Source: Escherichia phage ManiWeber_Bas99
Sequence record: PQ850618.1
Direction: 5' to 3' (one strand)
Length of the DNA stretch: 64,000 bases
Shown here piece after piece: positions 1 to 64,000 of this stretch. The position numbers and the translations under genes were made by a program. The notes under the pieces are model-generated. The model ran no database searches and had not been told where the DNA came from. It saw nothing but the letters and a program-made list of their open reading frames with translations. Numbering within the stretch: position 1 is the first letter of the stretch; each line of letters starts with the position of its first letter.

Positions 1-267
1 GGTCCAAATCTGAAGTCGCCGAAAGTCTTTATCGTGAACCAAAACGATAACTACTCTGGCGAGTTTGATGAACACAAGTGTATGCTTGGATTCGATTCAG
101 CAGAAGAAGCGAAAGAAGCTTATCAAGCATCATTTGGTAACGGTTGGAACGGATTCGACTCAATCCACGAATTAGATGTGAACTCATTCAAGGAGTGGTT
201 GAAGGGTGATTGCTCTCAAGCATACGGAGCACTCAATAATCCTACTAATTCACCGAAGCAAGGTTGA
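1..267 (+). CDS. 3' end of a gene continuing upstream of the window (possibly portal, by position only)
   Basis: Frame is open from base 1 to the stop at 265-267; sits directly upstream of the head morphogenesis gene. Confidence 0.35.
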   Translation, partial: GPNLKSPKVFIVNQNDNYSGEFDEHKCMLGFDSAEEAKEAYQASFGNGWNGFDSIHELDVNSFKEWLKGDCSQAYGALNNPTNSPKQG

Positions 268-268
268 T

Positions 269-1120
269 ATGGCTTTTAAAGCTTCGAAAAAACGTGAACG
301 CCGCTCACCCGATAGAGTCGGGCGCGGCAGTCCGATAATCCCATCCAACGCTATTGCGATGGCCTATCGTCGTGAGATGAAAGGTCTTTGCTATGCGATG
401 ATTGACGACTATCAAGCAGGAATTGCTGAGTGGCTTGAAAAGAAGCAGGTTAAAAAGTTCTTTGCGCAAGACTCTGCTGATTCAACTTTTCAGACCTTGA
501 TGAAGCGACTGCAACTGAAATGGGCAAAAGCTTTCGCCCGTGTCGGGTCAAAGATTGCCGCAGATTTCATCAAGTCAGTTGAAAAGGGTGCCACTTCTGC
601 TACATTTGCAAGTCTTAAATCTGCAGGAATAGAAGCGCCAAAAGCCACATATAATAAATTCGTTGAGAACACTCTTAAAACAAGCGAGACGTTCAACACG
701 ACTTTAGTGACTAAGGTTGGCGAAGATATTCACAACAGGGTGTACGAAGCGGTGATGCTTTCGCTGACTTCGCCAGACCCAGCGCAACAAGGCACGTCAG
801 GCATTCAGGCGGCATTAAGAAATGTAAAACACTTCTCTGCAAAACGCGTAGACCTTATCGCTAAAGACCAAACGAGCAAACTTTATTGCGTATTAAGTGA
901 TGAAAGGATGCGACAGAATGGCGTTGAGGAATTTGAGTGGGCGCATTCAGGAGCAGGCAAAGAGCCGCGAATATCGCATGAGCATGTCGATGGAATGAGA
1001 TTCAAGCTTGATGACAAACGCTTATGGGAAGTAGGTGGAGAACTTAAGTTCAAAAAGGGTGACATCGGTCCTCCTGGATGGGCGATACACTGCAAGTGCA
1101 GAAAAATACCAATTATCTGA
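269..1120 (+). CDS. Head morphogenesis protein (Mu gpF / SPP1 gp7-like)
   Basis: ATG at 269 follows AAGG; about 284 aa; C-terminal W..G..HCKCR motif resembles the Mu F-like family; sits in the head module. Confidence 0.55.
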   Translation: MAFKASKKRERRSPDRVGRGSPIIPSNAIAMAYRREMKGLCYAMIDDYQAGIAEWLEKKQVKKFFAQDSADSTFQTLMKRLQLKWAKAFARVGSKIAADFIKSVEKGATSATFASLKSAGIEAPKATYNKFVENTLKTSETFNTTLVTKVGEDIHNRVYEAVMLSLTSPDPAQQGTSGIQAALRNVKHFSAKRVDLIAKDQTSKLYCVLSDERMRQNGVEEFEWAHSGAGKEPRISHEHVDGMRFKLDDKRLWEVGGELKFKKGDIGPPGWAIHCKCRKIPII

Positions 1121-1127
1121 GGTCATT

Positions 1128-2048
1128 ATGACGATACCAATCAACACATTCCCTCTATCTGGACAAACTCCAGTCTTGCCTGCGGTGTATGCTAATGGCT
1201 TGGCGATTGTCTCAGAATTCACTTCTGATAAAAACTTGATTGTTCCACTGAGCCCGCCGCTTGCATCGGGGTACAACTCAGTAGGTCAATTCTTTATGAT
1301 TGGCAATGATGGCGATTCGACCAGCAAGCCTAATCTGACATTGTCTGTACCTAAGATGAACATCACCGACGTTCAAACTGGCTTGACTGCATCAACAATC
1401 ACCATTGCTTTTGGAGAAGCAGTGATTATAGGAATGGAGTCTGGAGGGTCCAAGAATGCTGTCGCCGTTAAGGTAGTCAAATCCAGCGACAACCAATACA
1501 CTTTACCAGCTGCGACGGCTTCCGTTCTCGGCGGCGTCAAAATAGGAAGCGGAATAAGCGTCGCAGGTGACGGTACAATTAGCGTCACTCAATACTCATT
1601 GCCGATTGCGTCAGCATCTACTTTAGGCGGCGTAAAGGTCGGTACAACTCTATCAATTGATGGTTCCGGTGTGCTTAACGCAGCGGCAAGCACCGTCCAG
1701 AATGCCACGAACAGTGTTAGCAATCCTCCAACCACTTTGGTTAATCTGGCAACATTAAACCTTCCTGCAGGCAAGTGGCTGGTCACGGCAAGCCAATTGA
1801 CCGTTGCAACAGCAGGCGTTCAAGCGAATACCGGAATTACAGTCAAATTGTCAACAAGCAATTCAGATATTACGGATGATGCATTTACCATGTCAGCTGG
1901 CATTCGGGCTGCAGGTCGTTTCGGCGGCAACATCCCAACAAAAGTAATTACTCTTGCCGCGCCTGGTAATGTGTATTTAAACTATCAGTGCACCGACGCG
2001 TTGACATCTACCGTTTACGGACAGATCACCGCAATTAAGCTGAACTAA
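1128..2048 (+). CDS. Fibre-like repeat protein (virion-associated)
   Basis: Internal ATG after GAGG; repeated LGGVK(I/V)G..(I/L)S(V/I).G.G motifs as in phage fibre repeat domains. Confidence 0.4.
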   Translation: MTIPINTFPLSGQTPVLPAVYANGLAIVSEFTSDKNLIVPLSPPLASGYNSVGQFFMIGNDGDSTSKPNLTLSVPKMNITDVQTGLTASTITIAFGEAVIIGMESGGSKNAVAVKVVKSSDNQYTLPAATASVLGGVKIGSGISVAGDGTISVTQYSLPIASASTLGGVKVGTTLSIDGSGVLNAAASTVQNATNSVSNPPTTLVNLATLNLPAGKWLVTASQLTVATAGVQANTGITVKLSTSNSDITDDAFTMSAGIRAAGRFGGNIPTKVITLAAPGNVYLNYQCTDALTSTVYGQITAIKLN

Positions 2049-2222
2049 AGAGGAAGTTATGCAAAAGATTATTCAGTCACGTTATGTTAAAGTGCGAAAT
2101 ATTAATTGCAACTCTTTGCTTTCTTGGAAATGGGCTGTTTATGACTCGATGTTGATTGGCGTTTTAGTGGCAGGAGTGCTATTTAATATTCACTGAATTC
2201 ATCGGCAAAGGATTGCCGAGAG

Positions 2223-2505
2223 TTTTATACGTATAATGACGTATCATCCGTATCAAGTAAGTTGTTGTTTTCAAAAGAATCTTACGGATGATACGGATGA
2301 TACGCGTTGCCGCCGTACTATATAGGAATTCAAATAAATTAATTTAAAATTATATATCTAATTTAATTTTATTTTTTTATAAACTCTTATATGTGAAAAG
2401 TATCCGTATCATCCGTATCATCCGTATCACACCAGTGATAGCGCGGCTTATACACCGATACGGATAAAAATACGCCTCATTTTATCCGTATCATCCGTAT
2501 CACAC
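2223..2505. repeat. Iteron module A: inverted arrays of the 9-mer TCCGTATCA flanking an AT-rich core
   Basis: GTATCATCCGTATCA about 2241-2255; reverse copies about 2282-2304; about 70 bp of more than 85% AT at about 2325-2395; three tandem copies at about 2401-2430 and two at about 2482-2503. Confidence 0.7.
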
Positions 2506-2611
2506 TAATAAAGGCGCGGCTATATCGGTTGTTATACATATTCAAACCATAATTATTGTTTGCCTAAGTTTTTTTCATTAGATATAATACACAATACTTA
2601 TTTGAGGGTGG

Positions 2612-4030
2612 ATGCGAATGCAAACGGCACGCGAAATTGACAAAAATGGATTCTTGACGATTATGGGTTGTCCGATTTCGTCATTTGGCATTTTTGATTA
2701 TTCTGCTGGTCAAGTTGGTCTTGATGGTGATCCGAATCGCATCGTAAAAGTCTATCGCCCTGAGTCAGCGGTGAAAGACCCCGAAGCGATAGATTCATTC
2801 AAAAATATCCCTTTCATCGACAATCACGAAATGCTTTCTGGATTTGAAGGTGATGAGGATAACACAGCACCCGAAGAGTATGGCGTTGATGGCGTTCTAA
2901 CTGGCAATGTTTATTATGACAAGCCATGGATGCGCGGCGACCTTAAAGTGTTTAGCCGTCGTCTGAAGAAGGCCATTGATTCTGGAAAGGTTGACTTGTC
3001 TTTGGGCTATGACTGTGAATTCATCATACAGTCTGGAGAGTTTGACGGGCAGCCGTATGAAGTGGTACAGACAACTCTTCGCGGCAACCACATTGCTCTC
3101 GTGGACGTTGGTCGAGTACCAGGTGCACGGGTGCTGGATGGTCGTTGCTTTGACCATCTTTGTTTGACGACTGTAACACCATCCAACGAGGATTTAGACA
3201 TGCCAAAACCGTTAAAAGGTAAAGCGCGTGATAATGCTGTTGAACAGCTGAAATCACTGATCCCTGCGCTCGAACAATTTCTGAATGAAGAGAGCACCGA
3301 AGCGGCTCATCAGGACGAAGTTGAAGTGAAAGCAGAAGAGAAGGATTCAACCGAAGAACGTGAAGAAGTGATGGTTGATCCAGAAGTTAAAGCAGAAGCT
3401 GAAGAAACTCCAGAAGGTGAAGAGAAGTTTGAAGTTGAAACTGAATCTCACGCTGGCGGCGAGCTTCCGCAACTGATCAGCCAAATCGAAGCACTTATTG
3501 CAAAACTGAAAGGTGGCGCGGTAGGTGATGAAGAAGAAGTTGAAGCCGAAGTCAAAGACGAAGAAGTTGAAGTCAAGGCTGAAGATGTATCACCTTGCGA
3601 CAAAGCTGAAGATGTGGTTAGCGGCCTGCAAAACAGCAACGTAAAGGGGGCTTCGGTCGAAAAAGATGACAAACCGACAAAAGCGGCGAAAGCGTCGCCA
3701 GGTCCAGCAAAAGGGGAACACTCAATGGCATCTGATTCAGCAGTTGCTGCTTTCTACGCTGATTCTGCTCGTAAGAATAGCCTCTACCAGCGCCTGTCTA
3801 AAGTTGTTGGTGCCTTTGATCATGCAACTATGGACTCCAAGTCCGTAGCGAAATATGGCGCTAAAAAGTTAGGCTTGAAGTGCGTTGATGGTGCTGAGTT
3901 TGACGTGGTGGATAATTATCTGCGCGGCGTTGAACACGGTCAAAAACAGCGTGTAGTCGCAAAACAAAAGGCCGCTGCGGATTCTGCAGCGACTGACGAA
4001 GCATTTGAAGCTTGGTTGAAAGGGGAATAA
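2612..4030 (+). CDS. Putative prohead protease / scaffolding protein
   Basis: 472 aa; highly acidic E/V/K-rich central region typical of scaffolds; sits between morphogenesis and capsid genes; RBS GAGGG. Confidence 0.4.
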   Translation: MRMQTAREIDKNGFLTIMGCPISSFGIFDYSAGQVGLDGDPNRIVKVYRPESAVKDPEAIDSFKNIPFIDNHEMLSGFEGDEDNTAPEEYGVDGVLTGNVYYDKPWMRGDLKVFSRRLKKAIDSGKVDLSLGYDCEFIIQSGEFDGQPYEVVQTTLRGNHIALVDVGRVPGARVLDGRCFDHLCLTTVTPSNEDLDMPKPLKGKARDNAVEQLKSLIPALEQFLNEESTEAAHQDEVEVKAEEKDSTEEREEVMVDPEVKAEAEETPEGEEKFEVETESHAGGELPQLISQIEALIAKLKGGAVGDEEEVEAEVKDEEVEVKAEDVSPCDKAEDVVSGLQNSNVKGASVEKDDKPTKAAKASPGPAKGEHSMASDSAVAAFYADSARKNSLYQRLSKVVGAFDHATMDSKSVAKYGAKKLGLKCVDGAEFDVVDNYLRGVEHGQKQRVVAKQKAAADSAATDEAFEAWLKGE

Positions 4031-4032
4031 AC

Positions 4033-4650
4033 ATGACTTTCCAAACTAGTGTAGGCCGTCAATATACAACTGGCTTTCCTGGCGACATCGTTCGCGACGG
4101 CCCACAGCGTGGGAAGCCAGGCCGAATTGCCAACGCTAACGAAGGCGCAAACGTAAACGCCATCAGCCGTGTGTTCGGTTTTAAGACTGACGTATCCTTA
4201 ATGGGTACTGGTCAAACCAAAACTTTGGGCGCGCAGGACTTTGAAGTTGAGCTGGGCGGCACTAACTACTACGGCATCCTCGGCAATAGCAAGCGTTACG
4301 CGCTGTATGGCAACTCTACTGGTCCTTTGGGTGCCAGCATGGTCCTGCCTCAATATAGCGAAGGCGAGTTCTATGATATGTGCACGGGCCTCGTAGTTGA
4401 AGTATTCAACCCAAGCACCAGTCCGCAGACGCTTAACTATGGCGACCTGCTTGCTTATGTACCTAAAGGCATTTCCAGCGGTAACAACCCGAACAACTTG
4501 CCTATTGGTGCAATTATCGCCTATACTGGCTCATTGCCAACTGGCATGGTTGCCATCCCAGGCGGTATTGTGATTGACCCGACGACTATTGCCCTTTCCG
4601 GCCCAAGCGTCCAGTCTTCCACTTATACCATTGTACAATTGACTCGTTAA
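4033..4650 (+). CDS. Putative head decoration / structural protein
   Basis: Internal ATG after AAAGGGG; about 205 aa; Gly/Thr/Ser-rich; immediately upstream of the capsid gene. Confidence 0.3.
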   Translation: MTFQTSVGRQYTTGFPGDIVRDGPQRGKPGRIANANEGANVNAISRVFGFKTDVSLMGTGQTKTLGAQDFEVELGGTNYYGILGNSKRYALYGNSTGPLGASMVLPQYSEGEFYDMCTGLVVEVFNPSTSPQTLNYGDLLAYVPKGISSGNNPNNLPIGAIIAYTGSLPTGMVAIPGGIVIDPTTIALSGPSVQSSTYTIVQLTR

Positions 4651-4664
4651 TAGGCAGGTGAATA

Positions 4665-5804
4665 ATGACTCGCATTAGCCAAACACACTCTCGCCTCCCA
4701 GCGAGCAAGGTGCGCCCTTTTGATATGCAATCCGTGACCGACGCGGCTGTTTCCCAGCTTGCGCGTATCGGTATTGTGTTTGATTCCGCGATTGTGCGTG
4801 ATCAGATTGAGCACTTAAACCGTGCAGGCGCTTTCCGCGTAGGTGACGCCGCATTTACTGCGCCGCAGACCACGCCATCAATCCCGACCCCGCTGCAGTT
4901 CCTGCAACAGTGGCTGCCTGGCTTCGTCAAAATCATGACCGCTGCCCGTAAAATTGACGAGCTGGTTGGTATTGACACCGTTGGTCAGTGGGAAGATGCA
5001 GAAATCGTTCAGGGCATCGTTGAACCAGCTGGCACCGCAGTTGAATATGGTGATTTCACCTCTATTCCTCTGGCAAGCTGGAACGTGAACTTTGAACGCC
5101 GTTCCATCGTTCGCGGTGAAATGGGCATGGCAGTCGGCATGCTGGAAGAAGGCCGCGCGTCTGCGATGCGTCTGAACTCTGCAGAGACCAAGCGCCAGCA
5201 GGCTGCTGTATCTCTGGAAATCATGCGTAACGCAATCGGCTTCTATGGTTGGTATAACGGGAACAACCGCACGTTCGGCTTCCTGAATGATCCAAACCTG
5301 CCAGCGGCAATGACTTCAAACACCACTTCCGGCTGGGCTACTGCGACCTTCCAACAGGTGACTGCAGACATCCGTTTGATGGTTCGTCAAATCCGTGTCA
5401 ACTCTCAGGATCAGATTGATCCAGAGAAGGTTGATATGACTCTGGCGCTGCCGACCAACTCTATTGATTGGCTGTCAAACACCACCGACTTCGGTATTTC
5501 TGTACGTGACTGGATCACCCAGACTTATCCGAAGATGAAGATCAAATCCGCACCGGAACTCAACGGCGCACTTGGCAGTGACCCGACTTTCCTGAATGTG
5601 GCATATCTGTACGCTGATCACATCGATTCCTCAATTGATGGCTCAAGCGATGATGGTTCCGTATTCAGTCAGCTGGTCCAGACTAAGTTTATGACTCTGG
5701 GCGTTGAGAAACGCGCTAAGAGCTACGTTGAAGACTACGCAAACGCAACAGCAGGCGTTCTGCTCAAGCGTCCTTTCGCAGTCGTCCGTATGACTGGTAT
5801 CTAA
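4665..5804 (+). CDS. Major capsid protein (candidate)
   Basis: 379 aa ORF after the scaffold-like gene; RBS AGGTG; followed by a strong hairpin; size and position typical of an HK97-fold capsid protein. Confidence 0.55.
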
Positions 5805-5827
5805 TTGCTGTGATTACACAGTAAAAC

Positions 5828-5862
5828 ACATGGGGCGTGGTCGAAAGGCTTCGCCCCATATC
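5828..5862 (+). other. Strong stem-loop directly after the capsid gene (no clear T-run)
   Basis: ATGGGGCG-(14 nt)-CGCCCCAT, 8-bp GC-rich stem; may attenuate or stabilise the capsid transcript. Confidence 0.4.
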
Positions 5863-5919
5863 AATAGACCTCAAGGGCTGTAGGGGCTTATCTGAGGCTT
5901 ATATAAATAGGACTACAAA

Positions 5920-6384
5920 ATGCCAAAATACATCGTTTCAACTATGTCTATGTCAGTCAACTACACTTTCTATACGGAAGTGAAAGAAAACCCGAATGCA
6001 AAAGCTGGTTCAGGCGCTCTTCCAAATATTCGCAAACAGATTCTGATCAAGGGCGGTGCTGGTCTTACTTCGGCAACTTCCGGCTTTGGTGAAATGGCAA
6101 AAGGCGCTGATGGTGCACCTTTGTGGACTCCTGAAGGAATCGTCACCGTTGTAAGCGATGCTGATTTTGAACATTTAAAAGATCATCACGTATTCAAGCA
6201 GCACCTTGAAAAAGGTCTGGTTAAAGTGGTTAACCACGACATCGTTGGCAATCATAAAGCTGTCGCTAAAGAAGTGCGCGGCATGTCAGATGACCCGTTC
6301 GCGCCTATGACGCGTGAGACGGCTGACAAGCGCATCAAGGTTAAATTGAGCGGCGAACAAGAAGATGATTTGTTCCGCGTTTAA
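5920..6384 (+). CDS. Hypothetical head/neck protein
   Basis: 154 aa ORF in the structural operon; no recognisable motif. Confidence 0.3.
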   Translation: MPKYIVSTMSMSVNYTFYTEVKENPNAKAGSGALPNIRKQILIKGGAGLTSATSGFGEMAKGADGAPLWTPEGIVTVVSDADFEHLKDHHVFKQHLEKGLVKVVNHDIVGNHKAVAKEVRGMSDDPFAPMTRETADKRIKVKLSGEQEDDLFRV

Positions 6385-6398
6385 ATAAGGTGAATGCC

Positions 6399-6854
6399 AT
6401 GTCATTAGATTACGAAAAGTTCAGAATAAAATTTCCACAGTTTGCTGATCAGGTAAAATTCCATGATACAACGCTTCAAGTATTCTATGACATGGCATGT
6501 GAATTTATTGAATCACAAGACAGTCCTTGTCGTGTTTTAAATGGCAGTAAATTGGAGCTGGCATTGGAATATATGACGGCTCATCTTTTATGCATAGCCA
6601 CAGACCAACAGGTGTCTGTGTCTTCTGGTGACGGAGTTGAACAAGGCGGCTTCGTGACTGGCGCAACAATTGGTGACATCACAGTAAACAAAGTCGCGCC
6701 GCCTGCGAGTGATGGCTGGGAATACTGGCTATCAAGCACTCCATATGGAATGGCGCTGTGGGCGCTTCTTCAAGCACTGGCCGTTGGCGGCTTGTCATTC
6801 GGCGGTCTTCCAGAGCGTGAAGGATTCCGTAAAATTGGTGGGGTATTCTGGTGA
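6399..6854 (+). CDS. Hypothetical head-tail joining protein
   Basis: ATG after AAGGTGA; tightly packed with neighbours. Confidence 0.3.
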   Translation: MSLDYEKFRIKFPQFADQVKFHDTTLQVFYDMACEFIESQDSPCRVLNGSKLELALEYMTAHLLCIATDQQVSVSSGDGVEQGGFVTGATIGDITVNKVAPPASDGWEYWLSSTPYGMALWALLQALAVGGLSFGGLPEREGFRKIGGVFW

Positions 6855-7237
6855 GGATTCCTGGCGTAAACTTATATCGAGTGGCGACAAAGGTTATCGG
6901 TCGCCAACCGATTCAATATTACATGTACAAGGGGCGCACCCTTGATAAGATGCGCAACTATGTCACTACATATGAAAAACCAATCACCTTGCTTGCTTCG
7001 GTGCAGGCTGTACTTCGAAACCAATACGTTGAGCTTGGTTTAGAGCTTCAAAAGAACTATGTTAAAATCTGGGTGGACAAAGACGTTGTTGACCTTGACC
7101 GCGACGCTTCCGGCGACTATTTTGTGTTTGGTGGCAAAACGTACAAGATGGAAGATGAAACGACATGGTTTGACCAAGATGGTTGGACGACTTGCCTTGC
7201 CGTGGAAGTAAAACAAAGCTTTCCAGTGTCTACTTGA
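6851..7237 (+). CDS. Hypothetical neck protein
   Basis: 4-nt overlap with the upstream gene (translational coupling). Confidence 0.3.
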   Translation: MRIPGVNLYRVATKVIGRQPIQYYMYKGRTLDKMRNYVTTYEKPITLLASVQAVLRNQYVELGLELQKNYVKIWVDKDVVDLDRDASGDYFVFGGKTYKMEDETTWFDQDGWTTCLAVEVKQSFPVST

Positions 7238-7244
7238 GGTGTAT

Positions 7245-7820
7245 ATGACAGATGTCGACCTGATTGACATGCTGGCAACGCGAATTGAAGAAGGTCTGGC
7301 GACGTATAGTCGTGCAGACCTTTCTGCTGTTCCAGTCCAGAAAAAATACCAACCGACTCAACAGGGCATTCCGACTGGTGATCAGATTTGGTTTAACCTT
7401 TTATTCTCAGTCCCATTCGGTTGGTCAATGAGAAAGAATGAATTTGTCAATGATGAATCTCAATTTGTTAATGGCAAATTTAAAGATATTGAAGATCAGA
7501 TATACGCAACACGTTTTCAAATTAGCGGCTTATTTCCAGAAGTTCCTGGCAATCCAGAAAAGCCTACGGCTAATGACGTTTTGACTTATTTAGCAAGATT
7601 CATAACCCACAAGGCTAATTTGAGGGATTGGTTTAAAAGGCATCAAGCTTCAGTATATAGAGTCGACATGAACAACAATGAAAAGTTCTATGACGACATG
7701 TCTCAGTTTGAATCGTTTCCTTCTTTTGATTTGGTGATCCTTCACAGAAACGCAATTTCAATTGACACGCCTGCTGTTGCAAGAGCTGTTAATAACGATT
7801 TGGGCGATATTCCGGTGTGA
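7245..7820 (+). CDS. Hypothetical neck/tail completion protein
   Basis: ATG after GAGGTG; structural operon context. Confidence 0.3.
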   Translation: MTDVDLIDMLATRIEEGLATYSRADLSAVPVQKKYQPTQQGIPTGDQIWFNLLFSVPFGWSMRKNEFVNDESQFVNGKFKDIEDQIYATRFQISGLFPEVPGNPEKPTANDVLTYLARFITHKANLRDWFKRHQASVYRVDMNNNEKFYDDMSQFESFPSFDLVILHRNAISIDTPAVARAVNNDLGDIPV

Positions 7821-7821
7821 T

Positions 7822-8307
7822 ATGACAAAATCAAAAATGATAGAGAAACAGATAAAGGCGCTTCAATCAATGAAGGGTCTTACTGTTGAGGCAGGATGGT
7901 TTGACTCTACCAGATACCCTTCAGAAACTGGTGGAGAAGGTATTCTGGTGTCAGAAGTTGCGCGGCTTAATGAATTTGGTCACATAGCCGTTTTGAACTT
8001 TGGACAAGGACCAGTCAGGGTAGAAGTGCCACCCAGACCATTCATGAGATACGCCTATGAATTATTCGTTAGTGAGCGCAGTGAAATAGAGAATAAAATT
8101 GCTAAAAAAATTTTTTCCGGTAAAATAGACGCTAGACAGGCATTGGGTCAAATTGGGCTTGCGATGGAAGCAAAGATTGTCGAATCAATTAAAAACGGAC
8201 CGTGGCAGCCAAACGCCAGATATACTGTACGTGTGAAGGGATTCGACAAACCTTTGATTCACACCAGCCTCATGTGGCAATCTGTCAGCAGCCAAGTCAT
8301 TAAATAA
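7822..8307 (+). CDS. Hypothetical neck/tail completion protein
   Basis: ATG at 7822 directly after the upstream stop. Confidence 0.3.
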   Translation: MTKSKMIEKQIKALQSMKGLTVEAGWFDSTRYPSETGGEGILVSEVARLNEFGHIAVLNFGQGPVRVEVPPRPFMRYAYELFVSERSEIENKIAKKIFSGKIDARQALGQIGLAMEAKIVESIKNGPWQPNARYTVRVKGFDKPLIHTSLMWQSVSSQVIK

Positions 8308-8319
8308 GAGGACACCGAC

Positions 8320-9858
8320 GTGATCAGTCAATCTCGTTATATTAAAATTGTATCAGGGGTCGGAGCAGGCGCGGCTGTTGCAGTTCGCAAACTGTCGCTT
8401 CGCGTCATGACTTCTAATACAGTTCTGCCGCCGGGCATTGTAGCAGAATTTTCAACGGCTGATGCTGTTGGATCATATTTCGGTTATTCTTCCGAAGAAT
8501 ATAAGCGCGCAGCATTATATTTTGGATTCATCAGCAAGCAAATCAACTCGCCTGATTCAATCAGCTTCTCGCGTATTGTTTCAACTGCGATTCCAGCAAT
8601 GGTCATCGGTGATACTGAGCCTAAAGTGCTTGCTACGTTTCAAGCATTCACTGGCGCTATTTTAAGCATCACTTATGATGGCACAGACTACCTGACTGAC
8701 GCAATTAACCTTTCAGCGGCAACAAGTCTGGCGAATGTGGCTGAACTTCTGGAAACGGCAATCAATACTAAATTTGCAGCAGAAGGTGGCACGTCGGTGC
8801 CTGCACTTGCTGATGCAGAAGTGTATTGGAACGCTAATACTCAGCAGTTCACGCTGGAAGCAGCGCCGTCGACCGCTGGCGCAGGCAACCTGTCTATCAA
8901 CGTCACAGGCCAACCGACCGACCCGTCTCAAGCATTGGGTTGGACCACCACTGGCACCGTAACCGTTGCAGGCCAGGGCGTTTCAAGTCCGGTAGAAGCA
9001 ATCGCAGCATCTGTGGAAATCTCCAACAACTTCGGCTCATTCCTTTTTGCTGGGGCTGACCGAACTCTGGAAGAAATTACCGCTGTGGCAGCGTGGAATC
9101 ATTCGCAGAATAATATGTACATGTATTTATTCTCGACTTCGTTCGCTAATATCGGGTCATACTACACCGCTCTGAAAGGGTACTCAGGCGTTGGCATGAT
9201 GATTCGCGCCACTAACCTTGCAAACGATTACATCGACCAAGCGCCTGCTGAAATCCTCGCGGCGACGAACTATAATACTGTGAATGCGACTCAAAACTAC
9301 ATGTATTATCAGTTTGATACTCGCAACGTGACTGTTTCAACTGACTCTCGCGCAGATACTGCTGATCAAAACCGTGCTAACTACATCGGTGCAACTCAGC
9401 AGGCCGGACAAACCTTGGCATTCTTCCAGCGCGGCGTATTGATGGGCGGGTCTACCGCAGCAGTTGACATGAATACTTATGCCAACGAGATGTGGCTTAA
9501 ATCTGCTATCACTTCTCAGCTGTTCAGCATGTTCTTGAATCTTGGTCGCGTGCCTGCAAACGAAGAAGGTAAAGCTACTGTACAAGCCATGATTCAAGTT
9601 GCTGTTGACAATGCGAAGGTTAACGGCACCATCTCTGTTGGCAAGGCGCTGACTGAGATTCAGAAACAATACATCACGCAAACTTCCGGTGACAACACTG
9701 CTTGGCGGCAGGTTGAAACTATCGGTTACTGGCTGACTGTAGATTTTGATACTGAAACCACTTCCGATGGGCGCACCGAATACTATGCAACATACACGCT
9801 AATCTACTCTAAAGATGATGCTGTGCGTCGCGTTGAAGGTCGTGACGTCCTTATCTAA
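8320..9858 (+). CDS. Tail sheath protein (candidate)
   Basis: 512 aa; GTG start after AAGAGGA; immediately precedes the tube-like gene; baseplate J-like gene downstream. Confidence 0.5.
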   Translation: MISQSRYIKIVSGVGAGAAVAVRKLSLRVMTSNTVLPPGIVAEFSTADAVGSYFGYSSEEYKRAALYFGFISKQINSPDSISFSRIVSTAIPAMVIGDTEPKVLATFQAFTGAILSITYDGTDYLTDAINLSAATSLANVAELLETAINTKFAAEGGTSVPALADAEVYWNANTQQFTLEAAPSTAGAGNLSINVTGQPTDPSQALGWTTTGTVTVAGQGVSSPVEAIAASVEISNNFGSFLFAGADRTLEEITAVAAWNHSQNNMYMYLFSTSFANIGSYYTALKGYSGVGMMIRATNLANDYIDQAPAEILAATNYNTVNATQNYMYYQFDTRNVTVSTDSRADTADQNRANYIGATQQAGQTLAFFQRGVLMGGSTAAVDMNTYANEMWLKSAITSQLFSMFLNLGRVPANEEGKATVQAMIQVAVDNAKVNGTISVGKALTEIQKQYITQTSGDNTAWRQVETIGYWLTVDFDTETTSDGRTEYYATYTLIYSKDDAVRRVEGRDVLI

Positions 9859-9905
9859 ATAATTGCCGCCGTAACTGGCGGCCATCTCTCTGAGAGGAAT
9901 CTGTA

Positions 9906-10373
9906 ATGATTAACGTTTCCGGTTTTGGCGCTTCGATTCGTTTAGTGGCATCAAACACTTTTCCAAATGGTGTAACTCTTTCTGATTTCGCAGATGATGC
10001 TGATCCGATTGACGCGCCTGATCTTCAAATCTCTGAAGCGGCAATGGGATTGAACGGTGACTTGGTAGTCTGGAACCGTGCCAACCCTCTTGAAGTAGGC
10101 GTCAACATCATCCCTACTTCTGAAAGCGATGTAAACTTAGATGTTCTGGCAGCGGCTAACCGTGTAGGCAAGCGCAAGAACTCTGCGAAAGACGTGATCA
10201 CCCTTATTCTGACCTACCCTTCTGGCATGGTCATCACACTGAATAAGGGAACTTTGACGACTGGTTCAGTGATTCCTGGCATCCAGTCTCAGGGTCGTGT
10301 AAAAACACGTCAATATCGCTTTAAGTTTGAGAACGTAGTCAAAACTGGCGTGAGCAACCAAGAGATTTTATAA
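9906..10373 (+). CDS. Tail tube protein (candidate), paralog 1
   Basis: 155 aa; RBS GAGAGGAA; clear paralog of 11324-11821 (M(I/V)N(V/I)SGFG(A/T)SIR(L/I)VA...F(A/S)DD). Confidence 0.5.
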   Translation: MINVSGFGASIRLVASNTFPNGVTLSDFADDADPIDAPDLQISEAAMGLNGDLVVWNRANPLEVGVNIIPTSESDVNLDVLAAANRVGKRKNSAKDVITLILTYPSGMVITLNKGTLTTGSVIPGIQSQGRVKTRQYRFKFENVVKTGVSNQEIL

Positions 10374-10702
10374 TGTATCAAATACCACTTGACAGCGTAC
10401 CTAACCAGAATATCAGCTTTAACGTTGACGGTGCTTATTGGCAGCTGCACATATTCGCCGCAATTGAGCACATGTGCGCAGATGTTTACCGCAATGGCGA
10501 ATTGTTGATTCAGGGGGTACGTTGTTTTGGTGGTATACCAATGGTGCCTTATAAATATCTCATGATTGGGTACGGCAACTTTATTTTTGACAGCGTACCC
10601 GATTATGAGCATTTTAACTCTGGCGGCTGTAATTTATATTACATGTCAGAATCTGAGTTGGCTGAATTCCAGAAAACTGCTGAAGCGGAGTTTGCAATTT
10701 GA
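10373..10702 (+). CDS. Hypothetical tail protein
   Basis: 109 aa ORF coupled to the upstream gene. Confidence 0.3.
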   Translation: MYQIPLDSVPNQNISFNVDGAYWQLHIFAAIEHMCADVYRNGELLIQGVRCFGGIPMVPYKYLMIGYGNFIFDSVPDYEHFNSGGCNLYYMSESELAEFQKTAEAEFAI

Positions 10703-11055
10703 CAACTCTAACGATTGAAGTTAATGATAACAATGACCTGTTTCTGCCTGATGGAAGAAATTTGAATATTCTGTCAGGAGAAAAGGCCATGGTACAAGTT
10801 ATCAAGGCGGCGCATCAAATGCGACTTGGTGAAGACTTGTACGATGTTGAAAACGGAGTCGATTATTTAGGCACTGTTTTCAAATCGCCCGTTGATGAAG
10901 ACGGTGCGAGAAAGTCGATTGCAGATGCTATTCTGAAGAAAGCAGACGTTGCCGGAATCGACTCATTGACTGTCACCATCCAAAACGGTATTCTTGGATT
11001 CACCGCTGAAGTGGTGACTATTTATGGCGAACGTATAAAGGTGAGTAATCAATAA
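10699..11055 (+). CDS. Hypothetical tail protein
   Basis: 118 aa ORF with 4-nt overlap upstream. Confidence 0.3.
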   Translation: MTTLTIEVNDNNDLFLPDGRNLNILSGEKAMVQVIKAAHQMRLGEDLYDVENGVDYLGTVFKSPVDEDGARKSIADAILKKADVAGIDSLTVTIQNGILGFTAEVVTIYGERIKVSNQ

Positions 11056-11321
11056 TGGCACAAGTAATTCATTTTGCTAATGGCGTCATGAAATTTGGCG
11101 AAAAATTTGAAGACGCATCGGAATTATTCAAAAAGACTTCAAACCCTGTTGCGGAGAAGAAAGAACAGGTTGAAGAGAAGGCAGTAGAATCGAAAGTTGA
11201 TTTCGATTCAATGAGCGTCTCTGAATTGAAGGCTTATGCAAAGGAACATGAGATTGACATCAAGGGTCTTTCTTATAAGGATGAAATTCTTGCTGCAGTT
11301 AAATCTGCATCTGCGGAGTAA
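11055..11321 (+). CDS. Hypothetical protein with Rho-N/SAP-like C-terminal motif
   Basis: 88 aa; C-terminal ...SVSELKAYAKEHEIDIKGLSYKDEILAAV resembles Rho N-terminal / SAP helix-extended motifs. Confidence 0.3.
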   Translation: MAQVIHFANGVMKFGEKFEDASELFKKTSNPVAEKKEQVEEKAVESKVDFDSMSVSELKAYAKEHEIDIKGLSYKDEILAAVKSASAE

Positions 11322-11323
11322 AC

Positions 11324-11821
11324 ATGGTCAATATTAGTGGATTTGGCACAAGCATTAGAATTGTCGCTCTTCAATCTTTTCCTGTTGGGCTGAATATCAG
11401 TTCTTTTTCTGATGACCAGGATTCGCTAATTATTGAGGAAGTTGAATCAGTAGGTTATCAACTTACTTACGACGGCAGCATTTGCATATACGACAAAGCC
11501 GCCGTCGTTCGCGTATCCATTGCGGTCATTCCAAACACTGAAGATGACATAAATCTTAAGCTTTTATTATCTGCCCGTAAAGGTGGATTCAAGTGGTTGC
11601 CAATTCAGGATGTGACATCAATGCTTATTACATATCCTGACGGTGGAAGGGTGGCATTCTCTAACGGAACAATAATCAGCGGTCCGCTTGGTGACTCCAT
11701 AGAGCAATCAGGCCGTCGCAAGACAAACCGATACACATTTGTGTTTGCCAGCTACGGCGGCGCGCAGAGCACGTCTCAAATTGCCAAGGGCGTGGTGCAG
11801 AGCATATTGGGGTCCATTTAA
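11324..11821 (+). CDS. Tail tube protein paralog 2
   Basis: 165 aa; N-terminal and overall similarity to 9906-10373. Confidence 0.5.
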   Translation: MVNISGFGTSIRIVALQSFPVGLNISSFSDDQDSLIIEEVESVGYQLTYDGSICIYDKAAVVRVSIAVIPNTEDDINLKLLLSARKGGFKWLPIQDVTSMLITYPDGGRVAFSNGTIISGPLGDSIEQSGRRKTNRYTFVFASYGGAQSTSQIAKGVVQSILGSI

Positions 11822-12354
11822 TGGCTATCGATTTACTGTCATATAGTCTATCAAACAGAAGCTTCACGATAAAGAGCTTCAACCTTGGAGAAGTATCCAC
11901 GCTTGGATGGGCCATAGTCAACGTCAAAATAAGACTCCAAGCGAAGATATTCAAAAACCAAAGGGAAGACGGCAGCTATATTGTCGATGGCAGAGTAAAG
12001 ATGCCGCGAATACTCACTGTCACCGTGATAGCGCAAACGAAAAGTGCATCAGATGCAATAGCTAAAATGCTGCAAAACAGGTCGACTATATACACAATTA
12101 ATTCCCGTGGTCTAATATTCGAACGTATGGTGCTGCAAAATAACAACTTCAGCCAGGACGCTGACAATATAACGTCTCAGCCCATACAATTGGTCTTCCA
12201 TGAGATATTAACACAGCAGGATGTGTCTATTCAAACAGCGCAGGCAGGCGACTCAACAGTAATAGAGCGCGGCATTGCATACATAAAAGAAACTTCTGCC
12301 AGCGTCACTGGCGTCGCTACAAAGGTGATGAATGGTATCAAGGGGATGTTCTGA
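11821..12354 (+). CDS. Hypothetical tail protein
   Basis: 177 aa ORF in the tail operon. Confidence 0.3.
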   Translation: MAIDLLSYSLSNRSFTIKSFNLGEVSTLGWAIVNVKIRLQAKIFKNQREDGSYIVDGRVKMPRILTVTVIAQTKSASDAIAKMLQNRSTIYTINSRGLIFERMVLQNNNFSQDADNITSQPIQLVFHEILTQQDVSIQTAQAGDSTVIERGIAYIKETSASVTGVATKVMNGIKGMF

Positions 12355-12914
12355 TGGACTTCGTTTCGATTCTGCTTTCTGGTCAATCTTTGACCATAAC
12401 GAATGAGTCAACAGGTCTTCCTGTCTGGACAAGGCTTTCACCTGTTTCTGCAGAAATAACATCCCCAGCAGAAACAACTCAATTCCCTCTTGCTGGTACA
12501 GCCATGCAGGTTGTCGAAGTATCAAGCACGTCATCAGTAAGCAATTTACAGGCGGCAAAGGTTGTAATGCCAGCCCATATGGCGTTAAACGTAATTTGCA
12601 ATGACCAGTCTACAATTGAAAATATCATAAATTCATTTGATGATGACGAAGTCACATTTTCAATAACTTCACGAAGCATCATTGCCAGTAAAATGTCGAT
12701 GTCCGACGTTGAAATAACCCAGTCAGAAGAAAACTTGAATGGAGTCTCAATAGTAATAACCTTCGAGCAAACGTCATTTAGCATTCAAGGAAGCTTCGAC
12801 CCTAAACAATCTGCAGACGAATCATCAAATGGTGTTGCTATTAAAGAACCAGTCAGTTTGACTACAACTGTGAGTTCGTTATATAATAAAATAAAATCAA
12901 CAGTAGGAATATAA
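12354..12914 (+). CDS. Hypothetical tail protein
   Basis: 186 aa ORF in the tail operon. Confidence 0.3.
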   Translation: MDFVSILLSGQSLTITNESTGLPVWTRLSPVSAEITSPAETTQFPLAGTAMQVVEVSSTSSVSNLQAAKVVMPAHMALNVICNDQSTIENIINSFDDDEVTFSITSRSIIASKMSMSDVEITQSEENLNGVSIVITFEQTSFSIQGSFDPKQSADESSNGVAIKEPVSLTTTVSSLYNKIKSTVGI

Positions 12915-12915
12915 A

Positions 12916-13332
12916 ATGAAGATCACCAACAAACAAACTGGTCGTACAGTAGAAATTAAAATCAGCAAAATGACTGCGATGGAAGGCTGGAATATTCAGC
13001 GTCGCTTTGTCGAATTTGCAATGTCGAAAGACCCTGCTTTTCGTTCAGAGTATACGATGGAAGTGTTGAGCTTCGCAAAAGTCGAGCTTGATGTGGGCCA
13101 AGAAATCCCATTAAGTACTGGTGCACTAATTGACAACCATCTTGGTGACTGGGAAAACCTTAAAGAAGTCTTCGAAGCAGTCCTCATGGAGAACGGTATA
13201 AACCCAGATACTCACGCCGAGCGTGAAGGCTACTGGGAACAAGCTGGCGGCGAAATGGCTGCAGCATTCATCGGCGAATCGATGCGATTAATCGCGCCAT
13301 TCCTCAGCGGCGAGACTCCAAACAAGGGGTAA
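12916..13332 (+). CDS. Putative tail assembly chaperone
   Basis: 138 aa acidic protein immediately upstream of the tape measure gene; call is by position only. Confidence 0.35.
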   Translation: MKITNKQTGRTVEIKISKMTAMEGWNIQRRFVEFAMSKDPAFRSEYTMEVLSFAKVELDVGQEIPLSTGALIDNHLGDWENLKEVFEAVLMENGINPDTHAEREGYWEQAGGEMAAAFIGESMRLIAPFLSGETPNKG

Positions 13333-13335
13333 ACT

Positions 13336-15516
13336 GTGTCTGACTCATTAGAAAAATTTGTGCTTCAATATACGGTGGACTTGAAAGAGTCCATCAATCG
13401 TCTTGAGCAATTGCAAGATAAAGTTGATCAGACAAACAAAAAGGCGAAATCCGCTGGCAAAGATTTCTCTGGAGCATTCAAAGATGTTTTTGGCGAGCTA
13501 AAGCCGCTTACTGGTGAGCTAGGGTCAATTGACGGAATACTTGCGCGGCTGACATATCGTTTTGCCGCGCTCGTTCCTGTTGTCGCAGGATTGGCAGTCG
13601 TCGTCAAATCCATCGTTGATGTTCGAAAAGAATACGAAGCGCAAAGAAAGCTTGGTTTTGAAGCCGGACTCTCTCCAATGGGTGTCGAACAACTACAACG
13701 ACAGTTGAATGAAAGTTCAGGTGGCATCCTTGGCGCACAGGGGTCGCGAGACTTAATCAGCAAAGCTTCTAATCTGGCATTCAATGCATACACCAACCCC
13801 GATGTGATGAACAAGGACAACTTGTTGTTGAACAAGATGGGGACAAGTCCTTTCAACAGTAACGGCGGCATCAAAGACACGAATCAGCTGCTTGATGAAA
13901 TTGGAACAAAGCTGAGAAGTGTTAATGAGCAAACCGCTCGTGCCATTGGTGCTCTGGCAGGTTTTACCGCCGATGAAGTCCGCGCCCTTCGCGAGCGCAA
14001 CCAGTCTGTGAAAGAAAGCACACGCATAAGCGATGAGGAAACGGCAAAGCTGCAGCGCCAACAAGCTGCTCTTGAGACTATACGAAATAGTATGGGGCAA
14101 ATTCAAGAAGATTGGCGACGTATTGAATTGGTCATCGGTGAAAACGTTATGCCTGCATTCTCGACGCTTGTCAGCAAAACCGCCGATACAGTCGAAGGAT
14201 TCCAGATGATGTTCCAAAGAATGTCTGACGGATGGAGCGAATTTGTCGACAATTTCATTGCTGACTTGAAACACCCGTTTGATAAACAGGCGGCTGTTAA
14301 CGAGCGTCACGAGCGTGCCGTTGATAGATGGATCACGCAGATGGCCGAAGGCGATGTGAAACGCCAGAGGAACCAGGAGCAAAACGCAGCTGAACAACGT
14401 TCTGCGCAAGCACTTTTCACTCGCGATATAAACCTGTTTTCAAGCGCCGTTTCAACATTTGCTGGCGTCATTGATGAGCGACAAGCATGGGCTGCATGGG
14501 CTGGTGAAATAGGACGAAGCGCAGGTCAATCTGCCATGCCTGGAACACCAGCACTAAGTACTGGCGCGACCGTAGGCAACAACTTGGGATCAGGCAATCC
14601 GACCGCTTACGACTCAATCTATGAGGAAGCATCCAAGCGTTATGGAATCCCTGTTGCGATGATGAAGGCCGTAACAGAAGTCGAATCTGGATTCAACCCC
14701 AATGCCGTAAGCGGAGCAGGTGCGACCGGACTGATGCAAATCATGCCTTCCAACTTCAAGGGTCTTGGTATCACAGACGGCAACGACCCTAGACAAAACA
14801 TTATGGGCGGCGCTCAACTGTTGAAAGAGTATTTAAACGCTGCCAACGGCGATTGGAATCTTGCGCTGACGATGTATCACGGTGGCTACGACCGCAGCGG
14901 CTGGGGCAAGAATACACGCGCTTATCCTGGAAAGGTCATGGCCGCTCTCGACCGACAATCCAATGGTGAGTATGCCACGGCAGCGCCGCAAGGTGCACCA
15001 GTTACTCCAGTGCTTAGCGGTAGCGGAGCGGAAGCACCAAAGGGCAGCTATGCACCAGTACAAGGCCAATCGCGCCAAACGGTGCAATACAGGCAATTGC
15101 AAGAAGCCATTGCAGGATACCTGAACGTACCAGTTGAGCAGTTGATGCAGGGACAAGTCAACAAAGGCGATATTGACTTTGCTCAAACTTACCTTAAGCT
15201 TGGAACGCAAAGGGATTATATTAAAAACATGCAACTGGCTTCAACTCCAGGTGTAAGACCGAACATTCAAGCCGAAGCGATGAAAAACGCTCGTCTTGCT
15301 GCATTCCAACTTGAAGCATTCCAGAAATACGGCGGCGACCTTTCCGCGAATAGTCGACCTGGTGGGCGTGATATTACTATGGGTCAGAAAAACGTTGTCA
15401 TCAACGTCAACGGCGCTCAAGACCCACGCAGCACGGCATTCGAAACGAAACGAGTGCTTGAACAAGATGATATCAACGACATAAACAACCTTACTGCTAC
15501 ACCTTTGAAGTGGTGA
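13336..15516 (+). CDS. Tail tape measure protein with lytic transglycosylase (SLT) domain
   Basis: 726 aa; GTG start after AAGGGG; coiled-coil-like N-terminal half; SLT motif ...AMMKAVTEVESGFNPNAVSGAGATGLMQIMPSNF. Confidence 0.7.
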   Translation: MSDSLEKFVLQYTVDLKESINRLEQLQDKVDQTNKKAKSAGKDFSGAFKDVFGELKPLTGELGSIDGILARLTYRFAALVPVVAGLAVVVKSIVDVRKEYEAQRKLGFEAGLSPMGVEQLQRQLNESSGGILGAQGSRDLISKASNLAFNAYTNPDVMNKDNLLLNKMGTSPFNSNGGIKDTNQLLDEIGTKLRSVNEQTARAIGALAGFTADEVRALRERNQSVKESTRISDEETAKLQRQQAALETIRNSMGQIQEDWRRIELVIGENVMPAFSTLVSKTADTVEGFQMMFQRMSDGWSEFVDNFIADLKHPFDKQAAVNERHERAVDRWITQMAEGDVKRQRNQEQNAAEQRSAQALFTRDINLFSSAVSTFAGVIDERQAWAAWAGEIGRSAGQSAMPGTPALSTGATVGNNLGSGNPTAYDSIYEEASKRYGIPVAMMKAVTEVESGFNPNAVSGAGATGLMQIMPSNFKGLGITDGNDPRQNIMGGAQLLKEYLNAANGDWNLALTMYHGGYDRSGWGKNTRAYPGKVMAALDRQSNGEYATAAPQGAPVTPVLSGSGAEAPKGSYAPVQGQSRQTVQYRQLQEAIAGYLNVPVEQLMQGQVNKGDIDFAQTYLKLGTQRDYIKNMQLASTPGVRPNIQAEAMKNARLAAFQLEAFQKYGGDLSANSRPGGRDITMGQKNVVINVNGAQDPRSTAFETKRVLEQDDINDINNLTATPLKW

Positions 15517-15520
15517 TAAT

Positions 15521-16393
15521 TTGAAAAAGAGAATCCTTAAAGTCACCTTATCTATGCCGGATGGCACAAGCCAAGTGCTTGATGAAGGATTGATGCTTAG
15601 ATGCCGAATCAAAAAGGCAGCACTTTCCGTGCAAAATAAGGCCACAATCGAAGTCGCAGGATTGACAGGGTACTTGAGAGAGTACCTGCTTTCCAACTTC
15701 ACCGCATTCAACAAACGTCTGCGTGATCAAGGCCAATTGGCGGCGAATTACGTCAACGTAACAATTGAAGCTGGATATAGAGAAGGCAACGTTGTTAGCA
15801 GCAACTTGGTATACAAGGGACAGGTGACGACTGTCGAGATAACAGCGCCGCCGCCGAACATCGTCATACGCATCACTTGCTACACCAACCAGATAAACAG
15901 GACTAAGTTTATCACTCAAGCTGCACCGTCAAACCCAACCTTCAAAGAGTTTGTGGAGTGGTCAGCAAAGCAAATGGATATTGATACTGTTATATGCGAT
16001 ACGTCGATTAACAATCAGCGCCTTGTTAACCCAGGCCGCACAACATATGTTGCAGCAGCCTTGCTGCTTGAGATTCAGAACTATCAAAGGAACTCTATTG
16101 CGGCATATATCGATGATGATACGCTCATCGTCAAGGATAAAGACAAAATTCTGAATCCAGAACAGATAACGGTGATTGAGGAATTTGTCGGAATACCGAT
16201 GTGGAACGAGTGGGGCGCTGACTTCACTTGCATGTATAACGCGGATTTGAAGCTTGCCCAAGGTGTGAAATTCAAATCAGTCTTAAACCCAAGCTTGAAC
16301 GACACCACATTCGTCATCATGCAACTTGAATATGATTTAGCAAGTCGTGATGACATATTTACGGTGACGGGCGGCGTTGCACCATCGGCCTAA
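15521..16393 (+). CDS. Tail/baseplate protein
   Basis: 290 aa ORF directly after the tape measure gene; TTG start. Confidence 0.35.
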   Translation: MKKRILKVTLSMPDGTSQVLDEGLMLRCRIKKAALSVQNKATIEVAGLTGYLREYLLSNFTAFNKRLRDQGQLAANYVNVTIEAGYREGNVVSSNLVYKGQVTTVEITAPPPNIVIRITCYTNQINRTKFITQAAPSNPTFKEFVEWSAKQMDIDTVICDTSINNQRLVNPGRTTYVAAALLLEIQNYQRNSIAAYIDDDTLIVKDKDKILNPEQITVIEEFVGIPMWNEWGADFTCMYNADLKLAQGVKFKSVLNPSLNDTTFVIMQLEYDLASRDDIFTVTGGVAPSA

Positions 16394-16395
16394 AT

Positions 16396-16917
16396 ATGAG
16401 AAAGAATAAAGTAATTGAGTTGTTTGGAGTTACTTATGAAATACATCAATTCAGCGCAATAGATGCGTTTGAAATGGTTGATGCGATAAGCATATTAACT
16501 CCACTTGAATTATTAAGTGAATGTCATGTTATTAAATATGACGGAACTAAAGTCAGGTTGAATTCTGAGAAGGCCATCAGTGAAGAAGTGAAAAGTGTGC
16601 CAAATCACTTGCCGCCCAACCTTGTATTGAAAGTTCTAATGGAAGCGGTAAAGAAGCACAATTTTGGATTCCTCAGTGATTGGAAAGGCACTAAGATTCC
16701 AAATAGATTCTTGGCTGACGTTCCGACCGTGGAGCCTAATTATCTTGAGCCGATGGTTGCAAGCCTAATAAACAATGGTCTTGCTTCGTTAAAAGAATTG
16801 GAAGAATATTATTCATTGCGTGATGCATTCGCCATGTTTGATGGACTAATAGCAAAATCACTTAATGAAGCCTACTCAAACGAAGCTGCCATTAAAGAAT
16901 CAAAGTCAAATCGCTAA
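16396..16917 (+). CDS. Hypothetical baseplate-associated protein
   Basis: 173 aa ORF. Confidence 0.3.
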   Translation: MRKNKVIELFGVTYEIHQFSAIDAFEMVDAISILTPLELLSECHVIKYDGTKVRLNSEKAISEEVKSVPNHLPPNLVLKVLMEAVKKHNFGFLSDWKGTKIPNRFLADVPTVEPNYLEPMVASLINNGLASLKELEEYYSLRDAFAMFDGLIAKSLNEAYSNEAAIKESKSNR

Positions 16918-16974
16918 AATATTGCTTATAGACTCCTTATAGATTATAATTTGTTGATCAGATATAAGGAGTCT

Positions 16975-17703
16975 ATGATGGCAGAAAAGTTAACCCAACT
17001 TACAAGCCCCAACCAAACTGACAAATCAAGTATGTTTGCCGCGCTGCAGGGAATGCTGGACCGTGGCAAGTATACCACTGACGGCATGATTCCTGCACAA
17101 GTAATATCTTATGACCGCAAACAGAATTTAGCAGTCATAAAGCCTGTTATTCATTTCGTAAGTCTTGATGATAGACCAGTGGAGCGTCAACCACTGGTGT
17201 CAATTCCTGTATTGGCAATCGGCGGCGGCGGCTTCGTAATCAACTTTCCTCTGAAAGAGGGTGATTTGGGCTGGATATTCGCTGGCGACCGCGAGTTGTC
17301 GACATTCCTTGAAGAATTGAAGCCGACCGCGCCTACCAATGGCCGCGCGAAAACTTTCGCTGATGGACTGTTCATACCGGATGTATTTAGAAAATACACC
17401 ATAAGCGGAGAGGATGCAGGCTCAATGGTAATCCAGTCACTCAGCGGCGCTGTCCGCATTGCATTAAGTGATGACTCGATAAACATAACTGCATCGGCTG
17501 GAGTAAATGTGAAAACACCAATAACCACTATCGACCAACAATTGATAGTTAATGGAAAGGCAACGTTCAATGGTGGTATAGAAGGGAAAGAAGGAACGAC
17601 GGCAACGCTTCCGACTGGCACAACAATCGGCGGCACAAATGTATCCACTCACGGTCACATAGGTAACGGACCTGGAAACAGAACTGGGGATATGATAGAA
17701 TGA
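16975..17703 (+). CDS. Baseplate central spike (gpV-like) candidate
   Basis: ATG after AAGGAG; Gly-rich C-terminal region with THGH motif; immediately upstream of the J-like gene. Confidence 0.4.
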   Translation: MMAEKLTQLTSPNQTDKSSMFAALQGMLDRGKYTTDGMIPAQVISYDRKQNLAVIKPVIHFVSLDDRPVERQPLVSIPVLAIGGGGFVINFPLKEGDLGWIFAGDRELSTFLEELKPTAPTNGRAKTFADGLFIPDVFRKYTISGEDAGSMVIQSLSGAVRIALSDDSINITASAGVNVKTPITTIDQQLIVNGKATFNGGIEGKEGTTATLPTGTTIGGTNVSTHGHIGNGPGNRTGDMIE

Positions 17704-18971
17704 GTGCACAATATTCTTACATAGTAAGCACTGGTGTAATAACCATCGACACAGCCGATTTGCTGGCTGACGTTCAAAGTGAATGGATTGAGTCATTAGG
17801 GGTCGGGCTTGACGTTGATGCCTCGACACCGCAAGGCACCCTAATCGCGACAGAGACTTTGGCAAGAACTTCAGTCATGAAGAACAATGCCGAGCTGGGA
17901 AGTCTCATCAACCCTAATTATTCATATGGCGTATACCTTGATGCCATCGCGGCGTTGCTTGGTATTGAGCGAACGAAAAACATCAGCACGATGTTGAAAG
18001 GAATTACCGCAGAAGGAACGCCGCTGTTGGAAATTCCTGCTGGAAGTTTGCTGACGGATTCAAACGGTACATACTGGTATGTTCTTGAAGACGTTCAAAT
18101 CACTTCGACTGGCAAGACAGGCAATATGACTCTTGCATCAAAAGAGTATGGCTCATTTACTGTTGCGCCTGATGAAGAGTTTACCGTGGTGCAAGGATAT
18201 GACGTCATCGGATGGTCAAGAACGTATTCAACATCAGCAACGACGACCGTACCAGGTACGCAATACATGGGCGACGGAGCGTTAAAGGCCGCTCGCGTTA
18301 AGCGCCTTTACCAGCAGGGAATTGCATCGCTTGGTGCTATTCGCGCTCGCGCCATGTCGGTCGACGGCGTGGAATCGGTGATGGTCGTGGAGAACGACAC
18401 GGGATTGCCTGGAACGGTGCGCGGCATCACCTTTTCAACGCCTAACGGTGTCTGGGTGTGCGCAAGCGGAACGTTCGATAAGCAAGTTTTTGCTGAGACT
18501 ATTTTCAAGGCAAAGATGGGTGGCCAGCCGTGGGACTTTGGTGCTACCAACCAGGGTGATCCAGTCAACTCGCCTGATGGAATAGAAGTTGTCGACGAAG
18601 AATCGCAACTGTCTTATTTCGTAAAGTTCAACACTGCTGTCATATATGACTTGTATGTCGACATTACTGTTGTAAGAGGCACCGCAACCGCCGATGCCGA
18701 ATCTATTATTGCCGCTGTGTTGAATTACGGTAATGGAAATTTTAACGGCGAGCAAGGATATGCAGTGGGCCAATCTCAATCTTCTTTTGAGATTGCTTCA
18801 GCAGTGTCTTGCGAGTATCCAGGTCTGTACATTAAAGATTGCAAAATTGCAGCAGTAAAAAGCGGACAGGCAGCGCCAAATTATCCATCCGATTACGGCA
18901 GCGAGTGGATTGCCAATCCTTGGGATAAGGCTAATACTATGCGCGGCTTCATCAACGTTAAATTTGTGTGA
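17700..18971 (+). CDS. Baseplate J-like protein
   Basis: 423 aa; 4-nt overlap with the upstream gene; position and size typical of the gpJ/gp47 family. Confidence 0.45.
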   Translation: MSAQYSYIVSTGVITIDTADLLADVQSEWIESLGVGLDVDASTPQGTLIATETLARTSVMKNNAELGSLINPNYSYGVYLDAIAALLGIERTKNISTMLKGITAEGTPLLEIPAGSLLTDSNGTYWYVLEDVQITSTGKTGNMTLASKEYGSFTVAPDEEFTVVQGYDVIGWSRTYSTSATTTVPGTQYMGDGALKAARVKRLYQQGIASLGAIRARAMSVDGVESVMVVENDTGLPGTVRGITFSTPNGVWVCASGTFDKQVFAETIFKAKMGGQPWDFGATNQGDPVNSPDGIEVVDEESQLSYFVKFNTAVIYDLYVDITVVRGTATADAESIIAAVLNYGNGNFNGEQGYAVGQSQSSFEIASAVSCEYPGLYIKDCKIAAVKSGQAAPNYPSDYGSEWIANPWDKANTMRGFINVKFV

Positions 18972-18977
18972 GGAACT

Positions 18978-21716
18978 ATGCAAAAGTTTGACACAAACCT
19001 GTTGCAAAACCTTAAGTGGATGCAGAACAATGCGCCAAACATCACATCTTTGGTGCAAAAGAAAAGTGACTGGTATGAAAGATACCAAGATCAGTTTTGG
19101 ACTGACTGGTACAATAACATTTTTAACATTGACACTTGTGATGCAATGGGCATTTATATTTGGTGCGACATTCTTTGCATACCAAGAGACTTTGTGGACT
19201 TAAGCAATTATGAGCACAACTGGGCGTTTGGACCGACGCGCGACAACTTTGAAGGTGCGGACAACATCGGCGGCAACTTCTTTGGTGCTGGCGGGAAGGT
19301 TGTAAAGAATATCGAAGAAGCGCGCATACTTCTTAAGCTTCGTTATCTGACGCTTACAAGTGATGGCCGCATCGAAAGTATCAACCGCATGCTTAAGTGG
19401 ATTTTTAACCGTGGAGAGGCTTGGGATTACTCTTCATCACGCTACGCATATGTGACCGACAATACTCAAGGTGCGGTGTCTTCATCTGAATCAACAAATG
19501 GCTCATTCCTTCTGTACGACTGGCAAGGGTCAACTGAGATTCAGCATGATTATAAGCAGATACTTTTAAGCCATGGCAACAACGCCGGGCTGACCATCAG
19601 CGGAGTGTCAGGCACCGTGTCACGGATGGCGCACCCAGATTGGTACTCATGGGGAAATGGTTCCGGCACAGGGATTGTCGGCGGCGACACCAGACAGTAT
19701 GGTGGGCCTGATTACTATGGGCAGTTGTGTGGTGATTACCCAGGCGAGGCCATAGAGAATTTTGCCAACGCAGTAAGGGTCATCAAGACGGCTTCAAGCG
19801 GTGAGCCTGTGTATTCTTTGGCCAATAAACCAAGTGCCAAATCAATTTCGCTTCCTTCGCAGGCTGGCGTCAACGTTTGCTATAGCTTCTACATAAAGGT
19901 GCTTTCTGAAAATGTCGCTTCTGTTTCTGTTACAGAGAATAGTGATGCATCGAGTAATGGAAAGCTGTTTGACCCCGTCACTGGCCAGTTCAACTTGGAC
20001 CCGTCATTGAGCTATTTCATCAAAGGTAAATTCGATGGAGTAAGAAGGGAATCAAACCGTGGTGGCATAAAAGCAATTGGCGGCGATTGGTATCGAATCT
20101 GGATTGTAGAGCAGACGGCAACCGCTGCTTCTGGAGTAAGTACCAGCTTTTCAATAGAGTTGAAGGCGACTGCCGCTGGATCAACTCAAACTCGTGAATT
20201 GCCTGAAGGGTCTGATGCTCTTTTGTTTGGATACTCGATTTGCGTCTGCGACCCTGTTCAGAATCCAAATGGACCTGAGCCTTATTTTTATGGAACGCAA
20301 AACCCTCCTTCTGACGGAACAGCAATCCTGTCTGTAACGGCGGGAACGCTCAATAACATCTCCTGTGCAAACGGACCGCTGACGACAAGAAACGGTGTAG
20401 TTGGCGAGTCATTCATGCAACCTGGCTCATCACTTGCATACTCTGGCTCAATCGGCGGCTACCCGTACCCAGGGAACGCCACGCTGATTGCAGAGACTGA
20501 TGGAATCAGACGCTCATGGAACGTTAGCAGGCTGGATGGAGTACCGCCGCCGCCGACCGCCGACTATTACATGGAATACGTCATCGGACCTTATTTCGCC
20601 AACAACCTGTCTGACAACTTTAAGACGCTAGTTGGCGACAGGAATGAAGGATTCTTGCCAGCAAATGCCGGAATACGCTGGCAGCTTTACCAAGAAGTCG
20701 CAGACTTATCTGATATCGATTTGACTGTCAGCGACATAACAGACACGCGCGTAGGATTTGAAACGGAAGGTGTTGCGTGGATTAACACTGACGGTATCAT
20801 CAGAGTTGGCGGCATTAACGAGTGGCCACTGAACAACTTCAACGGTGTGATACGCCAGCTTGAATCTTTGAAAGGTGTAAACCAGGTCGTCGACGGCGCG
20901 CTTGTCAACGACTATTCAATCTCAAAAGCATCAAGAGATGACTTTGGTCGTGAAATACCACGCGCGGCAATCACTAACTATTGGCGCTACACACAGCCAA
21001 ATGACGGTACATCTTTTGGCAATATCATTGAGGATGGCGCAAACACTGTCACAGCGACGCCAATCAGCGGTGCGCCCAACCAGTTCCCATCATTCAAGCT
21101 TTCCGCTACAATAGGGACTGTGCCAGCATCCGGTTATGCACGCGCTGTACTTGCTACTAAATACACTGGCACCCTGACCGGCCCTTTGTCATTTATCGCG
21201 ATAGTCAAAAACAACACGGTTAACGGTCAAAAACTTTTTGTAACTGTACCGGACGGGATGGGCGACTATATCCCTAAATTCTACAACATAGGCGCAGGTG
21301 ATTTGCAACGTATCGAAATTGACCTTGCCGCTGAGATTGTTGAAGGCGCTACCTGGGATGGATCAACAGGTGGCATCAGCATCGGTTTGATATCAGGGAA
21401 AGACTTGCCGACCGAAGTTGGTACGACTCTTGAACTTGATATTTTAAGCTTGATGCTTGTGTCTGGTAATACGATGAATGCGCTTGCAATTTCAACAAGC
21501 GAAGATTTCGCAAAGAAAACTGCGACTTCTATATACATCAAAAACCCAGGATCACTTGCCACTGGAGTTCAATTGATTGCTTCTAATGGTGATGTTGTAG
21601 CAACAGTAAACTTTCCGAGAAGTGCTGCTGGTGGTTATGTTTCAAGCATGAACATAACTGACTTAACTGGTGATTGGGCATCAACCCTTTTATCAAAAAT
21701 TAAATACATCGTGTAG
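18978..21716 (+). CDS. Baseplate wedge / tail fibre protein
   Basis: 912 aa; Trp/Tyr-rich N-terminus followed by a long Gly/Ser/Thr-rich fibre-like region. Confidence 0.45.
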   Translation: MQKFDTNLLQNLKWMQNNAPNITSLVQKKSDWYERYQDQFWTDWYNNIFNIDTCDAMGIYIWCDILCIPRDFVDLSNYEHNWAFGPTRDNFEGADNIGGNFFGAGGKVVKNIEEARILLKLRYLTLTSDGRIESINRMLKWIFNRGEAWDYSSSRYAYVTDNTQGAVSSSESTNGSFLLYDWQGSTEIQHDYKQILLSHGNNAGLTISGVSGTVSRMAHPDWYSWGNGSGTGIVGGDTRQYGGPDYYGQLCGDYPGEAIENFANAVRVIKTASSGEPVYSLANKPSAKSISLPSQAGVNVCYSFYIKVLSENVASVSVTENSDASSNGKLFDPVTGQFNLDPSLSYFIKGKFDGVRRESNRGGIKAIGGDWYRIWIVEQTATAASGVSTSFSIELKATAAGSTQTRELPEGSDALLFGYSICVCDPVQNPNGPEPYFYGTQNPPSDGTAILSVTAGTLNNISCANGPLTTRNGVVGESFMQPGSSLAYSGSIGGYPYPGNATLIAETDGIRRSWNVSRLDGVPPPPTADYYMEYVIGPYFANNLSDNFKTLVGDRNEGFLPANAGIRWQLYQEVADLSDIDLTVSDITDTRVGFETEGVAWINTDGIIRVGGINEWPLNNFNGVIRQLESLKGVNQVVDGALVNDYSISKASRDDFGREIPRAAITNYWRYTQPNDGTSFGNIIEDGANTVTATPISGAPNQFPSFKLSATIGTVPASGYARAVLATKYTGTLTGPLSFIAIVKNNTVNGQKLFVTVPDGMGDYIPKFYNIGAGDLQRIEIDLAAEIVEGATWDGSTGGISIGLISGKDLPTEVGTTLELDILSLMLVSGNTMNALAISTSEDFAKKTATSIYIKNPGSLATGVQLIASNGDVVATVNFPRSAAGGYVSSMNITDLTGDWASTLLSKIKYIV

Positions 21717-21726
21717 AGGAACGGCA

Positions 21727-23511
21727 ATGCCAACACTTATTAACAGACCTTTCGCGCAAAGCGGTGATGTATCCGTGGTGCCGGATGCAAGTCCAAGCGG
21801 TTATGTGAACTTCCAGCGCGGCTACACCCCTGACTATGCACTTGCCCTGGAAGCCGGAAACGTCGCCGCGAAAGCGGTTGAACGTGAGTCGATGAACTGG
21901 TTGCTGAATCTGATCACCGACAACCTTATGTTCATCCAGGACCACGGCGCTCAACAGTATTTCTCGTCTGACTTGAAGCCAGATGGATACCCGAAAAATG
22001 CCATCGTTGTCAGCAACTCTGGCACCCCTTCAGCGCCTGAATGGCGCATTTTCCAGAGTGTGGTAGACGGCAACACCAGCGCAGTCCCAGCTAACGGCGA
22101 AACGGAATCTTGGCAGGAATTGACGCTGCCTAGCGAAGCGAGAAAATATATTCCTATGCCTGCTGGCGGCGATGCGCAAAACCCGTATTTTGTTCGCGGA
22201 CTGATTTCAAACTTTGTGGACTTTGATAATATCACGACTTCCACAACTATTGTCATCCAATCTGACGCCGTTGCCGCTCTCTGCTCTAACATCCCGAACG
22301 CGGTTGGTGCGACGAAGGTTGCAGGTCGTCTCCAGGTTTGCGCTTGGCAGGTTGATGCGCAAACTTTTGCCCTGCAGCAATACACATCAATGAACGGATA
22401 TGTTTTCACCCGCTCTTATACTTCTGGTGCTTGGAGTGCCTGGATTCAAAATGCTACTGTTCAAGACGTGCAAATTGGAACGCCGAATCTTGCATCAGGT
22501 AAAGGCGCACAAGATATAATCCTTACCGTTCCAGCAGGTTATTCATGGCCTCCGTCAGCAGGTAGTCGCCTGACAATCGTCAATGATGTGACGACTACCG
22601 GACCTGTCACCGTGACCATTGGTGTAAACAAAGTTGCCGTTCTTGGATTCGACGGCAGCGAGTTGCCAGCTGGCGCTATCGTAGGCCTGTTGCCATTCAC
22701 CATCATCTATGACGGCACTGTTTGGCGTCTTCTTCAGGCATTCGGCGCGGCGCAAATCGGCGTTGATGCTACGGAGCCGCAGCAGTTTGTTACCAAAAGG
22801 CAACTTGACGCGCTTGCCGCGAAGTTGATTACCATGGGCGACGTATTCGAAGTTGGTGAGACTCGATTCCTTACCAACGGGACCAACCCAAATACTAAAC
22901 TGGGCGCTTACGGTCAGGTATGGACAAGGTTGCCTGATAACATGGTGATTCGCACGTCTGGAACGGCGCGAAACGGTCTTGATACAGGCGGTGCAGACTC
23001 TGTTACTCTTACCGCCGCAATGCTTCCACTCCACAATCACAGTGTGAACATTACCACGCGACAAAGTGGTCCATGGTCCAATACCACTGGAGACGCAGGC
23101 AACCATAGCCACACAGGCGATACAAGCCAAAACGGTGCTCACTCTCACGGTATGGATGCAGCTGGTAACCACCATCACGACAGCGGATGGGGCGAGGCGT
23201 ATGCCGACCAAGCTCGATACGGAGTTTATGATGGAACAAACAACAACATTGGAAGCAGAAAGACGGATTATGATAACTACAAGTTCAACACTTCAACTAA
23301 CGGCAACCATGTCCACAATATTCAATCTTCTGGTTCACACACCCATGGCTTGAATATTCAATTTTCCGGCAATCACAGCCACGGCTATACACTTCCCGCT
23401 CACACTCACGATGTGGTCGGTAACACTGGCGATGCAGGGCAGTCGGTGCCAACGGCTGTTTCAACTCTGCCGCGATACGTTGTTTTGAATGGCTGGTACA
23501 GAAGCGCATAA
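21727..23511 (+). CDS. Tail fibre distal / receptor-binding protein with His-rich tip
   Basis: ATG after AGAGGAACGG; C-terminus carries seven HxH-type motifs (NHSH, AHSH, NHHH, NHVH, SHTH, NHSH, AHTH) like the metal-binding needle domains of T4 gp37/gp12-type fibres. Confidence 0.6.
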   Translation: MPTLINRPFAQSGDVSVVPDASPSGYVNFQRGYTPDYALALEAGNVAAKAVERESMNWLLNLITDNLMFIQDHGAQQYFSSDLKPDGYPKNAIVVSNSGTPSAPEWRIFQSVVDGNTSAVPANGETESWQELTLPSEARKYIPMPAGGDAQNPYFVRGLISNFVDFDNITTSTTIVIQSDAVAALCSNIPNAVGATKVAGRLQVCAWQVDAQTFALQQYTSMNGYVFTRSYTSGAWSAWIQNATVQDVQIGTPNLASGKGAQDIILTVPAGYSWPPSAGSRLTIVNDVTTTGPVTVTIGVNKVAVLGFDGSELPAGAIVGLLPFTIIYDGTVWRLLQAFGAAQIGVDATEPQQFVTKRQLDALAAKLITMGDVFEVGETRFLTNGTNPNTKLGAYGQVWTRLPDNMVIRTSGTARNGLDTGGADSVTLTAAMLPLHNHSVNITTRQSGPWSNTTGDAGNHSHTGDTSQNGAHSHGMDAAGNHHHDSGWGEAYADQARYGVYDGTNNNIGSRKTDYDNYKFNTSTNGNHVHNIQSSGSHTHGLNIQFSGNHSHGYTLPAHTHDVVGNTGDAGQSVPTAVSTLPRYVVLNGWYRSA

Positions 23512-23519
23512 GGTGATTT

Positions 23520-24164
23520 ATGATTAATGCAAACGTAATATCTAAAGGGACCGGATGCAGCATGGATGTTGCTGAAAAATGGGTCGACCCCTTCAAGCAG
23601 GCTTGTGAGCACTACGGAATCAAAAGCAAGAATGCCATCGCGGCGCTGCTTGCAAACGTAGGAGTGGAAACAGGCAGTCTGAAGACCTTTGTGGAAAACC
23701 TGAATTATTCCGCTCAAGGTCTTGCTAATACGTGGCCTAGCCGTTACAGCGCCAGCGGTCGTTTCGGTGGCGCACCAAACTCCTTGGCATTGTCGATTGC
23801 CCGTAAACCAATGGAAATCGCCAATAATACATATGCAAACCGAATGGGAAATGATTCGGTAGCATCTGGCGACGGTTGGAAGTACCGTGGCCGTGGTGCC
23901 ATTCAGCTGACTGGAAAGGCTAACTATGCAGAGTATTCAAAACAATCAGGGTATGACGCATTGAATAACCCTGACATTTTGACTGAGCCGAAATACATCG
24001 CTGACAGCGCGGCGTGGTTCTTCAAGAACAGCGGTTGCATTCCACTTGCCGATGCGGGTGCATTTGATTCGACCGTGAAGCGGATTAACGGGGCCGCGCC
24101 GAATACGGCCAACCACGGGGATTTGCGACGGAAGCGTTACAAGGATGCACTAGCAGTTATGTAA
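23520..24164 (+). CDS. Endolysin, glycoside hydrolase family 19 (chitinase-like)
   Basis: 214 aa; motifs ...VGVETGSL... and ...YRGRGAIQLTGKANY... match GH19 lysozyme-like endolysins. Confidence 0.6.
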   Translation: MINANVISKGTGCSMDVAEKWVDPFKQACEHYGIKSKNAIAALLANVGVETGSLKTFVENLNYSAQGLANTWPSRYSASGRFGGAPNSLALSIARKPMEIANNTYANRMGNDSVASGDGWKYRGRGAIQLTGKANYAEYSKQSGYDALNNPDILTEPKYIADSAAWFFKNSGCIPLADAGAFDSTVKRINGAAPNTANHGDLRRKRYKDALAVM

Positions 24165-24167
24165 GAA

Positions 24168-24192
24168 AAAGGCCCATATGGGCCTTTGTTTA
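24168..24192. terminator. Bidirectional rho-independent terminator
   Basis: AAAAAGGCCCATATGGGCCTTTGTTTATTTT: palindromic GC stem with A-run upstream and T-run downstream, between convergent genes. Confidence 0.6.
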
Positions 24193-24420
24193 TTTTACGG
24201 CTTCAACCTGGACGGGTGGCGCGGAACTTGTATCAATGTCTGGCAAGTCGAAGTAATACCCCGCCATGCCAATCACGCCAACAATCGCGGCCCGTGCCAC
24301 CTTGTTGCTAATTGACTCCCCAATAAGCTTTACCAACAGGGACAAGATTTGAGACGTCAAAGCCTTTTTCAGCCTTTTGTTTTCTTCCAAATCTTTCTGC
24401 ATAACTACCACCCATGTCAA
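24190..24420 (-). CDS. Small membrane protein (weak holin candidate)
   Basis: 76 aa; TTG start; one hydrophobic segment AAIVGVIGMAGYYF; convergent with the endolysin gene. Confidence 0.3.
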   Translation of the reverse strand: MTWVVVMQKDLEENKRLKKALTSQILSLLVKLIGESISNKVARAAIVGVIGMAGYYFDLPDIDTSSAPPVQVEAVK

Positions 24421-24959
24421 CGCACATCCTGTGTCTTAACATTACCTGAAGCATCTCTTAAGGGCAGTGGATAGTAGGCCATTTGGTAGTCTGATACGCC
24501 TTCAACATGATAAAACACGATTACGTCTTTGCTGTTGATGAGCATGTTAACGACATCTGATTTATCTTCTGGAGTGAGTATGAGTGCGCCGCCTGTCCTG
24601 CTGTCTACTGCAACAGGGTATGTCTTGTCGACAAGGCCGCTGTCCAATGTATTATACCTGACAACGATTTCAGCGGCATCAACTTTTGCAATTGACATTC
24701 CGAACACAAACGAAACGACTTGGCGACCGCGATCATTCATTACGCACATCTTTTCCTTATCAAACCTTTCCTTTATCACATCATATTTGTTCCAGCAAAA
24801 TTCGAACGATTGGCCGTTGTTAAAATATCTCGTTAACACTTTGGCATTACTATTTGGTGGCGTAAACATACTTTCAGCCGCTGCACTTTTGGTGAAGAAC
24901 AAGACTGTCAGCATAGCCATGATGGTGATCAAAACAATCTTTAAAGTTTTCGATTTCAT
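24417..24959 (-). CDS. Secreted/periplasmic protein
   Basis: 180 aa; N-terminal signal peptide MKSKTLKIVLITIMAMLTVLFFTKSAAA. Confidence 0.4.
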   Translation of the reverse strand: MKSKTLKIVLITIMAMLTVLFFTKSAAAESMFTPPNSNAKVLTRYFNNGQSFEFCWNKYDVIKERFDKEKMCVMNDRGRQVVSFVFGMSIAKVDAAEIVVRYNTLDSGLVDKTYPVAVDSRTGGALILTPEDKSDVVNMLINSKDVIVFYHVEGVSDYQMAYYPLPLRDASGNVKTQDVR

Positions 24960-25039
24960 TATAATTCACCTTTTGATTACGAATATTAATAGTATAGGCC
25001 GAAGGTTTTGAAAGTAAATAAGGCGAAAGGTAAATAAAA

Positions 25040-25064
25040 GAAAAGCCGGAGATTTCCGGCTTTA
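25040..25064 (-). terminator. Rho-independent terminator (likely bidirectional)
   Basis: AAAAGCCGGAGATTTCCGGCTTTAT hairpin with flanking A/T runs, downstream of the ligase gene. Confidence 0.55.
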
Positions 25065-25135
25065 TGTATACACTGTATATTAAATTCTATAAAACGACGA
25101 GATAGATTATCCGCACCAATTATTTATCTAGTGTC

Positions 25136-26098
25136 TTAAAAATACTCCATATCGGTAATATCACGGAAGCATTTATACAAAGCAGAGCGCGGCACGTCGA
25201 CGATGCCAAAGTTAAAGAATTTATACGTTAGGTATTTATCGCGATAGTTCTCGCGATTCTCCCAAAGCATTTTACGCTCTGCCATAGGCATTGAACCAGC
25301 GGAGACGCGGAAAGGAATCATTTCACCTTTCTCATCCACATATTTTGGATTGACGACTACGAATGAGCCAAGGCATCCTTTCGCAACTAAACCTTCAGCC
25401 TCTTTTGAACGTTTGGTGCGACCCAATTCGTCAATGAATGCTTCGTTGTTGTTCTCCATCATCTCAACGAAGTCTATGATCAACCCTTCTTCATCGGTCC
25501 ACGGCTTGTCCTTCCACACATCACGTGACTTCGGCGTCGCGCGCCCATGCTTATATTTGCCCGTCCAAGACTTGCCATACAAGCCTTCATATCCAAGCTG
25601 GTCTGCTTCGATTTGCATCGCCGCGTACTGTTCCATATTTTCGATGTTTCGATATTCGAGAGCGCGAAGGAATGGGCGTCGACCATGGTTGATGAGATGT
25701 TGATTAACTTCAGCAACTCTAGCTCGATAGTTTGCATAACGCTTTTCAAAAGGCAGATCAGGGTCGCTGAAGTCATCAAACACCCACCATGTAAAGTTAG
25801 TGATTGCATCAGTATTCATGCATGCAGTATAGGCCTGTTGCATGACGTTCTTATCATTTGGATTGCCGTCGATTAGCTCTCCATCAAGTCCGTGAATTAG
25901 TTCACCCAAAAAGAGGAACTCTTTTTTGATTTGAACGTTGCGCAACGGCATGCCGGAAGTGCCCATTGGCAAGTTGTCATACGCCATTGCACGTATGCCA
26001 TCGACCTTGAATGACAGTCCGCAAGGCAGCGGCACGTCCTCGCCGCGCTCGATAATCTGCTTACGTTGGCAACCCTTCATTGGTTTTAATGCTGTCAT
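25136..26098 (-). CDS. ATP-dependent DNA ligase
   Basis: 320 aa; nucleotidyltransferase motif I KVDGIR, motif III LDGELI, motif IV-like EGLYGK. Confidence 0.7.
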   Translation of the reverse strand: MTALKPMKGCQRKQIIERGEDVPLPCGLSFKVDGIRAMAYDNLPMGTSGMPLRNVQIKKEFLFLGELIHGLDGELIDGNPNDKNVMQQAYTACMNTDAITNFTWWVFDDFSDPDLPFEKRYANYRARVAEVNQHLINHGRRPFLRALEYRNIENMEQYAAMQIEADQLGYEGLYGKSWTGKYKHGRATPKSRDVWKDKPWTDEEGLIIDFVEMMENNNEAFIDELGRTKRSKEAEGLVAKGCLGSFVVVNPKYVDEKGEMIPFRVSAGSMPMAERKMLWENRENYRDKYLTYKFFNFGIVDVPRSALYKCFRDITDMEYF

Positions 26099-26100
26099 AA

Positions 26101-26724
26101 TTATTGTCCTGTAACTTCTCTGATCACACGGTCTTCAAGTTCCAGCTTCTTTACCATTTTGCAGGAGTGCTCATAAGCCTGATCAGTCGATTTGATGAAT
26201 GTGCCGTTGTACATGACACCTTTTCGGTCTTTAATGTCTTCGTAGGCAGCTTGCGCACAGTCGGATAAGCGAAGGCCATAATCATGAGCTACGCCGGAAA
26301 GGTAATCGACTGCGGCCATGATGGTCACGTCAATATCCATGGTCTGATTCTTAGCGATTGCATCACCAAGTCGTCCAAGGGTCTTTGCCAGGCGAAGGAT
26401 AAATGAATGAGGGTGAGCACCTTTATCAGCGCAACCGCCGCCATTAATGTTTTCGATTTCAGTACCGTTTTGCGCTGCCAGGATGGTCAACACAACAAGG
26501 CAATCGCCGATGTCATCCTTAATTGCGGCCTGCAAGTCACAGATGGCCTGCTCTGTATATCCAATTTCAGGGTCAAAGAACACAAGGTCATGTAATTGAT
26601 CAACGTGGTCTGTCAACTCCCCAAACTCGCTAATAAGCTTCGGGTATTGGTCCTTAAGGTCGCAGCCTTGGATGATGTTACGGTCAGAAGCCCACTGGCG
26701 AATGTTTGCATAAATCTGGTTCAT
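26101..26724 (-). CDS. MazG-like nucleoside triphosphate pyrophosphohydrolase
   Basis: 207 aa; EFGELTDH and DIGDCLVVLTILA motifs typical of all-alpha MazG-family NTP-PPases. Confidence 0.5.
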   Translation of the reverse strand: MNQIYANIRQWASDRNIIQGCDLKDQYPKLISEFGELTDHVDQLHDLVFFDPEIGYTEQAICDLQAAIKDDIGDCLVVLTILAAQNGTEIENINGGGCADKGAHPHSFILRLAKTLGRLGDAIAKNQTMDIDVTIMAAVDYLSGVAHDYGLRLSDCAQAAYEDIKDRKGVMYNGTFIKSTDQAYEHSCKMVKKLELEDRVIREVTGQ

Positions 26725-27239
26725 TTATTTTCCTTTGATGCATTGAATTGATCGATTTTAATTTTAGCCTGATTATAAGTATCAATCAAGCTATTAACTT
26801 TCTCTTTTAATCGATTTGTTTCTGCGGCGAACTGAACAAGAAATCTGACATCCTCTTCTGATAGTCCACAGTTTCCTTCTGGGATAGAGAGGCGTCCAGT
26901 GGTCGCAGAGTCGGGCACACTCCTGAGTAACTCACGGGAGCAGCTGAGTTGCTCGCGCAACTTGACATTCCCAGACTTGTAACGAGCAATAGTGCCATCA
27001 GCAACCAGTTGCGCTTCCTGGCGACCCTTCTCATATGCCGATGCCGATTCAACCTGTAAAGTTGCAATTTGCTCTTCGAGTGCATTTATCTTGTCCTTAC
27101 GCTCATTAAGCGATGTCAGATATTGATTATACTTGGCCAGTGATGCGTTGGTTTGCTGCAGGTCTTCAACGTATGATCCAGCGGCAAACGCGCCAACAAG
27201 GGCCAGAATCTTCAGGAGCGGTACAATTCTTTCTATCAT
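26721..27239 (-). CDS. i-spanin (Rz-like)
   Basis: 172 aa; N-terminal transmembrane helix, central coiled coil, Rz-like C-terminal region; contains an embedded out-of-frame ORF. Confidence 0.55.
   Translation of the reverse strand: MIERIVPLLKILALVGAFAAGSYVEDLQQTNASLAKYNQYLTSLNERKDKINALEEQIATLQVESASAYEKGRQEAQLVADGTIARYKSGNVKLREQLSCSRELLRSVPDSATTGRLSIPEGNCGLSEEDVRFLVQFAAETNRLKEKVNSLIDTYNQAKIKIDQFNASKENK
26807..27034 (-). CDS. o-spanin (Rz1-like) embedded in the i-spanin gene
   Basis: Alternate frame wholly inside 26721-27239; from an internal Met: MRRVARKRNWLLMALLLVTSLGMSSC..., a signal-like helix with Cys (imperfect lipobox), Pro-containing mature part. Confidence 0.4.
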   Translation of the reverse strand: MRRVARKRNWLLMALLLVTSLGMSSCASNSAAPVSYSGVCPTLRPLDASLSQKETVDYQKRMSDFLFSSPQKQID

Positions 27240-27254
27240 GATGCACCAGATAAA

Positions 27255-27283
27255 TAAAAGGCCGCCAATCGGCAGCCTTGTTG
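27255..27283 (-). terminator. Rho-independent terminator (minus strand)
   Basis: Minus-strand reading AAGGCTGCCGATTGGCGGCCTTTTATTT: hairpin plus T-run after the SSB-like gene. Confidence 0.5.
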
Positions 27284-27296
27284 ATTTGATTGTCGA

Positions 27297-28157
27297 TTAA
27301 AACTCTTCTGCGTCGGTCGGAGTTTCATTGACAGGACCAGCGGCACCGCTTGCTTCTTCCTGCTTGCTGCGGTCAATGTTAACATTGCCGCCAACTACGT
27401 CGTTGTGGAATGCCTTGGCGACTTCGTACAGGCCTTTGTCCTGCACCAGACCTTCCAGCTCAAACTTCAGAACAGACCAGGTGTTGCCGTCTTTGGACTG
27501 GGATGCAGTGCCCATGCGAACGATGTTCATAAAGGTCGGCGGCGTTTTCAGACCCTGCGGAGTCTGAACTTTCTTCTGCTGCAGAGCGGTCATCAGCATG
27601 CGAGACGGCTTGATCATGGAAGAAGTCAGAGACAGCATTGCGCTACCAAATTCACCAGTTTCTTCGTTCAACAGAATTACGAAGTGGTTGCGTGTATCTG
27701 CGTAGTAAGGAGATTTCTTCTCGTGCACCTTGCCGTTTTCGTCCGGCACGAATACCTTACCGTTGATCTCAACAGCGCGGCCTGCTGCGACTTCTGCATC
27801 AACGTGCTCTTTGGTGAATTCACCTTTAAAGCCTTTATCGTCGGACTCGCGACCGCCCCAAAGAATGAAGGTGCGTTTGAATGCGCAAGGGATGATCTGC
27901 ACGCCTTTCTTGCCGTCATACAACTCACCAGTAACGGTGTTGTAAAGCATGCCAGCTTTTGCGCCAGGAACGTGTTTCGGATCATCTTCGTCGACCATAG
28001 GAGACATCTTCTGCAGTACGACGATAAAAGGAATGGCATACGCATCGGCATCGGCACCTTCAAAACCAGCGCCAAAATCGGTCATGTCGACAAAATCAGC
28101 CATAGCGGACATCTGGGTGTTTTTCACTGCAACTTCGGTGGTTTCTTTCTTAGACAT
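27297..28157 (-). CDS. ssDNA-binding protein (gp2.5-like) candidate
   Basis: 286 aa; acidic C-terminal tail ending ...TDAEEF, a hallmark of phage/bacterial SSB C-termini; sits in the replication operon. Confidence 0.4.
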   Translation of the reverse strand: MSKKETTEVAVKNTQMSAMADFVDMTDFGAGFEGADADAYAIPFIVVLQKMSPMVDEDDPKHVPGAKAGMLYNTVTGELYDGKKGVQIIPCAFKRTFILWGGRESDDKGFKGEFTKEHVDAEVAAGRAVEINGKVFVPDENGKVHEKKSPYYADTRNHFVILLNEETGEFGSAMLSLTSSMIKPSRMLMTALQQKKVQTPQGLKTPPTFMNIVRMGTASQSKDGNTWSVLKFELEGLVQDKGLYEVAKAFHNDVVGGNVNIDRSKQEEASGAAGPVNETPTDAEEF

Positions 28158-28216
28158 TTGATATTTTCCTATAGTATCAAGTTTCGTGGCAACCTGATTT
28201 CAAGATAAAGGTTAAA

Positions 28217-28774
28217 TTACTTTTTGCTTTTAGGCAAGGTTATTTTAGCTTCTTTGTATTCAAAAACGCTAATATCTTCACTAACTGGATTGCCCGCTTC
28301 CAGCTGTTCTTTTACAAACGACTTCAGTGTAGCAGAATGAACGCCTTGTTTCAACGTGGCTTCAACACCATCTTCACGCAGCGCGGCAACAATCTCTTGC
28401 GCCTGTTCGATTTCTTCGCGACCGAACTCAGCCGTGACGCTGGACTTGATCAAGCCGCCGTAACCGTTGTTGACAAGCCAATCGAAAACTTTTAATTCGT
28501 TTTCTTTCTTGATTGAAGCGTTCACCTTGGACTCGACCTTGATTTTGGTCTTGTCCTCAAGCTTGATTTCGGACACGCCAAGCTCATCCATAACGCCAGG
28601 AAGCAGAACAGTTTTGATTTCACTGATTCGCTGCTTTTGCATATCAGCTTCATCTTCAAGCTCTGTCAAAGCTTCTTGGCGTTCTGCCAGTTCAGATACT
28701 AAGCGCGCAAGGCGCTCTTGAATGCTCTCAGGAGCGACCTGCGGCAAATCATCTTCCCAATTAATATTGCTCAT
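28217..28774 (-). CDS. Hypothetical replication/recombination-associated protein
   Basis: 185 aa, coiled-coil-rich; coupled to neighbours. Confidence 0.3.
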   Translation of the reverse strand: MSNINWEDDLPQVAPESIQERLARLVSELAERQEALTELEDEADMQKQRISEIKTVLLPGVMDELGVSEIKLEDKTKIKVESKVNASIKKENELKVFDWLVNNGYGGLIKSSVTAEFGREEIEQAQEIVAALREDGVEATLKQGVHSATLKSFVKEQLEAGNPVSEDISVFEYKEAKITLPKSKK

Positions 28775-29091
28775 ATTTTACCTTCTTGCATTAGCCCTTC
28801 AACACGGGTCATTTGATAACGTTCAGGTTTCCAAGCCGCCAAAGCCTTCTCAGCGCCTTTCAATGTTTTATATGCCTTGATGCCAGGCATAATAACGGTA
28901 TTCACCCCAGCACCGTTGCCATAATCAAACTCTTTAACAACGCGGAACATCCCGTCAATTTCTTTGACCAAAAGACGTTTGAAAGCGATTGCACCAGTAG
29001 CTTCATTTTTTGTAACGTTCAAGGATGCGTACCATTTTGTATTCCTCTGTTTCGTTTCGATGAAGTAATTATGACTCATCTTCCGTGACAA
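28771..29091 (-). CDS. Hypothetical protein
   Basis: 106 aa ORF with 4-nt overlap. Confidence 0.3.
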   Translation of the reverse strand: MSRKMSHNYFIETKQRNTKWYASLNVTKNEATGAIAFKRLLVKEIDGMFRVVKEFDYGNGAGVNTVIMPGIKAYKTLKGAEKALAAWKPERYQMTRVEGLMQEGKI

Positions 29092-29109
29092 GTCAAATTA
29101 TTTTTGATA

Positions 29110-30633
29110 TTAATTCATCTTTTTGCCGTCGAGGATGTGATCAGCAAGCATAGACTTCATACTTAATGAACGCTGAATTTCTTCGTCGATGGTATCAACA
29201 CCAATAAAATCAACATACAACACGCTTGATTTTGTGCCGATTCGGTGATTTCGGTCTTCAGATTGCTTGCGCAACTCGTTGTCATAGTTGCAAGAATAAT
29301 AGATTGCCAAGTCGGCGGCGGTAAGCGTGATACCGATTCCTGCCGCTGCAGCGTGACAAACAAGCACTTGCGTCCCACCGTTCTCGACTGTGTTCTTCTG
29401 GAAGTCATCAATCAAGAACTCGCGCTGCTCTTTTGACGTCTCACCGTTATATACACCAGTGACCACTCCTTCAGACTCAAGCCAATCCTTAATCTGGTTC
29501 ATCTCTTCCTTAAAGATGGCCCAAACAATGAATTTGCGCTCTGGGTCGTCTTCCAGCACCCCTTCCACATAGTCCTTAAAGGCCGTGAATCGTGGGTTGT
29601 CTTCCATGTAGACCATCTCATCATACACCTTAACAAAGCCTGATGTAACCTGCTTCATCTTAGTGCGAGATGCGATCATCTCAAACTTAACGTTTTCTTC
29701 TTCGCCCTTGTATTCCATCAAATAGTTGTACTCATTCTTGAGTTCATCGTAGACATCGCGTTGTTTAGGCGACAGCTCGAAGTCGATAAACTTATACACC
29801 TTCTCTGGAAGGTCAGGCAAGTATTCCGCTTTTGTCGCACGAAAATAGTGCGGTTCCATCAGCCGGATAAGCTTGTCAAGGTTTTTGTACATCGGTCGGC
29901 CAAACTGGTCTTTGCGCGGCACTTGCGGAATCCCATAGCCATTGCCGCCGATTTTCTTGAGGATGGCTTGCATTTCTGGGTCGTGCGCTTCAAGTAGCAC
30001 AGTGAATTCAGAGTTGAAGGCGCGGAAAGATTTGGTGCCGAGCAAGCCTGCTTCAAGGAAGTGATATTGCATGTAAATATCCGCAGGCGAGCGCGGCAGC
30101 GGCGTGCCAGAAAGGATTCGACGGGCCTTTGCCAGCCGACCCAATTCCACGACCTTGATGGAGCGTTTTGCTGTGTTATTTTTGATGCGAGTCGATTCAT
30201 CAATGATCATCAGGCAGCGGTATTTCTTCAAGACCGACTCGATGTGTTGATAACCTACTGGTGTGTTGACGGTATCGATGTTGAATGAGAAGATGCGCGC
30301 AGGCACTTCGCCTTCAGGGTAGTGATCAGCAAACATCTTCTCCCAAAGCGCCTTGCCCTTTTTAGTCTTCATCTTGTCGTTGCCGCGCCAGTAGTGCCCA
30401 ATCCACTTGATGGAAAGGTGTTCTGGTGCTTCACGACGAATCCAGTTGGAGTGGACACCGTTTGGAGCGATGACGACCATGGCATCGAACGCGCCAGCAG
30501 TGAAGTGCTTTTCAAACTCTGCCAAAGCGGTCCAAGTTTTACCAAGACCCTGTTCCATGAAATAGGCAAAGTATTTTCTGCGGCCTGCTTTATCAAGCGC
30601 CAGAAGCTGGTGGCGCATCCCTTGTGTTTTCAT
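29110..30633 (-). CDS. SNF2-family DNA helicase/ATPase
   Basis: 507 aa; Walker A GLGKT, SNF2-type DESTRIKN box, C-terminal helicase domain. Confidence 0.75.
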   Translation of the reverse strand: MKTQGMRHQLLALDKAGRRKYFAYFMEQGLGKTWTALAEFEKHFTAGAFDAMVVIAPNGVHSNWIRREAPEHLSIKWIGHYWRGNDKMKTKKGKALWEKMFADHYPEGEVPARIFSFNIDTVNTPVGYQHIESVLKKYRCLMIIDESTRIKNNTAKRSIKVVELGRLAKARRILSGTPLPRSPADIYMQYHFLEAGLLGTKSFRAFNSEFTVLLEAHDPEMQAILKKIGGNGYGIPQVPRKDQFGRPMYKNLDKLIRLMEPHYFRATKAEYLPDLPEKVYKFIDFELSPKQRDVYDELKNEYNYLMEYKGEEENVKFEMIASRTKMKQVTSGFVKVYDEMVYMEDNPRFTAFKDYVEGVLEDDPERKFIVWAIFKEEMNQIKDWLESEGVVTGVYNGETSKEQREFLIDDFQKNTVENGGTQVLVCHAAAAGIGITLTAADLAIYYSCNYDNELRKQSEDRNHRIGTKSSVLYVDFIGVDTIDEEIQRSLSMKSMLADHILDGKKMN

Positions 30634-31052
30634 GACAATTCCTCTAAATACTTGATGATGTGATGGATGGACCCGCTCGCGGCGACCATAGCCAGAATCT
30701 CATGCTTAGTATATTCTTTTAATCGCAATGAAGGGTGAACTAAATAATAAGCCTTTTCAGAGTCCACCTTCAGCAACACGAATGACGAGAATTTCCAATC
30801 ACTCCAAGAAGTCAAAAAGCTTTGTTGACCTTTCTCAAATGCGCTCTTGAAAGGAAGAGTGGTGGCCCTTGCAGGCCACGATTCAAAGAACTTCATTTCA
30901 AGCCAAAAGCCGCGCCCTTTCCGGTTGGTGCCGATTACGTCCGGCACACCATCACCCGTCATTGATTCGATTCTTTGAAGCTTCAAGATTGATTCTGAAT
31001 GCTTCTTCAAAGGCACGAATATGTATTTCTGTTCACGGTTATTTGTTGCCAT
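30630..31052 (-). CDS. PD-(D/E)xK nuclease (VRR-NUC-like)
   Basis: Internal start MATNN...; motif GVPDVIG...GRGFWLEMK fits PD...ExK. Confidence 0.5.
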   Translation of the reverse strand: MATNNREQKYIFVPLKKHSESILKLQRIESMTGDGVPDVIGTNRKGRGFWLEMKFFESWPARATTLPFKSAFEKGQQSFLTSWSDWKFSSFVLLKVDSEKAYYLVHPSLRLKEYTKHEILAMVAASGSIHHIIKYLEELS

Positions 31053-33936
31053 CTGGATACACCTGTTTGATAACGTCGACGATGAACATGTCAATGCCTT
31101 CAAGTTTGCGGCCTTTCATCAGGAAGAATGCGCCGTTCCCGACGTTCTCTGCAATGTATTTCCCGTATTTCTGGAACTTCTCTGGACGAATCCTGAAGCG
31201 CATTGGCGAGTCGGTCGAATCGTCCTTGCACATAAGGTCAATGAACTGAGTCTCAAGCTTGTTTCCATACTGGTCAAACTCTGCGTAGCGGCCATCAGCT
31301 TGAAGACCCTTTTTAAGTTTGCCGTGCTTTGTATAAATGCCGCGCTCAAGACGTTTACGGATGCGTGTCGCTTCGTTCTCGTCAGCCAGCACTTTCTTGG
31401 TCAACTTGCCGATCACTATTGCACGCTCGTCATCGCCGACTTCCTTCATCTGGCGTATTGAAGCACCGGAAGTAACGCCAATCAGATAGGGGTCATTATA
31501 TGCCCATCCGAACTTTGTGTGCATCTCTGTAAGGTCGCCGTATTTGACTTCAGCATTGGCCAATGCATCCTTTTGCTTTTGCGTTAAGGTTCCGGCTTCA
31601 CGTGCTTCGATATACTTCATTGCCTTCACCATGCCATATCCTTTTGCGTTCATGATGCCGCCGATTAGCTTTCCGTTAGCGATGGTCCAGTTCATTGAAG
31701 AGTGGTCAGGGTCGATTGGCACATAATCCACGCCTTCCTTCGCAAGTTCACGTAATATCGCAATCGTCTGGTCTTCGTCCTTAGCAGCGCGTAAGCAGGC
31801 AGCGGCAAATTCCAACGGGTAGTGTCGCTTAAGCCACAAGGTCCAGTAGGTCACGACCGCGTATGATACGGAGTGTGACTTGTTAAAGCCCCATGACCCG
31901 AACGTCGCCATCGCTTGCCAAAGCTTTCTTGCATCCGCTTCCGGTACGCCGTTATTTATTGCTCCTGCAACGAAGTCTTCGCCAAGCTTGTTAAAGTATT
32001 CCTCACCCTTACGACCTGACATCGCCTTACGTACAGCGGATGTTTTCGCCCAGTCAAATGAACCAATCTCTTTAACCACGGCCATGATTTGCTCTTGGTA
32101 AAGAAACACGCCGTAAGTCTCTTTTAAGTACGGCTCAAGCTGCGGCACGTCGTACTCAATCGGCGCACGTCCTGCCGCGCGTTCAATGTATTTCTGGGCC
32201 ATACCGGACGACAACGGGCCAGGTCGGCCAAGTGCTGTCAGGTTATCGATTTTGTTAAAGTTATCAACGTGCACAAAGTTGGTTACTGAGCGTACAGCGT
32301 CGCCTTCAAACTGGAAGATGCCTGACATCTTGTTTTCGTTAAGGATGTCAAGGACGCTTTGGTCATCAAGCTTGATTCCGTACAGCGTTTCAGCATCTAT
32401 CACGCCAGTATCAGAAATGATTCCGAGAGTACGAAGGCCCAGCGCATCAAGCTTCAAAAGGTTTAGGTATTCGCTGTCAGGCTTATCGATTTGCGCAATA
32501 CCTTCTGCAGTTACAGTACAGTAATCAGAGATTGGGTCATTACACACAATGATTCCCGCTGCGTGAACACCTGTGTGAGACGGGTGAATCTCAAGGTCAC
32601 CCATGCAACGCGCGGCGTCAGGATATTTCGCCACAAACTCTTGGCCCGTGGTCGTTGTTGCAAAGGTATCCTCCAGGCCGTGACCATAACGGGCGTCACC
32701 GGATGAGTATTCAAGCAGTGCGTTTTTAATGTTGGCCGTTTCGTGGTATCCAATGTTGAACTTCTTACCAACCTGCGCCATTACTGAGTTGGCCTTAAGC
32801 GTGTTGATGTTGCCAAGCTTTGCAACGTTCATTTCGCCATATTTCTCTTTAAGATAATCAAACACCATGTAGCGTTTGGTATCTTCAAAGTCGATGTCGA
32901 TGTCAGGAAGGTCGGCGCGGCTTACGTCGATGAATCGGGCAAACAGCAGCTTATACGGGATTGGGTCCACTTCCGTGATGCCGAGGCAATAGCAAACAAG
33001 TGAACCAGCCGATGAGCCGCGCGCAGGACCGACGAGCATTTTTGTTTTTGCGAATCGCACAAGGTCCGCTACCACCAGAAAGTATGAGTCGAAATCTTTC
33101 AGCTGAATCTGGTGAATCTCTTCGTTGAAGCGGTCCTCATATTCCTGAGTCCATTCTTTGATGTGACCTGCTTTTAGACGGTACTCCATCCCCTCACGAG
33201 CAAGCTTTACCATGTCACCAGCAAGGTGAATAATCGGTGCCTTACGCAATTTCAAGTCAAGTCCGACTATGCCGTTTGCTATGTCAACAGCATTGGCCGT
33301 TGCCTGATCAAGTTCATCTTCAGTCAAGATGCCTTTAAGCTGTTTGCGCAAATCTTCCACGTCAACGATGCAATGCGGCTTGACCGTGTCGCGCACTTCC
33401 CAAGCATAAGCAAAGTCAACGTGCTCAGGTGAAGGCATGTGGTTGTATCCGGTTAAAACCAGCGGCCTTCCACCGCTACGATGAGCCAATGCCTGGCGCT
33501 TTGCCAAAAGGAACGATGATGGGTTGACGTCTATATAGTCGTAGTCCTCTGGCCGCAGCAACTCCACGGCACCGCCACAGAATTTAACGACGCCATCGAG
33601 CGCACCGAACTCTGCACGGGTAAGCCCACCGCGCTGCGTTGAAAGTGTTGTAGCGTTGTAAAAAGATTTTAAGTCAAGGGCCAATATCCAAGCCTTCGGT
33701 TTGAATCCCTTTTTCGGGTCCGCATCAGGGTCGATGATTGGAATCTCCATCCCAAACATAGGCTTAATATCATTTTTCTGGCATTCCTTTTCCCAGCGAA
33801 CGTGACCCCATGTGTTGTTATCAACTAATGCCGCGACTTCGCAGCCCAACTCTTTGAGCCGTGCTATAATTTCAGGATGCCGTCCATAAACTTCTTTGAA
33901 CGTGTAACCGCTGCGAACTCTCAATTGTGGAAACAT
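31039..33936 (-). CDS. dnaE: DNA polymerase III alpha-subunit homolog (DnaE-type)
   Basis: 965 aa; NKSHSVSYAVVTYWTLWLKRHYPLEFAAACL matches the conserved DnaE palm motif; N-terminal PHP region lacks the usual His pair. Confidence 0.85.
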   Translation of the reverse strand: MFPQLRVRSGYTFKEVYGRHPEIIARLKELGCEVAALVDNNTWGHVRWEKECQKNDIKPMFGMEIPIIDPDADPKKGFKPKAWILALDLKSFYNATTLSTQRGGLTRAEFGALDGVVKFCGGAVELLRPEDYDYIDVNPSSFLLAKRQALAHRSGGRPLVLTGYNHMPSPEHVDFAYAWEVRDTVKPHCIVDVEDLRKQLKGILTEDELDQATANAVDIANGIVGLDLKLRKAPIIHLAGDMVKLAREGMEYRLKAGHIKEWTQEYEDRFNEEIHQIQLKDFDSYFLVVADLVRFAKTKMLVGPARGSSAGSLVCYCLGITEVDPIPYKLLFARFIDVSRADLPDIDIDFEDTKRYMVFDYLKEKYGEMNVAKLGNINTLKANSVMAQVGKKFNIGYHETANIKNALLEYSSGDARYGHGLEDTFATTTTGQEFVAKYPDAARCMGDLEIHPSHTGVHAAGIIVCNDPISDYCTVTAEGIAQIDKPDSEYLNLLKLDALGLRTLGIISDTGVIDAETLYGIKLDDQSVLDILNENKMSGIFQFEGDAVRSVTNFVHVDNFNKIDNLTALGRPGPLSSGMAQKYIERAAGRAPIEYDVPQLEPYLKETYGVFLYQEQIMAVVKEIGSFDWAKTSAVRKAMSGRKGEEYFNKLGEDFVAGAINNGVPEADARKLWQAMATFGSWGFNKSHSVSYAVVTYWTLWLKRHYPLEFAAACLRAAKDEDQTIAILRELAKEGVDYVPIDPDHSSMNWTIANGKLIGGIMNAKGYGMVKAMKYIEAREAGTLTQKQKDALANAEVKYGDLTEMHTKFGWAYNDPYLIGVTSGASIRQMKEVGDDERAIVIGKLTKKVLADENEATRIRKRLERGIYTKHGKLKKGLQADGRYAEFDQYGNKLETQFIDLMCKDDSTDSPMRFRIRPEKFQKYGKYIAENVGNGAFFLMKGRKLEGIDMFIVDVIKQVYPDGNK

Positions 33937-34478
33937 TATTTACTCCAGATGTCATATACGCCAATTTGTTGGCAGACTTTGTGCAGTAATATTACGTCGT
34001 CTAATGCACGGTGTTTCTGTTCATATTTTCCGAAATATAATTCATACAGCTCTTGAAGCTTAACTCTTCGGCCAAAAATAGGCAAGGTTTGCTCAACTGT
34101 ACAAATGTTTATTTCTGGAAAATTAACATCATCAAGCGTAAGTCCTTCGCGCTGTAGTGCATAATCAAGAATGTTTTTATCGAACGCATGGTTGTGCGCG
34201 ATAGTGGCATCCGTCTTCTTGAAGATTTCTTTTAGCTGCGGGACAAAATTGATGAATGGTGGATTGCACTCAAGGTCTTCATTTGTTAATCCGGTAATCT
34301 TTGTGATAATTTCTTCAATCACGATTTCAGGATTAATTATGAATTCAAACGTTTCAAGAATCTCTTTGCCGTCTGTCAACAGACCTGCAAATTCAATAGG
34401 GCGCGGCTGCATCCCAAGCGGCGCTTTCGGGTGCACGGTCAATCCGGTTGTTTCGAAGTCATAAGGGAGAAATAACAC
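33936..34478 (-). CDS. DEDDh 3'-5' exonuclease (DnaQ/epsilon-like proofreading subunit)
   Basis: 180 aa; Exo I YDFETTG, Exo II HNHAFDKNIL, Exo III HRALDDV; 1-nt overlap with the polymerase gene. Confidence 0.8.
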   Translation of the reverse strand: MLFLPYDFETTGLTVHPKAPLGMQPRPIEFAGLLTDGKEILETFEFIINPEIVIEEIITKITGLTNEDLECNPPFINFVPQLKEIFKKTDATIAHNHAFDKNILDYALQREGLTLDDVNFPEINICTVEQTLPIFGRRVKLQELYELYFGKYEQKHRALDDVILLHKVCQQIGVYDIWSK

Positions 34479-34491
34479 ATTAGCCTCCTAC

Positions 34492-34522
34492 AAAAAGGCC
34501 GCCCATTAGGACGGCCACAGAT
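34492..34522 (-). terminator. Hairpin with T-run between the VOC gene and the exonuclease gene (minus strand)
   Basis: Minus-strand reading GGCCGTCCTAATGGGCGGCCTTTTTGTAGGAGG: stem GGCCG/CGGCC then T5, followed by AGGAGG RBS. Confidence 0.4.
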
Positions 34523-34532
34523 TCACGATTTG

Positions 34533-35084
34533 TTATACAGTGTACGGAGTACCGTCTTGATTCAACCGCACGATGAATTTAAGGTCGACACCGATGATTT
34601 CACGAGTATCAAAGATTACATAGTTGTAACGACGCTGACCAGCAATGTTTGGGTTGGTGTGAGAGTCGGTCACAACTTCCTGCGCAACCTGAATGCCTTC
34701 TTCTTTAAAGAACTTGCGCCATTCAGCAAGTTCAGCGGCAGTCACGTGCATACCAAGATGGCTAACCTGATTGTCGTGCGCATCGATGTATTCGATGTTT
34801 TCGTGAATCCAGTTGCAACCTTTTGTATAGTCAAGAATTTCAAGCTCAAGAGGCTTACCAGCGCCGCCATCGGTGCCGTTGCCAGCCTGATAGTTGAAGC
34901 GCAAGTCAGCTTCGTTGGTGCAATCGCCGCGCTGACCCTTAAAGACATCAGCTTCAAATACGCGACCAGTAGCAACAACGTGATCATGGAACCATTCTGT
35001 CAGGCCGATTTTAGCCAGGAAATTCTGTGCGCGCTGAGCACCTGGAATTGACAGGGCGATTTGTTCAATTTTAAAATGTGGCAT
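34533..35084 (-). CDS. VOC (glyoxalase/bleomycin-resistance/dioxygenase) family protein
   Basis: 183 aa; N-terminal MPHFKIEQIALSIPG...F.AKIGL... and ...HLGMHV... resemble VOC beta-alpha-beta-beta-beta modules. Confidence 0.4.
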   Translation of the reverse strand: MPHFKIEQIALSIPGAQRAQNFLAKIGLTEWFHDHVVATGRVFEADVFKGQRGDCTNEADLRFNYQAGNGTDGGAGKPLELEILDYTKGCNWIHENIEYIDAHDNQVSHLGMHVTAAELAEWRKFFKEEGIQVAQEVVTDSHTNPNIAGQRRYNYVIFDTREIIGVDLKFIVRLNQDGTPYTV

Positions 35085-35104
35085 TTTGTTTCCTTAATTA
35101 AATA

Positions 35105-35275
35105 TTATTGATTAATTACTGTGTTGCCTTCGATGGAATAAGTCTCAATGGAACCGACGCGCTCGTGGTTAATCTTTGCGTTTTCGATTCTTATTACTTC
35201 AAATCCAACACCTTCTTGATCAATCTTCACTTCTGCTACGTCGCCAATCACTTCTACAACAACTTTGATAGTCAT
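35105..35275 (-). CDS. Small ORF (about 56 aa) not in the ORF track
   Basis: ATG three bases after the SDR stop (TAA-ATC-ATG); translation MTIKVVVEVIGDVAEVKIDQEGVGFEVIRIENAKINHERVGSIETYSIEGNTVINQ. Confidence 0.3.
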   Translation of the reverse strand: MTIKVVVEVIGDVAEVKIDQEGVGFEVIRIENAKINHERVGSIETYSIEGNTVINQ

Positions 35276-35278
35276 GAT

Positions 35279-35962
35279 TTATTTCCCAAATGGAATATCA
35301 GTACCAGACATAAAGCGCCATGCGCCCGTAATTAAGATATGGCGAATGAAGTCAGCAATTACTTGCGGCTCAGTCTCCAATCCATTCATCAGCGCCTTTT
35401 TCTGGTATTCAGCAGCATACTCAGGAGTCCAGCCGCGAGTCGCGCAAACAGCATCTTCAATCTGTTTGGACATGCCAGTACCACGTAGCTTATTAGGACT
35501 AATAGAAAATACCGTGATCCCGTATTTAGGCGTAAGCTCGTGAGCCATCTGCTTGCTAATCATGAGCGCAGCAGCCTTGGAAGCATTATAACACAAGCTG
35601 GATGTCATAGGAATATGCGCAGCGTTGGAAACGATATTGATCACAAAACCTTTGTTGTCGATAAGACTTTTCAGCGCGGCTTGAGTCGTGTTGACGAAAG
35701 AGAAGGCGTTGGTGTGCATAACGCGATTGAACTCTTCGTAGTTAACATCTTCAAACCAGTTGTTGGAGTTGACGCCAGCACAGTTGATCAAGCCTTCTAC
35801 ATCATATGGGCTTAAAATTTCTTTCATCTGTTTCGCGTCGCGGACGTCATATCCGTATGCTGAATCGATTCCAAGCACGTTATGACCGTAAGCGCCAAGG
35901 GTGTCAAAAATAGATTTACCAAGACCGGAATTGGAACCTGTTACAACAATTACTTTTTTCAT
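35279..35962 (-). CDS. Short-chain dehydrogenase/reductase (SDR)
   Basis: 227 aa; cofactor motif VTGSNSGLGKS, catalytic YNASK. Confidence 0.75.
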   Translation of the reverse strand: MKKVIVVTGSNSGLGKSIFDTLGAYGHNVLGIDSAYGYDVRDAKQMKEILSPYDVEGLINCAGVNSNNWFEDVNYEEFNRVMHTNAFSFVNTTQAALKSLIDNKGFVINIVSNAAHIPMTSSLCYNASKAAALMISKQMAHELTPKYGITVFSISPNKLRGTGMSKQIEDAVCATRGWTPEYAAEYQKKALMNGLETEPQVIADFIRHILITGAWRFMSGTDIPFGK

Positions 35963-36027
35963 TTATTTATCCTTTTTGGACTTCGTTTCAATGAGATAAA
36001 TATAACTCATCGAAACGCACAAGTAAA

Positions 36028-36900
36028 CTATTTATTGAAATTAATATTGTGGGTGTTGACGAGACGTTCACACATGGCGCTGTAAACACCATCGTCGTGT
36101 ATAGAGTCTTCGTGCTTCAGGCCGCTGATTGCAAAGCGTGTAAGCTTGACAATCTTAAGCTCGAACAGATGCCACATGTGGTAGTCTTCCGGCGTTTTCA
36201 ACGTTACGCCATTAGGGAAAAGCACCTGCATAACCTGGCCAACCATCACGGCATTATCGCCATAGACAGCGTTGCGCTCACGGAAGGTTGCTGCCATTGC
36301 ATCAAGAATATCGGCGGCAGTTGCCGGAGATTGTTCAACTTCCACAGCCTTAGTCTCTTCTTGCCCTGTTGCGCTTGGATCAATTGCTAATTGTTGCACC
36401 ACTTCACCTGCCTTGCAAAGATTAAATGTAAAAGCGATTTTATTTTGAGCAACGGAATTATAATACAATGCTTCATCTTGCATCCGCGCGAGCACGTCTT
36501 GTCGGTCGTCGAATACATTGATGATTCGATAATCGCCGTGCCGCAATGCGTGCGATAGCCATGCAGATTTCATAATAGTTGATGGACGTTTGTCGCCATA
36601 GTCTCTCATCTTGATTGTAAATTCATCAAAAGGAAAAACATTGTCCAGACGTTCAAAAGTCACTTGTCTGTATTTTTCTGGCCTTGCAGTCCAATATTCA
36701 ACCGCCTCACCGCGAAGAGATGCCGACTCTACTGCTGATGCAATGTGAGGATAGAACTGATCATAACCAATACCGCTGTGATAGTCATCATAGTCTGACA
36801 ACGGACCTGCCACCTTGATGCGGTCTAAGCGCCAACGGTCATCAAACAGCGTTCCGTCAAGGTCGAATACGTTTAATATTTGGTTATTTTTAATACTCAT
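36028..36900 (-). CDS. HAD-superfamily phosphatase-like protein with C-terminal all-alpha domain
   Basis: 290 aa; HAD motif I FDLDGTL near the N-terminus, later VFDDRQDV; C-terminal half helical, possibly MazG-like. Confidence 0.45.
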   Translation of the reverse strand: MSIKNNQILNVFDLDGTLFDDRWRLDRIKVAGPLSDYDDYHSGIGYDQFYPHIASAVESASLRGEAVEYWTARPEKYRQVTFERLDNVFPFDEFTIKMRDYGDKRPSTIMKSAWLSHALRHGDYRIINVFDDRQDVLARMQDEALYYNSVAQNKIAFTFNLCKAGEVVQQLAIDPSATGQEETKAVEVEQSPATAADILDAMAATFRERNAVYGDNAVMVGQVMQVLFPNGVTLKTPEDYHMWHLFELKIVKLTRFAISGLKHEDSIHDDGVYSAMCERLVNTHNINFNK

Positions 36901-37706
36901 CCCTTTGACACTCCATCTTTAGCAACTGGATTGTTTGTGATTGGCGCGGCATCCCAAAACTGGATGCGCAACTCTTCTTGCTGTGCCGTGGTATCCATCC
37001 AATCACGATACCACGGGCAATGGGCTTTGCCATGACGAGGAAACGCGCATTTACCCATACCGATGCATTGCGGCTGTAGTAAAGGATTAGCCCATGGGTG
37101 CACCTTGAGGACTTCCGCAACCATTGCGCGAAATACTTCTTGATACTCACCTTGTGTGCGCGTGCACAAGCGGTTTGACGCCATCTGCTGCAGCGTGCGC
37201 AAGTTGAACTTTGCCATGATATGCGTTTGCATATTAGAAGGCAACACGGCACGTGCATCCTGAATCTCTGCGCCAGCCGCGCGAAGTTCTTGATACAAAG
37301 CATCGATAGTCGCCATTGCATCATCCCATTTCTCTGCCAATGAGTGATGTCTTATGTGCACATCATCAAATGCATTTTCATCATTGCAGTCAGAAGGGTG
37401 CTCGAATGCCTTCGGACGAATCGCATCAAATGCAGAAGATTCCTGAGCGCGGCTGGTGCGTTCTTGGTATGCACCTGTGCGTGTGCGTACCATCTGATGA
37501 GTCATATTCTTTGATACAGCGGTGATGTCAAAGATATAGTCCACAAAGTCAAAAGGCGACTTGATGGTGTCAAGCATGTAGCGCCAATGCTCTTGCTTCT
37601 CTGATTCCGTCATCTCAGAGACAGGCTTACCAGTCATGCGCGTGTTCTTTGTTTCCAGCAAAAGGTCAAGTGCATCTTGGGTGTATCGAATTAATTCAAC
37701 TTTCAT
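36897..37706 (-). CDS. ThyX-like (flavin-dependent thymidylate synthase homolog), divergent
   Basis: 269 aa; ...SPFDFVDYIFDITAVSKNMTHQMVRTRTGAYQERTSRAQ... aligns with the ThyX RHR...S.RY block but reads RTR; ...AVLPSNMQTHIMAKFNLRTLQQM... matches the second ThyX block. Confidence 0.55.
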   Translation of the reverse strand: MKVELIRYTQDALDLLLETKNTRMTGKPVSEMTESEKQEHWRYMLDTIKSPFDFVDYIFDITAVSKNMTHQMVRTRTGAYQERTSRAQESSAFDAIRPKAFEHPSDCNDENAFDDVHIRHHSLAEKWDDAMATIDALYQELRAAGAEIQDARAVLPSNMQTHIMAKFNLRTLQQMASNRLCTRTQGEYQEVFRAMVAEVLKVHPWANPLLQPQCIGMGKCAFPRHGKAHCPWYRDWMDTTAQQEELRIQFWDAAPITNNPVAKDGVSKG

Positions 37707-37719
37707 TTTAATTATCCTA

Positions 37720-38166
37720 TTAACGGTAATTTACTAGTTGCTGATCACCAGAGAAGGTGCAATGATAAACGAATTGTGCGTTATAAAGCAACTGAAAACT
37801 TTTCTTTGGTTCATTATTAGAACTCATTGATGTAAAGATTTCTGCACCAGAACGATTTTCACCAATCAGGTTGATAAAGCCGCCAGTTGAACGAGGCTGA
37901 ACGAAAGTGAAACGTTGCATCCACGGAGTGCGGTTGGCACCTTTCCCTGTGAATCCTTGAATCTGAATATTCAGGCCTTCTTGCTCGTTCACACCGATGT
38001 AAGTGGTAATTGTTGCGCCAGTCGTTGCTGCGGTCTTGCCGTCCATCGCTTCGCAATCGTAAACAGCGATTGAATCTGAAGTACGGACAGCGGCTTCAGT
38101 CGCTTCCATATACATGGTTCCGAGAATAGCAGTTGCGGCAAGCGCGATTCCAGTGATTCGTTTCAT
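37720..38166 (-). CDS. Secreted protein
   Basis: 148 aa; signal peptide MKRITGIALAATAILGTMYMEATEAA. Confidence 0.4.
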   Translation of the reverse strand: MKRITGIALAATAILGTMYMEATEAAVRTSDSIAVYDCEAMDGKTAATTGATITTYIGVNEQEGLNIQIQGFTGKGANRTPWMQRFTFVQPRSTGGFINLIGENRSGAEIFTSMSSNNEPKKSFQLLYNAQFVYHCTFSGDQQLVNYR

Positions 38167-38231
38167 TTTCGTTTCCTCTATGAGTTCTGCTTCAATGATT
38201 AAAGTATACGCCCATTGAAGCAGAAAGCAAA

Positions 38232-39227
38232 TTATTTATTAGCAATATAAGCAAATTTTTGATAGTTATTTGCTTTGATGAGTTTTTCAACTTCAACAAG
38301 GTCATGAGCAACGTCATCAAGCAAAATGTTTCGCCAAGTAGCGAATCGACCGACACTAAATACGTTCAAATCCATGGTCAGCTGTAGGAGTAGAGCGTGT
38401 CGCAAGTCTTTCGGAATGTCGACAATCTTGCCATACTTCTGGTCGACCTTTTCAACTTCTTCGAGAGCGATGTCACTCCATGAGAGGCCAAAGGCCGTCA
38501 ACACTTCGTCGACTTCTGCGCGCAGCTTGATGTCACGGTAACGAGTAATGCCGCCAGCGGCTTCAACTGCGGCTTCACTTACGCTAACCAAAGGAATTGT
38601 TTCAATGATCAGCGTGTCACCAGTGATTGATGCGCGGTAAGTTCTGACGGAGTAGTCAGGAAAGTAAATGGTTTGATACAGTTCACACTTGCGTTTAATC
38701 TTAAAGCGGTAAACACGAATGTTTGCCTTGTCGAATGAGAAATCAATCTTTTGATCAATCCCAGCAAGCTTCATTATGACTGGCAGCGGCGATGTGTTGA
38801 TGATTGGCGTCTCGCTATAGCCGCAAAGAGTATCAACAGGAGTATTAAAGAATATGCGGTCACCCAGTTTGTCGACAAGCTGATCATAAAAGTCATCAGG
38901 CGCAATATAACGCGTTGCAGTTTTAAGCTTCATGATTGAACGGCTGCCAAACTGATTGGTGACCTTCATGGAATACATATTGGCAAGGTTGATTGGGCAA
39001 TGGTCGTGGTAGTAGTTGCCGCGAAAATACACAGCCTTGTCAACTGTCACGGCTTTAAAAGGGATTCCGGTAATACGGCTTACTTCTTCGCTGCGAAAGC
39101 GTAGCAATGCCTTGTGCTGTGGCGCTCGCTCCCCTGCTTCGTACACAATAGAGTTCGGGAAGTGACACGCGGTAATAAGTCCTGCCAAACCGCCGCCGAT
39201 AATCATTACAGGTTGTTTCATGTTCAT
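38232..39227 (-). CDS. FAD/NAD(P)-binding oxidoreductase (possibly Glf-like)
   Basis: 331 aa; N-terminal Rossmann motif VMIIGGGLAGL; C-terminal ...GRFATWRNILLDDV... resembles UDP-galactopyranose mutase-type flavoenzymes. Confidence 0.5.
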   Translation of the reverse strand: MNMKQPVMIIGGGLAGLITACHFPNSIVYEAGERAPQHKALLRFRSEEVSRITGIPFKAVTVDKAVYFRGNYYHDHCPINLANMYSMKVTNQFGSRSIMKLKTATRYIAPDDFYDQLVDKLGDRIFFNTPVDTLCGYSETPIINTSPLPVIMKLAGIDQKIDFSFDKANIRVYRFKIKRKCELYQTIYFPDYSVRTYRASITGDTLIIETIPLVSVSEAAVEAAGGITRYRDIKLRAEVDEVLTAFGLSWSDIALEEVEKVDQKYGKIVDIPKDLRHALLLQLTMDLNVFSVGRFATWRNILLDDVAHDLVEVEKLIKANNYQKFAYIANK

Positions 39228-39311
39228 TTGTCCTTTGTGGGTGATATGAGAAGTATAATAGCTAAATTATTTTACAGCAACAAGTCATTTCTATTTAGTA
39301 CAGACGAAAAA

Positions 39312-39338
39312 AAGACCCACAACAAGTGTGGGTCAATT
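39312..39338 (-). terminator. Rho-independent terminator (minus strand)
   Basis: Minus-strand reading GACCCACACTTGTTGTGGGTCTTTTTTTC: 8-bp stem plus T7. Confidence 0.6.
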
Positions 39339-39362
39339 ACCGCTATATAACCGTCCTACAGG

Positions 39363-40208
39363 TTATTCCGCTTGATCACCGTCTTCAGCATCGTCGTTGG
39401 ATTCAACATCGACAAACTCGATGTGACCCATCTCTTCCAGCTTGCTCAGGTAGGAGCGAACGGAAGCGCCAAACAGTTGATCTTTAACTTTTTCGCCCAG
39501 CTCATCGATAGACTGTGCCACACCAACTTCGCCTTCTTTGATCGCCGCCAGAACGCGTCCACGGGTGGAATGCTCTTGCGGCTGGCTCAGGCCGTTGCCA
39601 GTGTAGATGAAGTGAGTGGCTTTTGCACGACGCTGACCGTTTGCCTTTTTAGCAGCCTTACGTTCTGCGATGGCTTTGCGACGTTCTTCAGCTTCTTTCT
39701 TACGCTGTTCTTTCTGCTGTTCTGCAGCTTCTTTAGCCGCAATCTTAGCAGCTTCACGCTCTGCCTTGCGTTTCGCTTTAGCTTCTTCTTTGGCCTTTTC
39801 TTTTTCGGCCTTCGCTGCAGCACGGGCTTGATCACGCTCTGCTTTCTTGGCCGCAGCCTGCTCAGCTTTCAGGCGCTTGGCTTCTTCTTTAGCCTTTGCC
39901 TTTTCGATTTCTTTTGCTGCTTTAGCGGCTTCACGCTCTGCTTTCTTAGCAGCAGCCTTTTCTGCACGCTCTTTAGCTTTCTTAGCTGCTTCTTCAGCAC
40001 GCTTCTGAGCCTTCTCATCAGCAGCCTGCTTGCGTTTCAACGCAGCTTCTTCACGCTTGGCTTGTTTTTCCTGCTCACGCTTCTGGCGTTTTTCTTCGGC
40101 TTCTTTCTTTTTAGCCAGGCGTTTTTCTTCAGCCACGCGACGACGTTCTGCTGCGGCTGCTTGTTTTTCTTCTTTAGATAATACTTTGATTGCTTCGGCC
40201 ATATTCAC
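39363..40208 (-). CDS. K/E/A-rich charged helical protein with small C-terminal globular domain
   Basis: 281 aa; about 190 aa of (A/E/K/R)-only repeats consistent with a single long alpha helix or TolA/histone-H1-like tail. Confidence 0.5.
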   Translation of the reverse strand: MNMAEAIKVLSKEEKQAAAAERRRVAEEKRLAKKKEAEEKRQKREQEKQAKREEAALKRKQAADEKAQKRAEEAAKKAKERAEKAAAKKAEREAAKAAKEIEKAKAKEEAKRLKAEQAAAKKAERDQARAAAKAEKEKAKEEAKAKRKAEREAAKIAAKEAAEQQKEQRKKEAEERRKAIAERKAAKKANGQRRAKATHFIYTGNGLSQPQEHSTRGRVLAAIKEGEVGVAQSIDELGEKVKDQLFGASVRSYLSKLEEMGHIEFVDVESNDDAEDGDQAE

Positions 40209-40269
40209 AGTCCTTAAATAAATTAGTTTATTTTATATTCCCCGTTTGGGATAACTTAATTATGCCTTC

Positions 40270-40308
40270 AGTTGCCGCCAGTAGCAACTAAAAACTATGG
40301 CGGCAATG
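40270..40308. promoter_or_regulatory. Inverted repeat TTGCCGCCA-(17)-TGGCGGCAA (operator or terminator candidate)
   Basis: Perfect 9-bp inverted repeat between the helicase gene and the K/E-rich gene. Confidence 0.3.
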
Positions 40309-40361
40309 CCACTTTAATTAAACTGATTTTCAGTTTTATTTTTCGTAAATTTACGTCAACA

Positions 40362-41546
40362 TTAACGCGCTTTCAAATCACGGTACACGGTCAGATTCTT
40401 CTTAGCACGGGTGATAGCGGTGTACATCATCTTGGAGTACGGAACGCCGCGCAAGATTTCTTCCAGCACGCACACATTGTCCCACTCGCTGCCTTGCGAT
40501 TTGTGCACCGTGATGACATAGCCGTAGTCCATCCCGCCAACAGCACGTTGCGCTTCTTTGCGCACTTCCTGATCAGTAGAGAAGGAAAGAGGATTAATCT
40601 TTACCTTTATATCTTTACCATCAGTCAATGAACGCAAGTTGACATACATTATTTCATTCGACTCATCTTCATCCCTTTCAAAGTCCGGCACTGGCTCATA
40701 GCTAATAACAATCCCTTGCTCGCCATTACAGAATCCTGGCCCGTGCTGGTTGAAGGTGCAAATAACTTTCTCGCCGATTCCTGGCATTGGCGTTATACGT
40801 CCGCTCACTTGCCGTAATAATGAATTCCATTTATCTTTGGTGCTATTATAGGAGCAAATAATTTGATCATCTTCGCCCATGAATTTCTTCAATGCAGTAA
40901 CGCGCGGCGATTCTGCCAATACTTTGACGTCATCGTATTCACGCGGAGGAAGGCGGTTGCCTTGGCGCACGAAGAAGGAGGCGCGGATTATATTGGACTC
41001 TTTCCCTTGCCGCATGATTTCTGTTAACAGTACGTCAACGGCATCTTCAGTAAAGTAGGCGGCGGCTTTTACCGGAGGGACTTGTCCAATGTCGCCTAAT
41101 GCCAGGACAGGGATGCGGTGATCAAGAAGGCGCTCTGTGTCCCACTCGCCAACCATCGACGCTTCATCGAGTACAACAAGGTGCGGCCTTTCATCCAGCT
41201 TTGACTTTCTCGAAAAGATTGGCTCATTGTCGTCATTTACGCCGCGCACGTTATAGATGAACTGGTGAAGGGTCTTAGCGCCACGACAGCCTTTTTGCTT
41301 TAATCGGCTTGCAGCCTTTCCGGTCGGCGCAATATAGATAGCTCCATACTCACCGACACAACGGCGCACAATCTCGCGAGCAATAGAGGTTTTACCAGTT
41401 CCTGCATAGCCAGCGATGAAAAACACGCGCTTCGTCGTTTTACCGTCCTGCAATCGCTTGTACCATGCAACGGCTTTCTCGATGGCGTCGATTTGTTGCG
41501 CGTTAAACTGAATCACTGGCTCATCATTAAATTCTGGAATGTTCAT
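40362..41546 (-). CDS. Dda/RecD-like SF1 DNA helicase
   Basis: 394 aa; Walker A GYAGTGKTS, Walker B VVLDEASMV, C-terminal VITVHKSQGSEWD motif. Confidence 0.75.
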   Translation of the reverse strand: MNIPEFNDEPVIQFNAQQIDAIEKAVAWYKRLQDGKTTKRVFFIAGYAGTGKTSIAREIVRRCVGEYGAIYIAPTGKAASRLKQKGCRGAKTLHQFIYNVRGVNDDNEPIFSRKSKLDERPHLVVLDEASMVGEWDTERLLDHRIPVLALGDIGQVPPVKAAAYFTEDAVDVLLTEIMRQGKESNIIRASFFVRQGNRLPPREYDDVKVLAESPRVTALKKFMGEDDQIICSYNSTKDKWNSLLRQVSGRITPMPGIGEKVICTFNQHGPGFCNGEQGIVISYEPVPDFERDEDESNEIMYVNLRSLTDGKDIKVKINPLSFSTDQEVRKEAQRAVGGMDYGYVITVHKSQGSEWDNVCVLEEILRGVPYSKMMYTAITRAKKNLTVYRDLKAR

Positions 41547-41872
41547 TATAACTCCACTACGCTTTCAAGGTCCAGATATACTGGAATAAAATGGCAATCT
41601 TCTTTTCGTTCAAACATCTCACCATCAACATGGCTGAAGAAAACAGTCGTGTTTGGTATCTTCCATCCTTTCTCGTCGCGCACTAAGTACGCCATGGATT
41701 CAACAGGGATGTACAGCGATACCGGATTTGCGGCAAAAATAAATTTGATTCTGTCTGGCTGACCCAGGAATCGCATGATTGTTAGGCTTGAGTTCATTCG
41801 GGTATTAAGGAAGGACTCAACGATGCCGACGTGTGTTGCACGTTCGCGTTGCTTCGTATCTTTTTCGTTCAT
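41546..41872 (-). CDS. Hypothetical protein
   Basis: 108 aa; coupled to the helicase gene. Confidence 0.3.
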   Translation of the reverse strand: MNEKDTKQRERATHVGIVESFLNTRMNSSLTIMRFLGQPDRIKFIFAANPVSLYIPVESMAYLVRDEKGWKIPNTTVFFSHVDGEMFERKEDCHFIPVYLDLESVVEL

Positions 41873-41973
41873 TTCAGGCGACCTTTGTTAGTGCGGAAAT
41901 ATTTTCTGATAGTATAATTGCAGATATAGTATAAAGCAAAGTAAATCGAAATTGTGAACTAAATGGTAAATAT

Positions 41974-42006
41974 TGTTGACTTTGTATCACTCAATATTAT
42001 ACTGCA
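41974..42006 (+). promoter_or_regulatory. Sigma70-like promoter for the primase operon
   Basis: TTGACT-(16)-TATACT in the divergent intergenic region upstream of 42033. Confidence 0.45.
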
Positions 42007-42032
42007 GGTATTGATCACCGAAGGAAAGAAAG

Positions 42033-43115
42033 ATGGCTAGTTTAAGAGAAGAAGCAAAAATAATCGAAGAGTTTTTAACAGAACTCCAAAGAGGCATTCC
42101 AGAAGATGAGCGCGTCATGACGGTGTTTGCGCCTGAAGCAACGGTGCAGACTGACGAGCGCGGCAAGAAGATTAACAGCAGCTTCTGGCCTAAGCCTTGG
42201 AAGTTGGGCAAGCCGCTCATGCAGCACCAAAACGGCTATGCCTGCATCAGTTCAATGCGTAAGTCTCCCAACCCGAAGACGGGTGAGATGCGATACTGGC
42301 GTACAGAGTCAGCCTTTGGTCACGGTATGGCGATGATGGTCGACGACATCGGTCACGGTAAAGGGTCCAAAGGCGATTTAGATTTGGAATTCTTTTTCGA
42401 GCGACTGAAGCCGACTGTCATTGTCGAGACGTCACCGAACAACCACCAGCTGTGGTACTTCTTTAAAGAACCAATTGACCATCTTATTCAGTTCAAAGCA
42501 TTCCTTGGGTCTTTCGTAAACATGGTACTCAAGAAGGGCGGCGACAACACGATTAAAGACGTAACGCGCGTGGGCCGTGTTCCTGGGTGCATCAACAACA
42601 AGCGCGTGACTCACGACGGCCCCTATAAATATGTCGATGAGAACGGCGACCCGTTCCGCTGCCGACTTGTCCATGCAGATTACTCCTTGCGCTACACCAT
42701 CGAAGACATTTGTCAGGCATTCGGCTTTCACGTTGTAATGCCGCAAAAGCGTGAGATTCAAATTGACGTCGATGAATACAAATACGATGCTGTTTGGTAT
42801 AAGATAGCCCAGCAGATTCTAGCGCGCAACAAGATGGGTGAAGGGTCTGATGGCGACGTTATCGAGAATATGTCAGGTAAGTGTCGCATAATCTGTCCTT
42901 GGGGTGAAGAGCACACCAACGGCGACCCGTATGGCGCTTACTTTCGCGGCCCTATCCCTGGTGCAGAACATGAATTTGTGTTCGGTTGCGCCCACGACTG
43001 TCACCGGAAAGGGGAAGGCAAGAAAGGTTGGACCGCTTTTGTTGAAGCAATCGTCATGCCTTATATTGAGAATCAACTTGACATGATAAATCGTCGTGCA
43101 GGTGGCATAAAATAG
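42033..43115 (+). CDS. Primase, archaeo-eukaryotic (AEP/PrimPol-like) type
   Basis: 360 aa; acidic MMVDDIGHG motif, ETSPNNHQLWYFF motif, C-terminal Cys/His cluster CPWGEEH...CAHDCH. Confidence 0.5.
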   Translation: MASLREEAKIIEEFLTELQRGIPEDERVMTVFAPEATVQTDERGKKINSSFWPKPWKLGKPLMQHQNGYACISSMRKSPNPKTGEMRYWRTESAFGHGMAMMVDDIGHGKGSKGDLDLEFFFERLKPTVIVETSPNNHQLWYFFKEPIDHLIQFKAFLGSFVNMVLKKGGDNTIKDVTRVGRVPGCINNKRVTHDGPYKYVDENGDPFRCRLVHADYSLRYTIEDICQAFGFHVVMPQKREIQIDVDEYKYDAVWYKIAQQILARNKMGEGSDGDVIENMSGKCRIICPWGEEHTNGDPYGAYFRGPIPGAEHEFVFGCAHDCHRKGEGKKGWTAFVEAIVMPYIENQLDMINRRAGGIK

Positions 43116-43173
43116 TTTGCTTTTATTTTTATAGCAACTATAATCATTTTATGAACTGAAGCAGAGGTGGTTT

Positions 43174-43320
43174 ATGCAAAGCGAAGAATTGAACATCGAG
43201 GTTGAAGGTCTGTTAAAGGCGTTAGAACCTAAACCAGTAGAGCTTCCGACCCTTCAAGGCGTCATGGCTCACCATCAAGCGGCTGCGGCCCAATACTACT
43301 CTGAATTTGTTAAGGAATAA
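43174..43320 (+). CDS. Small ORF (about 48 aa) not in the ORF track
   Basis: ATG after AGAGGTGG; fills the gap before 43324; coordinates approximate. Confidence 0.25.
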   Translation: MQSEELNIEVEGLLKALEPKPVELPTLQGVMAHHQAAAAQYYSEFVKE

Positions 43321-43323
43321 AAG

Positions 43324-43614
43324 ATGAACGAACCAAAAATGATGACTGTTGAAGAAGCGCAAAAGCTTCGTGTTGAAAACGAGCTTAAGCTTGTCAACCA
43401 GATTCTTCCCTTGTTTGCAGGCTACGCAGTGGAAGAAGTTGTTGGTGCAATCCTTAACGTATCCACGCATGTAGCTATGAATCTCCAGGCCGAACGATTC
43501 AACACGCTGCTGACTATTAAAAACCTTACGGTCAGTGCAACATTCACCGTTGAGCCAGTCAATTTTGACGAAGCTTCAGCCGCGATTCAACAGCAAAGAG
43601 ATCAAGAGGTGTAG
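43324..43614 (+). CDS. Hypothetical protein
   Basis: 96 aa ORF. Confidence 0.3.
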   Translation: MNEPKMMTVEEAQKLRVENELKLVNQILPLFAGYAVEEVVGAILNVSTHVAMNLQAERFNTLLTIKNLTVSATFTVEPVNFDEASAAIQQQRDQEV

Positions 43615-43615
43615 C

Positions 43616-43879
43616 ATGGGCGCTTTCCGTAACGAGTTCATCTGGAACGTTACCAGCAATCTCTCGACTTGTCCTAACTGTGCGAGCGATGTTATCAAGG
43701 TGCGGCAGCATCGCAACGCGGAGGAAGGTGCCTGGGAAGATGGCGACCTTGTAGAGTGCCAGTGCTGCTCTCATGAAGGTGTTGTTGAGCTTCAAGCTGG
43801 TGAAGGTTGCCCACCAGCAGAACGCACGGCACGCGTTGAATGGGATGCGACAGACTCCATTGGTGATCCTCAACAGTAA
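43616..43879 (+). CDS. Zinc-ribbon protein
   Basis: ATG after AGAGGTG; CPNC...CQCC Cys pairs. Confidence 0.35.
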   Translation: MGAFRNEFIWNVTSNLSTCPNCASDVIKVRQHRNAEEGAWEDGDLVECQCCSHEGVVELQAGEGCPPAERTARVEWDATDSIGDPQQ

Positions 43880-43998
43880 ATTTAGGTATAGATACTTATG
43901 AAAGCCGTAAAGAAATACACATTAATCATTTCCCTTGTCATCATCCTGGGGCTATTATATGTATTGGATATGGCATATTATTTGGCAGGGGTGAGTGG

Positions 43999-44289
43999 AT
44001 GAATATTGTAATTCTTTATGGTGAAAATATCAGCGATGACGACATCGAAGTTGCCGTTGATGTTTACGGTATCGATGAGGTGAAACGTGTTGAAGAAATT
44101 AGTGGCGCAAATCTCAATGAGATTGTCAAAGAAACTGGCTGCCCTTCGGAAGAGATTCTGGTGGTTACTAACGATGACCTGTCTTCTATGGATCATTTGC
44201 GCCGCATCTTCACCGATTGCCAATACCTTCATGCTGTTCAATCAGTAAACAAATTGAGAAAGGCATACGCCAACCAATTTCCTTGCTGA
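43999..44289 (+). CDS. Hypothetical protein
   Basis: 96 aa ORF. Confidence 0.3.
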   Translation: MNIVILYGENISDDDIEVAVDVYGIDEVKRVEEISGANLNEIVKETGCPSEEILVVTNDDLSSMDHLRRIFTDCQYLHAVQSVNKLRKAYANQFPC

Positions 44290-44425
44290 TAGTTCACCAG
44301 TTATATTGCTTTAAATTGAGTTTTACTATATTAATATACAACGCCAGATTTCTGGCGTTTATTTACCGCACCCTGAAAGGATATATCCATGCAACAATAT
44401 AACAAAGCCGTATCAGGAGGATTAA

Positions 44426-46096
44426 ATGTCAATTAATAATGACAATCTTCCAGAGGATACAGGTGATGAATTTGGTGCAATCTTTGACGAAATTCAAGAT
44501 GCAGGCGTTTCGGAAGAAATGCAGGCAGCAGAGCAGCAAGGCACCAGAGCTAAAATCAGCCTTCAACATAAAGCCGTTGAAAAAGATTCAGAGCGCATGG
44601 AATGCTACGGTGAAGAAGACTTGGTTGAAAGAGCACGCTTGCTCGCCTCACTTCAGGTAATCAAGTTCCCTCACTACAAGCCTACCAAAGATGACTTCGT
44701 TCTACAGGCAGACCGGACGAGTGACATGAACCGTTATGCGGTTTTCGACGCGTTGTTTGATAAGGGAAGTGGCATTGTTCCATTCCCTCACAAAGATACT
44801 TTTCGTGGGCGCTTAGTCGACCATCGCGGCGAAACATTCACTGACCGTACCTTGGAAGTCACAGAGATAGTTGCCGCTGTCGACGCAGCAGGGCTGTCCA
44901 ACCCAAACTCACGTCAGGTCGCTCAATCCTATAAGGAATGGGCCATGCGTTATCAGCGCGACGACCTGATGGACTTCTTCTACAAGAAGCTGCCTGAATG
45001 GGACGGTACTGCGCGCATCGAGAAATACCTTATCGAGCTATTCCGACCGTTCGATACAGAGTTAAACCGACGAATCGGTGTGTATTTTTGGCTATCGCTC
45101 TATAACCGCCTGACCAACCCTGGCTGTCAAGCGCCAATCTCCATCGCGCTCATCGGCGGCCAGAACGCAGGGAAGAGTTATTTTAGCAAGCTGCTTTGCG
45201 AAGCTATTATGAACGACCGCCACGCAACACCGATTCCGTTGAACTTAGCCGCGCAAAACTTCAACCCGTTCTTGCGCGCCATCACGGGTCGCTCCATTAT
45301 CGCGAACGTTGGCGAGATGACAGGCTTTAAAAAGGCTGACATCGAAAACATGAAAGCATTCCTGACTAAGACGGAAGACGACCTGGACTTCAAATTTGAA
45401 GATACACAGGTTAAACCACGCCAGTGGATTGCTATTATGGACGGCAACGAATACGCAGGCATGCAGCGTGATGACACGGGCAACCGTCGTGTGTATCCTA
45501 TCTTTGTTGGCCAACTTGCCGACAAGGACGGGCAGCCGAACTGGTCGAAAGACTTCCAAGCTGACCTTTCCACTTTGAAAGAAGACGTTTGGCAGTTGAT
45601 GGCTGAGTGCGCTGCGTGGATGGAGAAGCACGGCGAAGCAGGCTATAACGCGTTTGTTGGTGAAACATCTCGCATGCTTACTGAGTTCAGTAAAAACGAA
45701 ATGGAACGCGCTCGCGGCGTTATCCGTGATGAGATGGTTGACAACGACCTTGTTGAAGTCGTCATCACCGCGCCTTATGACCGACATCACAGCGGACGCT
45801 GGCACATCACCAGTGGTGCTATTGCTATGGGATTCAGAGCGAAGTGTGGCAAGTCGCCTTTCTCTCGTACCCTTGCGCCACACATGTCGAAGCTTGGTTT
45901 TGAGCCTGCAACCTATCGCAACCAGCGCGGTTACTTTACGCCGCTGATTAAGAATGAAGCAGGAGAATACATTTCTGATTTGATGACCATCTTAGCGTAT
46001 CTTATTCGCGATGAGTCTGACCCTGAAGATATTGAATTCTTGAAGAAGGTTATCGAGCGTAAACGTTCTTTGGGAAGAGATAAGGATGAATTCTGA
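44426..46096 (+). CDS. VirE-like / primase-associated P-loop NTPase
   Basis: 556 aa; Walker A LIGGQNAGKS; size and architecture resemble VirE/D5-type helicases. Confidence 0.5.
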   Translation: MSINNDNLPEDTGDEFGAIFDEIQDAGVSEEMQAAEQQGTRAKISLQHKAVEKDSERMECYGEEDLVERARLLASLQVIKFPHYKPTKDDFVLQADRTSDMNRYAVFDALFDKGSGIVPFPHKDTFRGRLVDHRGETFTDRTLEVTEIVAAVDAAGLSNPNSRQVAQSYKEWAMRYQRDDLMDFFYKKLPEWDGTARIEKYLIELFRPFDTELNRRIGVYFWLSLYNRLTNPGCQAPISIALIGGQNAGKSYFSKLLCEAIMNDRHATPIPLNLAAQNFNPFLRAITGRSIIANVGEMTGFKKADIENMKAFLTKTEDDLDFKFEDTQVKPRQWIAIMDGNEYAGMQRDDTGNRRVYPIFVGQLADKDGQPNWSKDFQADLSTLKEDVWQLMAECAAWMEKHGEAGYNAFVGETSRMLTEFSKNEMERARGVIRDEMVDNDLVEVVITAPYDRHHSGRWHITSGAIAMGFRAKCGKSPFSRTLAPHMSKLGFEPATYRNQRGYFTPLIKNEAGEYISDLMTILAYLIRDESDPEDIEFLKKVIERKRSLGRDKDEF

Positions 46097-46743
46097 TGAA
46101 TAAAGCAATCAACATCGCTAAATTCTTTCAACATCTTGGTGAACTGAACAAAGAAAGTGATGTTCATGGCGAAGAAATGAACCGGATGATTTCAACCGTG
46201 TTGCGTGGCTTTGGTTATGATAAGGACTCAATCACTTGCAAGCGCACAAAGCTTGTCGATGAGTCTTATCTTTACTACGTAGAGTTGCGCATCGGGAAAG
46301 ATGTGATGATCATTGACCCTAAACTGGAAGGGGCGCACTGTTTTGGCGCTCACCCTCGTGCGAGTGAATTCAAGGGTCGCGGTCGCAACCGAATCCAAAA
46401 GCTTGATGATGCAGGCGACTTGAACATTGCTATGTTCCTTAAAGAGTTCCTTGCGCTACCGAAGGTTGCATCATCCACTGGTCGTGATGACCCTTGCAAG
46501 ATTGGATTCCGAACTAAAGATTTGCGCAATGCGCTACGCAAGAAGGGATTTGTGCCTTCTTATGACAATGTCGCCGCGCTGATGGCTTCAATGGAGGAAG
46601 CTGAAGCGATGGACAAGGTGCGCGGCTATTTCCTGAATACAGGCTTCACCATGTATGAATGGCACACGAAGGGATTGACTGTCGCCGACTTCATCTATTC
46701 ATTAGAGCAGAAGTATGTACGCAATATGCAGGCCACAGGATAA
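46096..46743 (+). CDS. Hypothetical protein
   Basis: 215 aa ORF coupled to the upstream gene. Confidence 0.3.
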   Translation: MNKAINIAKFFQHLGELNKESDVHGEEMNRMISTVLRGFGYDKDSITCKRTKLVDESYLYYVELRIGKDVMIIDPKLEGAHCFGAHPRASEFKGRGRNRIQKLDDAGDLNIAMFLKEFLALPKVASSTGRDDPCKIGFRTKDLRNALRKKGFVPSYDNVAALMASMEEAEAMDKVRGYFLNTGFTMYEWHTKGLTVADFIYSLEQKYVRNMQATG

Positions 46744-46782
46744 TTATCATCAAAATATTTGCTTTTCTGACGAGGTGATATT

Positions 46783-47007
46783 ATGATTAATTTAGACAGG
46801 ATTGAGTTAGCACTTAGTACCTTAATCAAATATTACCAGTTTGCTTTTAAGGCTAGTTTGTTTGGCTTGTTCAATCCTCATCAAGCAGCAAAGGCGCGAA
46901 GCAATGCCAACCGCCTGCGCTGCACTGGTATAGTCATCCATGACCGGATATTGACAGAGGGTAGATTCAGCCATGAATACACAGGGGAGAATAACAAATC
47001 AACGTAG
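46783..47007 (+). CDS. Hypothetical small protein
   Basis: 74 aa ORF; overlaps the next ORF by 35 nt in another frame. Confidence 0.25.
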   Translation: MINLDRIELALSTLIKYYQFAFKASLFGLFNPHQAAKARSNANRLRCTGIVIHDRILTEGRFSHEYTGENNKST

Positions 47008-47182
47008 GGCTTTACAAGTCCTCATCCACTACCTGTCACGCCTTTATCCAACGGCGCACGAGCAGAATCCAGAAACTGGTCATCTGTTTAAGCGCCGTAA
47101 CCTTTCGCTAAAAACATTCGCTTTAATCCAATATGACCGCTACCTGGACGGGCGCTACTGCGGCCCGAAGGATTCTCTATGA
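46973..47182 (+). CDS. Hypothetical small protein
   Basis: 69 aa ORF; RBS-like GAGGG upstream. Confidence 0.25.
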   Translation: MNTQGRITNQRRALQVLIHYLSRLYPTAHEQNPETGHLFKRRNLSLKTFALIQYDRYLDGRYCGPKDSL

Positions 47183-47457
47183 TTACTACATACAAAGTAT
47201 TCTTTGTCAAGTGCACATCATCTATTGATGACCAATTTACTGCTGGCAAGAATTATCCCGTGATTTCTGAGTCAAAGCTAGATATAATCTTGAACGATCA
47301 TGAAATCTATGAGCCGATGCCAGCGACTGCGTTTGATGTTATCGGTCACGTTCGGATTAAGACTAATGTTGATACGATGCATGATCCGTTGTTCAAGAAG
47401 CAAATCAAGAATGCCATGCAAGACTTTTGCGCGGCCATGTTTAAATATTATAAGTGA
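47179..47457 (+). CDS. Hypothetical early protein
   Basis: 92 aa ORF. Confidence 0.3.
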   Translation: MITTYKVFFVKCTSSIDDQFTAGKNYPVISESKLDIILNDHEIYEPMPATAFDVIGHVRIKTNVDTMHDPLFKKQIKNAMQDFCAAMFKYYK

Positions 47458-47464
47458 GTTGAAG

Positions 47465-47686
47465 ATGAGCAAGAAAACCCTTAAGGCTGGCGACCGTATC
47501 CGTTGGGTGTCAGGACAGCACATGCGTGCCGGCACCATCCTTGAGCTGGATGAATACCTTACCGATTCTCGCGGTCGCAATCATTACCGTGTAAGAATCG
47601 ATACAGTAAAAGAAGATGACAAATCAATGGTTGGTGAAGTGGTCATCGTTACTCCACGTCAAATTAAGGCGGCTTGTGAAGCATGA
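47465..47686 (+). CDS. Hypothetical early protein
   Basis: Internal ATG of track ORF 47300-47686; about 73 aa. Confidence 0.35.
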   Translation: MSKKTLKAGDRIRWVSGQHMRAGTILELDEYLTDSRGRNHYRVRIDTVKEDDKSMVGEVVIVTPRQIKAACEA

Positions 47687-47835
47687 ATAAATATCAATTT
47701 AGCGATAATAAAATCAGTAAGGCAGATGCAATCAAGCAGCTTCGCCGCGTACTTGAAGCCAGCGGACATACGAAAGAGCGTGCACGCGTCCTGGCCAAAG
47801 AGCATTATAAACGTTTTGTGTCACAAATCAGAGGT
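47683..47835 (+). CDS. Small ORF (about 50 aa) not in the ORF track
   Basis: ATGA overlap with the upstream stop; ends just before the 47841 start. Confidence 0.3.
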
Positions 47836-47840
47836 TAATT

Positions 47841-48332
47841 ATGATCATTCATCGCCCTTTAATGTTAAACAAAGAAGAGTGTGAAGAAATTTTACACGCA
47901 TTGAGACGTGCAGAGGCAGATGTCAACATTCGTGTAAAGGTAAGAAACTTTATCATGAATGAGTTTAAAAGTTTTGATGTTGACTATGCCATCGATGAAT
48001 TACTGAAGCGAAACGTCAAGGGTGCAACAAGACCTATTCACCATCAATCACGTTGCGTAAGAGTTCCTATTAAAACTTATGTTGATAAAAAGCCGCGCCT
48101 TAAGCCAATTGACATATTTGACATAAAGAACGGCGACTCAATCATAAGCAAGGACGCGGAAGAGGGTGCAATTCCTGTCAATGGCCGAGTGATTCACGTG
48201 TCGCACGATGCTGATCAGACTTTAATTCAATGGGTAAGGTTTGATAACACTGGCGGCGGCAAATATCGCTACTATGGCGACGAGCGATTCACCACTAAAT
48301 TCTATAAGGTACTCGACCATGGCTCATGTTAA
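47841..48332 (+). CDS. Hypothetical early protein
   Basis: 163 aa; RBS GAGG. Confidence 0.3.
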   Translation: MIIHRPLMLNKEECEEILHALRRAEADVNIRVKVRNFIMNEFKSFDVDYAIDELLKRNVKGATRPIHHQSRCVRVPIKTYVDKKPRLKPIDIFDIKNGDSIISKDAEEGAIPVNGRVIHVSHDADQTLIQWVRFDNTGGGKYRYYGDERFTTKFYKVLDHGSC

Positions 48333-48666
48333 AGACGAAGTGTTGTTTGGCGCAGAGATTAAGAAACGTGTCAGAGAAATGGCAGGAGAAGAAAGAATGA
48401 AGTTGCTGCGAAAAGGTTTTGATCACATCAATGGCGTATCCGGCACGAAGGAGATGGGCGTGTTGGTAAAAGACATTCGCATTGGCGATGTCATGGTCAT
48501 CGACCGACAAGCGCGCGTCGTTATCCAGGTACAGCCGAACGATGATGAAGGTTGTGTCCTATTGAAGTTGAAGAAGCTTTCATCAAGCCCAGCGAAGGCC
48601 GTCATCAAGAAGGTATGGCCCGAAGGATTGCGCAAACTCATTCGTCGACCAGTGGAGAATGTATAA
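48322..48666 (+). CDS. Hypothetical early protein
   Basis: Internal ATG overlapping the upstream stop. Confidence 0.3.
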   Translation, partial: AHVKDEVLFGAEIKKRVREMAGEERMKLLRKGFDHINGVSGTKEMGVLVKDIRIGDVMVIDRQARVVIQVQPNDDEGCVLLKLKKLSSSPAKAVIKKVWPEGLRKLIRRPVENV

Positions 48667-48902
48667 TGGAAGATTATATCAACGCTATGTATATGGCATT
48701 CTATGTCGTGCAACTTCCGAATGGCGCGGTATTCTATGGCGAGTATACCTTTGACGTTCAATATGACGTTTCAGAGCGTACAGTGTTAACAAGGGAGTTG
48801 ATTGCGGACCTTAAGGACGACATCAAACGCGTCGCGCGGCAGCAGTTCAATTTGGATGACACGGTCATCGTTCGAATTACCGGAATAACAGAGGTGCAGT
48901 GA
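48666..48902 (+). CDS. Hypothetical early protein
   Basis: Internal ATG of track ORF 48552-48902. Confidence 0.3.
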   Translation: MEDYINAMYMAFYVVQLPNGAVFYGEYTFDVQYDVSERTVLTRELIADLKDDIKRVARQQFNLDDTVIVRITGITEVQ

Positions 48903-49231
48903 TGACCCGTGATCAGATACTCGCCGCGCATGAGCGTGAAAAGGTGAAAGAAATCTGGAAAAGACACAACGCCTTTGCCGAGTCCTATTACTTCTTAAAG
49001 AGGTGCATAAAAGAGAATGTGAGGATGGGCGATACCGTTTTGACATTTAACATTTTGTCTTATGGTAATAAGCTTAATGCAATATATGCTTGTCGACTAG
49101 CCAACATGAAGTTCGATAGAGGAGGTGACGGAGAGTTGACCATCTATCGATTCTCTCACCGGACGGGTGATACAAAGATAACAAGGACACGTGACCAGAT
49201 AGAGATTGACCTACTCCACTATGTAAAATGA
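48899..49231 (+). CDS. Hypothetical early protein
   Basis: 110 aa ORF. Confidence 0.3.
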   Translation: MMTRDQILAAHEREKVKEIWKRHNAFAESYYFLKRCIKENVRMGDTVLTFNILSYGNKLNAIYACRLANMKFDRGGDGELTIYRFSHRTGDTKITRTRDQIEIDLLHYVK

Positions 49232-49236
49232 ATATC

Positions 49237-49290
49237 AAAAAAGGTGAGCTAAATGCTTGCCTTTTCTTTTATCAATACTTATACTCTTTT
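49237..49290 (+). promoter_or_regulatory. Early promoter copy 1 (conserved upstream block, -35 TTGCCT, -10 TATACT)
   Basis: AAAAAGGTGAGCTAAATGCTTGCC then 17-bp spacer and TATACT, followed by TCATCAAG and an RBS; near-identical block at 50487-50540. Confidence 0.5.
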
Positions 49291-49316
49291 CATCAAGATG
49301 AAAAGCGAGGTGAATT

Positions 49317-49634
49317 ATGATTTACTTAGGAATGGACGAAGATGCGCACAAAGACCTTTCAAGGGTGCCAAACGTTAAGTTAGACACAGCTGTACACATC
49401 AAGCCTTGGCCAATCGCCCACCCTGACGTAGTTGTACCAGTCGCGCCTGGCACGCGTTACGTGGCCATTGATGACGACGGAGTGATTCACTGTTATTCGG
49501 AAAAACCAAAGTATATAAAGCAATATCACGGTTGGTTTTTGGACGAGCGTGCAATGGCGCGTTACTGCGGCGAAGTCGGACTGGAAGGCTGGAGCTTCGA
49601 GGCTAGTGAATCGTGTGTCGAGGTGCAATTATGA
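49317..49634 (+). CDS. Hypothetical early protein
   Basis: 105 aa; first gene after promoter copy 1. Confidence 0.35.
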   Translation: MIYLGMDEDAHKDLSRVPNVKLDTAVHIKPWPIAHPDVVVPVAPGTRYVAIDDDGVIHCYSEKPKYIKQYHGWFLDERAMARYCGEVGLEGWSFEASESCVEVQL

Positions 49635-49849
49635 ATGCCGCGCTGGGTAAGTTGTCTTTCAATAAACGCAACGAGTTGCGCATGGTGTCGGCTTTTCAGC
49701 GCACCCTTAATGCCATGTCAAGCGTTGCCATCACGATGCTTCGCGCTGATTGCCCTGCTGAAAAGCGTGAGACTTTATTCGAACGTCACCAACAATTACA
49801 AAAGGCGGCATTTAAGCTGCAGCAATATGCCATGGAGTATGCAAAATGA
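49631..49849 (+). CDS. Hypothetical early protein
   Basis: ATG after GAGGTG. Confidence 0.3.
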   Translation: MNAALGKLSFNKRNELRMVSAFQRTLNAMSSVAITMLRADCPAEKRETLFERHQQLQKAAFKLQQYAMEYAK

Positions 49850-50229
49850 GAATGAAGCGTTGCCCTTACTGCCACGATGTAATGCACCTTCCACACGAAG
49901 AGTTTGTGCAGCACATGACTAACTGTGATAAGAATCCTAATAGCGAAAGCCAACTTGAAGAAAGAATGTTCTTGGTGTCATTCAAAGCTTCTGCTTATGA
50001 AGTGCAACGTTCTTACGGCGCACCAAGTACGATTTACTGTCCAACAACATTGAGAAGCGACATCGACTCAATTCAGCTTGCGGCCTGGATTAACGTTAAG
50101 GAAGGAATCACGCCGCACTTTATTGCGCGCATCCAATCTCAGATTCTACAAATCAAGCGCGAATACAACCGTGACATCACTGAAGTGAAGGTGTTGTCTA
50201 TCACGCCTATGAATAAGGAGTTGCCGTGA
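49846..50229 (+). CDS. Hypothetical Cys/His-containing protein
   Basis: 127 aa; N-terminal CPYCHD...H...H...C. Confidence 0.3.
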   Translation: MRMKRCPYCHDVMHLPHEEFVQHMTNCDKNPNSESQLEERMFLVSFKASAYEVQRSYGAPSTIYCPTTLRSDIDSIQLAAWINVKEGITPHFIARIQSQILQIKREYNRDITEVKVLSITPMNKELP

Positions 50230-50486
50230 ACAAGGGTCCGATGACTAAGTTAGCCGTTGCCGCGCGGAAGCTTCGACAAGCCGTTAATGGGTCACGGCCC
50301 GTGGTGTTAACACTCGACGACGCAAAGGAACTGGTAGAGCTACTCGACGAGCACAACCGACGCAAGAATAGAGAGCGCACATTAAAGTACCGCGTCACGC
50401 CAGCCGGACGCGAGTGTGAAAAGAAAGCTTACTTGCGGCGGAAGTTAAGGTCGGTCGGTCTACACGAAGAAGCCGATCAGATTTAA
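50226..50486 (+). CDS. Hypothetical basic protein
   Basis: 86 aa, Arg/Lys-rich. Confidence 0.3.
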   Translation: MNKGPMTKLAVAARKLRQAVNGSRPVVLTLDDAKELVELLDEHNRRKNRERTLKYRVTPAGRECEKKAYLRRKLRSVGLHEEADQI

Positions 50487-50540
50487 TTCAAAAAGGTGAG
50501 CTAAGTGCTTGCCTTTTTATTTGTCTGTATTATACTTAAT
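50487..50540 (+). promoter_or_regulatory. Early promoter copy 2
   Basis: AAAAAGGTGAGCTAAGTGCTTGCC then 16-bp spacer and TATACT, followed by TCATCAAG and RBS AAAGGAGAGG. Confidence 0.5.
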
Positions 50541-50564
50541 TCATCAAGCAAAGGAGAGGTTATT

Positions 50565-50870
50565 ATGAGTACCGAAGCGATGAAGAGCAAGTTGTTGAAG
50601 GTTATGCAAGCCGCTGTCGAGTGCGGTGCTATTCAGGAGTTCAAAGAGACGCAAGAAGGCGGTGAGCCAGTATTCTTCTTTAAGAACAAGAAAGGTGCGG
50701 CAGCTGCTGTTATGCTCTTGAAGAACAGCGACATGACCTTTATTCTTTGCGCAGGCGGTTATGACCTTGTTGCCGATGACGCTTACATCACCTGCGCGAC
50801 GGGCCTTAATCCTATGTTAACGTTTGAGCGTCGCGGTATTCGTGTTGCGACATTTGGAGGCGTTTTATGA
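50565..50870 (+). CDS. Hypothetical early protein
   Basis: Internal ATG after AAAGGAGAGG; shares an LKVMQAAVECGAIQEF-like motif with the N-terminus of 51562-52062. Confidence 0.35.
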   Translation: MSTEAMKSKLLKVMQAAVECGAIQEFKETQEGGEPVFFFKNKKGAAAAVMLLKNSDMTFILCAGGYDLVADDAYITCATGLNPMLTFERRGIRVATFGGVL

Positions 50871-51052
50871 GTACCGAAGTCCACAACGCATCAGCACTGG
50901 TAAGCTTTTACCGCAACAAAGGCGTGTCTCTCGTTAAAACGTCGCAAGGCATGCTGTTCTTTGGCACGCGATTCCTTAAAGCTTCGGAGCGTGAAACGCT
51001 GTCCAAGTTTGATCAGAAAACATTACAAGCAGTTTGGAGACGACAACAATGA
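50867..51052 (+). CDS. Hypothetical early protein
   Basis: 61 aa ORF. Confidence 0.3.
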   Translation: MSTEVHNASALVSFYRNKGVSLVKTSQGMLFFGTRFLKASERETLSKFDQKTLQAVWRRQQ

Positions 51053-51345
51053 AACTAAGTTTAGCACAAGTCCAAACATTATACCGTATGGAAGACGGGA
51101 CGCGATATATGTTGCGTGGCGATTGCAAGAAGGCTCATGAGAAGCGCCCATCGCTGTTTCATGACGTCAATGCACCATCAATCCCTGTTTTGTTTCGCCT
51201 TGGGCTTGTTGATTGGGCGGTTCAAGGAGAAAAAGACCCAAGGCTATATTCATTTGTGGTGATGACAAAGAAGGGTCGCGAGGCATTACAAGGAATTAAA
51301 GAGAATATGAGAGGAGGAAAATACTATTATGACATCCAATCTTAA
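51049..51345 (+). CDS. Hypothetical early protein
   Basis: Internal ATG of track ORF 51034-51345. Confidence 0.3.
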   Translation: MKLSLAQVQTLYRMEDGTRYMLRGDCKKAHEKRPSLFHDVNAPSIPVLFRLGLVDWAVQGEKDPRLYSFVVMTKKGREALQGIKENMRGGKYYYDIQS

Positions 51346-51565
51346 AGCCCGTTTATTATTCATCAAGCCGCATGTGCCGTATAAGATTAGTAAGCGCACC
51401 TGGCTTAACATTTACAACCGCAGCGGCGACCGTTGTTTGTACAAGGCAAAGCGGCGCAAGAAGGTATATTTAAAGGCGGTGATGTCCCAGCCCGTCGATG
51501 CATTCAACATCGGCGAAAATGAATTGTCAATCGGCTATCAAATTGAACTAGGAGCAAAGAAATGA
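51329..51565 (+). CDS. Hypothetical early protein
   Basis: 78 aa; RBS GAGGAGG. Confidence 0.3.
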   Translation: MTSNLKARLLFIKPHVPYKISKRTWLNIYNRSGDRCLYKAKRRKKVYLKAVMSQPVDAFNIGENELSIGYQIELGAKK

Positions 51566-52062
51566 AAATCGAACAACTCGAAGCAGTATTGGAAATGGCT
51601 GTAAAGGCAGGCGCAATCAGAAGCTATAGCCGCGAGAAGTCGGATGATGCTGCGCACTTTTGTCGCAACTTCTATATTGTCGGCAACCTTAACGACCACT
51701 ACACCATCGAGTGGTATACTAATATGATGACGCTTAAGTCGCGCACCATGGAGCTTTGGTGCAATGACATTTGCTTATCCAACACTCATCCATCCTACGA
51801 CGTGGCATTGGCATTCTATTACGGAAGTCATCAACCAGTAGCCCACATTGGTGAGAAGCATGAGCACTTGAAGAAGCCAGAAGAATCTCATGAAGGTTGG
51901 ATTGAATGGTCTGGCGGCAAGAATCCGGTGCCTGGTAAAAAGGTCATGTTGATGTGGAGGAATGAAGAGAAGTCTTCTTATTCATCCAATTCAGAAGGAT
52001 GGCTATGGCAGCACAACGGAAGCATTTATGACATTATCGCTTATCGCGTCGTGGAGGAATAA
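51562..52062 (+). CDS. Hypothetical two-domain early protein
   Basis: 166 aa; C-terminal W.EW.GG.NPVPGK.V module shared with 52944-53369. Confidence 0.35.
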   Translation: MKIEQLEAVLEMAVKAGAIRSYSREKSDDAAHFCRNFYIVGNLNDHYTIEWYTNMMTLKSRTMELWCNDICLSNTHPSYDVALAFYYGSHQPVAHIGEKHEHLKKPEESHEGWIEWSGGKNPVPGKKVMLMWRNEEKSSYSSNSEGWLWQHNGSIYDIIAYRVVEE

Positions 52063-52403
52063 TGGAAGAGCAAGAAGGCCGTGAGCTAACGTTCGACGAG
52101 CAAATGCAAGAGCTTCAGCGCACATCGCCGCTGCGCGGTAAGGTTGTTGACATCGAGGCGAGCGAATCCAATCTCACCCAGTGGCGGCTTAAGTGCACCA
52201 GCACAAGCAAGGATATGTTAAGCTTCAAGGTCGGTCAGACCTATTTGCTTTATGAGGCAAAAGGACTTATTATTGATGGAAGGCAAATTGTCTTCACGGT
52301 AGTCAGCGGAATGCGTTGGTTTGTGAAGCGTGATGTCGAGGGCCGTGACATGTTTGTCGCAGGCTTTCCAGAAACAAGATTCCAATTGGAGAAGGTTAAA
52401 TGA
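52062..52403 (+). CDS. Hypothetical early protein
   Basis: 113 aa ORF. Confidence 0.3.
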   Translation: MEEQEGRELTFDEQMQELQRTSPLRGKVVDIEASESNLTQWRLKCTSTSKDMLSFKVGQTYLLYEAKGLIIDGRQIVFTVVSGMRWFVKRDVEGRDMFVAGFPETRFQLEKVK

Positions 52404-52732
52404 AATTGAAATGGTATGTGGACCCTGAGCCGACAGGCTCATACAGGTCATTCCAACGTCGCGGCTGGCCGATTTGTTACAGCGGCAATCCCGATAAAGA
52501 AGACTGCGAGGTGCTTGCCGCGATAGTAAGTCTTAATCATGACGGCTATGAAGGCCACTACGCGAGAGCAACCAACCTTCGTCTCAAGGTGCGCATCCAT
52601 TTCAAGGTCGCAGGCGAGGACCGCACCGGACTCTCCAAGGAAGAGTTCAGCAGCATTGCCGAAGCAAAGGCATGGCTCAAGGCGTTCTACAAGAACAATC
52701 CTAAATTTTATCCAACTAAGGGTGCATTATGA
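52400..52732 (+). CDS. Hypothetical early protein
   Basis: 110 aa ORF. Confidence 0.3.
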   Translation: MKLKWYVDPEPTGSYRSFQRRGWPICYSGNPDKEDCEVLAAIVSLNHDGYEGHYARATNLRLKVRIHFKVAGEDRTGLSKEEFSSIAEAKAWLKAFYKNNPKFYPTKGAL

Positions 52733-52947
52733 CCGATAATCAATACGCAGTCGGGCAACGTGACATCGAGCAACTCGACGAGGGCGGCTATTATACGCGC
52801 CACATCTATGCCATGACTCATGAAGGACTTTACAGCAAGTCGGACATCGCCGCTGAACTGGCCCATCGTGACTTGCAAATTGACCTTCTCAAGATAGAAA
52901 TTCAAAACTTACGCAACACCCTGTTAAACACCTGGAGCTTAAAATGA
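52729..52947 (+). CDS. Hypothetical early protein
   Basis: 72 aa ORF. Confidence 0.3.
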   Translation: MTDNQYAVGQRDIEQLDEGGYYTRHIYAMTHEGLYSKSDIAAELAHRDLQIDLLKIEIQNLRNTLLNTWSLK

Positions 52948-53369
52948 TACAGCGTTACGACCTGACATATGACGTGGCATCAGACGATTTCGCCGTCACT
53001 CCCGTTCCAGAAAGTCATGAAGGACGTTTTGTTGCATATGAGGACTATGAATCACTACTCAAGCTTAATGAGTCGCTAACAAAAGAGATTGAGCAATACC
53101 GCGAGCGCATCAAAGCCGCTGAAGATGTTATCAAGCTTTTTAGCGAGGCTGTTGAGAAATACAAGGAGCGAAACGTACCGATTAAGGAGGAAGCGTGGAC
53201 CGTGTGGTTTGGTGGCGTGAATCCGGTGCCTGGGAAGATGGTTGAGTTTGAATTACTCAACGGTTATAAGTCAAAAGGTGCTGTTCCTTCGGATAGTTTG
53301 ACATGGGATAAAGTCACAAGCCCGACTGGTGCAAAGATTGTTGCTTATCGGGTCGTTAAGGAGGGGTGA
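52944..53369 (+). CDS. Hypothetical two-domain early protein
   Basis: 141 aa; C-terminal WTVWFGGVNPVPGKMV...IVAYRVVKEG module shared with 51562-52062. Confidence 0.35.
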   Translation: MIQRYDLTYDVASDDFAVTPVPESHEGRFVAYEDYESLLKLNESLTKEIEQYRERIKAAEDVIKLFSEAVEKYKERNVPIKEEAWTVWFGGVNPVPGKMVEFELLNGYKSKGAVPSDSLTWDKVTSPTGAKIVAYRVVKEG

Positions 53370-53818
53370 TGGGTAACAAGCTTATCGCCGCTGGTTGGGC
53401 CATACCGAAGTGGGCTCATCGTGCGCACTACTTTGATGAAGGAGAAGTGCAAAGCCTTTGCGGTCGCGCAACGTATTTCGGTGATGAGCGCGTCAGCGGC
53501 GATTACATTGACTCGCTTTTAGGTAAAGGTGATTGCAAGAAATGTCAGGATATATTAAGAGATATTCTGACGCAAAAAGGATTGCTTGAGCTTGATGAGT
53601 CGGAGGAAGTAATAGAGCTTAAGCTTGAAGCCAATCACCTTATTAATATGTTCAAGAATTATTACTTAACGAATATGCGCTCAAAGATGCGTGAGGAAGT
53701 AATAAAAGAGGTGCTCACTTACAATCCGTTAAGGATGAATAAAACTAAACTGAAGAAGTTTAATGCAATGGTAAGAAAGGAATTTAGACGGCTTGGAGTG
53801 AAGAATTTTATATTTTAA
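53366..53818 (+). CDS. Hypothetical early protein
   Basis: 150 aa; last gene of the + early operon. Confidence 0.3.
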   Translation: MMGNKLIAAGWAIPKWAHRAHYFDEGEVQSLCGRATYFGDERVSGDYIDSLLGKGDCKKCQDILRDILTQKGLLELDESEEVIELKLEANHLINMFKNYYLTNMRSKMREEVIKEVLTYNPLRMNKTKLKKFNAMVRKEFRRLGVKNFIF

Positions 53819-53833
53819 TTATGATTAATGTTA

Positions 53834-53860
53834 AGAGGGCCAATCGGCCCTTTTTATTTG
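53834..53860 (+). terminator. Rho-independent terminator ending the early operon
   Basis: AGGGCCAATCGGCCCTTTTTATTTG: 6-bp stem, 4-nt loop, T-run. Confidence 0.6.
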
Positions 53861-54349
53861 CCTGTGTAATGGGAGGCTTTTGTGGTTATTTACGATTCAA
53901 GGCTGTAATTTAAGAGAGCGAAAATATTATAATAATTTATCAAGATTATTGCATATTGTGGCAATCAACGTTTATACGTATTTATGACAGTTTAATCCAC
54001 TAAATAATACGGATAGAACAGTGAGGAAAATACAGCGGTGTATTTTAGTGTAAATATTGAATCAAAAATAAATAATTATGGTGCTATTATATACGCAGAT
54101 TGTTTGTAATTTATAGGATATTTTATCGTGGAGTATTGGCTAACGGTGCGTTAGCCGTGGGTCTTGGTGCTTGTGGTGTTGATGCTCAGAATTTTAATAA
54201 TGTTTTTAGTTTTAGTAATCGTAGTCAATGATGATACGTATAAGAAAATGAGAGTCACCCCTTCACAGGATATTGTACCGTGGCCCTGTGGCGCGCCGCG
54301 CCTGGGATTGCTGGTATACACTGGTGCTATTTTGCCGCGAAGGCAGTCA

Positions 54350-54685
54350 TTCATACGTATCATGACGTATCATTGGGCTATTGATTTATAAGGAAAAATA
54401 CGCTGATACGGATGATACGGATGCAAACATAATATATATAGAATTCCAGAAAATTAATTAACTCCATTTTGAATTAATTTAAATTAATTTTTTTCTACAT
54501 CCTCATACTTATACTAAACTTATATTTATACGTATTATCCGTAAGATATAAGTAAAAACAAAGACTTGCGGCAATACGGATGATACGTCATGATACGCTT
54601 CAACCAGCCAGCAGCGGCTAAGTCATTGATTTGCATAGCAAGCGGCGAAAGGGATGGATTTCTTTTATACGTATCAAACAGTACA
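54350..54685. repeat. Iteron module B: same repeat family and architecture as module A
   Basis: ACGTATCATGACGTATCAT about 54354-54373; reverse copies about 54404-54423 and 54574-54597; AT-rich core about 54424-54530; TTTTATACGTAT shared with module A. Confidence 0.7.
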
Positions 54686-54826
54686 CCACGCACCACGGTC
54701 CGTTATCCATTCAGCAATATGATTTGTGTACGTTTATAGCCATAATGAACATCAATCTGCACTTGAATATAATGTTCATCCATTGTATAATTCACACTAT
54801 TAATTTGCACTATGGGATTTTGCACT

Positions 54827-55300
54827 ATGAGTCAAGATTATGTAGCGATGCCTGAAGACTTTGAAGACCCGCGATTTGCAGAGCACAATCAGGCTTTATT
54901 CGATGAGTTCATTGACCTTGTTATTCAGGGCCATGACATGCGCGCAGCTTTTGCACTAGTATTTGGAATGGAAGTTGCAACGGATAACTACACTGGCCAG
55001 CGAATCCTTTGCACGCAACGCAATCCATACTACAAGATGCGCTTCAAAAAGCGTATGGAAGAGATGCCACTCAAGGATTTGTGGAGCGTAAAAGGTGCAA
55101 TTCACAATTTGGTTAAGCTTGTGCGTGATCCAGAAGTCGCAGCGTCAGCCAAGCTTAATGCTATTCGTGAACTGAATATCATCTACGGCATCACGATGAT
55201 TGATGAAAACGGCAATAGTAAAATGGGCCGTTCCATGGACGATTTCTACAAGGATTTTGGAGAGGCGGCCAAAGAAGGTGAGCAATTCTCCCGCCACTAG
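54827..55300 (+). CDS. Putative DNA-binding protein (possible terminase small subunit)
   Basis: ATG overlapping an 11-mer copy; about 157 aa; helix-turn-helix-like N-terminus; adjacent to iteron module B; assignment tentative. Confidence 0.3.
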   Translation: MSQDYVAMPEDFEDPRFAEHNQALFDEFIDLVIQGHDMRAAFALVFGMEVATDNYTGQRILCTQRNPYYKMRFKKRMEEMPLKDLWSVKGAIHNLVKLVRDPEVAASAKLNAIRELNIIYGITMIDENGNSKMGRSMDDFYKDFGEAAKEGEQFSRH

Positions 55301-55317
55301 CCAATTTGCACTATAAA

Positions 55318-55355
55318 ACGGCCCTAGAACACATCTTCTCCACTTCTAGGGCCAT
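55318..55355. other. Strong hairpin GGCCCTAGAA-(14)-TTCTAGGGCC
   Basis: Perfect 10-bp stem directly downstream of 54827-55300; weak T-tract on the minus strand. Confidence 0.4.
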
Positions 55356-55728
55356 CGGTAATACGACGGGGAAGGTTACAACCATAAACGCGTTAGAAAG
55401 TGTATTATTATAAGTCATCTTTTAGTCACTTTACGTAACAATTTACGACCTTCAGCCGTCCAATCGAACGACTCCACCAGCAGATTCGCACTATAACCTA
55501 AGATGATGCGCCCTTTCTCGTTATCGACCCGCCAACAAGTCTCGAATAGCATTCGATTTGCACTATTAACTATCGCCGCAACGCGCGTAGGGTAAACGCA
55601 ATTTGCACTATGGTCATAAAGGGATAAGGTGCGACCACTTCCGATGGACAACGTAGCGATGAGAATGAGCGTATTCATAAGCCACCAATTTGCACTATGA
55701 AAAGCGACCCCGAAGGGCCGCCATTCGA

Positions 55729-56355
55729 TTAGATAATCTGGAAGGTGTAGGACTTGTTGCCGAACTCGAAGTTCAAGCGCCCAGCTTCCTTAAGCTTCAT
55801 GCGGAAGCGAATGTGCTTGCTATCCGGTAATCCCAGCGCGGCGAACGCTACGCGGACCGATTTGAACTCGCCTACACCCTCGACCATGACACCGTTACGG
55901 GTAAGACGCTTTTGCGCCACTTCCTTATTATCCCAGCTTTTTGCAATACCTTCGCTATTCGAACGGCGATGGGAAGGAGTTCCATTTTGCACTACGCAAT
56001 TTGCACTATCGTTTAAACCGCTCTTAACGAAGGCTTCATATTCTTCGTCGGTCATCGCGTCGAGTTCTTCCTGGGTCGGCTCAGCCTTTTTAACGACCGC
56101 ACGCGCCTTATGCGTTTTTACATCGCTGGACACTTCCTCGCGCGACTTCGCGTCTGGGATGGGCGATTCGTTGGACGGCTCATCTAGCGCGTTTAAGGAC
56201 TCGATTAACGCGATGACGCGAGTCTCAGCGGTCCGGCGGTCCGAAAATTTCTTAATCGGCTTCGAACCGGAATTTGCATTATAAAATGCAACGAGGTCGG
56301 CGGTCTTAGTTGCGATAACGTCGCCGCTAGTCGAGAAACGATTTAAGCTAACCAT
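55729..56355 (-). CDS. Hypothetical protein in the CG-rich island
   Basis: 208 aa; strong RBS TAGGAG; codon and dinucleotide usage differ from the rest of the window; contains 11-mer copies. Confidence 0.4.
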   Translation of the reverse strand: MVSLNRFSTSGDVIATKTADLVAFYNANSGSKPIKKFSDRRTAETRVIALIESLNALDEPSNESPIPDAKSREEVSSDVKTHKARAVVKKAEPTQEELDAMTDEEYEAFVKSGLNDSANCVVQNGTPSHRRSNSEGIAKSWDNKEVAQKRLTRNGVMVEGVGEFKSVRVAFAALGLPDSKHIRFRMKLKEAGRLNFEFGNKSYTFQII

Positions 56356-56435
56356 AATAAACTCCTATTTGTTAGGGCGCTAGGCGCGAAAGAATTTTAT
56401 TAAAGCGCCGCGCACGACGCTCTAAAAATCCTCTC

Positions 56436-56720
56436 TTACGCTTCGACGAGGGAGAAGGTCTCAAATTCTTCTTCGCCCATAACGAGTAAGATATTACCGA
56501 TTTCGACCGCTTCGAAGAAATATCCGTTAACGTTTACTTCGAAGGCTTCGCGGTCCGATTCCGGTAGCGCCGCGTAAAGTTTAAAAGCCTCGGCGACCGT
56601 TACCCCACCCGCCTCGATAGTTTGGCCTACGTTCGCGGCGTAGACTTCGGATAAAATTTGTTTTACGCCGTAGTTCTCGACGATAGCGTTACGAATAGAA
56701 GAAACGTTAAGAATAGCCAT
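56436..56720 (-). CDS. Small acidic protein, island paralog A
   Basis: 94 aa; RBS AGGAG; paralog of 57355-57645 (NVNGYFFEAVEIGNILLV vs TINGFVYTITEIGGEYLAV). Confidence 0.45.
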   Translation of the reverse strand: MAILNVSSIRNAIVENYGVKQILSEVYAANVGQTIEAGGVTVAEAFKLYAALPESDREAFEVNVNGYFFEAVEIGNILLVMGEEEFETFSLVEA

Positions 56721-56744
56721 TTTAAACTCCTAGTTGGGAGAGGC

Positions 56745-56818
56745 GTTAACGACCTATTCGTTAACTCATCCCGTCCCGATATGAGTACATTATAATATAG
56801 TGTAGAAAAAAGTAAAGC
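56745..56818 (-). promoter_or_regulatory. Promoter and structured leader of paralog A (minus strand)
   Basis: Minus-strand -35 TTTACT (plus about 56811-56816), -10 TATAAT (plus about 56789-56794); leader hairpin TTAACGA-ATAGG-TCGTTAA (plus about 56746-56764). Confidence 0.5.
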
Positions 56819-56858
56819 ACTTTTTCGATAAAAATGCGATAAATTATTTTATCTTTTT

Positions 56859-56890
56859 TCTTTACTTCTTCGTACACTCGCGTATACTTG
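56859..56890 (+). promoter_or_regulatory. Promoter of paralog B
   Basis: CTTTACTTCTTCGTACACT block: -35 TTTACT, 16-bp spacer, -10 TATACT; back to back with the paralog A promoter. Confidence 0.45.
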
Positions 56891-56944
56891 TTTATATCGA
56901 GACGGGCGATGGCCCTTTCTTCTACTAGCATCGGGAGCTTTATT

Positions 56945-57247
56945 ATGACTACTTTAATCTCTTCCATCCTTACTTACGACGAAGACCGCTTAACCGTTCG
57001 CTCTCTTATCGCCGCCGTTAACGCGGAACTAGAATCTAGCGCCATTAAGGTCCGCGCGGTCGCCTTCATCGGCCTTTCCTTCGACGATATGAAGTATGCC
57101 GAACGTAGCGCCATCCGCTTCGCGAAGACCGACGACGAAGCCGTTACCCTTATCGAGACGGTTACGCCGCGCGGCGAAGCGTTAATTATCGTCGAGTATA
57201 TCGACGTAGAAGGCGATAAATCTTATAAACATTTTATCGCAGAATAA
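56945..57247 (+). CDS. Small acidic protein, island paralog B (distant)
   Basis: Internal ATG after GGGAG; about 100 aa; weaker similarity to A and C. Confidence 0.4.
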   Translation: MTTLISSILTYDEDRLTVRSLIAAVNAELESSAIKVRAVAFIGLSFDDMKYAERSAIRFAKTDDEAVTLIETVTPRGEALIIVEYIDVEGDKSYKHFIAE

Positions 57248-57256
57248 CGAAAAAGT

Positions 57257-57331
57257 GCTTTACTTCTTCGTACACTAAGACTATAATGTTTTATATCGAG
57301 AGGGGATGAGGTAGCGAATAGGTCGCTGCCC
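57257..57331 (+). promoter_or_regulatory. Promoter and structured leader of paralog C
   Basis: -35 TTTACT (about 57259-57264), 17-bp spacer, -10 TATAAT (about 57282-57287); leader hairpin GTAGCGA-ATAGG-TCGCTGC (about 57311-57329); about 80% identical to the paralog A leader. Confidence 0.5.
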
Positions 57332-57354
57332 TCCCGACCAACTAGGAGATTATT

Positions 57355-57645
57355 ATGATTACTTTAGCCGCTATCCGTTCCGCTCGCGTCGAGACTTCCG
57401 AAAACTCTAACGTATTTGGCGAAACCTTAGAGAGCGTTTATCTCTCTAACGTAGACGCAACTATCGAATCCATTTATGAGCCGATCAACTTCCTCGACCT
57501 TTACAAGTATCGCGATGAGGACATCGTGTCTTGCCGCGTAACGATCAACGGCTTCGTCTATACGATTACCGAAATCGGCGGCGAATATCTCGCGGTCCCG
57601 CAACTCGGCGGCGAAGTAACTTATTTTAAAATCGTCTCCTTATAA
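57355..57645 (+). CDS. Small acidic protein, island paralog C
   Basis: 96 aa; RBS AGGAG; paralog of 56436-56720. Confidence 0.45.
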   Translation: MITLAAIRSARVETSENSNVFGETLESVYLSNVDATIESIYEPINFLDLYKYRDEDIVSCRVTINGFVYTITEIGGEYLAVPQLGGEVTYFKIVSL

Positions 57646-57663
57646 TACCCTTCCGTTACTAAT

Positions 57664-57692
57664 AGGCCGCGCTTAGTCGCGGCTTTTCTTCG
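57664..57692 (+). terminator. Rho-independent terminator after paralog C
   Basis: GGCCGCGCTTAGTCGCGGCTTTTCTT: GC stem plus T-run. Confidence 0.55.
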
Positions 57693-57810
57693 CCCCTATC
57701 TCGGTGCGCTCCTACGCGAAAACTCCTTTATCCTTACCTTCGTCGTCGCATAATCTTCGTCGAGATGCTCCTTAGTTCGCATAACAGGTATTACGTTAAA
57801 TGGAGAACAT

Positions 57811-58095
57811 CGCGTAAGTCGTTGTTTTATATAGACACCTATATCGGACCGTTAGCGAGGGTCGCGTAAGTCGTTGTTTTATAAAGGCGCAAAACTTTCC
57901 CTTCGTTCCGAACTAAAACGAGGAATATGCCGACCCTTCGCCCGAAAATAGTACGCATGCGATATTACCGACATCTAGAATAATCCCTCCCGATATTATT
58001 ACGCGCTCAATCATTAGCTTTCGAATCATTATGCTGCATACTATTATGCGCCAAATCATTAGCCTTCGAATTGTAACGCTGGAAACTGTAACGTC
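57811..58095. repeat. Noncoding stretch dense in direct repeats
   Basis: 21-bp CGCGTAAGTCGTTGTTTTATA twice (about 57811-57831 and 57863-57883, 52 bp apart); AATCATTAGC(T/C)TTCGAAT twice (about 58008-58026 and 58053-58071); TGTAACG twice; no convincing ORF. Confidence 0.6.
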
Positions 58096-58351
58096 GATTG
58101 ATTATTGCGTTCGTGTGGTTTTTAGGACATGGGTCTTTTGGTGCGTTTTGCTACTTGATGGAATTTGCAGTACACTAATCAAAATACGACACATTTGGTC
58201 CACTAACTTTTCAAAGAAAAAGTCCTAGACAGTACCGTACTATTTTGTACCCACAGGAAATTTGCCGTACACTCCTGCGCGGCAGGCAAAAATAAAGGGC
58301 CGCACTAAGCGACCCACAACCCACGATTCACGGTTAAATCAGCAACACCCA

Positions 58352-58798
58352 CTATTCACTCTTATGGGCATCACCAAAGCCATCAGCAATCTGGCTGATC
58401 AACGACTCAATGGACACGGTTTTACCAATTGATCGAGCGGTAATAGCAAGCATATTATCAATCAAACCACGATTGACTTCACATGTTCCAGGCTTTGACT
58501 CATCTTTAGGACCACCAAAAAGCTGGTCGCGCAGACTTTCAAGAGAACGCTCAATATTTTCCAACTTCTCTTCTAAATCGGATTGGCGACGTAAAACCCA
58601 CGTCAAGTCACGGTTGCCAACTTCCAATCCATCAGAATAGCAAGGTGGAGCGTCAATTTTGATGCTGGAACCAAAAGCAATGCCGCTGCCTTTAGTATAT
58701 GTGTGGCTAATAGAATCATTTTTATTTGACATATCATTACCTTTAATATTTGGGTGATTAACAATAACTATAATAAAGCCGCATAGCGCGGCATTCAA
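58352..58798 (-). CDS. Hypothetical protein
   Basis: 148 aa ORF (possibly starting at internal MSNKND...); coiled-coil-like middle. Confidence 0.3.
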   Translation of the reverse strand: MNAALCGFIIVIVNHPNIKGNDMSNKNDSISHTYTKGSGIAFGSSIKIDAPPCYSDGLEVGNRDLTWVLRRQSDLEEKLENIERSLESLRDQLFGGPKDESKPGTCEVNRGLIDNMLAITARSIGKTVSIESLISQIADGFGDAHKSE

Positions 58799-58911
58799 AT
58801 CGGTTTGTTAATTGTAACGATTGAATTTACTTATCCAACCAATCAATAAGCGCAATCATGGCTACAACAAATACTGCACTTATTGCTAATATGATCAAAA
58901 ACATCACGAAA

Positions 58912-59148
58912 TCAACGTTCATCAATCGATACCAATTGTGCAGGGTCGCCGGATACAGTTGCGCCGATGATACCCATCTGAGAGAAAAATTCTGAATAAA
59001 CTTCCTTCCAGTACTTGCGCGCAGCTTTCTGGGCTTGACCTTTTCGCTTGTAGCTTTTACCTTGAAAGATGAAACGGTCGCTTGTCGCGCGATACTCCAC
59101 CACGCCTTCCAGCCATTGCAAGAATGCTGCTGATTCATTTTTATTCAT
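58912..59148 (-). CDS. Hypothetical protein
   Basis: 78 aa ORF. Confidence 0.3.
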   Translation of the reverse strand: MNKNESAAFLQWLEGVVEYRATSDRFIFQGKSYKRKGQAQKAARKYWKEVYSEFFSQMGIIGATVSGDPAQLVSIDER

Positions 59149-59155
59149 GTTAACC

Positions 59156-59551
59156 TCAATATTTTAATAAGAAAGCACCCAACCAACTTTCCTCAATCTC
59201 GCGGCCAGTAGCCACACGGTCGGTCTTGGCTATGGGTCTGGATTCGCCGCAGGGCAATCCGTATTGTAGTTGTGTACTATTGCCAATTCTCACCATGACC
59301 TTTCCATCAGGGTCGATATAAGCGCGACAACCCATGATTTCGAGTCGTTGTAGACACTGGCGAATCGTTTTCAGCCTTTCACCGGACCGGATTGAGCGCG
59401 GTCGCGACCGCTGACCGTTCTTGTTCACTGTCCGCTTAACGACCGGAATATCATTGCTGCGCTGCGACTTGGGTCGATAATAGGCTTCTTCGCCAGGAGT
59501 CGCACCTGGCGTCAATTCGCGCTTAAGCGCCTTTTCAATATCGATGATCAT
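59156..59551 (-). CDS. Hypothetical basic protein
   Basis: 131 aa ORF. Confidence 0.3.
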   Translation of the reverse strand: MIIDIEKALKRELTPGATPGEEAYYRPKSQRSNDIPVVKRTVNKNGQRSRPRSIRSGERLKTIRQCLQRLEIMGCRAYIDPDGKVMVRIGNSTQLQYGLPCGESRPIAKTDRVATGREIEESWLGAFLLKY

Positions 59552-59645
59552 GATTCATGCCGCTGCAGCGTAAACAATTGCATAAGCAATTCCAAACAGC
59601 GCGGCAATACATACCGTGCCCCAAAATGCAAAGCGTCGTGACTCT

Positions 59646-59855
59646 TTATCCATTGTCCACCGCCCCAATATCCTTCAAGAACTTGTGCAAGTCGCCTTTC
59701 TTATTAAGCTTTTGCATAGTTTTGATATCATCAAGTGATATGCCTTGATCGCTTTGTTGTTTGTCAATGCAGACAATGCCGCCTTTCTTAGCCTTGATTG
59801 TCATGCCTTTGGCTTCAATACTTTTTACGAAATCAGACAATAATTTAATTTCCAT
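59646..59855 (-). CDS. Hypothetical protein
   Basis: 69 aa ORF. Confidence 0.3.
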   Translation of the reverse strand: MEIKLLSDFVKSIEAKGMTIKAKKGGIVCIDKQQSDQGISLDDIKTMQKLNKKGDLHKFLKDIGAVDNG

Positions 59856-60145
59856 TAGAATCTTCTCCCATATCCATAAAAATTAAACACTAATTTTGCC
59901 ATGTCATCTTGTGAAACGACACTGTAGTGTTTAGGTAAATTGCTTTCTGACAATACCTTCTGGGCTTCTTCTGCTGTCTCAAACAAAGGGATGCACCAAT
60001 TAGCTGCGTCGCCAGATTCATTGCTATCAACTTGCTTTAAGAAAACCAAGCGGTTATCTTCAGGGTCAATACCACAGATGACATATTTAGGCAGCGCCTT
60101 TGCTTTTTGGGCCTTATCAATGTCTTCAAATTTCATTTCATTCAC
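59855..60145 (-). CDS. Hypothetical protein
   Basis: 96 aa ORF. Confidence 0.3.
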   Translation of the reverse strand: MNEMKFEDIDKAQKAKALPKYVICGIDPEDNRLVFLKQVDSNESGDAANWCIPLFETAEEAQKVLSESNLPKHYSVVSQDDMAKLVFNFYGYGRRF

Positions 60146-60219
60146 CTCACTTGTTAACGTATAATGAGTATAACTTAATAGTGCATAAAGTAAAGGCGCT
60201 TTTCAGCGCCTTGAGTGAA

Positions 60220-62553
60220 TTATTTCGCTGCTTTTAGCGCGGCTATCTCTGCCTCTAGTGACTCGACCTTCTTCATCAACTCCTGCACCACGTGCATCGT
60301 ATCCAAAAGCATAGGTGTTGTGTCAAGTTCTTTTTGTTCAACAATTTCTCCTGGATTGCTGCCAATATACTTACGCGTCTTAACATATAAAGGCTCAACG
60401 ACCTCTGCTTGCTGTGCAATAATGCCATGCCGAACTCGATTTTGTTCGTCATTGTCATAAATGAACTCTACAAATTCCAGTCCTTTAATATTAGAGTATG
60501 ATTTATCAACTCCAACAGGGGCGATGCCGTGTTTTACACGTGAGTCAGAAGTGCCATTTTTTGTATAACTGAAGTTACCGTAATCGGTTGAACCATATAT
60601 TTGACCATCAATGTCAAAAAAGTAACGGCAAAATTTTCCGTTATCTCCACCGATTACCACGCAAGCTATGCCGAATGCATCATTACCTGGTAAATACATA
60701 TGGTATCCAACCTTGGTTGGGTATCCATTAGGTTTGGTGGCACCGATAGAATAGCCGCGCACCAGCGTATCTGATCCACTCGCGATTGCCACCCTGTCCA
60801 TTCCGTTAGTGGTCAAGTTAGATACAGCGGCATCCGTTATTCCATTCCATGTGCCTAAAGGCGTATACATGCGGAATGGGTTGGTCTTCCCTGACTGTCG
60901 AAAGTCAACGGTGCCATCTTCATAGAATTTATAAGCGTGCTTGGAAGAACCCTCCGCCTCTACGACGGCAAAACTAGAAGAACCCCATGAAGAACTTGAG
61001 TACAGACGTGCAAACTGTGATGAACTAGGATTGCTATATTTTGACTCTACTTTGCCGCCGACAACCAATGTGCCTGCCACTGGTGCGCTTGAGTCTGCAT
61101 TTATTACGCTCCAAGACGTATTCGCAGCAACAAATCCACCCGATGCACGAATCACCCAAACGCCAACGAAGTTACGCGGAACAATTTCCGCTGCTGAACG
61201 GCCATAAACAGGACTGCAGCGAGAGGCGTCAAAGTTTGTTTGTATGAATCTTGACCCAGAGCCTGCTGCCGCAGGAGAGTCACCCGAAGTTATTGACTGA
61301 AAAGCACCATTAGTTGCCACTTGGCTTGGCAAAGAAGCCAATGTCACCATTGTGTGCGGCGCTGTGTAAGTTATATTTGGAGCGCCTGATTCAGACACAA
61401 CCCCGTTGGATGATGAATTCCCACCGTCACCCCTGCCGAATAAGGCCTGTATGGAACCAGTCTGCACCCCGTTGCGGTCTGGCACACGGAATGTCGTTGT
61501 TCCGTTACCCAGAGAATACTTGCCGCGTTTTGCTGGGTTGGCAAGCCAGTCAGCATCGGCAATAGGGGAAAGCATTTGCGCATAAGCCCACAGTTCAGGC
61601 CAGTCCGCACGGTTGAGTAACTGTCCGTCGGAGACAACTTCATACGGCTGAATGTATGCGCGACTGTCGCGCAGGTGAAAATCACCAACGCCATAGTTCA
61701 TAACACCGTTCATGCTTGGGCCAACGGTGCCTGTGTTAACTAAGTTTTCGACCCAACGCTTAGTTGCAGCATCGTAATCATTCACAGGGTCGCCAGCCAG
61801 CGGAGTTGACCCTTGTGGACGAATATTTAGCCAAGCTTGAGCATTGTCTGCTGAGCCAGTACCGCCCATGGAAGTCGGGACAATGTTTTGATCAGCGACT
61901 GCGCCAAATCCAAAAGCGGACTTCATACCCTGAATGGTAGTTTGCCCTGTGCCGCCGTTGGCGACTGGAATTATATCGCCACTCGTGAAAAACTTGCGCC
62001 ATTCTGTCCATCCACTTACAGAATCATATGTCCTGGTATAGTGAAATGGGAGGTTGTACGCTCTGTATATTTGCACGCAACCTTCTATCGAGTTAGCCTT
62101 TGTTTGCTGGACTTCCAACACGCCTGCACTATCAACAGGATAATTCAGGGCCGTGCTTGCCGCTGAGCTTATCGGTTGGGAATACTGTCCAAACCATGAA
62201 CCAGTCAAGGCATTAAGGTTGATGCCTGAAGGAATCTCTCCAAAATTTCGCACAGTATTGGTCAAGGATGCGGCAGTAGTTCGAATGGAAAGCATGTCAC
62301 CAGCCGCCCATGCACGCGCTGCAGTCCCTTCCTGTGCACGCTGAACGGTCAGGACATCACCAACGACAGCTGTTACTGTGACGATTTCGAATTGGAGGCC
62401 TGTTGCAGCGTCGACGATTGTCGCCACTACACGCTCGTTTGCGCCCAAGGTCGGAAAGCCTGACCCTGAGCGAATTGTGATTGTGGTGTCTGAAGTCGTC
62501 GTTGGTTGAGCCAGCGCGACCTCAAAGTTGTTTTTGAATATTAGCCTTGGCAT
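60220..62553 (-). CDS. Tail fibre/spike with C-terminal intramolecular chaperone (S74-like) domain
   Basis: 777 aa; fibre-like N-terminus; C-terminal ...GTSDSRVKHGIAPV... resembles the autoproteolytic Ser-Asp-x-Arg-x-Lys site of S74 chaperone domains, then a coiled-coil tail. Confidence 0.6.
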   Translation of the reverse strand: MPRLIFKNNFEVALAQPTTTSDTTITIRSGSGFPTLGANERVVATIVDAATGLQFEIVTVTAVVGDVLTVQRAQEGTAARAWAAGDMLSIRTTAASLTNTVRNFGEIPSGINLNALTGSWFGQYSQPISSAASTALNYPVDSAGVLEVQQTKANSIEGCVQIYRAYNLPFHYTRTYDSVSGWTEWRKFFTSGDIIPVANGGTGQTTIQGMKSAFGFGAVADQNIVPTSMGGTGSADNAQAWLNIRPQGSTPLAGDPVNDYDAATKRWVENLVNTGTVGPSMNGVMNYGVGDFHLRDSRAYIQPYEVVSDGQLLNRADWPELWAYAQMLSPIADADWLANPAKRGKYSLGNGTTTFRVPDRNGVQTGSIQALFGRGDGGNSSSNGVVSESGAPNITYTAPHTMVTLASLPSQVATNGAFQSITSGDSPAAAGSGSRFIQTNFDASRCSPVYGRSAAEIVPRNFVGVWVIRASGGFVAANTSWSVINADSSAPVAGTLVVGGKVESKYSNPSSSQFARLYSSSSWGSSSFAVVEAEGSSKHAYKFYEDGTVDFRQSGKTNPFRMYTPLGTWNGITDAAVSNLTTNGMDRVAIASGSDTLVRGYSIGATKPNGYPTKVGYHMYLPGNDAFGIACVVIGGDNGKFCRYFFDIDGQIYGSTDYGNFSYTKNGTSDSRVKHGIAPVGVDKSYSNIKGLEFVEFIYDNDEQNRVRHGIIAQQAEVVEPLYVKTRKYIGSNPGEIVEQKELDTTPMLLDTMHVVQELMKKVESLEAEIAALKAAK

Positions 62554-62591
62554 TTTACGGTCCTCGTTTTGTCGACAACCGTATTATAGCC

Positions 62592-63140
62592 TTAATTTCT
62601 TTTGAGAGGAATATGACGGTTGCTGTCATTATTTGGTTTAATAATGAGCATAAAAACGATTAGAAAGATGATGGCTGATATACTTAATTCAATCAGCGCG
62701 CCTTGAGATATAGATTGATCTTCATGATATTGCTTTTGCATTTCCGCTTTCTTCTGAGCGCAAACTTCAGGCGATATATAATCGCCTTTTGAGTTGCCAT
62801 AATAAATCTCGCCATTCTCAGAAATCAGCCTGCCGCAAATATCCGTTTCAGCCTTTGCACTTGACATCATAATAACGGTGCCGATGATAGCGGCGATAGT
62901 CCAGATTAACAGTTGTGATAAAGTGTTGTTCATGATAACCTCTTTAAATTCCCTTCCCATTTCGGGAAGGGTGATAATTATTTTACGCGAAAGAATAGGC
63001 GCGTGCCACACAGCGAGTCCCAACGGCCTTCGCCATCCCATACCGACCCAATGCCAGCGGTGATGACACCAGCAGAATTGGCGGCATTGGCCCAGGCGAG
63101 TCGTTTCAGCTTCCAACTGCACCAACGATTCACAGTTCAT
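62592..63140 (-). CDS. Membrane-anchored/secreted small protein (start probably internal)
   Basis: Internal MNNTLSQLLIWTIAAIIGTVIMMSSAKA signal/anchor sequence. Confidence 0.3.
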   Translation of the reverse strand: MNCESLVQLEAETTRLGQCRQFCWCHHRWHWVGMGWRRPLGLAVWHAPILSRKIIITLPEMGREFKEVIMNNTLSQLLIWTIAAIIGTVIMMSSAKAETDICGRLISENGEIYYGNSKGDYISPEVCAQKKAEMQKQYHEDQSISQGALIELSISAIIFLIVFMLIIKPNNDSNRHIPLKRN

Positions 63141-63393
63141 CTCCAGACTTCAAAATTAATCCCGCATAGATTATTGCCAAAGCTAAAGGCGCACCGCCGC
63201 CAGCCTCTCTATTCTCTTTGATTTGAAGAGTATCTTTTAGGAATTGAAGCTGAACGTTGAATTCATTTTCAATTCCAAGCACTCCGGCTAATTCTTTTAC
63301 AGAATCTGCATATGCCTTGTCTAGCACTTCTTTTGGCACCGTTAAGGTTAATTCATTTGCCATTTTCTTTCCACTCCACAAATGTGCTGTCAC
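63130..63393 (-). CDS. Hypothetical protein
   Basis: 87 aa ORF. Confidence 0.3.
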   Translation of the reverse strand: MTAHLWSGKKMANELTLTVPKEVLDKAYADSVKELAGVLGIENEFNVQLQFLKDTLQIKENREAGGGAPLALAIIYAGLILKSGDEL

Positions 63394-63574
63394 TTGTTTC
63401 TCTATTTAGCAGGTATCTGCCGCGCATTCCACGAAGGCTGAACTCAACCGTCGATGGATTAGATTTTGAAAGCCACATCACTTGACCGTCGAACGGTCCG
63501 CCAACGCATGTGTATTTGGCCTTTGGCTCACTCCTTTTGGGCCGTTTTGGCCGCTCTTTGATTGATAGTCTCAT
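63353..63574 (-). CDS. Hypothetical basic protein
   Basis: 73 aa ORF. Confidence 0.25.
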   Translation of the reverse strand: MRLSIKERPKRPKRSEPKAKYTCVGGPFDGQVMWLSKSNPSTVEFSLRGMRGRYLLNRETSDSTFVEWKENGK

Positions 63575-63789
63575 CAGTCTTCACCTTGAGATTCCAGACA
63601 AGTAAGGACAAGCCAAGTCATCGGAAGAATCAAAACCAGAGAAATGAGGGACCAGATAGACCAACACAAGATGACAGACTTGAATGTGTGAACGTCGCCA
63701 AACGCAGCAGCGAAACAAAATCCCATTACGAAAGCAATCGCTGTGGAGTGATTATCAATGGCTTTGATGGCGCGGTCGATGAGTTTCAT
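63574..63789 (-). CDS. Small two-transmembrane protein (holin-like)
   Basis: 71 aa; two hydrophobic segments (TAIAFVMGFCFAAAF; ILCWSIWSLISLVLILPMTWLVL) and a charged C-terminus. Confidence 0.3.
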   Translation of the reverse strand: MKLIDRAIKAIDNHSTAIAFVMGFCFAAAFGDVHTFKSVILCWSIWSLISLVLILPMTWLVLTCLESQGED

Positions 63790-64000
63790 ATTACCTCCGG
63801 TTTTGAGTTAATATGATTATAATGCAGAATTTCAGAAAGGCAAACTTTTTGTGAATTTAAATTAAAAAAATGGCCAGAAATAATCTGGCCAAAAAGATCA
63901 CCCTTTATCCACTAATAAGCTGGAATCACAATTTTACTTGATATAGCTGTCTCAAGCAAACTATAATATGAATAAAATATTAACACATAATTGGAAAGTC

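Follow-up and report, generated by a model that had tools for sequence, protein, structure and literature searches.

In the 64,000-nucleotide stretch of DNA analysed here (the window), which is that of a Wifcevirus-type Escherichia coli myophage, two small genes encode proteins that end in similar sequences. The question raised by this locus is whether these endings are one domain that has been shuffled between genes, as an earlier note on this DNA proposed, and, if so, how the domain is exchanged and what it may contribute to the proteins that carry it.

A C-terminal module common to two otherwise unrelated proteins

Gene A (51562-52062) and gene B (52944-53369), both on the + strand, encode proteins that terminate in a module of about 57 residues displaying the signature W-x2-W-x-GG-x-x-P-V-P-G ... 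V-x-V ... W ... D-I-[IV]-A-Y-R. When the two proteins are compared by BLASTP, residues 110-166 of gene A align significantly with residues 82-140 of gene B (25 of 59 positions identical, 42%; E=3e-10), which bears out the proposal that these two reading frames share a C-terminal segment. Because only this segment aligns, the N-termini of the two proteins are unrelated, again as had been claimed. A hidden Markov model (HMM) of the two sequences detects both copies at E ~1e-37 (1.6e-37 for that of gene A), and a six-frame HMM scan of the 64 kb yields no others, the next match having an E-value of about 1. Both genes are annotated coding sequences at equivalent positions in all Wifcevirus relatives examined. 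The shortness of the module is the one point in favor of a chance or low-complexity match, an explanation that is barely credible and is refuted by the pairwise E-value, by the 1,541 homologous clusters and by the confident common fold described below.

Organization of the locus

The two module genes appear to belong to one putative operon, spanning 50490-53858 on the + strand. Its putative start is marked by a terminator-like hairpin (50490-50518) that overlaps a promoter-like site, TTGCCT-N16-TATACT (50509-50536), both of which were found by consensus scan. A near-identical 26-nt copy of this element resides at 49240-49265 (0 expected by chance), and phage WFH has terminators annotated at positions equivalent to the hairpin. 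Downstream is the open reading frame gp50565 (50565..50870), whose 101-residue product carries an N-terminal AVECGAI motif and has no match in Pfam, PHROG or NCBIfam. The N-terminal domain of gene A (residues 1-104; 51562..51873) matches the 104-position profile phrog_21861 across its length (1.3e-52), is nearly invariant among relatives and, in phage AV128, exists as a stand-alone protein of ~108 residues that lacks the module. The gene A module (residues 110-166 and the stop codon), supported by BLASTP, HMM and AF2, occupies 51889..52062 and includes at 51921..51935 a 15-nt run, GAATCCGGTGCCTGG, that encodes NPVPG and is identical in both modules.

Three small genes (52062-52403, 52400-52732 and 52729-52947) separate gene A from gene B. 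The first part of gene B (52944..53186) specifies an N-terminal segment of type N1 (residues 1 to ~35) and a segment designated CC-A (residues ~36-80) that is probably helical and a coiled coil, as suggested by its heptad-like sequence and weak matches to coiled-coil families. The gene B module, of allele cluster B4 (residues 82-141 and the stop codon; 53187..53369; BLASTP and HMM), contains the second copy of the 15-nt run as an exact match (53219..53233). It is followed by gp53366 (53366..53818; 150 residues, phrog_2358), and the putative end of the unit is an intrinsic-terminator-like hairpin read from the sequence at 53835..53858 (GGGCC-aatc-GGCCC, then T5), a place at which phage WFH again has an annotated terminator. 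From gene position, genes A and B may be early genes, for which the earlier note supposed a role in host takeover.

The earlier note also tied gp50565 to the N-terminus of gene A through an AV.CGAI-type motif. The letters are present (...AAVECGAIQEF in gp50565, ...MAVKAGAIRSY in gene A), they reside at the same N-terminal position in both proteins and each family conserves them, but the statistical case for homology is marginal. BLASTP returns no alignment of the two proteins at E<=100, and jackhmmer does not link the two families at E<=10 among Wifcevirus ORFs. The Smith-Waterman score of 38 is reached by 7 of 2000 shuffles (22.7+/-3.8), and comparison of the family alignments by hhalign gives a probability of 33% (P=4.5e-4) over 29 columns. 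Homology between the two N-termini is thus suggested by these values and not established.

A widespread family of portable modules

An exhaustive search of representative proteins places in this family at least 1,541 clusters at 50% identity whose representatives match at E<=1e-3 (93 at E<=1e-10), mostly from phages and metagenomes. The module is portable and is found in many architectures: alone, including in stand-alone proteins of 57-70 residues, in tandem arrays of two to four, or fused at either end of many unrelated domains. Among the best 150 proteins, 71 contain one copy, 57 two, 15 three and 5 four. The module has no match in Pfam, NCBIfam or the PDB sequences. Four PHROG entries of “unknown function” (9174, 26870, 16943 and 11995) match both window proteins via the module (E 2.4e-12 to 3.5e-3), but these are whole-protein clusters in which the module is N-terminal, central or C-terminal, and they leave the domain undefined. 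In an alignment of 120 sequences, numbered according to the gene A module, W5, W8, G10, G11, P14, V20, W41, I50, Y53 and R54 are at least 90% conserved or invariant, and both window copies carry all ten.

Several candidate members and matches were set aside. Two proteins, one with MucBP-like “KNPVPGK” repeats (P0034) and the other with FG-GAP-like repeats (P0037), are likely false positives and were left out, and a weak match to DUF6991 was not reproduced across members. The PF26207 domain listed for one protein (P0321) lies outside the module, since another protein with the same module (P0322) lacks a PF26207 match. A narrow pattern, WxGG[EK]NPVP, was confirmed at 4 loci in genome contigs, a count that owes more to the pattern than to real rarity.

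Recognizable partner domains comprise DUF3310/SaV-like (five cases), dGTP_diPhyd_N (three), DUF6378 (two), dATP-dGTP_PPHyd (one) and DUF551 (two or three). A MazG-like partner occurs in about 11 of the 148 representative proteins scanned, most partners being of unknown kind, and a Pfam scan detects no MazG-type catalytic domain in the gene A or gene B protein. Genes for C5 and N6 DNA methylases, Lar, HNH, RecT, DnaB and ligase are among the neighbors of the module in 28 other phage contigs (same-strand ORFs of 70 residues or more).

Predicted fold of the module

Structure prediction, which had been suggested as a check on the module, gives a confident small beta fold for the gene A copy modeled alone (AF2; pLDDT 94.2, pTM 0.79), in which DSSP assigns a short strand at residues 6-7 and strands at 19-24 and 50-55 around a long loop. 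As modeled, the module is an independently folding domain. A single-sequence AF2 model of full-length gene A (pLDDT 42.8) is uninformative on the N-terminal domain. Foldseek finds no significant fold match to the module in the PDB, the best being an LSm domain (E=0.31, TM 0.31), and the fold recurs in 31 phage proteins of BFVD (E<1e-3, TM reaching 0.8-0.94). The SH3-like, Tudor, LSm and KOW barrels are likewise small and beta-rich with an aromatic-rich core, and there are weak, sub-threshold Pfam matches to Tudor_Coilin that are not reproduced across members; however, the module has three main strands only, and the LSm match is not significant. A structural role is probable for the invariant Trp, Tyr, Gly and Pro residues, so that they do not point to a conserved functional site. 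The DSSP string and the conservation pattern suggest that the variable loop may form an exposed surface.

Exchange, duplication and loss in Wifcevirus

The 178 modules of Wifcevirus fall into 17 allele clusters, between which the core is 29% and the edges are 69% identical. The hypervariable stretch of ~25 residues is bounded by strand 2 and the final strand, and the edges are conserved at the protein level and in part at the DNA level. The 15-nt run within one such edge has exactly two matches in the window (0 expected by chance), and is a likely crossover site. Across 124 clusters of gene B proteins, 30 combinations of N-terminal type (N1, N2, N3), coiled-coil allele (A, B) and module are observed, and seven proteins contain two modules. 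Most Wifcevirus genomes retain two module copies, but that of gene A is absent from AV128 and frameshifted in two other phages (P0314 and P0315).

Deletions are also evident between the copies. In ECML-117, the ortholog of gp53366 resides directly after gene A, the three intervening genes and the N-terminus of gene B are gone, and the chimera passes from ...NPVPGK to MVEY at its junction. In a 67,257-bp relative (L053), gene order indicates that the genes between the module copies are partly deleted, and in such deletion variants the gp53366 ortholog still adjoins a module. Judged from these sequences, the ECML-117 deletion is a product of recombination between the two module copies, and in Wifcevirus the module behaves as an exchangeable cassette, in which recombination at the edges replaces one core by another, adds or drops whole modules and eliminates the genes that separate the copies. 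The domain shuffling originally proposed is strongly supported by the many architectures, the reassortment of N-termini and coiled coils, the tandem duplications, the losses and the deletion fusions.

These patterns bear on two explanations of the module’s variability. It may be mainly a target of host immune sensors, such as those of abortive infection, so that turnover, loss and frameshifts represent escape while its own task is generic, for instance stabilizing or oligomerizing a partner. The hypervariable core on a conserved scaffold and the repeated loss or disruption of the gene A module fit this explanation, as do the fusions to SaV-like DUF3310 domains, SaV being the founding member, a toxic phage protein of the early phase that triggers the AbiV defence (PMC8306868), and the observation that Wifcevirus phages lyse many strains without forming plaques (PMC11990801). 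However, no defence system is known to sense the module, and that the family persists in so many clusters and in arrays of several copies speaks for a useful function and against a liability; this explanation is quite improbable.

Alternatively, the module could be a structural addition of neutral or slightly positive effect that has no specific target and owes its diversity to relaxed constraint and to frequent recombination with a large pool of phage genes. Some phages do without the module, small accessory phage genes are often mosaic, as reported for Ea22 (PMC10834534), and alleles are 20-30% identical, far too divergent for an origin in place, so that they must have been imported. Core hypervariability could stem from imported divergent alleles under relaxed constraint and not from selection. 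On the other hand, some ten positions stay strictly conserved among hosts and GC contents that differ widely, the fold is predicted with confidence, most Wifcevirus genomes keep two copies, and the tandem amplification seen in many proteins indicates purifying selection on a function. A neutral role appears no more probable than an immune-target role.

Comparison with known phage domains

A close parallel in behavior is DUF551 (PF04448), which, like the module, spans ~60 residues, is confined to phages and prophages and has no known function. In enterobacterial phages and prophages, DUF551 is present in YfdS, makes up the C-terminal domain in variant V2 of Ea22 and forms the C-terminus of the DUF550/MazZ-type dATP/dGTP pyrophosphohydrolases. 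The two domains occupy the same slots, both being fused to MazG-like NTP pyrophosphatases, and DUF551 is also C-terminal on Ea22-type coiled-coil proteins (PMC10834534); five proteins or loci (P0051, P0135, P0146, L028 and L038) contain both in one polypeptide. The homology that these common architectures might suggest is nevertheless unsupported by sequence or profile comparison. The DUF551 Pfam model has no match at E<=1 on the window proteins or on 120 isolated modules, the signatures differ (THWMPLP in DUF551, DI[IV]AYR in the module), and hhalign gives a probability of 0.4%, in what is a weak test given the six sequences of the DUF551 profile.

Gene B appears to resemble lambda Ea22 and the Ead/Ea22-like proteins (PF13935, IPR025153) in its short variable N-terminus, probably helical or coiled-coil middle and variable small C-terminal domain. 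Ea22 proteins combine an N-terminus, a coiled coil and a mosaic C-terminal domain, for which a host ligand is presumed, and gene B is mosaic in the same manner (PMC10834534). Membership of gene B in this family is unsupported by HMM, as the Ead_Ea22 model has no match at E<=1 on the window gene B or five other gene B alleles. Moreover, Wifcevirus phages are virulent whereas Ea22 has been described as pro-lysogenic, and the C-terminal domain of lambda Ea22, a dimeric alpha/beta fold, is absent from the Foldseek PDB matches of the module.

The module also shares with tail-fibre receptor-binding domains its conserved junctions, hypervariable working end and reassortment among close relatives, a pattern that has been described for the T-shaped fibre of Wifcevirus (PMC11990801). 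Unlike tail fibres, to which it has no fold or sequence relation, the module resides in small non-structural proteins of the replication/accessory arm.

Proposed function of the module

Our best guess, to which we assign a probability of roughly 45%, is that the module serves as a binding cassette that is exchanged under the pressure of an arms race. It draws on the homology and size of the family with its varied architectures, the confident fold, the recurring partner domains, the cassette-like exchange in Wifcevirus, the genes that adjoin the module in other phages, and the parallels with SaV and Ea22. In this proposal, the variable loop, exposed on the conserved beta scaffold, would provide a surface for binding that steers the attached domain to a cellular or phage target; the attached domain would be an Ea22-like oligomerizing coiled coil in gene B, an alpha/beta domain in gene A and MazG-like or SaV-like domains in other proteins. 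An arms race with host immunity would then account for the diversity of alleles, the cassette either tracking variable targets or escaping recognition. The dispensability of the gene A module in the three phages noted above counts against this proposal, as do the probably structural nature of the invariant residues and the possible origin of the core hypervariability in imported alleles under relaxed constraint. The earlier note had suggested that reuse of the module marks a domain that targets a common host partner; a single common host partner sits uneasily with a core only ~29% identical between alleles, which points to variable targets or escape from recognition.

A different possibility is that the module assists MazG-like NTP pyrophosphatases or DNA-metabolism proteins as an accessory domain that binds nucleotides or nucleic acids, serving in substrate selection, regulation or recruitment to DNA. 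In Wifcevirus it would act in trans, for instance with the phage’s own MazG-like enzyme, and a separate MazG-like pyrophosphatase is indeed encoded at 26101-26724 of the window. The module has been fused repeatedly, and independently, to four Pfam families related to MazG (DUF3310, dGTP_diPhyd_N, DUF6378 and dATP-dGTP_PPHyd); these fusions, the adjoining genes for DNA methylases, RecT, ligase and DnaB, the nearly invariant Arg54 and the basic residues after NPVPG are consistent with such a role. It is unlikely, though somewhat less so than an immune-target or neutral role, because MazG-like partners are the minority noted above, a common-metabolite ligand predicts a conserved pocket at odds with the divergent core, and Foldseek detects no likeness to OB, KOW, Tudor or SH3 folds.

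A broader form of the binding-cassette proposal is more doubtful than the proposal itself. Conceivably, the family is a widespread and hitherto overlooked intracellular specificity cassette of phages, a conserved mini-scaffold whose hypervariable loop recognizes or evades targets of host immunity or takeover and whose conserved edges are also recombination joints that re-arm effector and oligomerization domains. By the same tentative analogy, it would be the cytoplasmic counterpart of receptor-binding domain swapping in tail fibres.

Implications

For most phage genes that are small and accessory, or presumed to be early, no function is known, and the work described here defines a domain family that is missing from curated libraries and that recurs beside MazG-like, SaV-like and DUF551 domains, whose roles are likewise poorly understood. 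Its shuffling between genes is shown at the level of sequence. In Wifcevirus, alleles have been swapped in a natural series, and phages of this genus (the BASEL phages Bas98-101) now grow on derivatives of E. coli K-12, so that the function of the module is directly testable. If the module is neutral, the locus would be a clean case of single-domain recombination, including deletions via repeated domains; if the variable loop sets the target, the family would provide a handle on phage-host conflict.

A C-terminal module shared by gene A and gene B

The proteins encoded by gene A (51562-52062, + strand, 166 aa) and gene B (52944-53369, + strand, 141 aa) end in a common module, as an earlier note on this DNA had claimed. 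The two copies are 42% identical (BLASTP E=3e-10) in an alignment confined to the last ~59 residues, a chance match is excluded, and an HMM of both copies detected no third copy in the six frames of the window. The same note had also connected the N-terminus of gene A to gp50565 (50565-50870) through an AV.CGAI motif. The letters of this motif are present and conserved within both families, but the statistics are marginal and the link is unproven: BLASTP gives no alignment between the two proteins, their Smith-Waterman score is equalled in 7 of 2000 shuffles, jackhmmer does not connect the two families, and hhalign of the two families returns 33% probability (P=4.5e-4).

The module has no sequence match in Pfam, NCBIfam or PDB, and neither it nor its signature was found described or printed in any paper in the literature. 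It does match four PHROGs of "unknown function", each at a different position. The first 104 aa of gene A correspond to a PHROG of their own, also exactly 104 long, which shows gene A to be a fusion.

Both window modules served as the query in an exhaustive HMMER search against 1.84 billion representative proteins; this recovered 1,541 proteins at E<=1e-3 (93 at E<=1e-10), ranging from 57-aa stand-alone modules to proteins of more than 1,000 aa. In the top 150, 71 proteins carry a single module, 57 carry two, 15 carry three and 5 carry four; two of those listed were set aside as likely false positives caused by repeats. A 120-sequence alignment yields the signature W5, W8, G10, G11, P14, V20, W41, I50, Y53 and R54, and the V20-I50 stretch is poorly conserved except for W41. 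The module is an autonomous, widespread and portable domain. Two of the long proteins, P0016 (915 aa) and P0019 (1031 aa), carry three C-terminal modules behind a long conserved N-terminal region that has no Pfam match yet contains the enzyme-like motif …ERDGSLSDDYGFEVVT…. Elsewhere, on high-GC IMG/VR contigs (L028, L031, L036, L038 and others), long multi-domain proteins chain the module, DUF551 and other segments of unassigned type through recurring low-complexity linkers (e.g. "PAASVSMGTSRKASEP" and "APTAPVEASGSE"), which may themselves be recombination joints.

Cassette behaviour in Wifcevirus

The strongest result of the analysis is the behaviour of the module as a cassette among Wifcevirus phages, where gene A and gene B are syntenic in 14 relatives. 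At 90% identity, the sequences retrieved form 122 clusters for gene B and 55 for gene A, almost all of them on contigs of ~68 kb. Across phages, the N-terminal domain of gene A is near-invariant while the module differs sharply; in AV128 this domain stands without the module (108 aa), and some variants carry a frameshift inside the GGxNPVPG codons. Gene B is a mosaic of three parts: N-termini of at least three types and helical or coiled-coil segments of two alleles (CC-A and CC-B) are joined to modules of eight clusters, and 30 different combinations were counted among 124 clusters. For modules B4, B7 and B8, all four pairings of N-terminal types N1 and N2 with CC-A and CC-B were found, and seven gene B proteins contain tandem module pairs. 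The domain shuffling proposed in the earlier note is therefore borne out at the level of the module, which undergoes exchange, duplication and loss.

The 178 Wifcevirus modules fall into 17 clusters (70% identity), whose mean between-cluster identity is 29% in the core (NPVPG to DIIAYR) and 69% at the edges; conserved edges thus flank a hypervariable middle. Alleles A10-A13, B3 and B6 are 43-60% identical across both loci, and A10-A13 resemble gene B alleles more than they do the remaining gene A alleles (~24%), a likeness that fits exchange between the two loci.

The mechanism of rearrangement is visible in two deletions. In phage ECML-117, gene A (L009 3001-3513) ends in a chimeric module that follows the gene A edge to ...NPVPGK and then continues with a core and an ending (VVKEG) of the gene B type; the gp53366 (53366-53818) ortholog comes directly after it, and orthologs of window 52062-53186 are deleted. 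This arrangement shows that recombination between the copies took out the start of gene B along with the three genes that separate it from gene A. Exactly at the chimera junction lies a 15-nt run, GAATCCGGTGCCTGG, that is identical in both window copies. In a 67,257-bp relative (L053, Logan SRR25399866), a second deletion has placed the gp52400 ortholog's first six codons in front of the gene B module, generating a 70-aa stand-alone module (L053 2501-2713).

Longer gene B variants of 190-231 aa (phage kaset, L010 3633-4301; P0005; P0028) repeat "EDYAALEAKY", with which the helical segment starts, through an internal duplication or insertion. Several ~68-kb contigs of Wifcevirus size (with P0164, P0171, P0173, P0293, P0297 and P0307) are filed in NCBI as parts of assemblies of Escherichia coli or Salmonella enterica, suggesting that the sequenced isolates held phage through carry-over or in a carrier state.

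Genomic setting

The window comes from a virulent myophage of E. coli that is of the Wifcevirus type. Over the first 25 kb it shares 96-97% identity with phages Bas100 and Bas98; the gene A/gene B region matches Bas98 at 96% identity across 81% of the region's length. The rightward arm of Bas98 begins at a divergent point adjoining a Dda-like helicase and comprises two primase genes followed by ~35 small genes, every one annotated "hypothetical protein".

Gene A and gene B appear to lie within one putative transcription unit, early by assumption. By consensus match, a promoter-like TTGCCT-N16-TATACT and a terminator-like hairpin overlap each other at 50490-50536, and a strong intrinsic-terminator-like hairpin (GGGCC-aatc-GGCCC, then T5) at 53835-53858 directly follows the 150-aa gene. 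A second, near-identical 26-nt copy of the upstream element is present at 49240-49265. The two 26-nt hairpins (49240-49285 and 50492-50536) read AAAGGTGAGCTAA[A/G]TGCTTGCCTTTT, both overlap promoter-like TTGCCT-N16/17-TATACT, and they look like repeated terminator/promoter cassettes that would split the small-gene arm into units. Terminators are annotated in phage WFH at positions equivalent to the terminator-like hairpins. Beyond the 53835-53858 hairpin is an AT-rich stretch of ~900 bp with few ORFs and several promoter-like sites (54746-54791).

Partners, neighbours and possible function

A Pfam-recognisable partner domain is present in only ~16 of 148 representative proteins scanned, but the types recur: DUF3310 (SaV-like; five proteins), dGTP_diPhyd_N (three), DUF6378 (two), dATP-dGTP_PPHyd (one) and DUF551 (two to three), which sits apart from the module within the protein. 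The founding member of DUF3310, SaV, is made early by a lactococcal phage, is toxic, and confers on phages a sensitivity to AbiV defence (PMC8306868). DUF551 is the nearest functional analogue of the module, occupying the same architectural slots and co-occurring with it, but a sequence relationship between them is not detectable. The genes next to module genes on the same strand, surveyed on 28 unrelated IMG/VR phage contigs, include those for C5 DNA methylases (5), one N6/N4 methylase, Lar restriction-alleviation proteins (2), HNH nucleases, RecT, DnaB, DNA ligase and DUF3310, a replication, recombination and anti-restriction accessory region.

Among rival readings, the MazG-like fusions and DNA-metabolism neighbours could point to a nucleotide- or nucleic-acid-binding accessory domain. 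In other phages the module occurs fused to MazG-like domains; a stand-alone MazG-like pyrophosphatase gene in the window (26101-26724, - strand; so annotated in Bas98), which adjoins an ATP-dependent DNA ligase gene, is relevant for that reason and would also suit such a role. Conceivably, the module is a target of host sensing, its allele turnover representing escape, or a near-neutral add-on.

We favour a binding or targeting cassette attached to other domains, given the conflict-related partners and neighbours, a pattern of variation that mirrors the tail-fibre receptor-binding domains of the same Wifcevirus phages (PMC11990801), and the apparent layout of gene B, in which a short N-terminus and a probable coiled coil precede a mosaic C-terminal domain, as in lambda Ea22, whose host ligand is likewise only presumed (PMC10834534). 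Gene B would thus work like an Ea22-type protein, but it does not match the Ead_Ea22 model. We group the module with other small, portable domains found in mosaic accessory proteins of phages; its variable excursion would serve as a specificity surface, which conflict with host immunity may diversify.

What the first reader, a model, noticed from the sequence alone, without database searches (positions are those of the whole stretch)
54350..54685. Iteron module B: second copy of the same repeat family, next to a putative DNA-binding/TerS-like gene
This module has the same core repeat (CGTATCAT and its complement) in inverted arrays around a 100-bp AT-rich stretch, and shares TTTTATACGTAT with module A. 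It lies about 52 kb from module A, immediately after the early-operon terminator and upstream of the 54827 gene. Two such modules could be a pair of origins, or an origin plus a packaging site. The proximity to a possible small terminase subunit favours the packaging-site reading for this copy.
Basis: partly seen in the sequence, partly recalled or inferred. Interest (0 to 1): 0.6.

Follow-up and report, generated by a model that had tools for sequence, protein, structure and literature searches.

The report
Phage genome end inside origin-like repeats
This repeat module is where the packaged chromosome of an E. coli Wifcevirus phage begins, right next to its small terminase gene, and it is built like a replication origin that the phage carries in two copies.

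Summary
The 9-bp unit NCGTATCAT is strongly over-represented and clusters only at 2229-2503 (module A) and 54231-54677 (module B). In both modules nested inverted arrays flank the two least stable AT-rich stretches of the 64 kb.

The window is a Wifcevirus, 98% identical to Bas98. Relatives whose ends were read from sequencing data (WFC/WFH, Mansfield) open their records at the base matching window 54466; SP13 and the more distant Kyle do too, by methods I did not see. That base lies in module B's AT-rich core and starts a 3,673-bp direct terminal repeat (54466-58138).

The gene at 54827 is a small terminase (E=7e-34 to the solved E217 TerS). The packaging-site reading is therefore supported.

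The repeats themselves are probably origin iterons rather than the cutting signal:
- Module A has the same arrays, yet no record places a genome end there.
- The phage encodes a SaPI-Rep-like VapE helicase with a variable C-terminal winged-helix domain.
- The iteron / AT-core / iteron layout recurs in Pbunavirus, Kylevirus, metagenomic relatives and integrated elements, each with its own iteron sequence.

Best reading: a composite origin-plus-packaging module. This is a new variant of known kinds and is experimentally testable.

The parts
53837..53862 (+). Rho-independent terminator ending the long rightward operon of small genes
   Evidence: GGGCC-AATC-GGCCC hairpin followed by TTTTTATTT, read directly. 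WFH annotates a terminator at the homologous place. The consensus scan did not flag it.
54293..54305 (+). GC box GCGCCGCGCCTGG, present in module B and absent from module A
   Evidence: Only exact match to GCGCCGNNNCTGG in the 64 kb. Present in 1-2 copies left of the end in all Wifcevirus lineages fetched, and as an inverted pair flanking the end in Serratia phage MyoSmar.
54355..54373 (+). Outer-left iteron pair (ACGTATCAT G ACGTATCAT)
   Evidence: arm of inverted repeat I1.
54397..54422 (-). Inner-left iteron array (CCGTATCAT, CCGTATCAG and one degenerate unit)
   Evidence: The pair at -63/-54 from the end is kept in all lineages although the surrounding sequence differs.
54425..54529 (.). 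AT-rich core with the palindrome AATTAATTTAAATTAATT; candidate unwinding element
   Evidence: 85% AT. Second least stable 80-mer of the window: -81.4 against a mean of -110.5 (sd 7) in nearest-neighbour energy units. Palindrome I18.
54456..54470 (+). Cut-site motif AATTAACTCC|ATTTT; the left genome end falls between 54465 and 54466
   Evidence: Invariant in 8 Wifcevirus genomes and in the metagenomic relative L022. Unique in the window. The WFH record and the Mansfield record (query position 267) start at the base matching 54466; WFC and SP13 place terS at 361-834, consistent with the same start.
54530..54546 (+). Inner-right iterons (ACGTATTAT, CCGTAAGAT)
   Evidence: arm of I4.
54574..54598 (-). 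Outer-right iteron array (three units)
   Evidence: arm of I1.
54568..54646 (+). Three GCGGC boxes (54568, 54614, 54642), mirrored by GCCGC at 54295 and 54334
   Evidence: across 11 modules of 9 lineages, 57 of 59 boxes follow the rule GCCGC on the left, GCGGC on the right.
54669..54677 (+). Far-right single iteron ACGTATCAA
54763..54791 (+). Sigma-70-like promoter TTGAAT-17-TATAAT in front of terS
   Evidence: consensus match only.
54827..55300 (+). terS, small terminase subunit (an in-frame ATG also lies at 54812)
   Evidence: phmmer E=7e-34 to PDB 7UXE, the E217 small terminase. phrog_4783. Annotated as TerS in Mansfield.
54466..58138 (+). Direct terminal repeat, inferred by homology (3,673 bp)
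   Evidence: The WFH right end ...GGGCATGGGTCTTT maps to 58130-58138. The length equals Mansfield's DTR.
2229..2503 (.). Module A, a paralog of module B upstream of the head maturation protease gene
   Evidence: Same layout of arrays around a 90% AT core at 2319-2398. It shares 46 8-mers with module B against 14.8 in shuffles, maximum 33.
44426..46096 (+). VapE-like SF3 helicase, the candidate iteron-binding initiator
   Evidence: PF05272 at 2.6e-28. PDB 7PDS, the SaPI1 Rep1-DNA complex, at 7e-11. C-terminal region variable among 50 homologs. Model with pLDDT 90 shows a winged-helix fold.
42033..43115 (+). RepB-type DNA primase
   Evidence: PF16793 at 4.5e-36.
54806..56009 (+). Nine same-strand copies of AATTTGCACTAT (core TGCACTA) just inside the DTR; a possible further end-proximal signal
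   Evidence: These nine lie in a 1.2-kb stretch; the whole window holds only five other TGCACTA matches on either strand. They lie in different reading frames. The cluster is conserved in Mansfield, L022, L023 and Kyle.

Best explanation
Module B is a composite element.

(1) Shown by homology. It contains the left physical end of the virion chromosome. The cut falls between 54465 and 54466, in the AT-rich core, 361 bp upstream of terS. This starts a 3,673-bp direct terminal repeat that ends at 58138. Module B is therefore the packaging-initiation and end-forming site.

(2) Inferred. The CGTATCAT arrays are not the cutting signal. They are iterons of a replication origin of the SaPI type. The phage's VapE/Rep-like SF3 helicase would bind them through its variable C-terminal winged-helix domain on both sides of the AT-rich core, melt the core and load itself. 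The RepB-type primase would then prime. Module A would be a second origin, or an origin-enhancing site, bound by the same protein.

(3) Inferred. Terminase (a TerS ring plus TerL) cuts only in module B because of elements that module A lacks. These are the invariant AATTAACTCC|ATTTT sequence and the GC box at 54293. The AATTTGCACTAT cluster that starts at terS may also contribute.

One speculative step: packaging then runs rightward through terS.

A second speculative step: firing of this origin toward the repeat could supply the second copy of the terminal repeat that every packaged genome needs.
For: Genome end.
- The WFH and Mansfield records start at the base matching window 54466. WFC, SP13 and Mansfield all place terS at 361-834 of the record.
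- Methods: read pile-ups for WFC/WFH; PhageTerm for Mansfield.
- The cut-site motif is invariant in 8 genomes, while the sequence to its left diverges between lineages.
- Kyle's record also starts inside its own AT-rich core.
- In Pbunavirus JG024, long reads start at 59,376, and I estimate this as about 600 bp upstream of terS from records with the same layout. The PS44 record begins about 616 bp upstream of its terS.

TerS: E=7e-34 to 7UXE.

Origin-like chassis.
- Dyad-symmetric arrays.
- The two cores are the first and second least stable 80-mers of the 64 kb.
- Modules A and B are the only two clusters of the motif. They rank second and third among self-repetitive 400-bp windows; the first is a coding repeat.

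Initiator.
- The helicase is homologous to SaPI1 Rep1.
- PMC9371898 describes SaPI origins as 6-12 iterons directly downstream of rep, with an AT-rich centre and at least two iterons per side pointing in opposite directions, read by a C-terminal winged helix.
- The C-terminal ~130 residues of the helicase are variable.

Comparative.
- Kyle and Pbunavirus also have two paralogous modules, one upstream of terS and one upstream of the head protease.
- Within each genus A and B share words above every shuffle (46, 59 and 44 shared 8-mers against shuffle maxima of 33, 44 and 24). Cross-genus pairs stay at background.
- Iterons differ by lineage: CGTATCAT, ATCCGCAAGA, ATATCCGAA/GGTTATT, TTTCCGA/GGTAATTTGG, CCTTAAGTG, GTAACTC. 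The layout is kept.
- The helicase gene lies just upstream of the terS-proximal intergenic region in PB1, MyoSmar, Maja and two integrated elements; in L023 one gene intervenes.
Against: - No end data exist for this exact phage. The end position is transferred from relatives 90-98% identical.
- No binding or replication experiment exists for any member.
- In this window the helicase gene is 8.3 kb from module B, not adjacent.
- The module stays next to terS in every lineage. This equally fits TerS as the binder of the arrays.
- TerS sites of P1, SPP1 and lambda are also short repeats flanking a cut (my own knowledge).
- Module A contains the GCGGC boxes too, so those boxes cannot explain why only B is cut.
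- Whether module A is never cut is not established. The records and announcements I read report only one pair of ends, and minor ends were not examined.
Confidence: 0.55

Rival explanations
1. Packaging site only. The CGTATCAT arrays are docking sites for the TerS ring on both sides of the cut, as in the P1 pac site or SPP1 pacL/pacR. Module A is a second TerS site that is bound but not cut, for example to sense concatemers or to regulate head genes.
For: The cut lies at the centre of the arrays and terS is the next gene in every lineage examined. Each module has about 10-11 units, close to the ten subunits of the E217 TerS. Module A sits in the head-assembly gene cluster in three genera.
Against: Module A has the full arrays, yet no record places an end there. 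Inverted arrays do not suit wrapping around a ring of identically oriented subunits. E217 TerS showed no appreciable DNA binding in vitro according to review PMC9611059. Extreme AT-richness of both cores is not required for a pac site. The phage needs an origin, and no other candidate repeat cluster exists in the 64 kb.
Confidence: 0.25
2. Transcriptional control regions. The arrays are operators or enhancer-like sites for a phage regulator that times the near-consensus sigma-70 promoters of terS and of the protease-scaffold-capsid operon.
For: Each module is followed, 58-86 bp after its last unit, by a 10-of-12 promoter match: TTGAAT-17-TATAAT at 54763 and TTGCCT-17-TATAAT at 2560. Both downstream genes have late functions. 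By eye, the module A equivalents of Kyle and PS44 are also followed by promoter-like sequences.
Against: The arrays span about 300 bp with dyad symmetry around an AT core that holds no promoter match. Other late operons have no such module. This reading does not explain the genome end at the centre. No regulator gene was identified.
Confidence: 0.08
3. Origin only. The end mapped in relatives is unrelated to the module, or does not apply to this phage.
For: The end is inferred by homology only. Pbunavirus relatives have been reported as circularly permuted headful packagers.
Against: Two laboratories using two methods give the same base in WFC/WFH and Mansfield, and SP13 starts there as well. 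The motif at that base is identical in the window.
Confidence: 0.05

Closest known systems
SaPI replication origins with Rep self-loading helicases (PMC9371898)
   Same: A homologous SF3 helicase (PDB 7PDS, E=7e-11). Six to twelve short iterons split by an AT-rich centre, with opposed orientation on the two sides. A variable C-terminal winged-helix domain. In several relatives the module lies directly downstream of the helicase gene.
   Different: Here the element is in a virulent 68-kb myovirus. It is present in two copies, lies 8.3 kb from the helicase gene in this genus, has nested inward and outward arrays plus GCGGC boxes, and contains the terminase cut site.
P1 pac site and SPP1 pacL-pacC-pacR (own knowledge, not tested here)
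   Same: Short repeated motifs on both sides of a central terminase cut, close to the terminase genes.
   Different: Those phages package by headful and give permuted genomes. P1 uses Dam-methylated TGATCA hexamers. Here the ends are fixed, with a 3.7-kb direct terminal repeat, and the repeats recur at a site where no end is recorded.
Two-site origin systems: SPP1 oriL/oriR and P4 ori/crr (own knowledge)
   Same: One initiator binds the same boxes at two distant places in the genome, one of them among late genes.
   Different: No homology was tested. Neither of those sites is a packaging cut site.
Putative pac site of Pbunavirus JG024 (PMC10913387)
   Same: A homologous TerS, and an end-forming site that I estimate lies about 600 bp upstream of terS in the homologous non-coding region.
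   Different: JG024 is reported as a headful packager with a permuted genome. That paper does not, in the passages I read, describe repeats or a second module.
T7 concatemer junction with secondary origins next to the terminal repeat (own knowledge)
   Same: Origin-like elements sit beside a direct terminal repeat and are implicated in end formation.
   Different: The T7 repeat is 160 bp, its origins are promoter-driven, and there are no iterons.

Membership tests
Phage packaging-initiation / genome-end site | A virion DNA end maps inside the element | tested here: met
   By homology only. The WFH and Mansfield records start at the base matching 54466, and WFC and SP13 agree by gene coordinates. 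Methods are given.
Phage packaging-initiation / genome-end site | Adjacent small terminase gene | tested here: met
   54827-55300 against 7UXE, E=7e-34.
Phage packaging-initiation / genome-end site | Terminase binds and cuts the site | not testable with these tools
   Needs a gel-shift, footprint or plasmid transduction assay.
SaPI-type iteron origin | A Rep-like self-loading SF3 helicase is encoded | tested here: met
   PF05272 at 2.6e-28; 7PDS at 7e-11.
SaPI-type iteron origin | C-terminal winged-helix domain that carries the specificity | tested here: inconclusive
SaPI-type iteron origin | 6-12 short iterons around an AT-rich centre, at least two per side in opposite directions | tested here: met
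   About 10 units in module B and 11 in module A, with opposed arrays and cores of 85-90% AT.
SaPI-type iteron origin | Origin immediately downstream of the rep gene | tested here: not met
   8.3 kb apart in this window. It is met in PB1, MyoSmar, Maja, L024 and L025, and nearly met in L023.
SaPI-type iteron origin | Replication starts there | not testable with these tools
   Needs marker-frequency analysis or 2D gels.
P1-type pac site | TGATCA/G hexamers under Dam control | tested here: not met
   The unit is NCGTATCAT and contains no GATC.
Lambda-type cos site | Cohesive single-stranded ends | tested here: not met
   Relatives carry a 3.7-kb direct terminal repeat.
DnaA-dependent origin | DnaA boxes TTATCCACA | tested here: not met
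   The nearest sequence, TTATCCGTA, differs in the critical CACA part. The motif also changes between phages of related hosts.

The most novel reading that the evidence does not exclude
The terminase cut site lies inside the unwinding element of a Rep-type origin. Origin firing and genome-end formation, including duplication of the 3.7-kb terminal repeat, would then be mechanically coupled. A helicase / iteron module / terS cassette of this kind, with a second paralogous module in the head gene cluster, would be an ancient unit shared by PB1-like myoviruses and integrated elements of Burkholderiales.
Probability: 0.3. Interest if true: 0.7.

Novelty: new variant of a known kind. Interest (0 to 1): 0.55.

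Why it matters
Wifceviruses and their Pbunavirus relatives are used or proposed for phage therapy and for genome rebooting. Yet I found no description of their origin or their terminase recognition site in the literature I could search, and the solved E217 TerS did not bind DNA in vitro.

This analysis names concrete DNA targets that can be tested directly with purified TerS and helicase:
- the lineage-specific iterons;
- the oriented GCGGC boxes;
- a GC box and cut motif found only in module B;
- an oriented AATTTGCACTAT cluster.

It also explains where to open or avoid editing these genomes. And it raises a testable link between origin firing and formation of long terminal repeats, whose mechanism is, to my knowledge, still poorly understood.

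Tried and rejected
- Rfam scan of 53700-54900: only one chance-level hit, E 0.25, so no known RNA family.
- Promoter scan: no sigma-70 match inside the AT core.
- Host factor sites by eye: no DnaA box and no IHF consensus.
- Chi: the reverse complement CCACCAGC clusters near the left end in Kyle, L023 and MyoSmar, but the window has a single copy in the repeat, at 55474.
- EcoKI site inside the TGCACTA motif: checked by eye on two copies, not present.
- Homolog search with only the helicase C-terminal fragment: no hits.
- Single-sequence structure model of that fragment: unusable, pLDDT 42. Redone with an alignment.
- Foldseek against PDB: nothing significant.
- E217 terminase paper (PMC10026623): not held.
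- Literature search for a PB1-like origin: nothing found.
- GC skew follows gene orientation and cannot locate an origin.
- PS44's apparent second TerS match was not resolved.
- Small ORFs called across the module (54164-54391, 54535-54696 on the minus strand, 54590-54739; annotated in Bas98 and Mansfield) look spurious. The left one is not conserved between lineages. I did not test this formally.

Full report
**Identity of the window.** The region 53000-56500 is 98% identical to Escherichia phage HermannAdler_Bas98 and 90-97% identical to 27 other phage records. All of them are Wifcevirus myoviruses of E. coli or Shigella. These are distant relatives of the Pseudomonas Pbunavirus group.

**The observation.**
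- CGTATCAT occurs 14 times against 1.58 expected, and 12 of the 14 lie in two clusters.
- The unit is a 9-mer, NCGTATCAT, repeated with a period of 9-10 bp.
- A weight matrix built from these same units finds 11 hits at 2229-2503 (module A) and 10 at 54004-54677 (module B). The other 14 hits are scattered singly across the window.
- In module B two nested inverted repeats share a centre near 54476. Arms 54356-54373 and 54580-54597 are 100% complementary. Arms 54407-54422 and 54528-54543 are 88% complementary.
- By my reading, module A has the same plan, centred near 2355.
- The two cores are the first and second most AT-rich and least stable 60-, 80- and 100-bp stretches of the 64 kb. They lie more than 4 sd from the mean.
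One exception: the terminator of the upstream operon is about 490 bp away.

**What sits there.**
- WFC and WFH are deposited as linear records with a terminal repeat of about 3.7 kb. Their ends were set where most reads stopped abruptly.
- WFH base 1 is ATTTTGAATTAATTTAAATT, which is window 54466.
[quoted passage not shown] It starts at the same base. SP13 starts at the same place by gene coordinates.
- The right end of the WFH repeat maps to window 58138, so the repeat is 54466-58138, or 3,673 bp.
- An alignment of eight genomes shows diverged sequence left of the end and highly conserved sequence right of it. AATTAACTCC|ATTTT is invariant at the junction, the iteron pair at -63/-54 is conserved, and so is a GC box, GCGCCGNNNCTGG.
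- That GC box is unique in the window and absent from module A. In Serratia phage MyoSmar it flanks the end as an inverted pair.

**The neighbouring gene.** ORF 54827-55300 matches the small terminase of Pbunavirus E217 (PDB 7UXE) at E=7e-34 over nearly its whole length. Pfam has no model for it. Module B is therefore the end-forming, packaging-initiation region next to terS.

**Why the repeats are probably not the cutting signal.**
- Module A carries the full set of arrays and GCGGC boxes, but it lacks the cut motif and the GC box. No record places an end there.
- The two-module arrangement is old. Pantoea phage Kyle and Pbunavirus PS44/PB1 each have one module upstream of terS and a paralog in a gap of about 515 bp upstream of the head maturation protease.
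- Within each genus the two modules share far more 8-mers than any shuffle. Cross-genus pairs are at background. The two copies therefore co-evolve with a lineage-specific binding protein.
- Kyle's record also starts in its own AT core. PS44's starts about 45 bp left of its AT-rich stretch.
- Metagenomic relatives keep the layout with other units. L022 has ACGTATCA and the same cut motif. L023 has ATCCGCAAGA.

**A candidate binder.**
- The phage encodes a RepB-type primase (42033-43115) and a VapE-like SF3 helicase (44426-46096).
- The helicase matches PDB 7PDS, the SaPI1 Rep1-DNA complex.
- SaPI Reps are initiator-helicases. Their C-terminal winged helix reads 6-12 iterons arranged around an AT-rich centre with opposed orientation, directly downstream of rep.
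- Here the helicase core is highly conserved and the last ~130 residues are variable.
- In PB1, MyoSmar and Maja the helicase gene lies just upstream of the terS-proximal intergenic region.
- Integrated elements of Cupriavidus and Caballeronia carry helicase, a 640-660 bp gap, and then a gene of TerS size. The Cupriavidus one is 38% identical to the window's TerS (E=8e-33); the Caballeronia one was not compared. The gaps hold dyad arrays of their own units, CCTTAAGTG and GTAACTC.
- GCGGC boxes are a further shared element. In 11 modules, 57 of 59 follow the rule GCCGC left, GCGGC right.

**Model.**
- Shown (by homology): the chromosome end and terS.
- Inferred: the 9-mers are origin iterons for the helicase in both modules, and the AT core is the unwinding element.
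- Inferred: terminase cuts only in module B because of elements that module A lacks.
- In the virion, the complete module B sits once, at the junction with the right-hand repeat. The left end carries only its right half.
- Speculative: origin firing toward the repeat may supply the second repeat copy needed at packaging.

**Rivals.** The arrays could be TerS docking sites (plausible; 0.25). They could be operators for the promoters of terS and the head operon (0.08). Or the end may not apply to this phage (0.05). No tool here can separate TerS from helicase binding.

**Comparison and novelty.** The end position and the TerS annotation are already in GenBank records of relatives. I found no description of the following in the papers searched: the dyad iteron architecture, its paralog, its conservation with drifting iterons across several genera and integrated elements, or the position of the cut inside an origin-like core. 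I rate it a new variant of known kinds: an iteron origin plus a pac site.

Noticed in passing
window 54806-56009: AATTTGCACTAT (core TGCACTA) occurs nine times, all on the + strand. The nine lie in a 1.2-kb stretch just inside the terminal repeat; the whole window holds only five other TGCACTA matches on either strand. They cross terS and two minus-strand genes in different reading frames, so selection acts at the DNA or RNA level. The same oriented cluster is present in Mansfield (9), L022 (8), L023 (10) and Kyle (6), whose iterons differ. It is absent from PS44 and MyoSmar. It could be a TerS recognition array or another end-proximal signal.
   Followed up: partly
L017 1-2000 (Kyle), L023 13000-15000, L011 1559-3559 (MyoSmar): The reverse complement of Chi (CCACCAGC) is clustered in one orientation within 2 kb of the left end: 9, 6 and 4 copies. 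By my reasoning this is the orientation that RecBCD would recognise when entering at that end. The window has only one copy there, at 55474.
   Followed up: partly
window 57810-58138: The right boundary of the terminal repeat (58138) is preceded by its own repeats: a 25-nt pair at 57810 and 57862 (96% identical) and a 45-nt tandem pair at 57993-58082 (78%). It is followed by two copies of TTTGC(A/C)GTACACT at about 58166 and 58262. These may be the right-end recognition signal.
   Followed up: partly
window 2229-2503 and equivalents L017 17570-18000, L016 1900-2290: Module A lies in a conserved gap of 413-515 bp upstream of the head maturation protease gene in three genera. Its function at that position is unexplained.
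   Followed up: partly
window 46040-46096 (helicase C-terminus): The VapE-like helicase ends in an acidic tail with a terminal Phe (...DKDEF). The final G/x-F is nearly invariant in 50 homologs. This recalls the polymerase-binding tails of T7 gp4 and gp2.5 and of SSB (own knowledge).
   Followed up: no
L024 6001-8854, L025 6001-8859: A helicase / iteron module / TerS-size gene cassette occurs next to integrase genes in Cupriavidus and Caballeronia chromosomes. These are either prophages or satellite-like elements.
   Followed up: partly
window 39600-40250: This is the most self-repetitive 400 bp of the window. It is a coding low-complexity repeat in a minus-strand gene and is unrelated to the modules.
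   Followed up: partly
window 54164-54739: Small ORFs annotated across the module in Bas98 and Mansfield overlap iterons and the genome end. They are probably not genes.
   Followed up: partly

What the first reader, a model, noticed from the sequence alone, without database searches (positions are those of the whole stretch)
54790..56290. Same-orientation 11-mer ATTTGCACTAT repeated about 10 times in 1.5 kb, inside and outside coding sequence
About ten copies of ATTTGCACTAT (or one-mismatch variants) occur on the + strand only. Four lie within 40 bp upstream of the 54827 start, one of them overlapping the ATG. Others lie between genes and inside the minus-strand gene 55729-56355. Track ORF 55415-55678 (minus) is largely made of these copies and encodes repeated SAN tripeptides, so it is probably not a real gene. 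Strict orientation bias and density argue for a DNA-level signal. Candidates are a centromere-like or partition site, an operator array for the adjacent DNA-binding protein, or promoters for a phage-modified RNA polymerase.
Basis: seen in the sequence. Interest (0 to 1): 0.6.

Follow-up and report, generated by a model that had tools for sequence, protein, structure and literature searches.

The report
One-strand 11-mer array beside small terminase
A conserved one-strand array of about a dozen copies of an 11-base word sits in the terminal repeat of this E. coli phage, from the small-terminase gene onward, and is most likely a set of protein docking sites, possibly the signal that marks the DNA for packaging.

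Summary
ATTTGCACTAT occurs 6 times exactly, 3 times with one mismatch and 3 times with two. All copies are on the + strand within 54790-56282. No other copy at up to one mismatch exists in the 64 kb window.

The window is a Wifcevirus, an E. coli myovirus of about 68 kb. The array lies inside its 3.7 kb direct terminal repeat (DTR), 325-1817 bp from the left physical end. It starts at the promoter and ATG of gene 54827-55300. That gene is the small terminase (TerS), a homologue of the solved E217 TerS (PDB 7UXE).

The copies are kept in place in eight other Wifcevirus genomes. The same word, ATTYGCACTAY, recurs on the same strand and in the same place in Pantoea Kylevirus phages, whose TerS is only 43% identical. 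More distant relatives lack it.

My best reading is a binding-site array for a phage protein, most likely TerS, used for packaging recognition and possibly terS autoregulation (confidence 0.4). Rivals are the conserved 208-aa DTR protein, origin or priming sites, a host factor, and a Chi-like polar signal. Promoter, centromere and DnaA-box readings failed their tests.

It is under purifying selection and has a homologue in phage Kyle.

The parts
54466..58138 (.). Direct terminal repeat (DTR) of the phage genome. The left boundary is the physical left end. The right boundary is 58138 by the Mansfield determination or 58219 by the WFC determination.
   Evidence: Mansfield PhageTerm repeat 1-3673 was mapped onto the window. 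The WFC record carries both copies, 3784 bp at 100% identity, with the same left boundary.
54763..54791 (+). Sigma-70-like promoter of terS (TTGAAT-17-TATAAT). The first three motif copies cover roughly its +1 to +40 region.
   Evidence: Consensus scan, 10 of 12 matches. Function is inferred.
54790..54800 (+). Motif copy ATTCACACTAT (2 mismatches), first of a tandem triplet spaced 13 and 15 bp.
   Evidence: Invariant in 9 Wifcevirus genomes.
54803..54813 (+). Motif copy, exact.
54818..54828 (+). Motif copy TTTTGCACTAT lying between the ribosome-binding site and the ATG of terS, overlapping the ATG. After a 1-nt deletion it is an exact ATTTGCACTAT in six of the eight other genomes aligned.
54827..55300 (+). 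terS, the small terminase (157 aa).
   Evidence: phmmer match to PDB 7UXE (E217 small terminase decamer), E = 7e-34 over residues 3-147. phrog_4783. Annotated as terminase small subunit in Mansfield.
54949..54959 (+). Weak copy TTTTGCACTAG inside terS. It may be a by-product of conserved Ala-Leu codons.
55304..55314 (+). Motif copy, exact, 3 nt after the terS stop codon and just before the hairpin GGCCCTAGAA...TTCTAGGGCC.
55415..55678 (-). Real gene (87 aa, signal-peptide-like N-terminus) that carries three motif copies, each read as Ser-Ala-Asn.
   Evidence: Purifying selection. Homologue Kyle gp2.
55474..55481 (-). The only Chi site (GCTGGTGG) in the repeat. It lies 2 nt upstream of motif copy 55484 and is oriented to act on RecBCD entering from the left end.
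55484..55494 (+). Motif copy ATTCGCACTAT. It is an exact ATTTGCACTAT in six of the eight other genomes aligned.
55556..55566 (+). Motif copy, exact. It encodes the NSAN residues, at the same place in the gene as the NSAN-encoding copies in Kyle, PA1 and L156.
   Evidence: The position in the gene was worked out by reading the frames by eye.
55601..55611 (+). Motif copy, exact.
55688..55698 (+). Motif copy, exact, between the start of the 87-aa gene and the stop of the 208-aa gene.
55729..56355 (-). Conserved 208-aa DTR protein of unknown function. It is the alternative candidate binder.
   Evidence: Homologues in Kyle gp4, MyoSmar gp1 and PS44 gp02. phrog_4730. No Pfam match.
55985..55995 (+). 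Weak copy TTTTGCACTAC, paired at 14 bp with the next copy. It lies in the variable linker of the 208-aa gene and is absent in ECML-117 and RCIP0319.
55999..56009 (+). Motif copy, exact. Absent in ECML-117 and RCIP0319.
56272..56282 (+). Motif copy ATTTGCATTAT. It is degraded in WFH, ECML-117 and RCIP0319.

Best explanation
The array is a set of cis-acting binding sites for a phage-encoded DNA-binding protein that acts on the terminal repeat. The most likely binder is the small terminase, whose gene the array starts in.

In this model TerS decamers load on the same-orientation sites that begin about 325 bp inside the left genome end. This marks phage concatemers for the large terminase and gives the packaging complex its polarity. 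The three tandem sites over the terS promoter, ribosome-binding site and ATG would let TerS limit its own synthesis.

**Shown here:**
- the array and its strand bias;
- its position relative to the physical end and to terS;
- its conservation in two genera;
- the identity of TerS.

**Inferred:** that TerS is the binder, and that binding serves packaging.
For: 1. **Non-random and polar.** Every copy is on one strand.
2. **Selected at the DNA level.** Copies lie in intergenic DNA, in a + strand gene and in two - strand genes. One copy sits at the matching NSAN codons of the 87-aa gene and its Kyle, PA1 and L156 homologues, although the Wifcevirus and Kyle proteins are only 28% identical.
3. **Conserved in position.** The copies from 54790 to 55698 are held in place in 8 other Wifcevirus genomes. 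Several one-mismatch copies in the window are exact in the others.
4. **Conserved across genera.** Kylevirus phages have 14 (Kyle), 13 (PA1) and 9 (L156) same-strand copies of ATTYGCACTAY. They run from within terS to the 3' end of the homologue of the 208-aa gene.
5. **Position typical of a packaging site.** The array starts at or within terS, where pac sites of P22, Sf6, SPP1 and T4 lie (established knowledge). It is next to the physical end, which two independent determinations place at 54466.
6. **TerS identity is firm.** The match to PDB 7UXE has E = 7e-34.
7. **A correlated change in TerS.** The two residues before the conserved NPYY are QR, RR, KR and KR in the four motif-bearing lineages. 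They are E-S, E-S, E-F, E-A, E-H, E-A and E-R in seven of the nine lineages without the motif, D-A in Gekk3-15, and E-E-S in L161, where the alignment is less certain. All of these carry an acidic residue there.
8. **Fits published work on E217 TerS.** It showed no appreciable DNA binding in vitro, its over-expression lowers infectivity, and its C-terminal helix was proposed to build higher-order oligomers (PMC9611059, read). E217 has no such array.
Against: - No binding data exist, and the solved homologue did not bind DNA in vitro.
- The array spans 1-1.5 kb with irregular spacing (13-486 bp) and no helical phasing. Known TerS sites occupy about 100-300 bp.
- The TerS substitution and the motif arose on one branch (NJ bootstrap 65%), so they count as a single correlated event.
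- The 208-aa protein shows a comparable clade-specific signature.
- In Kyle no copy lies at the terS promoter, so autoregulation is not a conserved feature.
- In Kylevirus the oriented Chi arrays at the same end suggest that this end is the one exposed to RecBCD. By analogy with lambda-like phages (PMC12315714), that would be the end not held by terminase.
- Within the genus, third-codon positions inside the copies of the 87-aa gene vary about as often as the background: 3 of 12 against 22 of 88 (hand count).
Confidence: 0.4

Rival explanations
1. The sites are bound by another phage protein encoded in the terminal repeat, most plausibly the conserved 208-aa protein (55729-56355, - strand). 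The complex would serve some other terminal-repeat function, such as recombination between repeats, end protection or regulation of the repeat's genes.
For: - The 208-aa protein is conserved in the terminal repeat of MyoSmar and close to terS in Kyle, PA1 and Pbunavirus PS44.
- Its C-terminal segment PDSKHIRFRMKLKE is identical in Wifcevirus, Kyle and PA1. It differs at 2-3 positions in each of MyoSmar, L029, Gekk3-15 and PS44, which lack the motif.
- In Kyle and PA1 the array ends just beyond the 3' end of this gene. In the Wifcevirus genomes aligned the conserved copies end there too.
Against: - No family, fold or DNA-binding domain could be assigned. That the C-terminal domain is a helix-turn-helix is only my impression from its sequence pattern.
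- The correlation reflects the same single evolutionary event as for TerS.
Confidence: 0.18
2. The array is a replication element. It could be iterons of an origin, or strand-specific start sites for the phage's primase or primase-helicase, sending synthesis rightwards from the left end.
For: - Same-orientation repeats are typical of origins.
- An AT-rich stretch (54466-54800) flanks the array.
- The phage encodes two primase-type proteins (42033-43115 and 44426-46096).
- The primase-polymerase of phage NrS-1, a primase of the archaeo-eukaryotic type, starts at a specific 8-nt template word, TTTGGTTA (PMC8718748).
- Unrelated viral contigs carry true iterons containing TTGCACTAC, spaced 19-39 bp (mostly 21-24), inside O-like or HTH_36 initiator genes. 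One of them is followed by a DnaA box.
Against: - Spacing is irregular and wide, not the 21-23 bp of iterons.
- No initiator gene is nearby; the primase genes lie 8.7-12.8 kb away.
- There are no DnaA boxes in the repeat.
- Relatives with primase/helicase genes of the same kind annotated near terS (MyoSmar, Maja, Gekk3-15, XcP1) lack the array.
- The iteron contigs were found because the search pattern selected for them.
Confidence: 0.12
3. The array is read by a host protein or by a translocating enzyme on the incoming DNA end. Two versions are possible: a T5-like injection pause or anchoring site (DnaA or another host factor), or a Chi-like polar signal for a helicase-nuclease entering from the left end.
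For: - The array sits at the same end, on the same strand and interleaved with 7-9 correctly oriented Chi sites in Kyle, PA1 and L156. Some abut, as in ATTCGCACTAcCCACCAGC in Kyle and CCACCAGCagATTCGCACTAT in the window.
- The same word is kept in phages of two different hosts.
- The long terminal repeat of T5 holds conserved repeat arrays and DnaA boxes proposed to stop injection (bioRxiv 10.1101/866236).
- ATTTGCACT matches the relaxed DnaA box TTWTNCACA at 7 of 9 positions.
Against: - The positions that are invariant in the motif (the G, and the TA after CAC) are not those a DnaA box needs. The two box-end positions both mismatch. No true box occurs in the repeat.
- The motif bears no resemblance to any Chi sequence I know of.
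- Serratia relatives keep the Chi arrays but have no GCACTA array. This argues against a general enterobacterial host factor.
Confidence: 0.1
4. The copies are promoters, or operators at promoters, for a phage-modified or phage-encoded RNA polymerase.
For: - The word ends in CACTAT(A/G), which recalls the 3' part of T7/SP6-type promoters.
- It matches the T4 MotA box (WWWTGCTTYA) at 8 of 10 positions. Both resemblances are recalled from memory.
- Three copies lie just upstream of terS.
Against: - Eight of the twelve copies point into or against convergently transcribed genes. In Kyle, 9 of the 14 lie in or beside - strand genes.
- No copy has a -10 element at MotA-type spacing (read).
- None scores as sigma-70-type.
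- The word is absent from the other 60 kb of the window, where middle and late genes would need promoters.
- The scanned proteins include no RNA polymerase or sigma factor, though not every gene was scanned.
Confidence: 0.04

Closest known systems
pac / cosB small-terminase recognition sites (lambda R1-R3, SPP1 pacL/pacR boxes, P22 and Sf6 pac inside the terS gene, P1 pac hexamers)
   Same: Short repeated words in or next to terS, close to the site where the genome end is made, thought to be read by the N-terminal domain of a ring-shaped TerS.
   Different: - This array has 10-14 copies spread over 1-1.5 kb with irregular spacing, running through three genes on both strands. Known sites have 2-7 copies within about 100-300 bp.
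- The phage has exact 3.7 kb direct terminal repeats. The packaging signals of that genome type are poorly understood (PMC13595956).
Repeat arrays in or beside the terminal repeats of T5 (repeat regions with nine DRD direct repeats and DnaA boxes; proposed injection stop signal) and of T7 (SRL/SRR short repeats; recalled from memory)
   Same: Conserved short direct repeats inside or next to a terminal repeat, conserved across relatives although flanking genes diverge, with function not yet proven.
   Different: - The T5 arrays are in a long untranslated region, mixed with inverted repeats and palindromes, and contain true DnaA boxes.
- Here half the copies are inside genes, there are no palindromes, and there are no DnaA boxes.
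Terminally clustered, oriented Chi sites in phages (LLS, P1, MD8; PMC12315714)
   Same: Strictly oriented short words clustered near one genome end. In the sister genus Kylevirus, real Chi arrays are interleaved with this motif.
   Different: The word is not Chi. The window itself has a single Chi in the repeat, and no enzyme is known to read ATTTGCACTAT.
Origin iterons inside lambda O-like initiator genes
   Same: Same-orientation repeats embedded in coding sequence. Unrelated viral contigs have iterons containing TTGCACTAC.
   Different: Iterons are tandem at about 22 bp and lie inside the initiator's own gene. Here the spacing is 13-486 bp and no initiator gene is present.

Membership tests
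TerS recognition site (pac/cosB type) | Lies in or next to the small-terminase gene | tested here: met
   The array starts 37 bp upstream of terS and runs through and beyond it. TerS identity rests on PDB 7UXE, E = 7e-34.
TerS recognition site (pac/cosB type) | Lies close to the site where the genome end is generated | tested here: met
   The first copy is 325 bp from the left DTR boundary at 54466, fixed by two independent records.
TerS recognition site (pac/cosB type) | Specifically bound by TerS | not testable with these tools
   Only indirect evidence exists: a basic-for-acidic change in TerS helix 3 restricted to the motif-bearing clade. E217 TerS did not bind DNA in vitro (PMC9611059).
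TerS recognition site (pac/cosB type) | Required in cis for packaging | not testable with these tools
   Needs genetics or a transduction assay.
TerS recognition site (pac/cosB type) | Compact, about 100-300 bp | tested here: not met
   The core is 54790-55698 (about 900 bp). The full spread is about 1.5 kb.
Replication-origin iterons | Tandem direct repeats at about two helical turns (roughly 21-23 bp) | tested here: not met
   Spacings are 13, 15, 486, 180, 72, 45, 87, 297, 14 and 273 bp, with no phasing.
Replication-origin iterons | In or next to an initiator gene, with DnaA boxes or an AT-rich unwinding element | tested here: inconclusive
   No initiator was recognised in the repeat. There are no DnaA boxes. 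An AT-rich stretch does lie upstream.
DnaA boxes | Match to TTWTNCACA | tested here: not met
   The best register matches 7 of 9 positions, with both end positions wrong. No relaxed box occurs in the repeat, and only 2 occur in the whole window, both elsewhere.
Chi sites | GCTGGTGG in the orientation met by RecBCD from a nearby end | tested here: not met
   The motif is unrelated in sequence. One true Chi lies at 55474-55481.
Promoters (sigma-70, or a phage-specific RNA polymerase) | Placed upstream of co-oriented genes, with -35/-10 or an equivalent architecture | tested here: not met
   Only 3 of 12 copies precede a co-oriented gene.
Plasmid or phage centromere (parS/parC) | Adjacent partition ATPase and centromere-binding protein genes | tested here: not met
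   None among the terminal-repeat proteins scanned against Pfam and PHROGs. The phage group is described as virulent.
T5-type repeat regions in the terminal repeat (injection stop signal) | [quoted passage not shown] | tested here: not met
   Only direct repeats are present, half of them inside genes, and there are no DnaA boxes.

The most novel reading that the evidence does not exclude
The word is a polar signal read by an enzyme that moves in from the left genome end. It would be a phage-specific counterpart of Chi, or a roadblock or loading site, that works alongside the true Chi arrays found interleaved with it in Kylevirus. It would control the fate of the exposed DNA end through protection, RecA-type loading or repeat-to-repeat recombination, rather than packaging.
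Probability: 0.08. Interest if true: 0.8.

Novelty: new variant of a known kind. Interest (0 to 1): 0.5.

Why it matters
[quoted passage not shown] For the E217-type small terminase, a solved decamer from a group that includes therapy phages, no DNA target is known.

A conserved, easily mutated 11-mer array that begins in terS gives a concrete candidate target. It can be tested with oligonucleotides and purified protein. Because the sister genera lack it, there is a natural comparison set.

If the binder is not TerS, the array still marks an unknown function of the terminal repeat, placed at the same genome end as the Chi arrays.

Tried and rejected
**Readings rejected**
- Sigma-70 promoter scan: the copies are not promoters.
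- Rfam at E up to 1 over 54300-58400: nothing.
- RNA-level reading: + strand copies lie in genes transcribed from both strands, so no single transcript would carry them all.
- DnaA boxes: 7 of 9 at best, and none in the repeat.
- MarA/SoxS box, sigma-54, Tus/Ter, the EcoKI site and the T4 MotA box were compared by eye from memory. None fits the invariant positions or the spacing.
- Helical phasing: none.

**Tests that lacked power**
- Within-genus conservation: motif columns are not clearly more conserved than flanks overall (3.1% against 2.8% mean variability). This is because the copies in the 208-aa gene are variable and the genus is only 3-7% divergent.

**Searches that led nowhere**
- Literature search for the word: no relevant paper.
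- The E217 terminase paper itself is not held.
- AlphaFold2 on TerS without an alignment: poor model, pLDDT 47, not used.
- Two protein-database searches for the 208-aa protein returned almost only near-identical Wifcevirus copies and no annotation.
- The one divergent hit, P0121, proved to be PA1-like.
- Pfam at E up to 10 gave nothing credible.
- The viral-contig pattern scan returned mostly chance pairs, coding tandem repeats and unrelated iterons.
Full report
**1. What the window is**

The region 54400-56800 is 93-97% identical to 28 phage records, all of the genus Wifcevirus: WFC, WFH, ECML-117, FEC19, Mansfield and the BASEL phages Bas98-101. These are virulent E. coli/Shigella myoviruses of 66-72 kb, distantly related to the Pseudomonas Pbunavirus group.

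In phage Mansfield a 3673 bp direct terminal repeat (DTR) was determined with PhageTerm. Its first base maps to window 54466 and its last to about 58138. The WFC record carries both repeat copies (3784 bp, 100% identical). It has the same left boundary and a right boundary at window 58219. The finding therefore lies inside the terminal repeat, 325-1817 bp from the left physical end of the genome.

**2. The observation**

- ATTTGCACTAT at up to one mismatch: 9 matches against 2.04 expected (maximum 7 in 100 shuffles). All are on the + strand within 54803-56282.
- Allowing two mismatches adds 54790, 54949 and 55985, also on the + strand.
- The 8-mer ATTTGCAC at up to one mismatch occurs 16 times on the + strand of the repeat and never on the - strand.
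- The part of the genome missing from the window has no copy in Mansfield.
- The consensus with flanks is c-A-ATTTGCACTAT.

Three copies, not four, precede the start codon. The 87-aa ORF holds three copies and is not 'largely made' of them.

**3. Anatomy**

| Copy or feature | Position | Context |
|---|---|---|
| Sigma-70-like promoter | 54763-54791 | TTGAAT-17-TATAAT |
| Tandem triplet | 54790, 54803, 54818 | Spaced 13 and 15 bp; covers the start of the terS transcript, its ribosome-binding site and the ATG at 54827 |
| Single copy | 55304 | 3 nt after the terS stop, before a hairpin |
| Three copies | 55484, 55556, 55601 | Inside the - strand 87-aa gene, each read as Ser-Ala-Asn |
| Single copy | 55688 | Between the 87-aa gene and the - strand 208-aa gene |
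| Three copies | 55985, 55999, 56272 | Inside the 208-aa gene; the first two in its variable linker |

Spacing is irregular and shows no 10.5 bp phasing. Close pairs at 13-15 bp recur, both here and in a relative.

**4. The neighbouring genes**

- *Gene 54827-55300 is the small terminase.* It matches PDB 7UXE, the decameric TerS of Pbunavirus E217, with E = 7e-34 over residues 3-147. The large terminase gene begins about 8.6 kb further on, at the end of the window. In Pbunavirus PS44 the two are only 1.3 kb apart.
- *The 87-aa ORF is a real gene.* Among nine Wifcevirus genomes 19 variable codons are synonymous and 7 are not, and 22 of 28 variable sites are at codon position 3. The two shifted frames give 1/24 and 5/22. 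Kyle gp2 is a homologue (28% identity, E = 4e-11).
- *The 208-aa protein is widely conserved.* Homologues are Kyle gp4, MyoSmar gp1 and PS44 gp02, in the repeat (MyoSmar) or close to terS. No family or fold could be assigned.

**5. Conservation**

Within Wifcevirus the copies from 54790 to 55698 are in place in all eight other genomes. Two of the window's one-mismatch copies are exact matches in six of them. The three copies in the 208-aa gene are missing or degraded in some genomes, where the linker has a different sequence.

Across genera the Pantoea phages carry same-strand copies of ATTYGCACTAY. These run from inside terS to the 3' end of the homologue of the 208-aa gene.

| Phage | TerS identity | Same-strand copies |
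|---|---|---|
| Kyle | 43% to the window | 14 |
| PA1 | 60% to Kyle | 13 |
| Metagenomic L156 | 52% to the window | 9 |

One copy sits at the matching NSAN codons of the 87-aa gene and its homologues in all four lineages. So the array is older than the split of the two genera and has survived almost complete turnover of the surrounding sequence.

The array is absent from Serratia MyoSmar and L029, Pbunavirus PS44 and E217, Xanthomonas XcP1, Burkholderia Maja, Aeromonas Gekk3-15, and metagenomic L025/L159, L157 and L161.

**6. Who reads it**

Two phage proteins change together with the motif.

In TerS, the two residues before the conserved NPYY are:
- QR, RR, KR and KR in the four motif-bearing lineages;
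- E-S, E-S, E-F, E-A, E-H, E-A and E-R in seven of the nine lineages without the motif;
- D-A in Gekk3-15, and E-E-S in L161, where the alignment is less certain.

In the 208-aa protein the C-terminal stretch PDSKHIRFRMKLKE is identical in the motif-bearing lineages. It differs at 2-3 positions elsewhere.

The motif-bearing lineages form one clade (65% bootstrap). Each correlation is therefore one evolutionary event and only suggestive.

I favour TerS for three reasons:
- The array starts in its gene, next to the genome end, which is where terminase recognition sites usually lie.
- The change in TerS is a charge reversal in the third helix of its N-terminal region. I take that region, from its sequence pattern, to be the DNA-binding domain; the structure model could not confirm this.
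- E217 TerS, which has the acidic version and no array, did not bind DNA in vitro (PMC9611059).

**7. Alternatives tested**

- *Promoters:* rejected on placement and architecture.
- *Known RNA families:* none.
- *DnaA boxes:* rejected.
- *Origin iterons:* the spacing is wrong and no initiator is present. However, strand-specific priming sites cannot be excluded. The phage has two primase-type genes, and at least one primase-polymerase of the archaeo-eukaryotic type (phage NrS-1) reads an 8-nt word. A pattern scan of viral contigs turned up genuine iterons spaced 19-39 bp (mostly 21-24) that contain TTGCACTAC, inside O-like or HTH_36 initiator genes. This shows such a word can serve an initiator, but those hits were selected by the pattern.
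- *Chi-like polar signal:* not excluded, see section 8.

**8. An unexpected companion**

In Kyle, PA1 and L156 the same stretch also holds 7-9 true Chi sites. All are oriented to act on RecBCD entering from the left end. MyoSmar and L029 have 4 each, plus one-mismatch variants. The window has one, at 55474-55481, 2 nt from a motif copy.

Terminal clusters of oriented Chi are known in lambdoid phages and P1 (PMC12315714). This makes the left end look like the end exposed to RecBCD.

This cuts both ways. It keeps open a reading in which the 11-mer acts on the incoming or free end rather than in packaging. It is also the main argument against a lambda-like arrangement with terminase sitting on this end.

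**9. Verdict**

This is a real, conserved, strand-polar cis element in the terminal repeat. It has not been described in the literature I could search. The best explanation is a small-terminase binding array (0.4). It is a new variant of a known kind, namely repeated protein-binding words at phage genome ends. Interest is moderate, because it gives a directly testable DNA target for a structurally solved but functionally opaque TerS family and for packaging of genomes with direct terminal repeats.

Noticed in passing
L004 255-1972; L013 3861-5433; L156 1625-3322; L006 5653-5993; L029 179-1276; window 55474-55481: There are oriented Chi (GCTGGTGG) arrays at the terS-proximal end of the terminal repeat. 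Kyle has 9, PA1 has 7, L156 has 7, and MyoSmar and L029 have 4 each plus many one-mismatch variants. All are in the orientation active for RecBCD entering from that end. The window keeps only one. This resembles the terminal Chi clusters reported for lambdoid phages and P1, but I did not find it reported for these myovirus genera.
   Followed up: partly
window 58162-58176 and 58259-58273; L004 3636, 3975; L013 7674, 8135; L006 4570; L029 9: A second repeated element, AATTTGC(A/C)GTACACT, flanks the right DTR boundary in the window. Kyle and PA1 have AAATTCAC-n-GTACACT just beyond or near their right boundary. In MyoSmar, GTACACT lies 22 nt inside the terS-proximal boundary, and in L029 it lies 9 nt from the start of the locus. 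It shares ATTTGC and ACT with the array word and could belong to the end-cutting signal.
   Followed up: partly
window 56861-56888 and 57259-57287: Two sigma-70-like promoters in the repeat share an identical 18-nt stretch, TTTACTTCTTCGTACACT, covering the -35 element and spacer. This suggests a common regulator or a recent duplication.
   Followed up: no
Its homologue is Kyle gp2.
   Followed up: yes
window 55729-56355 (-): This 208-aa protein has a conserved N-terminal block (LVAFYN...KPVKKFSDRxTAE) and a conserved C-terminal block (EFKSVRxAFxALGLPDSKHIRFRMKLK), joined by a variable acidic linker. It lies in the terminal repeat of MyoSmar and close to terS in Kyle, PA1 and Pbunavirus PS44, and matches no Pfam family or solved structure.
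   Followed up: partly
L015 4669-4679 and 4741-4751: Burkholderia phage Maja has two perfect, co-oriented DnaA boxes (AGTTATCCACA) 72 bp apart, just downstream of its terS. It also has five copies of GATAGTTAA upstream of terS. None of the other relatives examined has a DnaA box near terS.
   Followed up: partly
L005 300-600; L017 3684-3762: Pbunavirus PS44 and E217 have a G-poor, C/A-rich tract with repeated CCACC/CCCACCATC units just upstream of terS, including one E. coli-type Chi.
   Followed up: no
L103 619-763, L137 3029-3165, L143 1359-1425, L148 1010-1118: Unrelated viral contigs carry iterons spaced 19-39 bp (mostly 21-24) that contain TTGCACTAC, inside O-like or HTH_36 replication-initiator genes. 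In L143 they are followed by a DnaA box. This is a lambda-type layout, with the origin inside the initiator gene.
   Followed up: partly
window 58138 versus 58219: The right boundary of the terminal repeat differs by about 80 bp between the Mansfield (PhageTerm) and WFC determinations, whereas the left boundary agrees to the base.
   Followed up: no
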